Source: Utricularia gibba (taxonomy: Eukaryota > Plantae > Magnoliophyta). Taken from it: a stretch of DNA of 64,000 nt. A program made the position numbers and the translations under genes. Positions 1 through 64,000 of the stretch are shown here, piece by piece; the stretch's first letter is position 1; every line of letters starts with the position of its first letter. The notes beneath the pieces are model-generated. The model made no database searches, was not told the origin of the DNA, and saw only the letters and a list, made by a program, of their open reading frames with translations. The DNA is taken from the NCBI GenBank assembly GCA_002189035.1, contig CM007991.1, forward strand, positions 372,001 through 436,000, read 5' to 3'.

Positions 1-65
1 TGTACAACTTCATCTCAAGACGCCCAAGGAAAAATATATCCTGGGTGTTGTCTGCTTGTACTAGA

Positions 66-3000
66 CTAGCTGCAGATAGCCTCCACCGATAGCTTTTTCA
101 TGACACTGGGGCAGGGGTCACCGCCAAAGATCTCTGGTGTGATCGGCACCGTGCAGGATCTTGACCGACACAGTACTGTGGAAGGCGGGAGGAGTCTATG
201 AGCTCGAGTTCCATTTAAGTAGAGGAAATAGGATGAGATGGCTACGTACCCTCTGGAAAACATCGTAGGAGTGGAAGGCATGGCAGCTTCCCTCTCTGTA
301 GTTCTGGCAGCTCCCCTCAGGTGTTCCAAAGCTGGCGAATTTGATGGAGGAAATCTTTTGGCCTGCAGAGCACGAGAGGTGCGCTTTGGGCCTCAATGGC
401 TTGTTCACTTTCCCTGATGAGAGTAACTGCCAGTTCACCAAAGTTGGTTGCCACTCGTGTATGTCAGCGCACACACTTGACACTCCTCTTTTCACCAAGG
501 AAATGCCGCTGGGATCACCTCCCCACTCTTCGAACACGGCCAGAAGATTCCCTGTTGGGTAAAGCCACGAGCGAGGAACATGGTACCTGAGAGTTGAGTG
601 TGTGCCATAGATATCAGATATGAAAATGTAGAATCCGGTGTAGAAATCAAAGACATGACTGTGAGGTGAGCATTACCATCTCTGTGAAGCTTCACCACAG
701 TTCCTGAGGCATTTTTTCTCATCAAACCAACCAGCGTAGTTGCAGGGTGCACAGTTTCCGGATGCTTTGTACTCATTCCAGTAGCGCCCAATGCTCTGGC
801 CATTGATCCAGATTTGGCCTTTGCTCATGGTATTCATATCTAGAGCCAATGGCTCATCTCCATCAGGGGCATTGAAAGTGGTCTGCACACGGATAGTTTA
901 ACAAAACATGAATGAGTACTTTCATGGACATTCCCTTAAGTTCACATGCATTTAAGCATGCTTACCTTGTACCAAGTCAGTGGCTGTCTACGACTGACGT
1001 AAGAACCCTCCATCCACTCCACGGAACTGCTTCCAGTTACTGTGTGTAGACTCAAGAATTCTCCCTTCAGACCAATCTGCCGAAGAGAACAAGAAACTGG
1101 GTTAGTGATATTAGAGGATGATTCCAAGAGAAGCATCTTGAGCTCTAAAGACAAACCTGGTAAGTCCATTTCTGCCATGTCAAGTCTCTTTTCCCTTCAT
1201 TCAGACCGGTGAGGGAAACAGGACCAAGCACACCAGCATTCCATGTTTCGAAATGTGTGCCAACATTCTGCAAAAACAATGCTTGGAAATGAAAGACTTC
1301 CTCATGTTTAAGGAGAAAAGTGAAGAACATTTAAGGACACTGCATAGAGTTTTTTGTTGAAGAAAAGAAAGGAAGACGAACCGGGAGGCCAACTGCAATG
1401 CTTAGAAGCTCAATTTGGTTTACTCCAGCTTTGAGATTCACACCGTTACTGAAGGTTAGTCTAGGCTCTTCCAGCCTTCCATAAGCAGTTCCTGCAAAAT
1501 TTTGACAACTGATGTGAAGCCAACAATGGGATATCCAGAAAACCCATGGTCAAGATGGGATCACGTCAATGACATCTCCGGGTTATTGAATAGTTGTCTT
1601 ACCAGCTAGTTCTCCATTGACAAAGACATGCAGAGCATGGCCTGCGGAGAGCACTGTAAGAACAGGCCACTTCCCATTTTTGAGAAAATTTTCACTAGAG
1701 TCTATGACCACCCTGCGTAATGTATATGAAGGTAAGAATACTGTTAGAAAAAGAATGGAAACTTTATTCAATGGATGTTCTAAAGTCAATGGTAACTTAC
1801 TCTGTGCTATACCACAGATAATCTGTGTTGTCTCTGGTGATGTTAACCTGTTCAACTAACCCAACAACCGAAAACAAATTGCCATGATGCAACGCAGTCT
1901 CTTCGAAGTATGAGTTCCAACTGAAGTCCTTGATTACAGTATCCATCTTCATTTGTGCGGTTTGAGAACCAATCTACATAGGAAAATTCATAATTACTTG
2001 ATATGAACACTCACACTTTCATAAATTTTTATGCAAGTTTCATACCATTGCAGTATTATAAATAACGTTCTTGCAATCAGGGAGTATGCTGATAGACCAT
2101 GGGGGCAAATTATGCTTGCTATTCCAAAAAGACAAGGTTGCATATGACTTTTCATCATAGTTTGCAAGAAAAGCAGCACAAGACCCGGTTTTGGTTTGGT
2201 AGACATGAGCCTGCACGGTGGAAAGCTTGTTTACATTTTGTTATCACGAAACATAGTGAAACAATACACAAGGGAAAACAGAGATGCATCAAACCTCCTG
2301 TGAACTTCCAAGCGTAATAACCTTGTGATCTCCATATAGTAAAGCAGGCTCACAGAGTTTAATTGCCCGGTGCAAGTCTCTTAGATGACCCCATTTAGGC
2401 TGCCTTAAGAGCCCTGCGCACAAAAAACAAAAAGTTCATGGCTAATCATTTATTTTAACACCTTTTATTCCTCCTATCCACGTGATAAAATCTTATAAAG
2501 GTAGTTCAGTGAGTGTGGAGTATAAACACATCATATACAGGAGTGCTAGTAGCTACAGTGGAACCATTCTCTTCATAATATTGTCATTTTTCCTTTTAAG
2601 TTATGCCGACATACATTCCACCTCAGGCTTCATGAAAACAAAAAAAAAAAACAAAAACAGGATAATGCTTACCAAATTCATCAATCGGTGCATCATAGTC
2701 ATAACTGGTAGCTATAAATGGGCCACCAGCAGTCCTTCCAAAGTTTGTCCCACCATGATACTACCAACAAGGAAACATTGGATGAGCTGACTGCATCAAA
2801 AATTATGTGCAAAAACAGCTTTCAGTATACTATCTTCTACCATATAGTAGTTGACGTAAGAGCCCCCAGTCTGAAAAAATCTAGCAACTGAAAAAGCCAT
2901 ATCCTCTACCGGGCGATAAGGAACTGCACCACCAAACTCAGTGAACCTACAGAAATATAGCGCATAAGTGGATCTAGTATTTAATGATATTCTCCTTGAT

Positions 3001-4547
3001 GGAAGTTGGATGAATTGTGTCCCCAGGAAAAACATAAAGCATTTACCAGCCAGTCCATGCTTCAGTCCAAATTTTTGGCTTGTAGGGCTTATTAGGATAG
3101 AAATAATCACAGTAGAAACCATTGCATGTATTGATCTGCATGACAGGGAAAAAATTATGCGTTAACTTCAGGTCAAGTTGGTTCCAGGACATAGAAACTG
3201 TGATAGAAACACACAGGATAAAAGAAGAAAAATGTGAAATTTGTAATGCAATAGCCAGAAGGGGGTTGTCTATATTCAATCCATGGGGAAAGCAAATAAA
3301 ACCAAGAAGGAGAAAAGAGAAGAAAGTCAGAAACCAGTAAAATCCGCATGAGATAAGGTGAAGTAACATACCACAGGATCTGGAGCATCATCTTGTTTGC
3401 ACATGATCCATGGAACACCGGTACCAAGATCGACAGCCATTTTTGCAGCCCATTGAATATAATTCTTGGCAGGGTCACCGAGCTCCCATTCAATTGGTCC
3501 ATATTCATTCTCAATCTAACAAGTTGTGAATGCTTTTTCTTAGTTTCATCCTTTCCAATATATTATTAAAGGGAGAATGATGACACAAAATATACCTGGG
3601 ATAATATAATTGGGCCACCTTGTGTTGCGTACAACTTTTCAGCTTTCATCATACTCACAATCTTGGTGGTGAACTTTTGCATGGCATCCTGTGAATTGCA
3701 GAAACGAAAACAGGAAAGAGAGTCAGTTCTGCAGGATAATAACTTTACAGTGATCAAAAGATCGTTTCCCTAACCTTAAAAGGACCATTATCTGTCCTGA
3801 AGCTAATTCCAGGAACATACTTGAGCCAAATTGGGAAAGCCCTGAAATTGCAAACACCAAGAACTCAATAAGGCATGAATTATCTACCGAACAGCGTGAA
3901 AAATGAAAACTATCTCGATGGAAATGCGAGTCACAAAAGAAGTTCTATATGCCAGGTTCAAGTATTACCCAAAGTTCCATTCAGCACAGGCATAAGGCCC
4001 AACTCTGAGATGGACATAGAGGCCAGCTTGTTGAACCAGCTTAATGAACTTCACCAAATCGTATCTTCCCTCGAAATAATACTGCAATTGTTCAAAAAAA
4101 AAAAAAATTAACGTCACATCTGCAACTGGATACTATCACCATCAAACAAGGAGAAGAGAACCCGTAAAAAAAAAAAGAAAAAAAAGAATCAACAATCAGC
4201 ACCCACATTCTCAGGTTCAGGTTCATGGCCGTTCCAGAAAACGTATGTTTGAATAACATCTACTCCGCCATCTTTAGCTTTCTGAATGAGATCCGGCCAC
4301 ATCTGTATAATCCAGAAGCAGATACAACAATCAGCATTCAAAAAACAAGAAAAATAACCAGAAATACAATTGCTGTAAAAGTGGGTACCTCAGGAGTACT
4401 CCTTGGATAATGAATGGATCCAGAAATAAGAATTTTCTTTTGCCCATTTATAGAAATACCTCTGGAGTCATATGAAACATACGCTTCACAGAAAAGCAGC
4501 GAGCTCAATAACACCACCGCCGCTACAAAAACAATTTTACTCCACAT
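66..4547 (-). CDS. BGAL: Beta-galactosidase (GH35, BGAL1/3-like) with C-terminal Gal-lectin domain, about 19 exons; apparent -1 frameshift in the last exon
   Basis: ATG at 4547 (MWSKIVF...) with a signal peptide. Motifs [88 protein letters not shown] and FGGDPCP lie on GT-AG-bounded exons. Stop at 66-68. Confidence 0.95.
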
Positions 4548-4928
4548 TGCTTCTCTCTGCAGACACACCACGCAAAACCCAGCTGAAGATTTCCAAGAAA
4601 AAAAACACCTTCCTCGTTTTTTTTTTACCCAAGAAAATTATTCTCTCCCGTGATACCCAGCTTTATTCCAATACGTAAAAGGAGTACATGGGCATAAAAA
4701 AAAAGTCTTCAAGAAACCGGCAAGAATGTTGGACAAGAAGCTCTTGTGCAGCACCCCTGTTGTAGTGCGCCTTCAAGAACTCGGTATTCTCGCCCAGTGA
4801 GAAATGGAGACGAAAACGAGACAGGACGGACACAGTGGGGGTGGGGGGCGCGTAGTTGGTGTTTGCGCAAAAGGGCTTGTCTCTCCCCTCAGTTGTTATG
4901 GCAGGCTACTGCGTACGACCGCGTTTCA

Positions 4929-4936
4929 TTTTTATA
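4929..4936 (-). promoter_or_regulatory. Candidate TATA box (TATAAAAA) upstream of BGAL
   Basis: TATAAAAA on the minus strand about 380 bp upstream of the BGAL ATG; position-based only. Confidence 0.35.
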
Positions 4937-7900
4937 CACGAAAGAATGGGAATACAGACAACCCTTTTCCCCAAAAACAACACACGAAAAAGAAAATGAG
5001 TGGTCATGGAGGGAGGAGGAGGGAGGAGGAGGCGCGGGTCCCACCCTCAGCTGGGAGCCTCCCTTTTGACCTATCTCCTCTAATTTCACCAGCCCTTCCC
5101 TCCCTCCCCCTAAATTATTGCAGATTTGAGGTTTATTGGTTGGCACGAATGTTTTAAAATGTAATAAATTTATTTTTTTGTGTCCAAATTACCTTCAATT
5201 CAATAAATGGTGGAAATTCGAATTAATACAAAATTGAATATATATATATATGATTTTAAGAATATACGATCAACATAAAAAAAATTTCAAAAAAGGATTG
5301 GGATGAATGAAATTTTGAATCGAATGGAAAACGTTGTTTGTAATTTAAACAAACCCATTTCCGTAATTAAATACGAAACCCCGACTAATCATAGAATGCC
5401 AGCTCATCGACACGGTAATTATTATTTTTACCGTCTCTCTCTCTATCCACCCAAACGCGGCAGGAAAACTTGGTCAGATGTTTATTTCGTAATTAATAAA
5501 TATATTTAAAATACGCTTGATTATGAAAACTCACATCATTATTGGAATTACACATGTATAAAAAAATACATTTTATACAAGGGTAGACGTATGGTGACAG
5601 TGACCATATTGATTAAAAGAAGTATCTTCTTAAAAGTATAAAAATTATTTTTTTAAATAAACATTATCTTATCAAGCCATTGTGGGTTATGGCATTTTAT
5701 GTTACTCTTTTCTTTTCATAACGGAGAGTAGGCCGCTGCCCAGCCCTCCGATCCCTAAATATCCCAACCTATGAGTATGTTCCGGTCCGCACGGCATCTA
5801 CACCACTCGTCACTCGTCACTCTCCTGCCTGCCTATGTCCCGTATTTAATAAATACAAAATGTATTTTTTTTAAATAAAAGAAAGATAAAGTGTGGGGAT
5901 TTAATGGGGCCCGCGGGGACACACCGCTCTCATGAGGCGACTTGGTGAAAATCAAGATATTGGGCCGGTTTAATATAATCCCAATCCAATCAAATCAAAT
6001 CAAATCAATTCCCTACGGTTATTAGTCCCTTTTACGCCTTTAGTATAAAGATAAATCCCTTTTGTGTTAATGCACATTTACTCTGTATCAAAATGCTTAA
6101 TGAACTTCAAATCTCAAGATTCTTCTCCATCGGGAAAATCGCTCCCTCTCTCTCTCCTCCAGCTCTGTATATACTGTTTCACTGTTTTTGAAATAAAATA
6201 TTATTACCCACTTTCCCCTTATAATCTATTTTTTACCTTGCGCAAAGTACATTAATAAAATTTTATACCAAATATATAAAATATAATCTATATTTATTCA
6301 AATCTGTCCAAACTGATCAACCAAACATGGAATTACAGTGCTGCAAGAAAAAAGAATGATTGGTTTAGAATGAGTCCCATATAAAATACCAGAATAAAAA
6401 ATATCCCCTTGAAGGACCCGGGCCCACCGTTGATTATACATCACATAAACTATCCATCTATCTATTTCCTATTTTTTTTTACTTGGAAATAGTAAAAATG
6501 GGATGGCAGGCATTTACCCGCTCGCGCAAGGCGCAACATCATGAGCTGGACCAATCTCATAACTCCATGTCTTTAGGCCCACCGGTGAAAGAAAGAAAAG
6601 AAAAGAAAAGAAAGGTGAATGAAAAGCCATCTTCCACTCTTTTATGGGTTTGAATTTTTTTTACAAAAAAGAAAGAGAAGAGAGAGTAAGAGCATTTTTA
6701 GTGATTTTCTTAAATAGTTAGTTACATATCTTTTTTAAAATCATTTTTATTTTTACGGAAATTATTTGAGTAAATTTCTATGCTGAGAAAATCACTTTCA
6801 GAAAATTTAGTTTACTCATGGAAACTATCATTTCTAAAAATTACTAAAAATGATGTAATGGTGAATCGGATAGATAGAGGTCCAGGGGCGGGGTGACGGG
6901 GTTCCACGCAAGCCGGAGGCTCACAAATCCGGCGCGGCCACATGGTCCAAATCCACAAATCCGATATCGTTTTTTTCGTGTGTAAGAAAAATACTAGATA
7001 CAGATGAGTCAGTCAGTCCGAGACGTAGAAAGGAAGAGGGGGGAGGGGGCCCACCGCCACCTTTGTCAAATGGCGTGTTGAATTATTGTAACGTGGAGGT
7101 TGGGAGGCTGGATGGACAGTGGACACTCTCTTGTGCCTGTGGGGTACCCCCCCACAAGCCCATACACTTTGAGCTTCATAATAATTAATATATACGATTC
7201 ACATTTCACTCAACCGGTATACAGTTAGTTTCAAACGGTTTAATTCAATATTATTTTAATAATAGAATAAAGTCACGATGATATGTAATTTAAAAGTGTT
7301 TTTGTCAGGAAACAGGTGAACAGATTTCAAAATCATCCGGGGTTTAGGCATCCACCCTCTCTATCTATGGAGTTTGGTTGCCCCCCAATGTTGTTGTAGT
7401 AAACTGTTTAGGTATGGAATAATTCTGAAAAACACGATATCTTGTTCAAAGCCATGGCTCCTGTATTTTCAAATGTTAAATTTAAGGTTAAAGTAACATT
7501 TGGGGTTACTAGAATCAATTTTATTTTACAACGTATATCAAATTTTATTCTACAAAAATTAATTTTGATGATCATTTCAATTATATGATAAACATGATAT
7601 AATAGCTTTTTTATAAAAAATTATTTTAAAATTGAAAGTAGAGTTTATATTTTCTTTTTAATATTGTCATAAATAATTTAGTTACTTTGATTATATTTTA
7701 ATATAAATATATTAATTTAAAATAATATAAATTATAATTCAACAACCGTATAATATTTTTATGATACAAATGATATATAAAATATATTTTTACACTTTAA
7801 ACATGAATGCATTTTGTAATAATTGTAATTTTAAATATATATCAATTTTTATTCTATTAAAAATTTCAACTTTAGAATAATTTTTCAAAAAATAAGTTAA

Positions 7901-9095
7901 ATCTAATTCAATCTGAATTCATAAGTTTAGGTTTCGTTCAATAATTTTAATAAAAAATTTATTCGTAATGTTTTCATGATAGATGAAATCCGATATCACA
8001 ATTTTACAAATATCCGATATGATGATATTATATATTGTTATCACCAAATTTACGATTAAGACGTGTTATTTAAAATAAATGCTTGCGTGAGCAAATATTT
8101 AATTGGAAAAATGTGGTGATGAATGGATGACATAGTAGGGGCATTAGCCGTGTAGCAGTAGAGAGAATAATGATAAGTGCATTTGATTTGGTTGGAGAAT
8201 AATGAATCAGGGGCACATACGGCATGTGAGGAGTTTGGCGTTAGTTGAAGTGGGCTTTTCCCGCAGCTGGCGTCACTGTCTATCGGTATTGGAAAAAGGA
8301 AGAGTCCAGAAGGTAGAGAGTTAGTTGTGCGTGGCGAGGGGCTGCTGGATCAGGATTGGCAGCCACACACTCCCAAGGTAGCCACATACACTTGTGGGGC
8401 GGGGCTCCCATGGTTCCGTGGGAGGATGGGAAACCGCTCCAATCATCCAATGTCGTGCCTTAATATATCCATAGAAAAGTAGATTGGATACAACTACAAT
8501 ACTTTCTTACCACAACAACCAAGATATGAGTCTGACAACCAAAACATACATACATACTTGATAAGTTGGCATGATCCATACTCATTTTGCACGTTATTGT
8601 CCATTTTAGACATTTAATCCTTATAGTTTTAGGTTTTGATAATCCATCCTAAAATTAACCCTAATCAAGAATACTAAATTTTGGAGTTCTGATGAAGAAT
8701 CTTCTATCGTGATTGGGAAAAGACCTTATACAATTTTTTACATAATCATTTTACTTAATCTCATCATTCTCCGTTCACAAACGATGTGGGATTCACCTAA
8801 AGTGATTCTGCCTCCCTTACTTGGATAGTACCTTACATAAGCATAGCTACTTGTGGACATATATTATCATCAATCTTATAAATATAGTAATATTTTAAAT
8901 ATCAGCATCATATACGAGGAGATGTATATACGAAGATAGCATCATGATATTCGGGTAGATTTTTAAATAAATCCTTTTGAAATATATTTAAAAAGAAACT
9001 TAATTTCTATATTTCTACGTGATTTGTATTTGTATTACGATCTTATTCTGATCGTCTTAATATAATAATTGGATCAATTGTGTCATATGTTGAGC

Positions 9096-9501
9096 ATCCC
9101 CATTTTTCATGTGGACACCAAAATTTGCGTCTTTGTGTTAATCACGACCAGTATACACAGAGATGGTAAAAGATGAGGAAGTGGGGAAGAGCCGCATGGA
9201 TGAATTGACTGACTACTGGATAAGCATACGAATAGCGGATGCCGTATCCGACGCATCGACACGTCCGTGCCAATCCCCATTTTTCCTTTGGACACCAAAA
9301 TTCGTGTCTTGATCATGGTATACGTATATGCACAGAGTGTAAGAGATAAGCAAATGGAGGAAGAGGCGCATCCGCACGCATGGATGAATGAATGAATTGA
9401 CTAGTTACTGGATAAGAATGAGAAGGGGATTGGGTGGTGGAGCAGAGCATAAAAAATAGTGGATGCCGTATCTGACGCCTCGACACGTCTGCGCCAATCC
9501 C
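9096..9501. repeat. Imperfect tandem duplication, 2 units (about 177 and 224 bp)
   Basis: Both units start ATCCCCATTTTTC..TGGACACCAAAATT (9096, 9273). They share GCATGGATGAAT, ACTGGATAAG and GGATGCCGTATC.GACGC.TCGACACGTC.G.GCCAATCCC. Confidence 0.85.
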
Positions 9502-11016
9502 AGGATGGATGTCGAGCTCATCAGCCCACTGCGGATAACTGGGGGTTCTCCTTATCAACACACGTTGATCTCACGTAGGATTTTTTCACACACAAGACGT
9601 GTCACTCTGTGCCTTCATTCTGCACCACGGGATTTCATTCTGTCATCATCACCCATACTTCTGGGCGCCATCTTAATCCCAATCCCATCATCTTTTGTAT
9701 TTATATTTGACTTATAAAAAAATACAATACAACAAAAGATAAATCTTCTTCATGGGACGTTTGGATGGAATTTTGCAATTGCAAAAGAACGGGACACAAG
9801 CGTTTGGGCCGAGGGGCGGTTCGGGCATCATGGGCATGGGTTGGACATATTAATCCAGCCCTGCCTTCAAATCCAGATTTGGAGACAAGAATTATTGGGT
9901 GAGAATGGATTTAGTAAAATAATTTAATTAATATGATATTATGTAATTATAATTAAAAATATATTCGATACGTCGATTTTGTAAATACATGTTTGATAAA
10001 TATTGTAATTAAATTTTTATGTTATATAATATATAATCAGTTTTGAAATTATGTGATTAAAATTAATTTTAGAATTATAAATTGTTTTATGGAATATCAT
10101 AAAATCATATTATAAAATTTAATAAAATGAATTATATATTACAAAAACTATTATATAATTTAATGTTATGATATAAATGTATTTTTAAAATAGATTAAAA
10201 AAATAATGTAATATTTCTAATTAAATTGTTTAATCACTAAAATAAAAATTTATTAAATTCAATATTTTATGAAGTTAGCCACATAATATAATTTTTTTAT
10301 TTTAATAAATAATGATTAAAGACTATAATTTTTAAAAATTTAATAGAATTATTTTAGAAATTATATACACATAACAAGCCTCTAAGTTAGAGTAAAAAGT
10401 GTCTAGAAAAAGATCATCCAGTATTATGAATACTCCGAAAGAAAGTGTTGCTCATATAAAAAGATACACATATAAAAAATATCTGAAAAATCAATATTCA
10501 AGAAGAAATAGAGGTAGACATGAATATAAGTCAATTCGAGAGTCTCGTTGATAATAGATAAATATGAATTTGACTCACGAGTCAAAATAAATCAAACCTA
10601 TAAATCGATCAACTAAAAAATTAATAAATATATTATAATACAAGTTCGAGATCTTAGTCAAGTCAAGGATTTTGTTGGGTAGACCAAAGATATCTGGTGA
10701 GTTATCATTTGAAAAAGATGGATTAAAATACTAATTATATAAATACCTATTTTGATTAAAAATAAAAAATGTCTAGTGATTAAAAAAATCATTGTAATAA
10801 AAATTAAATATATATGATTTTCAAATAATATAAATAAATAATACATTTTTGAATGCTAGCCAGACAGTTGTACAAACAGGGAAAAAGAGTAACGTTGACG
10901 ATCTTCTTGAGAGCTCCGCAAAATCTGGAACCTGGGGAATCTTGATGTTTTTTCTGTGCTTTGCTATGGTTTCAAGGGAGCGTTTCGATCCGTGAGTTGC
11001 AGCGTATTTCTGGGAA

Positions 11017-14000
11017 ATGAGTGTGCTTGAGGAGAACGAAGGGATTGTTTTCGAAATTGCAGTAGCCATTACCAAGTTCGAGGGTAATAATAGTTGTGTT
11101 GAGGTTCTTGTTGAGGAACTGAAGAGGAGAGGGCTCATTATCGAAAGAGTAGTTGGAGTTCAAAACGATTTCATTAAGGTAATGAAACCCTGTCTTCACT
11201 TGACTTTACATGTACGCATTGTCACTTAAATTATGGAAATGGGATGGCAGTTAGCAGCGCCGCTAAAGGTTTTGGGGAAGGCTGCGGCGGAGTTAAAATT
11301 CAGAAAAAGAACACGTATAGGTAAAAAGATTTAGGCTTGTGCATATTCCTATTCCGTCGCTGATCTTGGATGCCACTTTATATTGTTTCCAGGGCTGGTT
11401 TTTCCATTTGAATGGGACGAGGCTGATGCTTTTGTTAGGTTACCAGATGGCTCGTTGTTCAGTTGGTCTGAGCGTTATTGTTGCTACAGTCATATACTTT
11501 ACGGAATTGTGAGCTGTTTCTGGCTTCTATCACTTTCTGTTATATAGATACCGAGTGATTTGCCCAATGTATCAGATTTTGTGCAATAATGATGTTTAAA
11601 CAGTATAGTGTGTATGATAATGAAGAAAATAATGACTGAAAAATCGGCAAGGTATAACATTGATCTCATTAAGGATAGGGGCGCAATCACCATGTTTGAG
11701 ATATTATAGTTGCATATTTCTGATTATGTGGACTTTGCAGGTGAATGAAGATAAATCTGTTCAAGTATTACATCATTATTCTGGGGAAATCGAATGGGAA
11801 CCAGGAGAATCATTAATATGTGTGTTGGAAAAAGGAGGGGTTGTCAAAGAAGTGTTTCCATTACATGGTGGTAGTCCTTGCCTTCATCGTTGTGGAGTTC
11901 ATGTAGCACCACTGAGATTAATCATCTTTCTCCTTCTTTGTTACTAGATGAGAAAAAGAGGAAGCAACTTTTGCGGATTTGGGCAATGAATTGGCTAGGT
12001 TTCACATCACAACCAATTGATGATATATGTTTATATTACGGGATGAGGGTAAAGTTGTATTCAGTCATTGTTTCTTCTGAAATCCATAAAGTTTCATCTT
12101 CTTCCTCTCTCTGGTTCAAAATAAACGATGTAGTGACTTTCTTTAACTTTTGCTGGTTTTGTTGCAGATTGCCACTTATTTTGAATTTCTTGGAATGTAC
12201 ACTAAGTGGATGTTATTCCCTGCTGCATTGGGGCTTGTGGTGCACCTTATTGATTTCGGGTAAGATTTGAGTTTGTATTTGTTCCACGTGTCAATTTCTT
12301 TCACATCTTTGCATTGCTGAAGTCAGATTAATAAGTTTTTTTTTTCTCAGACCATTGCAGCTGCTGGTTCTACCTTTCTTTTTTGTATGCTTAATATTGT
12401 GGTCGGCTGTGTTTTTCCAGTTCTGGAAACGTAAAAACTCAGCCCTTTCTGCAAGGTATATTTGTTTGAAGTATGCATTTGCTTGCATAATATTTTGACT
12501 TAGGTGCTGTGTTTGATTTGCGATTTTGTTTTTTCTTTCCTGGATTGTAAGGTTTCAAACTTGCGAAGCTGCTGATCCTCGTCTGCGGACCGAGAATATA
12601 TCATTTCGGTCACATGCAGAACTCATTAGGAAGCAAAATGCTGATCGGATAGACGAAAAAGCAAATTTCCAGAGGGAAGAGTGGCTTAATTGGATGATGA
12701 GACTAAGAAATGATTTTATTATCATCATGTGCATCATTTGCCTCCAGCTGCCTTTTGAATTAGCCTATGCTCATCTGTTTGAAGTGTTGCAATGGGATAT
12801 TTTGAAGTAAGTTACGTATAGTTCAAACATTTCTTAATGACTCTGACTCTTGAAGTTTAAGTTTTTTCTTTTCGTATTTTCCAGGTTTTTTTTGACAGCA
12901 GTTTACCTCTTCGCCATTCAGTACTTAACAAGAATAGGAGGCAAGATATCTGTAAATCTTATTAAATACGAAAACAATGAGAATGTGGAAAATCGAGCGA
13001 ACAGCTTGGTGTACAAGGTAAAAATAGGATGTCTTTTTTTCAATAGTTTCACAAATATATTTATCTTTTGTTTTTTTGTGCGAATCCAGGTTTTTGGTCT
13101 TTATTTCATGCAGTCATATATTGGAATATTTTATCATGCTTTAATTCACCGTAATATCAAGTCCCTGCGTCAAGTTTTGATTCAACGACTCATCGTTTCG
13201 GAGGTTGTATTCTCAGAAATACCTTTTTTTTTTTTGCATATGTTACCTCCATCTATGCATCTTTGCTGATAAATCCTTTCTCAGGTCATCGAGAATCTAC
13301 TGGAAAATTCGATACCTTGTCTCTCATACAGCTTCAAGAAATATAGGACTATTAGGTAGGTACTTGTGTTTGGTGGAGGCCATTTCTCTTCAACCTACCC
13401 GTTAATCTGTTGCTCAATTTGAAGGACAAAACGAAGGCTGGAATCAGCGTCATCAACATCAAATGATCGTTCCATTCCTAGAGTTGAGAAAGACTACCTT
13501 AAACCTGCTTATGCTCCCAGTATTGGACAAGGAATTGAGGATGGATTGTTTAATGGTGAGGGATGCTTATGCATCTATGATATTTTTAGTTTTTGTTAAT
13601 CTGCACTCTTAGAATTGGAAACACTTTCTTTTGCAGATTTCTTGGAATTAGTCTTGCAGTTTGGGATGATCATGATGTTTGCTTGTGCATTCCCGCTAGC
13701 ATTTGCCTTTGCAGTGGTGGTAATAATATGACCTTTTATTTGTAGTGAATGTGATGGAAACCTTTACACCTTTCTGAAGTCATGGTTAGCTTGTTTCTTA
13801 CGCACGTTTATTTGTTCCAGAACAATCTCACCGAAATTCGAGCAGATGCATTGAAGTTGCTTACCATGATGAGAAGGCCTGTGCCCCGTGCAGAGGCATC
13901 TATTGGAGCTTGGCTTAATATTTTTCAGGTTAGCACGCATTCTGTATTGCTAATCCATTTGTTTTGCTAATTCATTCCGCCTGATGTGCCCTTTTTCCAA

Positions 14001-14376
14001 ATTGCAGTTTTTGATAGTAATATCAATTTGTACAAACAGTGCACTCCTTGTATGCTTATATGATCGTGAAGGAACTTGGAGTTTATCTCCTGGACTTGCA
14101 GTCATTCTCGTCTTGGAGCATCTGCTTTTATTCATAAAATTCGGATTCTCCCGCCTTGTTCCCGAGGTACAATTAAAATTCAGAAAGATGATGAATTAGC
14201 TGATTATATTAAACTACAAACTAGAAATGTTTTATTTTTGTATTTTCCAGGAGCCAGCATGGGTGAAAGCCATACGAAGGAAAAATGCAACTCAAGCTGA
14301 AGAAATATGCTCAAGACAATTGCTGCGGAGCATATCGGGTCATGAATGCCTCAGTGAGATGAAGAAGACCAACTAG
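11017..14376 (+). CDS. TMEM16: Anoctamin/TMEM16-like membrane protein, about 16 exons
   Basis: Spliced exons give MSVLEENEG...NDFIK|[102 protein letters not shown] and EPAWVKA...KKTN*. All junctions checked are GT-AG and in phase. Confidence 0.93.
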
Positions 14377-15291
14377 GAAGGTTAGTTTGCTTAGTATTGT
14401 GTTGTGTCAGTAGGACTAAATGCGTTTATTCTTGATTGGGATGTTTGAAAATTGCAAATCTTAATTTGATTAATGTGGTTGAATGCATTCTGAATTTCGA
14501 CAAAGCTTGTACAGGATAGGAGGCAGTGATTCCATTCTTTGTTCTTACTCTGCTGACCAACCGTTCTGATGCGGGGAGAAGTTTAGAGCTGGACTTTGTG
14601 AAACTGCCGTAGCCCACTTAATGATCGGTTACACAAGCACAACATTTTCCACCGTTGAAGCAATCTTAGTGAGCTGAGAAACAACATACATACACAAAAT
14701 TTTGTAGTGATGCAGACAGGACAGGACAGCACAAATGGTACCCCTCCATGGTGCTAGTCCATATCCCAATTACCGTAATGTTTTACACTATCACACGAAC
14801 CATTAGTTCTCGCACAATGAACTTTGAGACTAGAGCACACGAGCCTGAGTATGGGCTGTCTGAACTCCAGAGATAGCACAGAGTTCTTGGCGTTCCTTGT
14901 GCAAAATGGTCTGCTTGAATCGAAGGATGATAATGGCGCGCATGGGCACTGTGGTCGCTTTTGGCTCCTGCCGCTTTCACAGTCCATCTTCAGGTATCCA
15001 TTATTTATTCATTATTTTACTTCTGCCTCGCGCTCCACGGGCCTCTTTTCTTGGCCTCAGCTCCCTCAAACTCAAACTCGAAATTTCCTTGCAAAAAGGC
15101 AACCGGAGCTGCATCCTGAGAAGTCCAAGGGTTAGATTTTCCTTGGTCTTCTTTATTGCCATGGAAGGGAACTTGTAACTGCTGGGCGGCGGTGAATTCG
15201 ATCGGCTAAAACCGGCTGCGTGCCTGAGCTGAAGCCCCAGTAGTCGTAAAATAACTGCGGATAGAAACGCAACAGCTGAACACAACTCGAC

Positions 15292-17445
<2,154 letters not shown>

Positions 17446-17966
17446 ACCAGCAACATTTCCTCCACCATGGATGAGCATTTCTGCTCCATGCTAAAGTTAC
17501 TCTACTTCACCGCACTGTGTGATACTCTGTTGCTGCTGCGATAGCATTCATACGTTCCTAATACCCTGATAAGATGCTTGCTTCCAAGGGGGGGCGAGCT
17601 CACTTCGAAGAAAGATGGTGGGATCACTGTAAATGAATTCTGCATCAGTAAGTTGGATCCAATTAATCTTCTGCAAGATCAGATCTTTGACTGTTTTAAG
17701 AATGGACTGCGGCTGCACCAAGGTGATCATGTGGTCAGCGCAGGAGTAGCTGCTAATAGCTGAACAAATGTCAATCGATGTTATGGTAATTAATGATCTG
17801 GACCAAGGGTGCCTACAGTGATAGATGGGCGACTAGAGTATCTTGTTCGCTTTCTGCTCAAGAATCGCATCTCCACAGCTTCCCATATCTCCAGAATCTT
17901 TCGATTCTTATTGCTGGGACTCGATTTGAACACAAGGGGTTTCTTGGTTGCTATGATAAGGGCGCA

Positions 17967-20878
17967 ATGGAATGCCCATCGCATGCCTTCCGCTACAATG
18001 GCACCCAGTGCTGTTGCAATCCTGGGTATCTCTACAATACGACCCAGAACAGTTGCAAGCTCTTAGAGGTGGCTGATTCCAGCTTGGAGATGAGCAGCGG
18101 CGTGCATTACGACTCCCCCTTTACCTTCCCACAGACGATACTCCCTTTGAATTCGATTTCTAGGTTCACCGCGTCGCAGGCAGTGTTACTTGAAGCAACG
18201 CTTGTGTTGCTGGTTATTTGGTTGTGTTTCTGCTTCTTTCTTCGTTTCGTTCCTCTGGGTTCCGATGGCCGCTCTCGCTGGTTCAAAATCCGTTGGTGGG
18301 TTAGCCGTCTTGACATCTCCTTTGCGACACGGCACTGGCTTGATGACCAGAAACCAGTTACCAAACGCAAAACCGAGCTTGGTGGTTGCTTGTCTGTTGC
18401 CAGTTGGATACTCTTCATCGGATTGATTGCAGCGTGCGTGTCGGAACGACCCAAATAATTCAGTTTTCATGATGCTCAGTTTGTTTCTGAACTTAACCAT
18501 TTCCACCCTTCTGCAGGTTGCTGTACCAAACGATATCGAAGCAGAGAGTAGAAGTGGGTAATGTTAGAGCCACTAATTCCCCTGATTTGGCGTCTTTTGT
18601 GAACGATTTCGCGGTTAATATCACCACGATTTCCGGCATGAATTGTGCCCATTTGCGTGGCCTTGGGACTCTTGTCACTGGGAATCCAATGTCCATTGAT
18701 AGCAGAGTCATGCCTCTTTCAAGGTTTGCAAACTTCTCGTGCATCAACACCACTCTTGGGCCAACAATTGCGCTGCATTGCCACAGCTGCCAGCCTATGT
18801 CAGACGTTGCCTACATCTCATGGCAGTTCGTGGATCTTCCCAATAGTCCTGCAACTGCTGTGGGCTTCCAGTTTAACCTCACCGCAGCGAACCCTGCCAG
18901 AAATAGGATTAAGAGTTTTGTGAGTGGCACTCTAAGAAATGTCAGCTATCAACGAGGACCAGTTACATATAGAGGAGTACTTCCTAATATGTTCAAATTC
19001 AACCTTTTCCCCGTGATGTACCGTAATTTACATGACTTGAAGCTCATCCAACCTCTGTTTCATGAGTTCATCCCTGGTTCTTACTATGATGAAATAAGTC
19101 AGCTGCAAGCATCCGTAGGGGAACCAAAAGCTGGACTGATCAACAATACATTGTCACTGAATTTCCTCTCTTCCTACATCATTGAGATTGCGAATCAGAA
19201 TACCTTTCGACCTGGTGAGTCAATCCTCAAACTCATATTTTAACTCTTTTTTTGTTGTCTTGACTTCTTTAGTAACTACATTCTGCATGTGGTTTAATAT
19301 GTGGTACAAAGCTTTGCTTTGGAATTCAACTTTTTGGTTATCAGTGTATGGGAAGGTAAAGAGGCGTATTGTATAAATGATGGAGGTTATGAACATTTAC
19401 TGTTATTGTTGTATATTTAAGTGTAGAATACAGATAGGGGTTGCTTGGTTGCGGCATGGAATGCGAAGCATGTAGTTTGAACCTTCGACTGTCACTCCAC
19501 AAATGGAGTTGTTTGTTGCTTGTGCAATACTATCGTTTGTTAAATTTGCTGTACAAGAAGGAAAAGAACGTTCGTAGTATATAGTACGTGACAATGCCAT
19601 ACTGCATTATTCATTTGAAATATCTGACAAATGATACGCTTTATCTTATTTTGTCAAATCAGTGAGCTTCCTTGCTGATCTGGGAGGTCTCTATTGCATT
19701 AGTATTGGAATATTTTTTTACTTACTGGTGCAGGTATGCTTTTTTCTTTCTGTCCATCTTATTCTGTTCTCTTTGGACCTGAAACTTATGCATCATGAAA
19801 CATGTGCATCTATTCAAAAAAAAAAAAAAACAATGCAGTACTTTGACATATGCACTTAATGTTAGGCAGCAGCTACCCTGCAAGATTTGAGAGTTTTGGT
19901 CTTTTTTTTTTTTTAACTAAAGGTATTCATAAAGTTCCTAGTTTAAAGTGTGAATACAGGTTCAGGAGTCTCCGCAACGAGGACAGTATCATGAGGAATA
20001 TAAAAAATCGAAGAAGAGCCAAAGACAACTGGGAAAAAGTACTTCTTCATCCGTTTTGTCAGCAAGACTGATACCACACACCTGCACATTTCTTTGGTTT
20101 GCCCTCTTCGTATGTGCCCAGACGGGGTTGCAGCCTTCGTTCTCTTGTTTGAGCGTATGCGCATCTCTATGTAGTTAAGAAAGTACGTGCAGTACACCTG
20201 GGGAGCTAACTTTTTGGAGGCAGACAGGAGCGAGAGAGATGATGAATGTTGTGCTTGTGTTACCAGGAAGTCATTGCATCAGCATCGTTCATCACCTAGG
20301 TCGAAGTTGCACCGAACTGGTGCTGCCACATTCAGAAAAAAGGTAGTGGTGATGCCCTTCACAATTTCTGCTATGTTGTAGATCAGCTGTATTTTATCTT
20401 TAGTTTCATGATCTTCACAGAAGGCCGTTTCAGAGAACGTTGACTCTGCTGATACTGCGACAGGAGAACTGAACTTAATGAAGATGGCATCTTCTTTTGA
20501 CAGAAAACCTGTAAGCCTTCCTTGCTTTGTGTTGAACTCTGCCAAACTTTGCTGGGGATGATCTTTTTCTCCTTGCGTAGGCAAATGAATGTGAGATAAA
20601 ACCAGTGACTCAGATCTCTCAACGCTGTCCATCTATCGATACTGCTGATGTACCACCACTCCCACCATTAGGTACGGTACAGCAAACTCCCTTTTACTGG
20701 ATTGTATTCACCTTTGCTTACTCTCTGTGGCCGTGCAGAGTTCAGTGCTGGTGATGAGATCAGCGCAGGCGCTCTTCAAGAAAACCTCAAAAAGTTGTAT
20801 GACTACAATGTACAGCTGAGAATGATGCTAGTAGCACGACAGATAAACGATTCGGTTAGAAGGGATAGACCATACTGA
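17967..20878 (+). CDS. Uncharacterised plant transmembrane protein: Cys-rich N-terminus, 3 predicted TM segments, large loop, C-terminal coiled-coil; about 8 exons
   Basis: ATG at 17967 (MECPSHAFRYNGTQCCCNPGY). In-phase exons near 17967-18434, 18518-19213, 19662-19732, 19948-20039, 20175-20341, 20420-20509, 20581-20671 and 20739-20878, ending ...KLYDYNVQLRMM...RPY*. Confidence 0.85.
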
Positions 20879-21219
20879 AGGGTAAACTCATAGAAACGTC
20901 AAGCATGCTCTTGCATTTTACACATATTGCAGACCTTCATTATTTATTCATATGAATCGTATCGGAATTTTCATTGGTTCAGCTGAAAATAGAAAAAGAG
21001 ATCCTCATAATATGGAGATATTAAAACAAAATTTCCATGATACGATAAAAAAAAAAAAAAGGTGACAACTCTTGGTGCGAGTTTGTTTTTGAAAGCTCCT
21101 TGATGGCTCAGCTTATTGACATTCCATTCTACTGCAGAGGGAGGTTTCCTCCATTGGAAAGTCCAAAGCCCTAAATTGAAAATGAAACATTGAGAATAAA
21201 AAAAAAAAATTACCGTTTA

Positions 21220-21965
21220 TCATCTGAGTTTCTCCCTTGCAGCAGATTTGCGTGCTGCTTCACTGATCTTCTCAGCATACCCTTCAATGGGAGGCGTTAG
21301 TGTGGCCATAAATCGGTTCACTGGAAAAGGGGTCAAATCTGGGACCAAAGCAGCTGCCTTGAGGTCCTCTGGCAACGCCTCGATAGCCTCCTTCTTCAAG
21401 CGCAACAGAGTTGATTCAGCTGCCTGTCTTGCTCTATGCTTCCGCATCAGAACACGGCTGTACTCCTTGGCCAATCTTCGTCCATCTTCGATGGTCAGCT
21501 CATACTTTGGAATCTTATCTGCATCAACTAGACCTAAACTGATGAGATCCAAACCAGGGGTCCCATCATAAAAGGGGAGGAAAACTCATCCCCCTTTTTC
21601 CTTAGTTTCTGTTTTGCCTCTTCACTAGCCTTGCTAACTAGCCCCATTTTCTCCCGCTCGGCCTCCCTCTGCTTTTCCCTTGGCTTCAAGAATCTGATGG
21701 GTGCAGAAGCAGACAAGCATTGATCAACCATTTCATCAAACTCATTTCTCCTTCTTGGCCCTTCCTTGGAAGAAGAATCTGGGGATGAACCCTTGTTTGT
21801 AGTTAGTTTAGACCGCTTCAGTGTCTGCCCAGCCTTGATCTTCGCTTTCCCCTTGGCTGTTCCACTCACAGAGCATCTCTGCAATAGCTGGTAACCCAAA
21901 CAACTCAAGGGCCTTGATTTCTTCAAAACGGCTGAACCCATCATCTTGTAGAAACCTAAAAGCAT
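21220..21965 (-). CDS. mL40: Mitochondrial ribosomal protein mL40 (MRP-L28 family)-like; single coding exon broken by an apparent 1-bp deletion at 21562-21564
   Basis: N-half ...SVSGTAKGKAKIKAGQTLKRSK...REAEREKMGL and C-half DLISLG...EDGRRLAKEYSRVLMRKHR...PDLTPFP...TLTPPIEGY...KLR*. The halves join as MMGTPGLDLI if one G is restored. The start Met could be 21965 or 21944. Confidence 0.78.
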
Positions 21966-22403
21966 AGACCATGAGTTTTCATTTTCCCCCAGCACAAACA
22001 ACCTCAATGGCACAACTATCACTGCATATAATAGATCTTGCCTCACTACCATTAAGGAGCATCAAATAGAGTAATACAGCCGTCAATTTAAATAAGAAAA
22101 ACCGTTGCCTAACAATTACAAAGTCGAAGAACCCCAGCTAGACAGCCCCATTTCAAAAAAGGCATACCGTTTATTGAAGCAGGAAAAGAACTCAAAACTA
22201 TCAAAAGACTTCAGCCTCGAGCTATCTCGAAACAATACCCAACTCTTCAGAATCCAAGTTTAACTGCAGAATAAAGCTCCGGTTCCCGTTAAAAGATCCG
22301 GGAAGACGAAACCTCCCTGTTTCTCGCTTCCCCGAAGCCCTAGGTAGAAAATGCGACGCCTCTGTTTTTCCTGAACATGCGTAGAAGCCCCAGTTTGTGA
22401 AAA

Positions 22404-22444
22404 TGGGCTTCTCCTAAATGGGCTAGGCTACGCTCTTTAGCCCA
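22404..22444. promoter_or_regulatory. Cluster of three Site II motifs (TGGGCY) upstream of the mL40 gene
   Basis: TGGGCT at 22404 and 22419, AGCCCA at 22439. Site II elements are established TCP-bound motifs of plant ribosomal and mitochondrial genes. Confidence 0.6.
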
Positions 22445-22837
22445 TTAATCGATTAACGGTTAATTAAACCTGCCCATTCAAACTTATTGGTTTACCGATT
22501 TCGATGATCGATTTTTATTTTAAACACTGTCGAAGTTTGGTTGCCCTTCCAGTTTGTGTGTTTCGTTGTGCTGGTGCATTTTAGTGCAATGTTTTGCAGT
22601 GGTTGGAATTCTGGGGGATGCAAAGAACATCATGCTTTCTTAAATCCTGGGATTTCTGGCCAGAAGATGGGTGATGCCCTGTGAGTTTCTTGGCTTATCT
22701 GCGTAAAAATACATGAGCTTTGGAAGTTGATGTTGTACTCAAGTCATGGTCTACGATTGTAGCTCTTCCGCTGTGATGATCCTGCGGAGTCTGTACAAAT
22801 CCACTGCTGTTATCACAGTGCCTTCTGCAAATTGGCA

Positions 22838-24977
22838 TCAAATATACTCATGAAGAATCATTTCTTGTCCATGACCGATCTCTGGTTTCTCGTACAGGCT
22901 ACGTTCTTCTTCCTCAATCACTGCCAAGGGGTTTGCTCTCTTGAGGGCCGGCCGCTTCTGGAACTTCTTCTTGTTGTTCTCTTGGATCCCTTCGTCTCCC
23001 TTTAGCATCCTCACAACCTTCATAACACAGCATAAGAAAAGAATATCTGTGATGTTCAAAAAACCAGCTGCAACAGCAACGTACTTGGCTCATTTGCGGC
23101 CTTTCTGAACAGTCATGGTGGATGCACAGGGTGGCCACATGAACGACGTGATGCAGCTGATCAACATTGTAGTTCCCGTTGAGGGCCGGATCAATGATCT
23201 TCCCTAAATCATGGGTTTGCAGGATGGGTTTGGCCTGTAATTTCCATCAAGCTTTTATCAGTCAGTATGCTGAACTTGATCTCATGAATATTTTCAGATA
23301 AGGTGGGTTACCCATATCAGAACGCTGTTTCCTGATTCATCTATGGCTGGCCGGCTGCTCACAAGCTCCAACAACAGAACCCCATATGCATAAACATCTG
23401 TCTTTTCATCAACTATTCCATGCATGAAGAACTCCGGAGGGAGATAACTGAGGTGAAAAAAAAAAGAGAGAGAAATAGATCTTATGGCTGAGGTAGAAGA
23501 AGCAAGAGAAGGGATACTGAAATTATTTGTTCAAAACATAGAAAGCCACCCAAATGTGCCTTCAATATGTGAAACAGTGAGGTGAGTCCATTGATCTGGA
23601 AGCCATTTTGCAAGTCCAAAATCTGAAATCTGCACATGTAATGTAGAGACAGAAGGGACTAGAATTTAGGGTTGCTCAAAGTAATCTAGAAAAAAGGTCT
23701 CTGCTTGCCTGTGGTTCAAAATCTGCAGTGAGCAAAATATTAGCAGACTTGATGTCTCTATGGATGATTCTTCTTTGGCAACCCTCATGGAGATAGGAGA
23801 GACCCGAGGCAATGCCTAGAGCAATGTTGTATCTGAGTTGCCATGTCAACTTTCCCTTCTCCCCTGAGCAGTTGAAACCAGTAAAATGACAGAAACAACT
23901 GTTTATTTTGAGGAGCCAAAACGAACCTTTTAGCAGAGAAGACAAGCTTCCGTTGGGAGATAGTGGAAGGACAAGATGCATCCCTCCTTCAACCCCATAC
24001 CCAACTACTCCCGAAATATTTGGATGATTAACGTGCACCAGAATTCCGAGCTCCGACAAGTAATCCGACGTCATTTCCTCTTGTGTTCCTCTAATAAGCC
24101 TTTTCACAGCTATGAGTTGTCCATCTTCCAAGTGCCCTTTGTATACCTCAGAATACCCACCTTCTCCAATCAAGTTCTCTAACCAAGATCCAAAAGAGTT
24201 GGTTTCATTGGAACACAGAATACAGAAACATGTCTTGTCCAAATTGCTGTACCTTGGCTGAAGTCATTAGTAGCTTCTTGAAGGTCAGAAAGTGTAAAAT
24301 TTTTCCAGGAAGTCTCAAAGCAGTAATACAAGTCGGCTTCTATGTGAGGAGGAAGAGATGGCAAACTCTGTGAACTCCTCGTAGTCTTCTTCTTTGAAAG
24401 CTTCTTTATGGAGGGAAGATGAGGTATGCTGGGATGAAACGAAGGCCCCTTTTTCAGCTTCCGAAGAAATCCCTTCCATTGTGAGCCAGCGCCTTCACTG
24501 TCGTCTTTCTCATTCGTCTTGGTGTCTTCCAAACTTACTGTTGATCCTACCTCTATTGCTACTATTGCCGAATTTCCCTTGTCTTCCTCTTTTCTAGACG
24601 AGGATTCGTCTTCTGTTGCGGCGAGCTCGAGGTCCAAGTTGCTTAAATCTACAGAAAACTTGATGATCGATCGTGACTCCTTTGAATACGCTGAACAATA
24701 CAAATTCTTGCTGGTTACCTTCCGGAGACAAGGTGATGGAGGTGGAGAAGAGTAATTTCTTCCCAACTATAAAGAATTGTCCATCAGAGCTCTCATCAGC
24801 AACTTCGCTTGCATCATCGGTTTCCCTTCGCAGACACCCAGCATAATCAAGCAACAGAAGCCATTCAATCAAGGTAACAAATTTGGATTTTCAATCAGCA
24901 AACATGATCATTCATCATTAACATGAAAAACTGTCTGGTTATGGTTTTTGTTACCTGTTCTGGGCTTCATTTTCCAT
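22838..24977 (-). CDS. Receptor-like cytoplasmic kinase, RLCK-VI (RBK-like) subfamily
   Basis: MENEAQN|RETDD...SPE|DLSNL..., IGEGGYSEVYKG, IAVKRL, HRDIKSANILL, ISDFGLAKW, GTFGYLPPEFFMHGIVDEKTDVYAYG, RPQMSQ. One GC-AG intron (23630-23708). Confidence 0.93.
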
Positions 24978-25735
24978 GGCGCCCTGGAAACGAGGAAGGG
25001 GGAGAGAGAAAGAGAGCAAGAAGCAAAAATGGAAGAAATCGTCTGGTGCGTTGGGTTACATCTCATTGCATGCAATCAATCCATCTGGTGGCTTTCATCA
25101 ATTTCTTACCTCCTTAAAAACATCCAAACCTTGAACTGCGGGTTTTATTTGCCATTTTGAGAATGATCCATTTTTCTTACATTAAATAAATACATCCATA
25201 AAAAAAATAAAACAAAACTAACCCGAAAACCCATCCTAAGTCATGCCATAAAATGTTATTTTGTGTTAAATAATATATATTTGATTGCATCTGCTATGAG
25301 TAATTAATACACGAAATGCATAAAATCAACTCGATGTGCTTTGATTGAATGTCAATCAAACTAAATAATATATAGTTTTTTTGAAATAGTTTGAAAAAAT
25401 AGTAATGATAGTAGATTACGTCTTCAATGGAATCAATGGAAAAATTGGGAGTGGCAACAAATTTTTACATAAAGAATGTCAACGAAAAAAAAAAAGTTGT
25501 ATGAAACGTTTTTATAATATATGATATTTAGTACGAATATTCTGCTAATTTTTTAAATATAAATTCAACTTGATATCAAACATATGATAGTTGCTCCTTT
25601 TAATATTCCAAACTTCTTTCTCTTCCAACAGAACACCATTAGAATTTGAAATATCTGAGTGGCACACCAGTAGTAGTTGGGTTTCTGAACTTTCAAAATG
25701 TAAGAATTACCGATATTCAGAACCTTATTTTCGAT

Positions 25736-25841
25736 CAGTGTTTTAAAGTAACGAATTCAATTTAAATCTGATAAAAATGATTCAATCCAAATTCATACTA
25801 ACAAAATCTAAAAATGAATTCAACCCGTTTTTAAAACACTG
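25736..25841. mobile_element. 106-bp miniature inverted-repeat element (hAT-like TIRs)
   Basis: Perfect 12-bp TIR CAGTGTTTTAAA ... TTTAAAACACTG around an AT-rich core; no intact target-site duplication seen. Confidence 0.55.
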
Positions 25842-26545
25842 GTTCTCGTTTTAGGTTTACTCGTTAGCATATTGCCATCGATTTCAATTTTTGACAAATA
25901 CGGATTAAACGAAAATCTAATACCCTAAATCGTGTGTCGTGTTTGATAGATTTGTTTATTTTTTTCGAATTACGTTTATTTAATAGATGTGTTCTCTAAT
26001 ACACATGATTTGCAAAACATTTTTAGTAATGTTTTCTAAATTCTTTGCTTGTGGGAGTTTTCTCAATCAATGAAGATTTAGTTTTCTTAATTAAACAAGA
26101 TTTTATCAAACATAATATTATTTTAAATAGATATTTATAAAGCTGACTTAGTAAACATACTTTCAATGCTAACTATTACTAATTTACTTAAAATGAAACT
26201 AGTCTACCGAACATCCATTTTTGAATTTTTATGGATGATGTTTATAATAATATCCATAAAAAAAGTCAAAGTGACTTAAATCGGGTTTATGGGTTGGAAA
26301 TTGGAATGGGCATCTCGTGGTATTCTTTGGTTTTTAATTTTTAAATACAATTTATTATCCAAATTGTCAACGTTTACTTAAACCAAATTGCAACATGCTT
26401 GGAGCACCATGCTTTCTTGCCCTAAAGAGGAAAAATTACAATGAAAAGTAATCGGCACCACTTCTGGGGTTTACGTACTCGGAAAGAAACGAACACCCAA
26501 CACAAATGACCAACGGTGTGAAACTTCGAGTGGGTCACCTGAGTC

Positions 26546-26994
26546 CACGTGCGGAAAATAAAAGTATCAGACCAATGCCACGTGATGAAACAAAATCCAA
26601 GTACCCGCATGCAGGAAAACCGTTTGTACGAATTACGTAATTATAAATATCTCCAGGGGTCCCACACCCTGCTGCGACTCAAGTTGTTGAAAGTATACTT
26701 CATAAAGAAACGTGGACCGTATGTTTTTAGATCACGGTTCACATTAATCTTGAACCTTATTTTCAAGTAGGTAATTTACTGTGGTTTGAGAAGTGGTTAA
26801 GGGTATTTATAGCCTTAATTTGTAGTAAAAAGATGAAAAAGAACCGATGTGGGATGCATATCCATTACAGTAGTAAACCAACAGTTGAAGAGTACGCTTG
26901 AAATTTCTCTGAGTTACCATTCCATCAAGCAACTCCCATCTCGTTCCAATCTCCTTCGCTTCTTCCCATCTCTCTGTCTCTCCCTCTATATATA
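26546..26994 (+). promoter_or_regulatory. DMP promoter: two G-boxes and a TATA-like element
   Basis: CACGTG at 26546 and 26579, further ACGT cores near 26473 and 26711, and a TATATATA tract at about 26986-26994, 40-50 bp before the DMP ATG. Confidence 0.5.
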
Positions 26995-27034
26995 TGCATC
27001 CACAGGACAAGGCATCGTCTCAGTTTGAAAGTTG

Positions 27035-27607
27035 ATGGCCACCGGTGGAAGCCAGGCGGCGTTCAAGGGTCTGAGCAGTCTCTTCACGCATCTTCCGACA
27101 GGAACGGTGTTCCTGTTCCAGTTTCTCAGCCCGGTCCTGACCAACAACGGAGAATGCCGACCGTTTAACAAGATCTTATCCAGCTCTCTGATCATCCTGT
27201 GCAGCATATCCTGCTTGCTCTTCTCCATCTCCGATAGCTACACCGACCCCCAGGGGAATAAGATTTTCGGCGTAGCCACGCGGACCGGGATGTGGCTCGG
27301 CTCCGGCAGTGTAGCCGCGGAGGAGCTGTACGAATATAGACTTAAAATAGGGGATCTGGTGCATGCCATCTTCTCTTTGATTATTTTTGCTACTATCGCG
27401 CTCTTGGACACCAACATGGTGAATTGCTTCTACCCGGGGTTCAAGTCGACGCAGAGCATGCTCGTCGTCGTCATCCCTACCCTCATCGGAGCCATCTCCG
27501 GTGTAGTGTTCGTCATGTTTCCGAACAAGCGCCATCGCCTAAGGTATGTTTCATATTTCGCCGTAGGGTTTCCCCTTTACCTCTGCTTATCAGAAGTATG
27601 CTCTTGA
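27035..27607 (+). CDS. DMP: DMP (DUF679) membrane protein, DMP2-like (unspliced form)
   Basis: LPTGTVFLFQFLSPVLTNNGEC, SDSYTD, YRLKIGDLVHAIFS, LLDTNMVNCFYP, FVMFPNKRH; four hydrophobic segments. True ATG at 27035 (the ORF track starts at TTG 27032). Confidence 0.92.
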   Translation: MATGGSQAAFKGLSSLFTHLPTGTVFLFQFLSPVLTNNGECRPFNKILSSSLIILCSISCLLFSISDSYTDPQGNKIFGVATRTGMWLGSGSVAAEELYEYRLKIGDLVHAIFSLIIFATIALLDTNMVNCFYPGFKSTQSMLVVVIPTLIGAISGVVFVMFPNKRHRLRYVSYFAVGFPLYLCLSEVCS

Positions 27608-27643
27608 TTACCAGTTAAAGTACTTGGAAATGCCCTTTTCAGA

Positions 27644-28156
27644 TTGAAGCCAAGAGCTGGGGGTGTATGGACAGTCGAAAGCGAGGACTTGCCGTCACAA
27701 ATTAGCCCCAAAAAGGAAGAACCTGCACCAGGGCAATGCTTAGGGTTTCTGCAACCAGAGGAAGAAATCACAAGCATCTCATACTTCGTCACGAACTTCC
27801 CCGATCACTTGACTGCCAAGGATCTCTGGATCGTCTTCAGTAGAAACGTCGGTCCCGTCGTGGATGTAACCATCCCCGGAGCCCGGACACGGAGAGGGAC
27901 ACGCTTCGCCTACATTCGGTTCTATGTACGGTCATTAGAAGATGAGCTTGAATGCGCCCGCCGGATTTCCAGTGTGTGGTGGGGGAACTACAAGTTGGTA
28001 GTATATCCGGCGCGTTCACGGGGATCCACTGATCACTATCATCCGTCGTTCATTGCTGCAAGCATGCCTCCGGCGCAGGTGGACGCGGCGACCGGCGGCA
28101 ATGGGAGGTTACTGGAGGGGCCGCTCCAACTGAACGAGCTTCGAGTTGAAAGATGA
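27644..28156 (+). mobile_element. Open ORF encoding an RRM of the plant L1 LINE ORF1 type; possible second exon of the DMP gene
   Basis: SYFVTNFPDHLTAKDLW...VVDVTIP...RRGTRFAYIRF...SVWWGNYKLVV parallels the RNP2/RNP1 pattern of RRM-bearing L1 ORF1 (BNR-type). It has no ATG of its own at the 5' end, is preceded by TTTTCAG (27636-27642), and no ORF2 follows. Confidence 0.7.
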
Positions 28157-28396
28157 TGTTCATTTTTCAGAACAGCTGGAGATTGAAGTCGCCATTACAC
28201 CAATCCTCTAACCACTTCCCACCATTCGTTCATTTGCATTGTTTATTCTTTGTGTGGTGTTATCTTGAACTTGGGTTAGTTGTACAATTTTCTTCTTACT
28301 TAACACAAGATATGTATATATTTTTTATAATGATAAACATTCATTTTCTTCTTACTTAAGACAAGAACTTAATTGAATCGAGACTAGATTTTTATG

Positions 28397-28505
28397 CAAT
28401 CCATGTCACAAAAAGTCAAAAGAATTATAAAGATCATATCATATATCGCAATCCATGTCATAAAAAATCAAAAGAATTATAAATATCATATCATATATCA
28501 CAATC
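28397..28505. repeat. Tandem duplication, 52-bp unit x2
   Basis: CAATCCATGTCA.AAAAA.TCAAAAGAATTATAAA.ATCATATCATATATC at 28397 and 28449. Confidence 0.9.
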
Positions 28506-29113
28506 AATATTATTTAGAATTGAATAAATAATAAAATATTCACTACATGTTTTAAAAAATTGTATACTTTTTTTTTCTCAAATTTTGTAATTATGACTAG
28601 ATATATCAAATTTTATTTAAAAAAAGTTTTTGCTAATAAAAAATAGTAAATTGTTCAAGTAAATTGAATACCAATCATTGAAATTATTAAATAATGTATG
28701 ATGTATAAACTATCAATTGATATGAATGTAAGGATACAGTATATTTTATGATTTAAATTAATATAAGTGGTTAGTTAGTACAACATAAACTATGACAATT
28801 TGTGTCAGATGGAAAATATTACTAGGTATATTACGATCCTATATTTACTAAGCAGGAGAATATTTATAAAGAATTGAGAGTAAGATTTAACACTGATTCC
28901 TCGCACTCTTATTTATTAATAATTCATAAATGGTACTTTGTCGAGTAGTTCTATTGAAGAACATCTAATTTATTTGAAACGTTTTTCGATTCCAAATTGT
29001 CCCGAATGCGACATATGATATGACATTTACATCTCTTTTTTTATTACTTTTGTTGATAATCTTTTTGTAAAAACATATGATCACTTCTATTCTCTTGTTG
29101 ATTACATTGGGGA

Positions 29114-29700
29114 TAGACCTGGGCACGGGTCTCAACTTGCCAAATAATGAGTCGGACTTGTCGAGTCATGGCTGTATTATGGGTTCACAAGTTGACAGAT
29201 TGATAGTTTTTGATCTCCAATTCATATCATACCCGAGTTTGACTTGTTATCCGTTGACTCGTCGAGTTGATTTGAGTATGAACTCGTCAACTTGCATTTT
29301 ATCTTATTTTTTAAAATAATTATTCTGTTTTTAAGTTACTATTTTACTATATATTAATGTTTTTATTTGTATATAATCTATTTAATTATTAAATATTCGA
29401 TTTCAAAAAATATAATAAAATTTTTCTTCATCTTTTATGATATTTGAGACTAGCGTTATATAATATAAATGAAATTAATATCAAATTATTAATATTAAAT
29501 GAAAATGATATAAAATTTAAATTAAGAAATGAATAATCTGAACTACAAATCATTCATTTTTTTATGAGTTACTTGTCGTCGAGTTGAAAATCAATAATTT
29601 GATTTATATTTGTTTTTCACAAGTATGAATAACTCGTATCCATTCCATATGGATCGATTTGTGGTTAACCCAAGTTGACCCGTACCTATGCCCAAATCTA
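29114..29700. mobile_element. Non-autonomous hAT-family element (MITE), 587 bp
   Basis: Left end TAGACCTGGGCACGGGTC; right end (reverse complement) TAGATTTGGGCATAGGTACGGGTC. Flanked by an 8-bp TSD with one mismatch: ATTGGGGA (29106-29113) and ATTAGGGA (29701-29708). AT-rich interior. Confidence 0.85.
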
Positions 29701-30605
29701 ATTAGGGACGTAGTATATCGCTATACCAACTTTCTAAACTCTTCCAAAAAAAAAAAGAAACTCAATCTCCTTACTATTTTATATATCAATCAAACATATT
29801 TCATATCATCCATATATTTTTTTATTTTATCTATATATTTCTATTAAAAAATTAATAATATATGAAACTAAATGAACCCCTGGCTCCCAACCAATGAACG
29901 TGGCCGTTTTGATTTCGTGGCTGTGAATAACGCAGAAAATCAATTTTAGGCTACATGAAATTGTGTTAACTTAAAGGTGAGGTCCTCGGTCCCCCACAAC
30001 TTTTCCCAAACCTGCATCTCTACGGACTCGCCACGATGATTGATGCGTGTCCGTGTCTAAGACTCTACGTCCGTGTCGAAGCCTCTGGGATGCTGCTTGT
30101 TTAGTGTCAATCATACCCTCTTTTCTTACCAAGAAAAGTTTTGGGTGGACTCCAAGGGTAGCAAGAATCCAGACCCCCACGTCTCTGTCTAGATTATCAT
30201 ACTTGGTAACTGAAGGATGTTTTGAACCCGGAGCAGCCGCGTATCCCGGGTTGCAGCGCCGGGTAAAGATCCGATCACACCCAGTTTGCTTATCCAGCTA
30301 TGGTTAATGCGTCGAGTGTGGTGTAAGAAACAACCCTGAGTTGCTGTTGTTTTAGTGGAAATCACCTGGTATCTGGTCTGGTCTGCTTGTCTGATGCACG
30401 GAAGCTCATGTAGTCTGCCTGTCACGCATTCCCATTCCGCTCCTGTTGGGCCGACATGCGGCGGTCAAGTTACTGGTTGAGGCTGATGAAGAACCAGGCT
30501 CCCAGTTGACGTGGTTTTTTGAAAGAAAGAGTAGACGGCGTGGCCTCCCCACCAACCAAATTGAAATATGTTTGAATACACAATATCACATTTAAAAATT
30601 AAATT

Positions 30606-31000
30606 AAAATAATTAAATGTATAAAAAATTATAAATTATTAATAATTGATTGAATTTATTTTTTCTATTATAATATATGTTAATTATGTACTTAAAATTT
30701 CACATGTACTCGTTCGATCCATTGGATACTGAATTTCAACAATAAGATAGAATTAGGGTTAAAGGGTTTAAGATTCACTCAACCCATACTTTTTGCAAAT
30801 TATATGAGAACAATCAATTTAACATGTGTAAAATAAATGTGATTAAAATAGTTAAATATATAAAAAAAATTATGAATTATTATTAATTGAATAGATTTAA
30901 TTTCTTCTAATATGATATATATATTTCTTACATAATTAAATTTTAGGTATCCTTATTCGACCCACTAGATTTTTAATTTAAATAAACTAGAGAATTCGAC
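30606..31000. repeat. Degenerate AT-rich tandem duplication, about 240-bp period
   Basis: AAAATA.TTAAAT.TATAAAAAA(A)TTAT.AATTATT at 30606 and 30845; TTCGA.CCA.T.GAT at 30713 and 30956. Confidence 0.6.
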
Positions 31001-31624
31001 CCATTGTAAAATTCATGAGTGCACCCATATTTGTTGACGTGCGAAAAGAAAGTCAAAAAAGGTGCGAGTTGAGAGAGCAAAGCCGCCAAGCAGATTACTG
31101 CTGTGTCTTGTTTCGCGTCCACCGATCGGGTCGTCGTAAGTACCCATTGGCCGATTCTATGGAACCCAGTCCACCGTTCACACCCATCCTAAAAAACACA
31201 CAGGCAGCCGCTCATGAAATGTCAACCACCAATCGCATTAGGGTTTCAACATCACCCTTCATTCATCATTCATAATAACGATTTTATTAAATTTAAATTA
31301 TTTTAAAATATATAACAATAAATCATAATTCGAAAATAATTAAGTTTGATGTAATTGGACAAATTTTATTTTTTATAAAAAAATTATAAAATATTTTTTA
31401 TAAAAAAATGATTAAATCATATTTTTAACCACGAACAAACCACCCGAATTTCATCTGGTTGCCACATGATTTGATAAATTTATTTTTTTGGGCCATTTTT
31501 GCAAATAAACACAAACAGCGGGTTCCTTTTATAATAACCAATATTACATTCACAGGATACGTCTGCAATGCAGGACGGCCCCCATGGAACAGGAGGACTC
31601 GTTGCATTATTCATCCCTGCTTCT

Positions 31625-34600
31625 TCAAGCCGCGGCTTGGGCTGCAGCTAGCCTTGCGATTGGCACCCTGGTATTTCAAAGATCAGATTTTGCGGCGGAG
31701 AGACAAAAGGGTAGTTTGGGGTCGAGTCTTTCTTGTACCTGAACGGGGAGCAGGACACGTAGTCCAGCCCGGCTTCAGCGAAAAAGGCGACCGATGACGG
31801 CTCCCCGCCGTGCTCCCCGCATATGCCGATCTGCCATTTTGCTTCATTAGTTGAATGGATGCCTGTGCAAGTTATGAGCTGAGGGATAACGCACCTTGAG
31901 GTCTGGCCTGGCGGCACGGCCTCGCTCTGCAGCCAACTTGATGAGCTGACCCACTCCTTTCTGATCCAGCACCTGATGATGCATTTCATTTCACCCAGTT
32001 AGCATTTTTCATGTAAGCATGAGTTGAATGGTTTTCGGAGAAGACGAGCCTCAAATGGATCATGCTGGAGGATTCCCTTCGCAAGGTATATGGGAAGAAA
32101 TTTTCCAACATCATCTCTGCTGTATCCAAAGGTCATCTGAGTGAGATCATTCGTCCCGAAGGAGAAGAACTCTGCTTCCTTGGCGATCTGCGCAGGTGGT
32201 TAGATGTAAGCTTCACCCAGAAATCATGATGCTGTGTGTGTGCTAGTTTACCTCATCGGCAACTAAAGCAGCTCTGGGAATTTCAATCATGGTTCCCACT
32301 TTGTAGGTGATGGTCACCCCTGTTTCGGAGAATACCTTCTTGGCAACCTCATGAATCAGGCTCACCTGGTGACTTAGTTCCTGGAAACAGAGCATTTACC
32401 AGATTAATTTGGAAGCGAAAAGAGAGTGTGATTCTAGGAAGACATGCCTGAGGAGTTCCGATGAGAGGAACCATGATCTCTGGAAGGACGGTGATCCCCT
32501 GCTGAGTCAAAGAGATGGCTGCCTGGAATATAGCCAGGACCTGCATTTGTGTGAGTTCCGGGTATGATATTCCGAGGCGGCAGCCGCGGAAACCGAGCAT
32601 CGGATTCACTTCGGAAAGTTTTTCGATTCTCATGTATACATCATCCTCGTTCATTCCGGTATCCTCTGTCACTTGTTTCACGATCTGTTCGATGTCTCCC
32701 TCCGGAAGAAATTCGTGAAGCGGCGGATCGAGGAGTCGAATCGTTACCGGAAGGCCATCCATGGCCCGAAAAATGCCTTCGAAGTCTGTTCGTTGGTAAG
32801 GGAGGAGCAAATCTAGGGCTTTTTTCCGCTGCTCTGTGGTGACCGCCATGATCATCTTTCGCACGGCCTTGATCCTCTCATCCGACGCAAAGAACTGAAA
32901 TTCAAAAATGAATACGTTGCATCGAAATTCATTGATTGATGATATTTACGGAAAGGACTTGCCATGTGCTCTGTTCTGCATAATCCGATCCCCTGAGCGC
33001 CATTGCTCCGAGCGATCAGTGCATCTTCAGGGGTATCTGCGTTGGCCATGACTTTGATGCGCCGTATCTCGTCGGCAAACGACATGAAAACCTCAAGGTC
33101 GCCGCTAAGAAGCGGCGGCGACAGAGCTTGTTGCCCGAGGATCACTTCGCCGGTGGAGCCGTTTAGGGAAATCCAGTCACCTTCAGCAATCCTAGTCTGC
33201 GCGACATACGCCACCTTTTCATCCTCGTTGACACGGAGATCCGAGCAACCAGAAACGCAGCATTTTCCCCATCCCCGAGCTACCACCGCCGCGTGGGACG
33301 TCATTCCGCCTCTCGCGGTTAGGATTCCGGCGGCTGCGTGCATCCCTCCGACGTCCTCTGGGCTCGTCTCCGTTCTCACCAAGATCACACTTTTCCCTTG
33401 TGCGTGCCATGCCTCTGCATCTTCAGCGCTGAAAACAACCACTCCCACAGCTGCTCCTGGGGATGCTGGAAGGCCCTTGGCGAGTACAGCATCTTTATAC
33501 GCGGATGGATCTTCGAACTACATGATCAAGTTAAACTCTTACCTTGAACAAACAGGTGTTTTTCTTTAATAAACTAATTAAAGTTTCACTTCACCTGAGG
33601 ATGAAGAAGCTGGTCCAGATGCTGAGGCTCAACCATCTTCACGGCGGAGCGCCGGTCCACCAGCCCTTCGTTAACCATGTCGACAGCAATCTTCACCGCG
33701 CCTTTTCCTGTTCGCTTTCCAGTTCTGCATTGCAGCATATACAGCCTGTTTTCTTGCACCGTGAACTCAATGTCCTGGTTTAGGAAAGCCCAAACGCAGG
33801 TGTGAAACATTTTGCAGTTCTCATTTTTTATGTATTGGGACTCTATGTTTAGACCTTACCATCATCTCTTTGTAGTGTTTCTCTAGAATCACACAGTTCT
33901 CCACCAGTTCCTTGTAGGCTTCCGGCATAGCATCCTTCATTGCTTCCAGTTCCAGCGGCGTCCGGATTCCGGCAACAACATCTTCTCCCTGGAATCATAT
34001 GGAGTTTCTCATCAGGGATGCACAAACTTGGGTTTGAAGAAGAATGACGAAGATGAAAGGACCTGAGCATTGATAAGGAACTCCCCATAGAGCTTCTTCT
34101 CACCAGTGCTGGGATCTCTAGTGAAGAGAACCCCTGTTCCTGAAGAATTCCCCATGTTCCCAAACACCATGGTCTGAATGTTGACAGCAGTTCCCTTCAG
34201 ACCAGTGATTTGGTTTATGCTTCTGTACTTTATCGCCCTGGGACTGTCCCATGAATCAAACACAGCCTTCACTGAGAGTTCTAACTGCTTTTTTGGATCT
34301 ACAAGCAGGATCCACAAATAAGAACGACTGATACAATACCAGTGAAGGGGAGGATCATCTGTAACAGTTACCGGATGGGAACTCTTGACCCGTTGCTTGA
34401 AGATAGACGGCCTTGTATTCTTCCACGAGTTGCTTTAGATCACTGGCTGTGAGTTCAGTGTCCTGCTTCAATCCCAGTGTGATCTTCCTCTTCTCCAGCT
34501 TCTCCTCGAACAGAGAATGAGAAATCCCCATCACCTTCAAAGAAAGGCCATTTGTCAGCTATCACAGATTCCAGCTATTCCATGGCTCATATTTTATGCA

Positions 34601-36597
34601 CTGATCAACTGACCACATCTCCAAACATGTCCAAGAATCGTCTGTAGGAGTCGTAGGCGAACCTCTCGCCGCTCTTCTTTGCCAATCCGTAGACAACTTC
34701 ATCGTTGAGCCCGAGATTGAGGACCGTGTCCATCATTCCTGGCATAGAAATCTGCATTCCATCCATCAGATAAACCATGTTTGTTTTCCTTGGGATAAGG
34801 TGGTCGAGAACTCACCGCCGCGCCGGATCTTACAGACAGGAGCAAAGGGTTGTTGGGGTCACCGAGCGAAGCTCCCATCTCTTCCTCAACCAACTTCAGA
34901 GCATCCATTATCTCCTCCCACAGTCCATCAGGCAGCTGTTTTCCAGCAAGCTGATAGTCCTGGCAAGCCTCTGTGGATATCGTCAGCCCCGGCGGCACTG
35001 ATAATCCAATGCTTGACATCTCAGCGAGATTCGCTCCCTTTCCTCCCAACTAATCAAAAAACAAAAGGTAAACCTATTCATTGCAGTAGAATACCAGAGA
35101 GATGAAAACTAACAAGAATCTAGCTATGATGTATGATCACTCACCAGGGCTTTCATGCCCTTGTTCCCCTCGCTTCTTCCCTTGACGAAAGTGAAAACCC
35201 TCTACATAGAGAAAGAAATGCAGGGAGTCAGCTCAATACTCACATTCATAGCATAGACTATCGAAATTGGTAAACCTTCATCTCGTGCTTGGAATCCCCC
35301 ATTTTGGAGCACAACAGCAACAGAAGGGAAGAGATTTAAAGCCGGGAGTGAAGGATAATACATCAGACAGAACCAAGAACTTTAGCAGGCTGAGACCATG
35401 ATGCCAAGTGTCAAGAATCATGGCCTCTGCTAATGGCGGTGCAATTGTTTATTACAGCAGAGAAACATGATTTTGCGTTGTCTTGTGTGAGTTCAGGGGC
35501 GGTGGAGGGGGAGTGCGCACATCGGAAACTGGGAAACAACCTCGTAGTTATCTGAAAACATATACCTATCTATAGTCCCGCCGCCCATTGACAAACATCA
35601 AACATATCCATGACCGCATGAAATCATCTTCTTCTTTCCTAAAACTGTCATCCACCCCCCATTATCAAGTTTCCAGAAAAAAACGTTGGTACCGCAAATG
35701 AAATGAACTCCCTCATCTGTGGGATTAGCAGCTACTAGAAATGGATTATCTCGTAACTCGGTCTTTCACCTGCACTAAACACACCCCATGTGACAACGAA
35801 TCTGTTGCTTCGGGGTTGGGCCCTTTTGAATGACAATGTGAGAGCGACGAGGCGTCGTCGCTCGTTTGGAAGGCATGAGAGTAGTAGACAAGAAGAGAGC
35901 AGTGGTGACCCTCACAGAACAGACGATACTGGCTGATCTTCCAGATAGATCATGCATCATCTCCGATTCTACAAAGCTGGGCTAAATTATTGAAGAATGG
36001 GTGTGTCTCCTCCCACATCACAGATAACAAAAACAGGTTTTTAGAACACATTACTTGACTGAACCGTAGATCAGGATAGACAAATGGGAAGCCGAAATAG
36101 GACTAAGTGAGAGGCAGGGTGGAACTGGAGACAATGGAATCCCTGGAACTGTGGCTCGAGTCCATACTTATGGGAATGGAAACCTATCACTTTGTAACAC
36201 GGGGAAGGGAAAAAAGAGAGTGCTATTAACATATTTTAACTTAGAGGGGTGTTCTAACACGAGTTGCTAACACGAATGAATAAACTTTTTGTGATCAAAC
36301 CAGAGAAGGAAGCTGAATATGGAATCAGGAATATGCGGTGGTGCTCACCTTTTTTGTGGTGGGTGTGGGCTCGGGATGAGCCACAGGAGGTGCGAGGGTG
36401 GCTCGAGCCGAGAGGCCGCATGGTTTGATGGCTTCGTGGCTCAAAGTCCGGGTGGACAACCAGGTCGCCCTCCTGGTGCTGCACCATGGCAGCACCCTGA
36501 GATGATGACTATTCTTGTTGTTGGTTCTGAGGCCGAGAGTTCTTGCCAGGAGTTCCTCTCCTCTCACAGAGACGTCCCTTACTAGAGACGACGACAT
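31625..36597 (-). CDS. PPDK: Pyruvate, phosphate dikinase (plastid form), 15 exons, 3 GC-AG introns
   Basis: Exon 1 at 36597-36349 (MSSSLVRD...PTTKK transit peptide), then [55 protein letters not shown] (regulatory Thr and catalytic His), [55 protein letters not shown]. Confidence 0.98.
35276..35281 (-). CDS. PPDK: Candidate alternative first coding micro-exon (ATG AAG) for cytosolic PPDK, inside intron 1
   Basis: ATG AAG|GTTTAC at 35281-35276. A 74-bp intron (35202-35275) joins it in phase to AGG GTT (RVF). Confidence 0.6.
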
Positions 36598-37678
36598 CTT
36601 CCTCCTGAATCGGAAGCAGAGCTCACACAAGGCTTTCTTTCTGTAGGATCACAGAGAGCAAGATGATTGGTGAGGAAAATTAGCCACCAACCAGTGATCC
36701 AAGGACCTGGGGAAGTGGGAAGAAAATTCAAAGCTCCTTTCTACACATTGAGTGATCCTTGGAGATCTGGTGAATACATCTCTTTTGTCTTCATTTTCAA
36801 GCTCTCTCCTACAACACAAAAGAAATACTTCCCAGGGAGATGGTTTTCATTAAAGAAAAAAAGTGGTTTGGGTCAATCAATGAGAATTGTGTTTGTCTGT
36901 TGGTGATGACCATTGGGTCGATTTAAGCCACACAAACAGAGGATGGAAACCTTATCACATAACTCAACAACTTCAAGCTTACATTTTTCTTTTTTAGGTG
37001 AACAAGAGGGCAAGTACTTTTCTTAAAAATCATGCAGAAAACTAATAAAATTAATTTTCTTCTTCTTTCTGAGAATAGGAGGTTATTTCAAAAGTATCTT
37101 ACCATGGTTTTGCAGACAAATTAACAATGTAAATGTATGGAAATGAGCTGCAACCTCAAAACCCGGTTCTGTAGTTTCCCTGTGTAGAGATGTGCATTCA
37201 ATGATCACAGAATGAAGATATGGTCCTAAAATTCTTCCCTTATAAGGAATTCAAATTCAATTAGGAAACTGAATGAAAATGGATGAGAGGAACTGCCAAG
37301 AGTCACTCTTGCCACCTTTTGTTTGTCTGCAAAATGATAAGAGAATATGAATGAATGTTCTGTTGTCACTTCAGAAGTATTATTAAACTATGCAAATTGA
37401 AATGATTACAAGAGAGGAAGCGAAATGCAGTAACTGTTCAAACAAAATACATCACTGAAATCCAATATGAATGAGAAGCTTGCACATGAAGTAGTGACGG
37501 CTCAGAACTTAAAACTCTTGAGACATTTCAATGCACTATTCTTTGATGGACAACGCATTTAAAAAGAATATTGAAACAGCACAGAGGTAAGGGAACCATT
37601 TCTCAGGAATGAGCAAGCAGCATCAAGAATGACAACTCCATTACTGGCAAGAATGGAAGGTACATATATATGATCGAT

Positions 37679-38938
37679 CTATGCACCACTCTCGTTTTTA
37701 ATATGCACAAGAATGATGGTTTGATCATCTGTCCGGCTTTCATTTTGCATCCACAGTTTGTACGATTCTTTGGCAATCGCTGAACATGCATCCCTTGGAT
37801 CCGAGTACTTGTTAACCTGCACGAGGAATTGAATACGAATTCAGAAGGGAATGTTTAACTTTGATCCAAATGGGAAAGAGCAATTCATTGCTCATTATGC
37901 GACTCAGTCAAGAAAAATGGAAGGAGAGGTCATAGCAGTAGCCTTTCAAATAATGTGTAACAGAGAACAGCGTGATCTGAAAGAAGGAAAGAACATGCCA
38001 GAGTTGATAAAATAACTGACCATGTCTACAACAGTTTGGCTGGATAGGAACTCAAAAATGCCATCACTTGCAACGACAAAGAACAAGTGACTGGATGTAA
38101 GTTGCACCCTAGACACTTCTGGATCGGCGATGACACCAATGGTTTCAGCCAGGCTATCTCCGACGCTTCGAGTAAATGCAGTTCCGGGATACATTGCATT
38201 TTGGACCCACAACCTAGGGGGATCACTTCCCTCGCTCTCTTCATTCCCCCATGACTGGATACTTGGATCCTTAGTCCCTTCAACTTGATCCAAACTCAGA
38301 ACTCTTGCCCCGGAAACCTTAACTCTCTCACATTCATCTTCTCTAAATGGTGTCTGATCAAAAGACAAGTCTTGCGCAAGAACTCTATTCCCATCCTTGA
38401 CAGCTAAAACTGCCCTTGAATCTCCAACATTGGCCACATAAAGCATGTCCCCAACCATGAGAACCGTAATAGCGGTAGTCCCACTCATAGAATCATCTAT
38501 ATCATTGCTCTTATGAAGTTCATCATTAGTTGCCAAAAATGCAGAATTATAAGCCTTTACCGGATCATCCAATAATGCCGCATCATTCTCCAAGATCTCA
38601 ACGAGTTTATCCTTTGCAAAGTTAGAGCATTGTGTTCCGGTAACACCATGCCCATCAAACACACCAAAGAAATGAACATTTGGGTTGCCCTGGAGAACAG
38701 TTTTGACGCAATAAGTATCTTGATTCTCCTTATCAAGAGATTCAGGGTAGTGACCTCGCTGGCTTAGCACACAGTAAGATAAAATGAAGTTGTGAGAAGG
38801 AACATCAACATAGTCTAAGGTGGGAGTTGCAAAAACAGGAGGATTATGTAAGCCCAAATGTTCTTCCTTTTCATCATCATCATCATCAATGGAAGATGGT
38901 GGATATTTTCTGCAGCACTTACTGTGAATGCAGCCCAT
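37679..38938 (-). CDS. Protein phosphatase 2C, 2 coding exons, N-terminal MGCxxSKCC acylation motif
   Basis: [54 protein letters not shown]. Exon 2 is about 37816-37679. Confidence 0.95.
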
Positions 38939-40521
38939 TAACGATTTGAATCTCAACAACTTGGGGAAAAGCTTCGGACTTGTACACCAGTTAGAAAGCA
39001 CAAGCCTCGAAAAACACTTAGCCATGAAAAGAGAAACTACCCCCACATCAAAATGTGATTCCTGAAGATCTTGGCCAAAAGGGCTTTCCTGGATCCTCCA
39101 TTTCCAACTTCTGATGAGGAAATTTTATCAAAATTGTTTTCCCATTTAAAAACAGGATGAAACATTTGTTGTCAGAATCTGATTCGCTACAATGAAATCA
39201 AGAAAAAAAAAAAAAAGAAAAGACAGCTCCCATAATCACATGAACAAACCCCAAACTAATAATGAATTAATTATATTTTTGTTCTGGTGATCATTGCAAA
39301 ACAGTGGCGGAGATACCGTGGCTCATAGTCCCGGGTAAACGGAAGCTTTTAATCTTCCCCTGGCGCCTGCAGCTTGCCCCAGAAATAAACCCACGAATCC
39401 AATTTGGGCGCTCAAATCCAAACCATCCGCGTCAATCAAACTACGGAGAAAATAGCTTCAACGCCCATCATTGCAGGAGGAACTTGTTCAATATTCCGTA
39501 GAAAGGCAAAAAGAATACAGATTCCAGACTCCGCCTGTCTTCTTGCGACGCAGTAGCTCCTCGATCCCAGAATCTTTCAGGCAACCACCCGGAAAGTTGA
39601 TAGCGTTCTTTCCGGGTGCGGGCACACACAAGAAACACTTCCAAAATTTAAAAATGAGGACAACAAAAGGACGTTAGTTTTACACCTCTGGATGCTGGAA
39701 TTTCAACTTCCCTGTATTTTTGGAGGAAATTCAATAAAATCCCCCTATTTTAGTCATTAAAATTTCATATTTAATAAAACAGAAAATGCATTTATTCACA
39801 ATTAAATCATGTTTTTTTATTCTATTTATATCTAATAAATCAACACAACCGGCCAGCATAGTTTTGAATTGTTCCGGGTTACCTCAAAACTGTTGAAGTA
39901 AATGTTGAAAATAGATAATATTATATTTATATGAATTTATATTTAAAACAATCATAAAAATTGAATCTTTGAAATAAATAATAATATATAAAAATAATAT
40001 GAACTGTAATATTTATTATCATAATGAAACTTAAAAATTCAACGATGATGATGAGTGACTAAAATAAAAAATGATGTAAGATCTAAGTTGTATCATTAAT
40101 ATAACATTAATTATGATATTTATATATAAAAATCTATATAATTTTATAGGATTCTTTTTCAAAAAAGCGTAAAATTTAAAACTTTAAAAATTAAGTATCT
40201 AGAATAAATAATATTGATTATGATTAAGACAGATAGATGGATCTTTTTAATTTTATATAGTTCTTGTGTTTGAATATAATTTCTTGCAGTATTTTTTTGT
40301 AGGTTTTCGCTTCTTCCAATTTTGATCGGTTTCAATCGATCAAACTCAACCATGGTGAGAAATCGATAATTAAAAAACATGATATGAAGTCGGTTGGGGT
40401 ATAAATGGTATTTTACATTAGCAGGGGGGGACAGTTGCAAGCGTGGGTAACTGTAAATTGGACTCTGAATTGATGAGGCCCTGGATAGTTTATGCACAGT
40501 CAACCCGGGGGAGGCGAAGCG

Positions 40522-40529
40522 CACGTGGC
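40522..40529 (+). promoter_or_regulatory. G-box/ABRE (CACGTGGC) upstream of the BSD gene
   Basis: Perfect CACGTGGC about 160 bp upstream of the ATG. Confidence 0.4.
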
Positions 40530-40686
40530 ACTTCTCTTGCCGTCCATCGGTGGCACCGCTATCCATTTTAGACGGACGGGGCAACTCTCCGGCCGTTGGA
40601 TCGCATTGAATCTTGCCCCTCAGGGAATTTTTCTCCGATTTCTACTCTTTCCCGTATGAAAGAAATCTCACACCTTTGAAGCCTCC

Positions 40687-41931
40687 ATGAATTTCTTGAA
40701 ATCAGTCTTGTCGGAGCCCTCGTCCTCGTCTCCTCCTGCTTCTGAACCTCCGGATTCCGATCCTGAAGACCCCACTTCCTCATGGCCGTTTGGATCGAGT
40801 ATTTTCAAGTCTATAGCTTCAAAATCCGAATCTTTTCTTGGAAACTATTACCAAGATATCCAAGATTTCACCTCCGGTTTGAGGGACGAAACGTCGGTTA
40901 TTCGTGAAGCTGCTAGTCGGGCGTTGCGGGATCTTCCTGCCCGGTTGGACTCCGGCGCCGCCATCGCGCAGGAATCGCTTGAAGCGGTGGGTCAATCTAT
41001 TGATAACGTTGCGGAGTTTATCGGTAAGGAGTTGAATCTTGCAAGTGGTGATGGGTTTACAAGTCTTCTAGGTGATGGAAATTCGGGAAGCGGCAGTGAA
41101 ACCAAGTTGAATGTGATTGGTAGGCCGTACAGTAGGTTGGAGGCGGTGATTGGCGGATTGCAGGGCGATGCTGCTACGTACTGTGATGAAATTGATGGCA
41201 GTAGTTTTGGTGAATGGAAATTGGAGTTCAGAATTGAGGAGAAAAGCGAGGAGATTGGTAGGTTGCTGAAGGAAAATCGGGTGATTGGTGAGATTCATGA
41301 TGAAGTTGTTCCTGAGAAAGTTGATGATGAGACGTTCTGGTGCCGGTACTTTTACAGGGTGGAAATGGCTGTTAAAGCTGAAGAAGCGAGGGCATCAATA
41401 GTGAAACGTGCTATTTCTGGAGATGAAGATGAGGATTTCAGTTGGGATGTTGATGATGATACTGAAACCGATGGTGGTAACGGTGATAGCAATAATGAGG
41501 TGAAGGATGGGTTGAACATTGGCATCCAAGAGAAAGGAAAAAGAGTGCTGAGTTCTGAGGTTGTAAGTGGGGCATCGTCAGCAGAAAGGGATGAAAAAAT
41601 TGGGGGTGAATTGCAGATGAAGGGTGCTGTTTCGGCTGATGAGGAGAATGCAGGTGGCAAATTAGAAACATGTAGTGAGAAGGAAGGATCAGATGGAAAA
41701 CTTGGAAGCGATATTTCCATTATTTCGAGCCAAAGAACTTCCCACGCGGAAGATGACATGGGATGGGATGAGATTGAGCATATTCCTAGTGGTGATGAGA
41801 ACAAAGCAGAGAGCCAAAAGGATTCTAGTCTTAATGTGAATGATTTGAGAAAGAGGTTGAATTCTGCAGAGGAAGATGAGGAACTGACATGGGATATTGA
41901 GGGGGAGGAGGATGAACATCCTGTCAATTAG
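40687..41931 (+). CDS. BSD-domain protein, single exon, 414 aa
   Basis: MNFLKSVLSE, LQGDAATYCDE, EVVPEKVDDETFWCRYFYRV (BSD FW motif) and acidic repeats ending in DFSWD, DMGWDEI and ELTWDIE. Confidence 0.92.
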   Translation: MNFLKSVLSEPSSSSPPASEPPDSDPEDPTSSWPFGSSIFKSIASKSESFLGNYYQDIQDFTSGLRDETSVIREAASRALRDLPARLDSGAAIAQESLEAVGQSIDNVAEFIGKELNLASGDGFTSLLGDGNSGSGSETKLNVIGRPYSRLEAVIGGLQGDAATYCDEIDGSSFGEWKLEFRIEEKSEEIGRLLKENRVIGEIHDEVVPEKVDDETFWCRYFYRVEMAVKAEEARASIVKRAISGDEDEDFSWDVDDDTETDGGNGDSNNEVKDGLNIGIQEKGKRVLSSEVVSGASSAERDEKIGGELQMKGAVSADEENAGGKLETCSEKEGSDGKLGSDISIISSQRTSHAEDDMGWDEIEHIPSGDENKAESQKDSSLNVNDLRKRLNSAEEDEELTWDIEGEEDEHPVN

Positions 41932-43914
41932 ACTATCAAGTTGAAACATCATTGGCTCCCTCTTTGTACACAAACAAAGATTGTTTCTTAATCCTTTTTT
42001 TTTCTTTCAGATAACAGCAGTTATTCCTTATCAAATTGTTATTCTGTGCTGTACCGCAATTACGAACATGCAACTCTTTTACCTTCAATGCATAACCACT
42101 TCTAGTTGTTGCTCAAAGACATGCTATTTTTCTAGTTGTTAAGACTTCAGTTTATGGGGTTTCTTGTTGGTGATTCCATTCGAATAGTTATAGTCACATC
42201 TCCAATAATGTTATGCTGCTTGGGTTTCAGATCCGAAATCTTCTTGGAGCAGATTAAAGAGCATCGAGTGGGCCACTGTGATTTGTATTGTATAGGAGGC
42301 ACAAATTCCAGGGATGGGACGGTTGAGAAGCACTGGAACCTTGTTTTTTTGGCTCAAGAATAGAGAAAAGGTGTGGAGGGAGGATACAGAATACGGGGTA
42401 AGAGTGAAGCTCTTCATCCCATTCTTTGAGCCGTGTGAAAGCGAGTGCTGATTCTCAAAATCAGTTTTCTTTGGAAACACAACCACTGAGAGGCACAAGA
42501 AAGCTTGCACCAAGACCCCTCTAGGAACTAAGGCTCAGTTCATGGAGAAGGTATTTATTCTTCAAGAAGTCCACGGGCCGTATGATGGAGGGAAGGGTGC
42601 AAACGGACTCATTTGGCTGGGGATTCAATTGCTGCTAAGATGCTTGAAATTAGCTTCCATTTATGTCACATGACAGCTTCCAGATGTGAAGGAAGTAGTT
42701 TATCTTTCAACCTTGATCGCAAATATGAAGTCATTTCTGAAAAAAAAAGAGAAACAGAGAAATGAAAGCAAGAGGAAGGTCAACTTATGGTTGATTGCCG
42801 AAGTTGAGAGGTTGTAAGAAGATGTCAACCTTACAGTTGATCGAAGTTGACACGACAAGTAAAGTAAACTAAAAGTCAATGGGTTGGTTGTCGACCATCT
42901 GCATTCGAAACTTGACAAAGGGATGGCCACACGAAGACAACATGGGTTGGTTCACCTCCATGTAAGTCCAACCTGGATGGATGGATTCATGGGTCTCTTT
43001 TTTCCACACTCCGACGCGGTGTCCACACCAACCCCATCTTTCTGAGATTCTCTTGACTCTCCCAACACTGTAGCGAAGTTGAAACCTGCTTGTGGTTGAG
43101 GATGGGAGAAATATTTTTCGCATAACATGGAGCGCTCGTGTGACGGTGAAATGTGTGAAACCTGGGGTCTTTGAATTTTCGATCACTTGATAGGTATGCA
43201 TGTCAGGGGCATTGTTCAATTCAATCTCATCTTTTTTTGTTACAACCATTTGTTCTTTAGTTGTTGGGAAGTAAGAGCATCATCCATGGTGGCCCTCTGC
43301 GGAAGAAATGGAGCAGGTGAATGAATGCCCACTATTTAAAGAAAAGCGCGACCCAGCTGTGCTGCTGTCTGTCGCCATCTCTTACCAACCCCGATCCACA
43401 TTCCCGGCTCATTATAAGAATGCTCTTTCTCCCTTTTCTTTATTAGCAAGAACTACTAATATAGAGGTAGATCGTCGTCCGCACCTCATGCGCTGGTTCT
43501 TTTTTTTTTTTTAACAAGGTGGTGTAATATACCTACTTTCAACTACTGATCCAATCATAACGGCTGTTCCTTTCTCCACCGTGCACAAGTGGTATGGATT
43601 CACACCCAAGTTACCGCAAGTGGTGGTTGAAGGCGTCAATTTCAAGAATCGCTTCTCACCCAATATACATACATGTCATTTTATGAGGAGTCGCGTAATG
43701 ATTTTCCAAGGTAAGCTCTAGCAACCTTCATCACCAGATTTCCTTCTCAAAGCTGAAAGCTTTTTGTGTTTTTGATAGTGGAAGAGGGGACCCATCTCAC
43801 AGAATCCAACTTAATCTGCGGCTCCGAGGATTTCTGCAGAAACTGTGTGTTTTGGAATCAATTCTGTGTTAGTGAAGCTAGGCACTGGAAGGCGGTGATG
43901 AAACTTGGGCTGCA

Positions 43915-46900
43915 ATGGAGTTGTGCGGCAAGTTGTATGATGATTTGCTGAGCCAAACCAAAGTCGCAATTGAGAAGGGCAGCGACTCTTTGTGGGTCGC
44001 GGTGCAAGTTTCTTCATATTTGAGCTCTTATGGTGTAACTTTACCTAGTGTTGAATTGGCTTCGAGGTTGGTTTCCTACGTTTGTTGGGAAAACAATGTG
44101 TCGAGTTCTTGGAAGTTTTTAGAGAAGGCGATGGCTCTCAAGATTGTGCCTCCATTACTTGTTCTTGGCCTTCTCTCCAAAAGGTCCTTCCTTTTTAATC
44201 TTGCTCTCTTGTTGGTTTCTGCATTCATATGTTCATTCATGTGGCGTATATTCTTATTGTTGCTTTCTGATTTCAATCTTCGACATCCCCTGTTTCACTG
44301 ACAAATTTCCATTGGTTTGATGAATGCAACATATCTGGTGATCTACTACAGCAATTTCAGATCTCTTATTATTCTGAACTTCTTGACTGCTACCAGGGTG
44401 ATTCCTCATCGGCATTCTTGTCCAGCAGCATTTAGACTCTACATGGAACTCCTTAAACGACACGTGTTCTGTCTGAAAGAGAATATGAGTTTGCCAAACC
44501 ATCAAAAGTGAGTAACTGGAATATTGCTTTTTAAAAGTTGCCTTCTGAAACTTCGGTTAAAAACCAATTATTTGTGTGCAGTACCATGAAAAGTATAGAT
44601 GAAGTCCTTCACTTGTCTCAGATACTTGGCGCAGAACAAAACGAAGATTGGGTTCTCTTAGTTCTGTTTATCTTCACCATCACTTGGCAGTTAGTCGATG
44701 CAGCAGTTGATGATGAAGGATTGTTCCTGACAAACGAGCCCATCCACAAATGGTCAGTTAGAAATCAAGAAATGGAAGTAGATGATAATATGTATCGAGA
44801 AGAGATGGAGAGCTACAGATACAGAATGCAAAGGCACAATACCAGCATGGCCATTGAGCTGATAGGGCAGATTGCAGAGAATAAAGTGACTTCCAGGATT
44901 CTTTTCTTGGCCCGGGAAAACATGTTAGAACCTGTCTCCGCATTTTTCCTCGAATAAATTTTGTTTTTGCACACAATGCATGATCATACAAGGATGGATA
45001 TATTTCAGGGGTATCCACTGGCAAAGCTTTGTCCACAGAGTTGAGCTGCTTGTAGAAAATTCATCAGCTTTGAGAAAAGCAAAATCTGGATCAGTTGATA
45101 TGTTTATGAAGTTAATATCATCTCCGGAGAAGATGGAACCAAGTTTTTATCCAGCAATATCAAGATCAAGTCCCCTCATCAATTCTGCTGGTCTTTGTGT
45201 TGGTGTTAATCAGTCTGCTCTTTGGATTCCACTTGACATGCTGCTTGAAGATGCGATCGATGGTAGCCAAGTCAATGCAATGAGTGCAGTTGAAATCATC
45301 AAAAGTAAAATCAAAACTTCTTCTAGATGGCTTCATAAATTCCATTTTGAAGCTTAAGAGGGAAAGTCAGTTCCTCTCACTATTAAAGGTGGCTATGTTT
45401 TGCAGGTATGGTGAAGTCCCTTCGAGCGATTAATGACTCTTCTTGGCATGAGACATTTCTTGTGCTGTGGGTGGCTGCTCTTCGGCTTGTTCAGAGGGTT
45501 AGAAAATAACCTTGCAGCTTTATTTGCTAAGAAAAACAATGCTCCTTCTGTTCTTCATATACAACTCATGGTTTCCCTGTGCCTTGTCCATGATATGGTA
45601 TTCTTCAAGTTTTAACAGTCTGCACATTCATATCATGACTAGGAGAGGGATCACATTGAAGGGCCTGTGCCCTGCCTTGAAACCCGGCTCAGCCTACTCT
45701 TATCAATCATCCCGCTTGTAGTTGCTGATATAGTAGAGGAGGCCGAAAGTTGTTCACAAGATAAACATGGTACAGAAAGGAACAACGAGCATCGACATGA
45801 ACGAAATGAGCAGGTTTCTGAAAAGCATCGTGCAGCTCTGATATGCAGTCTCCAGAAATTACAAGACTATCAAAGCTTGCTCACCCCACCTATGCCGATA
45901 AAATCTGATGCTAATCAGGCAGCTGTGAAAGCAATGATGCTTGTATCCACAACGAATGTTGACACAGCTAACCTTGATGGCATTAGATCAATGGATATGC
46001 CAGTCAACTGTGGTAAGAACTTTTCCCTCAGCAAGATTTAGTAGAAATATATTCAAGCTTGGATCGTGTGCCTATAAAACCTGCTGACTGAGGTTTTTTC
46101 ATGGGTGACATTAAGAAAGCTGCTCATACTTGGTTACAGTTTATCAGCATAATCATCTTCCCAATTCATTGCAGCTGGAAGCCTACATCATTTAATCGTT
46201 GAGTCCTGCATAGCCAGGAATCTCCTGGACACATCTGCTTATCATTGGTCAGGCTACATAAACAGGCATATCAGCAAACTGCCGCATGACTTCCCAGCAC
46301 TGGTTCCTGGATGGTCAGCGTTTATGAAGGGAGAACCTCTTACGCCGGCTATGGTTGATGCTTTAGTCTCGACCCCAGCATGTAGGTATGGTGTTATCTA
46401 ACTCACGCTTGCAGAGAAATGGTTTTTTTTTTTTTTTTTCTCTCCGAAGGAGCTTTGCAAAGAAACTGAACTTTAGGTCATGGATTTAATGGAAGCTATG
46501 CAGAGATAGAGAGAGTGTTTCAGCTTGCTGTTGGGGGATCACTTGAAGAAAGAAAAGCTGCTGCAACTATTCTTTGTGGTGCTTCATTCATTCATGGATG
46601 GAATGTTCAGGTAGCACGAATGGACCAAAAAAAAAAAGTGATCTCCATGCCTGTACATTGGAGTTCTTCCAGATAGATGATATTAAGTTGCACATGCAGG
46701 AACACACTGCGTATTATATAACCAGGTTACTGTCACCACCAGTTCCAATGGAAGATACAGACAGTCACGGCCATTTGATAAGCTATGCGCCAACAATCAA
46801 TATTCTACTTGTTGGGATTGCTCCAGTGGATTCCGTGCAGATCTTCTCCTTACATGGCCTTGTAAGTTAGCCAAAGAAAGGGAAATAACATGATGATATG

Positions 46901-49329
46901 TGGAATCCTCCCCTGTATGCTTCTTTCATTCGCACAGCACCATTATCTAGATCTATGCTTATCTGGAGATCTTCAAATAAAATTGTTTGACAGGTCCCTG
47001 AGCTTGCCGCTTCACTTATGACTATATGCGAGGTCTTTGGTTCATCTTCGCCAGATATCTCCGGGGGTGTCAGTACAGGAGAAGAAATTTCTTCACATGC
47101 AGTGTTTTCAAATGCATTTGCTCTTCTGCTGAAGTTATGGAGATTCAACCATCCTCCATTGGAGTATGGATTTGGAGATTTACCTCCTGTAGGATCCCGA
47201 CTTACATTGGAATACCTCTTAATGGTACGTAATTCACACCTAGCAGCATCAGAGAACCAGCCAAGGAACCTAAGTAGAAGGAGACCTGCAATAGCTGCAA
47301 ATTCTTCACCCTCTAAACCAATATTCTTAGATTCTTTTCCCAAGCTGAAAGTTTGGTATAGGCAGCATTTAGCTTGTATCGCCTCCCCACTGACCGGACT
47401 TGTAAATGGAACTACTGTCCATCATACAGTCGATGCATTACTTGGCACCATGTTCACAAAAATTAGCAGAGGGAATCTTTCATCAAAAAGCTCTTCTTCC
47501 TTGGTGAGCGATAGCAGTCATCCAAGGCCAAATTTACCTGCTTGGGATATCCTTGAAGCCGTTCCTTTTGTGGCAGCAGCTGCTCTTACGGGATGTGCTC
47601 ATGGAAGATTGTCTCCTCGTGAACTCTGTACAGGTCCGAGCATGTGATAGGAGACATCTCTTGAACTTCATTATTCATGTAATGAAATGCTTTAAGTAGT
47701 CTCCTGCTGTGCAACAGGGCTAAAGGATTTGGCTGATTACCTTCCGGCTACTCTGGTCACTATTGTAAGTTACCTCTCAGCTGAAGTTACTCGTGGTGTG
47801 TGGAAGTCGGTTTTCATGAATGGAACAGATTGGCCAAGTCCAGCTGCGAACCTGTCAAATGTCGAGGAAAAAATCAAGAAAATTTTAGCTGCAACCGGAG
47901 TAGATGTTCCTAGCCTTGCAGCAGGTTCACCCCTTGTCATAATCAAGGCTTCTGGGAAAAGTGCAATTGACCTCGTTCTGTTTCAGCAATGCACCAAATT
48001 TTTTTCACAGATTTAATATGCATTTCTTAGTATAATCAGTACAAAAGCGAACAAGGGTGGAAGCTGTGACAGAGCAAGGTCAATGCCAAGTTTTTCCCAG
48101 AGAGTTATTGTATACATAAATCATTCTTGCCTCACGCAATCTTGTATTTCTCTCTGTAGGAGAAACTTCCCCTGCAGTTCTTCCACTTCCCTTAGCTGCA
48201 TTTGTGAGCCTCACAATAACCTACAAGCTTGACAAAGCTTCACAGCGGTTTCTTGATCTGGCTGGTCCAGCATTGGAGTCACTTGCTGCCGGCTGTCCAT
48301 GGCCGTGCATGCCGATAGTCGCATCTCTGTGGACCCAAAAAGCAAAACGTTGGGGTGACTATTTGATCTTTTCAGCTTCCCGAACAGTCTTCCTCCACAG
48401 TCAAGATACTGTTGTTCAGCTTCTAAGAAGCTGCTTCAACGTCACCCTTGGTTTGCACAACAGCTGCAGCATCAGAAGCAATGGTGGCATTGGAGCACTT
48501 CTTGGCCATGGATTTGGATCTCATTTCAAAGGTGGCATCTCTCCAATTGCACCGGGGGTCCTCTATTTACGAGTCTATCGGTCCATCACAGATATCATGT
48601 TCTTGAGAGACGCAGTACTTTCACTCCTCATACAGGCTGTGTATGACATAGCCACGAAAGCTGCCCCTGCTAATCAAAAGCCCCAAACTGGCTTGAAAAA
48701 TGGACATTTTTCTCTTGCTGAAGCTCTAACAAAGGTGAAACTGGCAGCTTCTCTTGGAGCTTCCATTCTGTCGTTAACTGGTGGACTCCAACTCCTGCAA
48801 CCGTTGCTGAAGGAAACTCTTCCTTCATGGTTCATATCTAATCACCAGTCACCAGGTAACTCGAACCTTCAACCTCCAAAGTCTATCCTGCAAAGTTCTT
48901 ACTCATCTCTAACCAGGTAACACAAGAGGGATGCTCCGGACACTCACAGGATATGCACTTGCTTCCCTAGTAGTACAATGCGGGGCTTTTGTATGGGGCA
49001 TCGATGACTCATCAACATCCGCAGCTTCGAAACGACGTCCGAAGATCATGGAAAGTCACTTGGATTTCATATCCAATGCCTTGAATGGGAAGATAACTCT
49101 AGGGTGCGATGACTCCATTTGGCATGCTTACTACTCTGGTTTGCTGAGCTTGATGCTAAAGCTGGCGCCTAGTTGGATACCTGAGTTGAACAGAGAGACA
49201 CTGACAAGTCTAAGCCAGGGACTGCGAAGATGCAAGGAAGAGGAGCTTGCTCTTGCCCTGCTACGAGTTGGTGGAATAGCCACTTTGGGATCTGCTGCTC
49301 AACTGATTGTAGAAACTACCGATTTCTGA
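43915..49329 (+). CDS. MED33: Mediator subunit 33 (MED33A/RFR1-like), about 13 exons
   Basis: WKFLEKAMALKIVPP, RLYMELLKRH, ALWIPLDMLLEDAIDG, WVAALRLVQRERD, IARNLLDTSAY, ATILCGAS, LWRFNHPPLE, WYRQHLACIA, WDILEAVPF, DYLPATLVTIVSYLSAEVTRGVWK, WPCMPIVASLWTQK, GISPIAPG. All junctions checked are in phase. Confidence 0.95.
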
Positions 49330-49442
49330 TTACATGGAAATTTACAAGGTGAAAATCATGTACATCACAACAAGCCGAGTACTACAAACTGATCAAACAA
49401 AGCCAAGTATCAAACCACAAGATATCCCCTGGATCCATGGCA

Positions 49443-51493
49443 TTAAAAGAATTCACGGTCAGGAAAAACGATAGGAGCAATGAGGGTCCAGATGTAGAGG
49501 GCGGCTGTCACCCACTCTGAACAGATTTTAACCCACACGGATGTCCAGCCAACATCAATGAGAACTGGATTCTCAGAGCTGCTCGTCCACCCCGAAAGAA
49601 GCATAGCCGAGTACATCGTTGCAAGTGCAAAGATAAGATGGAAGAATGAGTAAGAGTAACTCACTGCTTCTGCTTCTGTTCCTTTCTTCTCTTTCCCTGA
49701 TTCGACGTCATTTGCAAGTAGAGGTTTCGTGTCTCCTGTCATGTAGAAAACAAGCATTCTTGAAATTTACTACAGATAAATGGATCCCATTAAACAGAAC
49801 ACACAAACATAGCATAAAAAGAGGAAGGCATCCCATTGCAAAACTAGACAAACACGTCCGAAGAATCTTGTGGTAATGGTTGAACATTTGGATATACCTG
49901 CTCTAGGAGATGAAGGTGGAGATAGAAAACTGGTTGAAGATCCAGCCCGGAAGGCAGAATACAACACTGAACAAACAGTCGTGAGCAAGCCAATGACAAG
50001 TGTGGTGATGGTCAAAGCCTTTGATTTGTTGTGGAGGCCATTACAGACATAATCTCGTGGTTCGCTTGAGAGCCCGGTGTAGCACACATAAGCACAATAA
50101 ATTGAAATCACAGAAGCAGGCATAAGGCTTCCGTGAACCTGATGAAATCAGCATAAAAATGGGCTTCAAACAGAACAAGCGTGGAGGAAAAGTATGAAGT
50201 CTACCTGTGGGTGTAAGGCCACAACTGCAAAAATGAAACCAAGAATGATGGTTGTCACAAGGAAAAAGACATTCAGATCACAATTATGGCCAGCAGGATT
50301 GAACCAGATGAAAAGAAGCCCAGAGAAAGTGAATGCCCCAAGATAGCATGCCACTGTCACAACAAGCAAGGCAATATCCCTGTCGATTCAAATATAATCA
50401 CTGCGTGGAAGTGGACCCATGTGAAGAAATAATGCATGTGTCTGTTTCAACAACTTACCATTTTTGGTCATCTTTTTCGACCCATGACTCATTCCAGGAA
50501 TTCACTGCATCTAATAACAAGATCATTTGAACCAGCAAGAACAAACCAGCCCCAACCTTAGAGAGTACCCCTGCTTAGACAGCAAATTTTCTGTTATGGG
50601 ATTTAGGAAATTTGTAGACTCAGATAGCAGGATACTGGAACGCAATGCATATACCAAAACAACAAACAAAAAGAGCCATATCTAACCAAAAGATATGACA
50701 GTGTATCAAACCAATTTCATTGTTTCTATTTATTCCAAAATGGATAATACGCTTGTTGTACACCTGATACCTCTGTTAGTTTAAGTCTACAAAACCTTTT
50801 GAGGAGAAAATGGCCAACTAGTAAGAAACTAATCAAAGCACTAGGTATCTCATACACTAAGAGGAGCCAATGGAGCAAGTCTCACCGTATACGTTTATGA
50901 CAGCATTTGGGAGGAAAAACATGAGAATGATTAACAAAACCCAGATAAGAATCTTAAAGATCCATCCTCCATGATGCAAAGAATCACGTCTGTCATTTCG
51001 ATCTTTCACCCCGATCATAATGAGAGAAAGGATCCCAAAGAACAAGAAGTTCCCCATGGTAACCCGTAGAACAGATTGCATTTGAAACCATTCCTTTGGA
51101 AGGTCATTTGAAGTGTTTATCCCTGTTGATCAAATCCAGAACAAGGATTTTTATTTCAGTAATCAATCAATTTTCATTTTTAACTATCATCATAACAAAT
51201 TAAAAACCAACAGATAAAGCTGCAGGTAGACTAGAAGAAAGAACGCTATATCCAACAAAAAGTGAGAAAGGATCTCCAAAGAGACCAAAGAACGCTCAAA
51301 TCCTCAGTAACTTACAGGATATGTGCCGGAGAAGCGGTTCGCCGACTTCCCTAAAAATCCAAGCGACTATCAACGAAAGACCGAACAGGCCACAGTAAGC
51401 GATCCTAGCAGAGCGCCTAGTTATCCCTGATACCACCGACGAGCAGACCCCACACGTCAAAGACGCAAAACACGACCCCAAACAAGAAGCCAT
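49443..51493 (-). CDS. Serinc / TMS-TDE (serine incorporator) family membrane protein, 6 exons
   Basis: MASCLGSCFASLTCG, RSARIAYCGLF, HHGGWIFK, WFNPAGHNCDLN, YCAYVCYTGLSSEP, YSYSFFHLIFALATMY, WTSVWVKI, WTLIAPIVFPDREFF*. Confidence 0.95.
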
Positions 51494-52306
51494 CCCTTAC
51501 GCGAACTTCAAAATTATGAGTCCAACCTACAGTTCCTTCCTCAATCAACCCAATATTCTAACAGAAGAATATATATATCAGCGGGAAAACAAAATCGACA
51601 GTAGCATCTTCTGAATTCTATCATTACGGTTCAAACTCTCATCAAAACATAAGTATTCTCACCTGAACTGCTTCCAACTTTCTACGAAATGGGAATCCGA
51701 TCACCACCGGCAACACGATTGCGACGAAGGAAAATATGAAAAGCAACCCACGCCCCGAGCGGCGCCACGTGGATATCAAATCAAAAGCATGGTGCTTAAA
51801 CCCGGTTCAACCGGCCAACCGATTCATCAGGTTTCCTATTCTGTAACGAAAGCATGGTTCGCCCTAGAGGAAGACTACTCCGGCCGCTGCCCCTCCGTCG
51901 TCTCAACTCTCCACTCCACCCCTAAAAAACACAGACGCTCGGATTCGAGCGTGGACCCAGAACTTCAGCACCCATTAGTTCTAGACGTGGGGGTTGGATA
52001 TTTTGCAATTCATGTAAAGCATGTTTAAAGGTGACTAACATCACTAATTTACGTCAGTTAAAGATTCCCACCAAAACTGTAAGCACCCAAGATGGAGGGA
52101 GTACATGGGTCTGTGCTACAGTCTACGTCCATCTCTTCTACAGAAAAATGACTTCTTTAAAGTAAAATTCATCAGTCAGGAGTAGGGAATGGGAACCCGG
52201 AATTTGGGGAGACTTGTCTCCTTTTCGCTGGGGTAGTTGGGAAGTGAAGAATAAAGACAGATTGACATATTGAGTTGGGAGTCTCCAAAATCTCAGATCG
52301 GAAGAG

Positions 52307-54003
52307 ATGGGCGTCTCGCACAGCACCACCACGTCGAGAAGAAGAGGCTTCTCCCATCCCTACCCATTTCCTCCCCACTCTTACCCGCTTGATTGCTACC
52401 ATTCTTCTTACTTGAATCCGGACACCCTTGGTTATGGTCATGGAAACTCCTCTTCTTCGCCCCCTCTTTACTTCCCTCCTCATCATACTACCTCTGCCTA
52501 TCCTTGCAGTCAACCTCACTTTGGTTCCTTTGACTCACATCAGCAGACCCCAGTAGAGTCGCCCCCTGGTGGTGAACAGAAACCGGCCAAAGTGGTGAAT
52601 AGTGATATAAATGTGCATAAGGATTCTTTGAAACTTGAGATTGATGAAATGAATTCAGATCATTATTTGGTTTCCTTTGTTTTCGATGCTCTGCTAGATG
52701 GATGGTAAGTTTCTTGAATAATTTTTTGTTTTGATTTCCTTCGTCTTTTATGTCAGAGACCGATGGATTCTTTGTTTCTTTTTCTTTCGTTTACTAGTTT
52801 GATCTTGCTTTTAAATGTGCTGTTGGCCGTCTTATTTCTTCGGTTTTTTAAAACTTAGCAAGTTTTGCTGAAGGATTCTCCTGACACCGCTGCATAAACT
52901 GTTCTTCCCTGTTCTTTTTCATCCATAACTATCCTACGCACCATTATATTAAATTCAGCCTAATTATGAACATTTTGAAGCTATGAATTCTTTAAAGTTC
53001 TAGTGTTTCTCCTTGTCTTCTTGTTGATTATAAAACCCATTTCTGTAACATAGCATTTAGGCCAGTCACATTTCAGTGTGTATATATGATGCTCTGGAAA
53101 TTAGGAGAAATGAACTTCTCTGAAACATGTGAGGGTGTTAACAAAGTAGTGATTCTTTTGACTGCATCATTAGTTCTATGGTTGTGTTGATACTTTTGTA
53201 GCAGTGTTGTTGAATGCACAAACTGGCTTCTTTATCCACTCCCTGATATTGTGCAGCTTCACCGTTTACTACTTTGCAAGAGAGGTGCCTGATCGCAGAG
53301 TTGTTCCATTTATTCCTGAAGTATATGTGCCCATAAAAGTTCCTTTCAGGAAAGGGCTTCACCAAGAGTTTCGACAGCCACCAGGCACCGGCATTGCATG
53401 GCATCTTTTTGCTCCTGGTGATCTTTCGAGATCATCATTATCCAGAGATGATGTGTTTCCAATTATAATATCTGCTGAAACCAGTTCAAATCCCTACATG
53501 GTCAATGGTGGAAGCTACTATTTGTCAAATGACTTGCCCCAGGTGCAGATTACTATGGTCATTCTTGATAGCGGACAGAATGGAAATTTTGATCCCAAAG
53601 TAGTGAAGCAGTTGCTATGGACAGATGATACGTGCTACGAGTTGAGAGAAATATATGGTTTAGGAAAACCTGGTCCCAGCTACAACGAGAATGACAATGA
53701 CAATGGGAAAGAATGTGTTATTTGTATGACAGAACCAAAATATGTAGCTGTTCTTCCTTGCAGACATATGGTAGGGGTGATTCTTCTCTTTATTTCTCTC
53801 CACACAGTCATTTCCATTTGATGTCCTTCCTTTTTCTTGTGCAATGCTTTGAATCTGTAATTTTTTCATGAAAGCATTCTTCTTTCCAGTGTATGTGCAG
53901 CGGATGTGCCAAAGAACTCAGAAACCAGTCAAATAAATGCCCCATATGCCGAGAAACAATTGAATCTCTCTTGGAAATCAAGATGGGAAATGGTCACCGG
54001 TGA
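52307..54003 (+). CDS. LUL: LOG2/LUL (MGRN1-like) RING E3 ligase, 3 exons, LUL3/LUL4-type
   Basis: N-terminal MG (myristoylation), DAR2 region ([27 protein letters not shown]) and [12 protein letters not shown]...LPCRHM|[18 protein letters not shown]. Confidence 0.92.
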
Positions 54004-54944
54004 TAATATTTTGACTCCCCAGTGAATCATCCTTCAGCTGTTCTTCTGCGTTGTTTTGTTTGGTACATTGTCAGCTACATCCAGGATTGGTGTTCGTTGC
54101 TGTGGTGATGCTAGGCTAGAAATCCGTATGTCTTTATTCATGATTATCTGTGTATATTAGTTTCTAATATGGCTTTGCTATACTTGATGGACGAGTGATG
54201 CGTGCATGAAATAGGGACTTCCCAACCAAACATCTGTATCTTGTAAAGGGCATTTGGCTTGCTTTTATCCTGTGTAAAGATATGACATTGTCCTTGTTCA
54301 AGCTGAGAACCGAACTTCCAACCTCATCCTTGTAGATGAGTAGTTGGAGATGCACACAGAGAGACAGATGATGCTGGACAATGCAGAAAAAAAGGTGGAA
54401 CTTTTGAGCAATCATGTCATGGCAAGTACAAGCACAATGGCAATACACCAACCCAAGTACATGCTTAATGTCTCCTCTGAACTTTCATATCGTGACTGAA
54501 GCACCATCTGCTCATTGTGCCAGGGGCCACAGCTACTTATCTTGGGCAGATTCCTCCCTGGCACATTTGCATTTGTGTTCCTTGTTTCCAGTTGGCTCTG
54601 ATCTACACCTCGGCTTATCAGTTCCTGGTTTGCACTGATTGAAAACTTGTGATTAGCCAACTACACATATCTGCCGGTTTACAACAGTGGAGAACGCGAG
54701 CGCCCACCGTCGGAATGCCGTCCGGTAGTAGGGTCCTTTCATGACTCCTATGGCACATGTGATGGATCAAGTCCGGCGAGGGTCACCGTCAATCTCAATT
54801 GACTCGCTACGCCGCCGGGTGCTTGGCCGGCCTAAATTCAATGATTCTTGATGGATAATCATGTTTAATTATTGTCGCCTGCCTCCCCCTTGGTGCATAA
54901 ATTGAATGCTTTCTTGGCAATGTTGGCTGGTCCTTTTCGAGGGG

Positions 54945-56254
54945 ATGGCGGAGCTTCTCTCTCTCGGTCTCATCCTCCTACTCCCACTCTCACTACTGCT
55001 CCTCCTCCTCCTCGTCCTCCTCCTCCTCTACTTCATCGTACGCCCTAAGCCTGTCAGAGTCGAAATCAAAGACAGGCACGTTTTGATAACCGGAGGCTCC
55101 AGTGGCATTGGCCTCGCCCTCGCGCATCTCTGCGCCAAGGGCGGCGCCCACGTGACCCTCCTCGCCCGCGACGTCGGAAAACTTGAAGAGGCAAAAAAGA
55201 ATGTGCTCGAAGCCGCCGGAGGCGAATGCGGCGTGGTCAGGATTCTGGCCGTCGACGTCAGGGACGCGGATTCGGTGAAACGGGCCATCGATTCGGTTCC
55301 CGCGATCGACGTGCTGGTATGCAATCACGGCGTGTACTCGGCCCTGGAGTTGGAGCATCAGGATCTGGAGAAAATGAAGTTCACAATCGATGTGAACCTG
55401 ATCGGAACCCTCAACCTCATCAAGGCGGCGCTGCCGGGGATGAAGGCCAGAGCGGCGCAGGCGGGGCCCTGCGCCATTGCCCTCATGTCGTCACAGGCTG
55501 GACAGGTACCTCCGTAGCACATTCCTTCTTTACTTCGCATCAATATGGGTGGTTGAAGCATCCCGATACATCAATTTCAATTTTTTTAAATATAAAATAA
55601 TTAAAATTTTAAATTAATTTTAATAGTAGTATCTCCTTTTTATGCACCACTGGTGGCTGAATCATGAATGATCCCTAAATATTTTATTTTTCTTTTGTCG
55701 CAACAATTTTCGAAAAGAAAAAACAAATAATAAAAAAGAATCCTTGGCCTCTTCCTGTCTGCTTGATGTCACTGATACCTGGTGGATGTTGGGTGGTTCA
55801 GATAGGAATCTATGGATATGCAGCGTATTCGGCGAGCAAATTTGGGCTGAGGGGATTAGCAGAGGTGTTGCAGCAGGAGCTCATACCCTACAACATTCAG
55901 ACGTCCATCATCTTCCCCCCGGTTACAGATACCCCTGGTTATGTCCCTGAGAGAGCATCCAGGCCTTATCTAACCGGCGTCATATCGTCTGCTTCGCCTG
56001 AGATGACAGCTGAAGACGTCGCCTGGAAGTCCCTTCGAGGAATCCAAGCCGGAAAGTTCATGGTACCGTGTAGCTTCGAGGGTTTCATGATCTCAGTTGC
56101 CACTGCCGGATTTGCACCGCAGGGATATTTCTTTTTGGCCTTCCTCGAGGTGGTGTTTGCTAGCTTTATGCGCCTTAATGGGCTGCTTTACCAGTGGGGT
56201 TGGTTCAACAAGATTCACAACTGGCATGCTGAACTGAAGAAGAAGTCCTGCTAA
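54945..56254 (+). CDS. TSC10: 3-ketodihydrosphingosine reductase (KDSR/TSC10), 2 exons
   Basis: Poly-Leu anchor, ITGGSSGIG, LVCNHG, SSQAGQ|IGIYGYAAYSASKFGLRG (SDR YxxxK), FPPVTDTPG and a C-terminal KKSC di-lysine ER signal. Intron 55506-55801. Confidence 0.93.
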
Positions 56255-56890
56255 GGAGATGATGGTCTACTGCATCTCTGCCAATATCCATCACCTCTTG
56301 TTTTCCTGAGGTTTAAATAAACAGTAATTGGATTGAATCGTGTGTTTTTTTTTACCTCAACAAGAACTTTCAAGATCTCAATGTAATTGTTCTTCAAGGT
56401 GTCTTTTGGTCATGATTCTCTCTGAATCATAGAAACAAAGCTATGGAACAGGTATTTTGTATCACAGAGATGGTAGAGCTTTTCAGAATTGATGTTATTA
56501 ATACCTGATCTATGTAGAAATCTTCTGATCATCGCTGAGCTTCTTGTACCCCCTGAAACAGAGGAAGTTTTCATGCTCTCTAGAGTATTAAACCGTCCTC
56601 CCTGTGACAGACAGTGCCATCCAAACCAAGCTTAGAATGAAAGCAGTTTTGAGTTACTTATCTAAAGGGACATGAATCGATCAAATTCTTATGTGTAATG
56701 CCATTTCTACTTTCTCAGTCCGCCACTCTTTCGTCCTTTCCCTGTCACTGCTCACCTTTTTCCCACTTGACATCTCTGCCACCTCTTCTCCTTGCACAAA
56801 CCATAAAATACTCTCCTTGACACAATACTAGATATAAACAATAAATATTGTGTGGATACAGAGTTAGCCCATTATTGCCTTCCATCTGCA

Positions 56891-59347
56891 ATGTTTCCTT
56901 CACTAGTCCTGATCATCCTCTTCCTCTTCCTTGGGTTGTTCCTGGTCTCATCTCAAGATCATCATCACCCGCTTGATTCTCTAACCTCAGCAGAACTTAC
57001 ACGAGTCCAATCCATCATCAATAGTCATTTCAAAGCCAACATCAGCTACCACTATGCTGGCTTACAGGACCCTGACAAGTCCTTGATTCTTTCCTGGGAA
57101 TCAAACTCCGTTGATCTCCCGCCCCGCCAAGCATCCGCCACGGTACGGGTCGATCGGCAAAGCCATGACCTCACCGTCGACCTGTCGACCGGCACGGCGG
57201 TCTCCGATCACGTGTACACGGGAACTGGATACCCTATTCAGAATTTCGCCGAGCAAATATCCGCGAATCTGCTTCCCATGGGTATCCTCCCTTCGTATCA
57301 TCCATTGAGAAAAGAGGGCTAAATTTAACTAAGGTTGTCTGCGGAGCCGGAACGGCTGGATGGTTCGGAGAAGCCGACAATCGAAGGCTAGTTAAATCCA
57401 CTTGCTATTATTCGGAAGGGACTATAAACTTCTTCATGAGACCAATTGAGGGGATCACCATTACCATTGATCTCGACGAGATGAAGATCGTCGGTTATCG
57501 CGACCGCGCGATCGTTCCGGTGCCGAAAGCCGAAGGAACCGACTTCCGTACGCCGTCGGACTCAACCTCCACCGGCGGCAGACGAATTTTAGAGCCACTA
57601 GACGGAGGTTTCACTTTAGATGGGAATACTGTCAGGTATGATGCTCTAATTAAATTATTTTTAATAGATTTGTAAATTATAAATATAAAATCTAAAATGA
57701 TTTTATTTAATTTAGATATTAGTATTCTCAAATTAACTCTTCAATTGATGGCTAGTTCTTTTATACCATATTAATGCACATTTTATAATTGTTTATCATT
57801 CCAAATTTACCCTCGCAAATTGAAATTTAACTTCGAAGGTAATTTTAGGGTTTTTTTTACTTAATTTTTTCAAGCATATCATATTTGTGCCAATAATTTG
57901 GTCAGTTGGGAGGGCTGGAAGTTCCACGTGGCGTTCGACATGAGGGTGGGGCTTGTGATATCGCTCGCGTCGATTTACGATCCGGAAAAGGATGAGTTCC
58001 GGCGAGTTCTGTACAGGGGATTCATGTCGGAGCTGTTTGTGCCGTACATGGACATGTCCCAGGGTTGGTACTTCAGAACATTCTTCGACGCAGGCGAATA
58101 CGGGGTAGGGTTGTTTGCATCCTCCCTCGCACCCTCGCGAGACTGCCCTCTCGGGGCTGTTTTCTTGGACGGTTACGTCGCCTCCGCGAATGGAACGCCG
58201 GTGCACAGGCCCAACGTTCTGTGCATATTCGAGAGGTACTCCGGCGACATTCTATCGCGTCACACGGATTTCAAGGTTAGTTTCCGAAGCAGTAGTTTCA
58301 ACATCAAGTCGAATTAGGTTTTCTCCAGACTAAATCATTTTGGTATATCTTTAATAGCGTAACTACATTGTGTGATAGATAGTGGAGTCTAATCCACAAA
58401 TCAGTTTGGTTGTGAGAATGGTGGCTACTGTGGGGAACTACGACTACATCGTTGACTGGGAATTCCAGAAAACAGGGGTCATCCAAGTGACAGTAAGTGA
58501 CTGCAGAAGAAGCATTTCATTCAAGACATGGTTTTGTTTTGATATCCCAACCTTGGCAACGCAGGTGGGGCTGACAGGCTTGCTTGCAGTTAGGGGAACA
58601 GCGTATGTGCACAATGATGAGATACAGGAGGAAGCCTATGGCACCTTGTTAGCTGAAAACACAATAGGCTCCAACCATGATCACTTCTTCATGTTCCATC
58701 TTGATGTAGATGTGGATGGCCAAGCTAACTCTTTCGTGAAGACGAGGCTAGAGAAAGTTCAGAACATGGATGCTAGTGTGCCGAGGCGAAGCTACTGGAG
58801 GGCTGTTTCGGAAACATTGAAAACGGAGGTGGATGCAAGAATGAACCTGGGTGCAGAAGCAATGGAGATGTGGTTCATTAACCCGAATAAGAGGACTAAA
58901 GTTGGGAATAACATAGGGTACAAATTGTTACCTGGACATGCGATCAAATCATTGTTATCTTATGATGATTATCCTCAAGTGCGTGCTGCCTTTACTAACT
59001 ACAATGTGTGGGTTACTGCTTATAACCGATCCGAAAAATGGGCCGGAGGGTCGTACGTGGACCGGAGCCATGGCGATGATGGACTAGCAACATGGAGCGA
59101 AAAGTAAGGTGTCATTTGATTCAGCTGTTACTGAGCAAAGAAACTGAGTGCACCTTTTTATTGCAGGAATAGAGGCATTGAGAATACGGATATTGTGCTA
59201 TGGTATATGTTGGGAGTTCATCACATACCATGTCAAGAGGATTTCCCCCTAATGCCGACCTTGAGCGAGTCATTCCAACTCCGACCTCACAATTTTTTTG
59301 AGCGGAATCCTACACTCCTGCAAAGGAATTTAAAAGTGGCTGGTTGA
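56891..59347 (+). CDS. CuAO: Secreted copper amine oxidase, 5 exons; apparent -1 frameshift at 57281-57282
   Basis: Signal peptide, [28 protein letters not shown] (TPQ site, 58436-58444), HDHF copper ligands, [24 protein letters not shown]. Confidence 0.92.
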
Positions 59348-60125
59348 TCATGGAAAACATTGTAGCATGGGGAAAATGAAGAACTATGGTTATTTTCTTT
59401 CAAGAAATTTTCGTTGTATATCATGGAGTATATAATCCAAAAATATGTTTCTAACAAGAATCTCTCATATGCATGACCTTGGCCATACCATTAGAGGAGT
59501 TTCACCCTGATATGGCATTCTCCTCTCGGTTATTGTTGCCCTGCATGGAAAAATAAGCACAAGATTTTTAACTAGGAACTACAAACCTTTTGATTGCAAG
59601 AAAGAATTCATCATAACCATCCATTAGAAGTAATTATGCTGCATTGAGAGGAAGAATCCCATACTTTTGATAGTTCAAAATGATAGATTATGAACAAACA
59701 TCACCTTCCAACTTCAAAGTAACATTCTAGCTATTAGAGATCTTATATCTCGAATGCCATGTGAATAAGGATATGTTGAAAATAAACTTAACATTCTAGC
59801 TATTACTAGTCATTCGGTTTTAGAGAAAATTGTGACTGCTATGCAGTTACTTAAACAGCTATTTATCTTGATGTATAAGTAGAAAACTTTACCTCGGGAA
59901 AAAGAATGAAGCACCTCTGTTGGCTGCATTTAATCGAGCATTTGGTGTGTGAATCTCGTCAACTTTTTTCTATCCACCCACATTCCCTTTCCTGCAACAG
60001 ATCAAAGCAATAAACACTAAAAGAATCCAACAGGACTTCGTTGAGCAAAGTGAAGAGCTTTAGTGTCAATCATGATACCAGCACAATCAACAGGCCCCCC
60101 TGGGACGCCACAGGGCAATGCAAGT

Positions 60126-60260
60126 ATTTGTTCTAGTTATTCATTTCGATAATGCATCAAGTAGAAATGAAATTCTGTTACATACCTCCAAACTACCCTA
60201 TATAGAAGTTTGGCCGGTGGGGCATCTAACATTCCTTCGTCAGCCGGAAACTGGCCTGAT
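60126..60260 (+). repeat. Copy A of a dispersed element end (Helitron-3'-like); homologous to 62730-62756 plus 63260-63365
   Basis: 25-bp identity GATAATGCATCAAGTAGAAATGAAA (60148 and 63260), then a similar 57-bp block ending CTGA-T. Confidence 0.75.
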
Positions 60261-60306
60261 GGAATCGGCATACATTTGGAGCACTATGGTCGAAGGATGA
60301 AACCCA

Positions 60307-60534
60307 ATTCCGGCGTTTCTGTCGTTGCTCTGCCGTCTCAGGTACGGAATTTTCCTGCTTTTCTCCGCCTGAGTTTTGGTGATGTCCCTCTTCGTCCTCT
60401 TCCTCGTGCCCCAGACCAAGAACACGCCCCTTGATCAGATGAAGGAACGTGTGTGGAAGCGCCATTGGCTGTGGAACCGATTCATGGACCACGACGATGG
60501 CCAGTCCTACACCAACGCCGTTACAGAGCCCTAA
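60307..60534 (+). pseudogene. Isolated 3' fragment of an STP13-like sugar transporter gene with an in-frame stop
   Basis: IPAFLSLLCRLRYGIFLLFSA*VLVMSLFVLFLVPQTKNTPLDQMKERVWKRHWLWNRFMD...EP*. TGA at 60370 replaces a conserved Trp; no upstream exons. Confidence 0.85.
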
Positions 60535-60820
60535 GGTTGCCTTTTGTTTTCGATAATTATTTTATAATTATTCGTATTCATTTTTATAAAAAAAAAAAAA
60601 ACTAATGGCATTATTATAATAAAATAATAATATATAATTTATTATTTGATTTTATATTAATTAAATTAAATCAACATAAAATAGACTGAAGAGCCTCAAC
60701 GACTTAAGATACAAGAGCGTTCATCGGGAGGGATTTGACCCGACCCGATCGGCGACTCCTTTTTCGGAGCCCCGAAATGAAATGCGAGTTCTTATTCAAA
60801 TTTCAAACGAGGAAGAAGAC

Positions 60821-62555
60821 TCAAGCCGCCGGTGCGGCTTTGTCGTTTTCATTGGGCATGAACTTGCTCCAGAAGACGTGCTTCTTCCACACCCTGTCAT
60901 TCATGGCGTCGATCGGAACCCCCTTCGTCTCCGGTATGAAGAACATGGCGAAAAGGCCCATGATTAGAATCCACGCGGCGAAGAAGACGAAGGAGTATGC
61001 CTTCATGAGGCACAGCATGGAGAGGAATCCTTGAGCGATGATGAAGGTGAAGAGCATGTTGGTGCTGACCGCGACGGCGAACCCGGCGGTCCTGGTCTCC
61101 ACGGGGAAGATCTCGCTCGGGATCAGCCACCCCATCGGACCCCATGACCAGGCGAAGGACATCACGAACAGGCAGACGAAGACTACAACTCCCATGGCGA
61201 GGCCTTTGTTCAGTGAGCCGGTTGGCTTCAGGAAGAGAATGAGGATCACCGCCACCACAGACTGAGGGATCATCAGTCACTCTTGTTAGTTGCAGGAGCA
61301 TGGTGATTAAGATTAAAATAGCTGCACAGTTGGGTTTTTGTTAATCGTACCATGCTGATGAACATCTGGACGCTGGCTTGGAGGAGCAGCTTCCGGCGGC
61401 CGACCTTGTCGACGAGGAGGACGGATACCATGGTGCTCAGAACGTTGATCAGTCCGGTGATGACGGAGGAGAGCAGCGATGCGTTGCTCTTGAATCCTAC
61501 GGTCTGGAACAGGATCGGGGCGTAGAACATCACGGCGTTGATTCCGGTGAACTGCTGGAAGATCTGAATAATGATGCTGATTATCACCATAGGCATGCTG
61601 GAGGTTTTCATCAGTTCCGCGTACGGATGCTCTATTTGCTTAGCGGTTTCGCAGGCCTGTTTGATCTGTGAGAACTCGTCTTCCACATCACTGACTCCCC
61701 TTAGTCTCTTCAAGGATCGTCTCCCATCCTCTTCCCGTCCTCTTTCGACCAGGCTGGTCGGAGTTTCCACGATGATGAACGAGCCGATGAAGAGCACCAG
61801 CGCCGGCGCACCGGCGAGGCCGAGTGCGATGCGCCATCCGTAAGGATGCACCCTCGAAACAAAGTAGTTGACGATATTCGCAATCAGGATCCCCACCGTG
61901 ACCAGGAGCTGAAACAAGATGTTCACGCCACCTCGGTATTGCACCGGCGCAACTTCCGACAAGAAGAGCGGCACAGACTGCAACCACACACAGACACATA
62001 CACATGAATATGAGAAATTCCCGAAAACCAATCACATGGGGACAAGTTTATACCTCATTCCCGAATCCAACTCCGATCCCGAACAAGATCCGTCCGAGGA
62101 TCAGGACGCCGAGATTGGGAGCGGCGCCGCTGATGACAGCTGCGATTATGAAAAGCGAGGAGGCGGCCCGAATGGTGAGACGACGGCCGAGGACGGTGCA
62201 GGCCTTCCCAGCTCCAAAGCTGGCGAAGAGCGCAGCCAGGTACAATGAAGATGTGAAGAGCTGAAGAAACTGATCATCATATTTGCAGTAGTTATCTTCC
62301 CTGGCCACAAGCTTCCTCCTGTAAACACCAGGGAAGAATTTCTCCAGGAAATCATCCATGGCCGTAACTCCACCTGCAGCAGAAATCCACACATTCATTT
62401 CGAATCATTCCAATTCACAGCACGCAATGAATCCACTCCCAGTTACCAGATATCCCAATGTCGTATCCGAACATGAGGCCTCCACAGGCTGCAAGGCACC
62501 AGCTGGTGACGACATAAGGTGTGACCTTGGAATAGAAATTCTGCTGTGACGCCAT
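60821..62555 (-). CDS. STP: Sugar transport protein (STP6/STP8-like hexose/H+ symporter), 4 exons
   Basis: GGLMFGYDIGISG|GVTAMDDFL, YCKYDDQFLQLFTSSLY, GVGFGNE|SVPLFLSE, QQFTGINAVMFYAP, WSWGPMGWLIPSE, PETKGVP. Confidence 0.96.
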
Positions 62556-62729
62556 CGGAAGCTCTCTGTGCAGCCTATGGAGTGTTGGATTCGGACATGA
62601 CTGGAAAAGGAGTGCTATATAAAAGGCAGCCAAGTAGAATATCAAGGGGAAGTTAGATCTCTCTTTGACTCATTACTCAGATAAATTCTTACTCACAAAT
62701 TCTCTCTCTTACAGACTCTCTCTCCTTTG

Positions 62730-62811
62730 ATTTGGTCTAGTTATTCAATTCGATAACTTTTTTTATGATTTTTTTTATTTTTTAAATTCAAAATAATTAA
62801 ATAAATAAATA

Positions 62812-62847
<36 letters not shown>

Positions 62848-63365
62848 ATTTATAATTATAAAATTTAAAATGAAAAATTTAAATATATAATAAATTAATC
62901 ATCTATTTATACTAATTTAGTTTTTCAAAAACATTGATTTTTTGTATTCGTATATATTGATAGTTTGTCTTACATACTTGTTAGTTATTCGATATCATAT
63001 AGTTTAAAATGGAATCTACGAAATAAACTTTATATTTATTTTTATTTTTATTGACATTCTTTATGTAATAACTTACGAACATAATTTGTCGTTATATACC
63101 ATCCATTTTAAACTAATCTAAAAAGATTATATTTCCTTACACTCAATTGAAGTATGAAGGATTAATTTAACGCATTTCTATATTCTTCACATATAGCAAA
63201 TGCAAATATATTTTATTGATTCAATTTCTCTACGACGGATAATACGTTATTAAGATTTAGATAATGCATCAAGTAGAAATGAAAATTAGGATAAATTTCT
63301 CATATCTAGAAGTTTGGCCGGCGTGGCATCAAACATTCCTTCGTACGCCGGAAAATGCGCCTAAT
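62730..63365 (+). mobile_element. Copy B of the dispersed element end, interrupted by a 503-bp AT-rich segment flanked by GATAA direct repeats
   Basis: TCTAGTTATTCAATTCGATAA (62736-62756) and GATAATGCATC... (63260) are contiguous in copy A; this copy ends CTAA-T at 63361-63365. Confidence 0.65.
62817..62844. repeat. (TA)14 microsatellite
   Basis: Uninterrupted TA run. Confidence 0.95.
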
Positions 63366-63722
63366 TGCATTCCCCCAACTAGGTTATTGAATTAGGGATT
63401 GTTGTGTTAATGGGGATTTTCATGATTAACACTGTCTTAACATTCCTAACAGGGCATTAAGAATCTTATTAAATTAAATAGCATTCACAATATTTGTGAT
63501 ACTAAAGGGACATTGAATTCAGAATGTTTTAAATACAAAGGAAAATGAAGCGCTGTTGCAAACTTGAATTTGAAGATACTCCTTGATTTCCTCCACAAAT
63601 CTTGAACACAAAAGCATCTATTTTTGGAATTCTCTGTCTCTCTGATGCTTCTCCATTTTCCATTGAATCAAAAAGCTTCAACCAAAGAAAGCAGACTTCT
63701 CTGGCATTCATCTCTTGACAGG

Positions 63723-64000
63723 ATGGCCTGCCGGAGCTCCTCTTTCTCCTCCTTCCTCTGCCTGCTCGGCCTCCTGTCCCTCAATCTCCTCCACCCCTAC
63801 ACCGCAACATCCGCCGTGCGCCTCCATGCGACCTTCATGATCACCCCTTCTTTCCGTGAAGCCCCGGCATTTCGCAATGGTCACCAATGCAAGTCCTCCA
63901 ACAATCAGACCATCCACATTGTCATGCCTCTGGACGTGAACTACATCAGAGGAACAATGGCTGCTGTTTTGTCGATTTTGCAACATTCGACCTGTCCTGA
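63723..64000 (+). CDS. GATL: Galacturonosyltransferase-like (GATL, GT8) 5' portion; runs off the window end
   Basis: MACRSSSFSSFLCLLGLL (signal anchor)...FREAPAFRNG...IHIVMPLDVNYIRGTMAAVLSILQHSTCP. Absent from the ORF track because there is no stop inside the window. Confidence 0.9.
   Translation, partial: MACRSSSFSSFLCLLGLLSLNLLHPYTATSAVRLHATFMITPSFREAPAFRNGHQCKSSNNQTIHIVMPLDVNYIRGTMAAVLSILQHSTCP

Follow-up and report, generated by a model that had tools for sequence, protein, structure and literature searches.

New genes are known to arise when a binding domain of transposon origin is joined to a host exon, a route represented by SETMAR and other host-transposase fusions, that is, host-transposon fusion genes formed by exon capture. 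LINE ORF1 sequences have also been reused by host genomes, as in the mammalian gene L1TD1, which is derived from LINE ORF1. A further example is provided by the EKA effectors of powdery mildews, described as LINE ORF1-derived genes (PMC4641428). The gene considered here lies on the plus strand of a 64-kb stretch of the Utricularia gibba genome (64,000 nucleotides, further referred to as the window; all positions are counted from its first base). The data support its assignment to host-transposon fusions, as its transcript unites an exon of the host and one of transposon origin in a single reading frame. Like the SETMAR-type fusions, it has a nucleic-acid-binding domain taken from a transposon and spliced in frame onto a host exon, but the captured domain is the RRM of a LINE ORF1 and not a DNA transposase, its host partner is a probable four-pass membrane protein, and the intron comes from the old 3' coding end of this partner. 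With L1TD1 and the EKA effectors (PMC4641428) it shares the reuse of LINE ORF1 sequence as a host gene; those genes are stand-alone, whereas the gene in the window is fused to a membrane protein, and this in a plant.

The host partner belongs to the DMP (DUF679) family. In a survey of 240 DMPs the genes were mostly intronless, and each protein contained a single domain (PMC11477165). In AtDMP1 the N- and C-terminus are both cytosolic, mutation of the GIGY motif to AAAA impairs ER export, and C-terminal eGFP fusions are retained in the ER, the latter being an artefact according to the authors (PMC5383025). Among plant LINEs, DUF4283 is a hallmark of L1 ORF1 proteins, and an N-terminal RRM defines the BNR lineage (PMC5203782). 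The preliminary description of this DNA had relied on two such generalizations: that DMP genes are normally intronless, which is true for most genes in the 240-DMP survey (PMC11477165), and that RRM-bearing ORF1 occurs in BNR-type L1 LINEs, which is consistent with PMC5203782.

The gene consists of two in-frame parts, a DMP and then an RRM stretch, separated by a single stop codon. The DMP frame starts with the ATG at 27035, is coding to 27604 and ends with the TGA at 27605–27607 (190 codons). The coding part of exon 1 (27035–27543; 169 codons and 2 bases) covers the whole DMP/DUF679 domain through FPNKRHRL. It is followed by a predicted 99-base intron (27544–27642; 40% GC, 38% T) with GT..AG ends, a splice donor AAG/GTATGT with the G at 27544, a branch-like TTGAT at 27604 and the acceptor CCCTTTTCAG ending at 27642. 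Removal of the intron creates the codon AG/A and gives a 340-aa product without an internal stop, given that the TGA at 27605–27607 lies inside the intron and is the only in-frame stop before 28154. The donor, the branch-like site, the acceptor, the intron length and the 340-aa product joined through AG/A had all been proposed in the preliminary description, and each of them was found at the proposed place and in the proposed frame. Exon 2 opens with a linker of about 40 residues (27643–27763), basic and then acidic (LKPRAGG...PEEE), which is predicted to be disordered (pLDDT 56–63). The RRM core (27764–28018; exon-2 residues 41–125) contains RNP2-like YFVTNFP and RNP1-like RFAYIRF, and the 45-residue C-terminal tail (28019–28156, including the stop TGA at 28154–28156) is again predicted to be disordered (pLDDT 51–69).

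Several motifs flank the gene and are reported as positions only. Two G-box motifs CACGTG are located upstream (26546–26551 and 26579–26584), and a TATA-like run TATATATAT (TATATAT) occupies 26987–26995, ending approximately 40 bases 5' of the ATG; both types had been listed in the preliminary description. About 370 bases 3' of the stop, AATAAA occurs twice within 28523–28535 as a candidate poly(A) signal.

Downstream of the DMP stop, the DMP frame remains open from 27608 to 28153 (182 codons). Such a stop-free frame occurred in one of 20,000 shuffles of 27608–28153, and each of the other five frames contains 7–8 stops; chance does not account for an opening of this length. The RRM ORF had been described as stop-free and lacking a 5' ATG, which holds, as the frame contains a single ATG 3' of the TGA, at 28064, already past the RRM core. 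Hence AUG-started translation of the RRM is possible only within the fusion. The GC content of exon 2 is about 55% versus 15–30% in the flanks, and its GC3 is 0.59, below the value of 0.74 for exon 1.

The DMP part matches DUF679 (Pfam PF05078) with E 9.1e-55 and 185.5 bits (gathering score 25) over profile positions 2–161 of 163. In common with DMP/DUF679 proteins of the AtDMP1 and AtDMP2 type it has a full-length domain in which all invariant columns, including the invariant cysteines and LPTGTVF-FQFL, are kept except for the C-terminal motif. The Kyte-Doolittle scan yielded three strong hydrophobic windows, approximately at residues 44–70, 103–133 and 139–164; the first DMP segment, LPTGTVFLFQFL, is conserved and less hydrophobic. 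The window gene differs from those of the AtDMP1 and AtDMP2 type in having an intron, a second domain, and RLRL replacing GIGY. The GIGY motif follows FPxxRH in 93 of 106 relatives, whereas the window sequence reads RLRL if spliced and RLRY if the intron is retained, and the donor AG/GTAT is positioned exactly at the G-Y codons of the relatives' GIGY. The number of residues after the FPxxRH-adjacent motif is 169 in the window, compared with a median of 14 and a maximum of 47 in the 106 relatives. The form with the retained intron has no GIGY either; it ends with a hydrophobic 21-residue tail, and its 3' UTR would be over 500 bases long. Intron retention had been expected to produce an ordinary DMP of 190 aa: the length and the TGA at 27605 agree with this expectation, but with GIGY missing and the odd hydrophobic tail present the protein would not be ordinary.

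The RRM part is marginal when judged by Pfam alone (RRM_1, PF00076: 22.5 bits, the cut-off being 20.7). An exhaustive search with the RRM exon against 1.84 billion representatives produced 927 matches, the best of them with E 3e-18 and 38% identity; over shorter stretches the identity reached at most about 50%. Among the best 109 of the 927 matches, RRM_1 was present in 107, DUF4283 in 37, Exo_endo_phos in 7, RVT_1 in 6 and zf-RVT in 4, while DUF679 was present in none. In the family alignment, 8 of 10 invariant or near-invariant positions are identical and the other two are conservative (K to R, F to Y); the likeness to LINE ORF1 starts only at approximately residue 36–40 of exon 2. AlphaFold2 run with the family alignment predicts a canonical strand-helix-strand-strand-helix-strand fold for residues 41–125 (pLDDT 89–97; strands 43–50, 72–76, 87–95 and 119–122, helices 58–68 and 98–109) between disordered flanks. 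In a Foldseek search the predicted domain matched solved RRMs with target-normalised TM up to 0.75.

These comparisons support the derivation of the exon-2 RRM from ORF1 of a plant L1 (BNR-like) LINE. The preliminary description had recognized an RRM of the LINE-ORF1 type, and indeed DUF4283, endonuclease and reverse-transcriptase domains are present in proteins among its nearest relatives. The window sequence and plant L1 ORF1 proteins share the RRM signature S-FVTNFPD..DLW..V-DV-IP...RFAFVRF...IW-G-YKL. They differ in that the window has the RRM only, without DUF4283, zinc knuckle, ORF2 or an own start codon. No other likeness to LINE proteins was found across the 64 kb, nor downstream of the gene at E up to 1, and no target-site duplication, flanking direct repeats or poly(A) tail were found around exon 2. 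Judging by sequence, exon 2 is an isolated whole RRM domain and not a LINE element as such.

A protein combining DMP and RRM was not found in large sequence libraries within the scope searched. None of the best 150 of the 927 RRM-exon matches was fused to a DMP, and a word-based search with the RRM exon, restricted to candidates of 94–298 aa, gave zero matches. The best 120 of at least 614 DMP-profile matches, 148–470 residues long, contained PF05078 only and no second domain. Metagenomes scanned for the RRM exon, and for a 27-base pattern spanning the junction, also returned no matches. A second domain is absent from every DMP in the 240-member survey (PMC11477165). Two other observations were made in the course of these searches. 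The top DMP-profile match, a 355-aa protein from Dillenia turbinata (P0257), scored 512 bits, compared with about 385 or less for all others; this score suggests two tandem DMP domains, which would be another kind of extension. A Logan contig of another plant (SRR31865537; L002 2226–3053) carries a DMP2-like gene and, about 1.1 kb downstream of it on the opposite strand, a faint endonuclease-type (LINE ORF2-like) ORF; no RRM was found in this contig.

Splicing of the gene was assessed using contigs of a public run (X1; 2020, the same species label, about 30 million letters of contigs), whose RNA label is a guess and which contains 62% of sampled words. The contigs were aligned on the region 26300–29000 (2.7 kb). 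A 610-base contig joins 27042–27541 to 27641–27750 without a mismatch (500 and 110 bases), and the 99 bases that it skips are exactly the predicted intron with its GT..AG ends. The second contig, of 377 bases, covers 27744–28120, also without a mismatch, so that the two match the window perfectly across 987 bases. Within 26300–29000 the promoter, the intron, the downstream DNA and the stop codon have no X1 coverage. The further acceptor proposed at 28170 in the preliminary description lies beyond the 3' limit of both contigs. That only coding sequence is covered, and that the skip has exact GT..AG ends, looks like a transcriptome and unlike a DNA library. The spliced chimeric message is real and expressed: the junction predicted in the preliminary description, which connects the DMP and the RRM exon in one frame, is bridged by the 610-base contig. 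The support comes from one run out of three in one study, at a low depth of about 5–6, and contigs are uninformative on isoform ratios, transcript ends and strand.

As the kind of X1 is only guessed, one could suppose that the run is in fact DNA and that the skip of 99 bases stems from a processed copy or from an allele with a deletion. We consider this highly improbable. A deletion would have to coincide with GT..AG ends, and a DNA library would have to lose its coverage at the limits of the coding region and leave the promoter, the intron and the downstream DNA empty over 2.7 kb. Moreover, about 30 million letters of contigs is a transcriptome-like amount, and the match is perfect over 987 bases. 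An intron of 99 bases looks ordinary at the locus, since exons of the nearby PPDK gene are spaced by approximately 60–80 bases in places, which suggests short introns.

It is also quite unlikely that the gene is an ordinary DMP terminating at TGA 27605, with the RRM frame being a LINE relic in the 3' UTR and the spliced form a rare by-product. This interpretation would agree with the mostly intronless structure of DMP genes and the single domain in 240 of 240 surveyed members (PMC11477165), as well as with the DMP-like length of the retained-intron frame (190 aa); contigs, in addition, drop rare variants and are silent on ratios. In X1, however, the spliced form is the only one assembled, no contig retains the intron, and the retained form would be a DMP without GIGY and with an atypical tail. 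Its 3' UTR would exceed 500 bases, and in plants transcripts with long 3' UTRs are prone to nonsense-mediated decay.

The DMP nearest to that of the window was found in Genlisea aurea (58% identity). The gene order on the G. aurea contig is DMP-DMP-PPDK, and in the window it is DMP then PPDK, the latter on the minus strand; the shared order of DMP then PPDK identifies the G. aurea DMP as the syntenic counterpart of the window gene. The G. aurea protein ends with FPNRRHGIGYPSDD... and then a stop, and no likeness to the RRM is seen in the 366 bases that precede PPDK, whereas in the window the spacer between the DMP gene and PPDK is about 3.5 kb. The synteny check proposed in the preliminary description has thus located the DMP beside PPDK in G. 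aurea, where the RRM exon is absent. As the species are distant, the exon was either gained after the split or lost in Genlisea. For the pair of DMPs, dN/dS is about 0.12 at a saturated dS of 2.9, and thus shows only long-branch constraint on the DMP part; for PPDK, dS is about 1.4 and likewise saturated.

We give moderate preference to the explanation that this is a lineage-specific chimeric coding gene, in which a normally single-exon DMP2-type gene beside PPDK gained a 3' exon from an L1 ORF1 RRM. A less probable but serious alternative is a recent neutral addition, where a fragment of LINE ORF1 happened to be placed behind the DMP, splice signals were available by chance, and the product, which may be unstable, has no selected function; the gene may even be heading for loss. 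The absence of the exon in G. aurea, the lack of close kin among 1.84 billion representatives, the low depth with one of three runs of the study positive, and the GC3 of exon 2 below that of exon 1 all fit this alternative, and the destruction of the conserved GIGY could mean that the DMP part is drifting. A fragment of no consequence, on the other hand, would hardly keep a 170-codon frame open (one in 20,000 shuffles), retain the signature residues and have a confidently predicted fold. Nor would one expect the rest of the LINE to be deleted while the whole RRM domain is spared, or exon 2 to hold about 55% GC where non-coding DNA has 15–30%.

The origin of the gene may be envisaged as follows. 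The N-terminal RRM of ORF1 in a plant L1 (BNR-like) element would have become the 3' exon of a DMP2-type gene. A new intron would have been carved from the old 3' coding end; its donor lies in the former GIGY codons and the old stop within it. The remainder of the LINE is gone, the RRM is intact and the DMP domain is complete. The mRNA would be translated into a 340-aa four-pass membrane protein. As the two termini of AtDMP1 are cytosolic (PMC5383025), the RRM would be expected on the cytosolic C-terminal tail, after a flexible linker of about 40 residues. By analogy with AtDMP1, where both the GIGY mutation and C-terminal eGFP fusions (the latter judged an artefact by the authors) gave ER retention (PMC5383025), the fusion protein, having lost GIGY, may stay in the ER, and an ER-held fusion would hold RNA at the endomembrane. 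The preliminary description had proposed exaptation of the RRM into a membrane-anchored RNA binder with a putative switch by intron retention; among the X1 contigs none has the intron retained.

A clean and datable case of plant gene birth through exon capture is thereby proposed: an intron carved from a coding end, with its donor in a conserved motif, couples a membrane protein to a retrotransposon RNA-binding domain. Should such a protein be produced and maintained by selection, it would be a natural membrane-tethered RRM and a test case for the role of the conserved DMP C-terminus. A more far-reaching version, that a domesticated ORF1 RRM forms the tail of an ER-retained four-pass protein, has been kept at two loci and tethers RNA to endomembranes, seems unlikely, though worth stating. 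Were it true, the bound RNA could be LINE RNA and the protein a membrane-anchored decoy against retrotransposition. In plants it would be the first LINE ORF1 domain known to have been domesticated in a membrane-anchored form.

Several minor observations concern the DMP genes and their neighbourhood. Next to PPDK, two DMP genes stand in tandem in G. aurea (L001 533–1102 and 2319–2861), and the window has one. In another run (X2), a 199-base contig is about 90% identical to the 5' part of the window DMP (27050–27150), which points to an expressed DMP paralogue elsewhere in Utricularia gibba. The PPDK exons in the window (31625–34299, minus strand) show 83–97% protein identity to G. aurea PPDK. 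A GC-rich island (29900–30600; about 48–52% GC) lies in the AT-rich spacer that separates the chimeric gene from the PPDK 3' end; it is extra DNA, given that the G. aurea spacer is just 366 bases long. In the island no ORF exceeds 86 aa, and comparisons with Rfam and with LINE proteins gave no match there; Rfam likewise gave zero matches in the whole 64-kb window. Just 3' of the gene there is a 52-base tandem duplicate (28396–28499, 94% identical), as well as a pair of inverted-repeat arms (28418–28538 and 28971–29039) that are 71–81% complementary. By sequence, the repeats in 28396–29039 look like a small MITE-like element.
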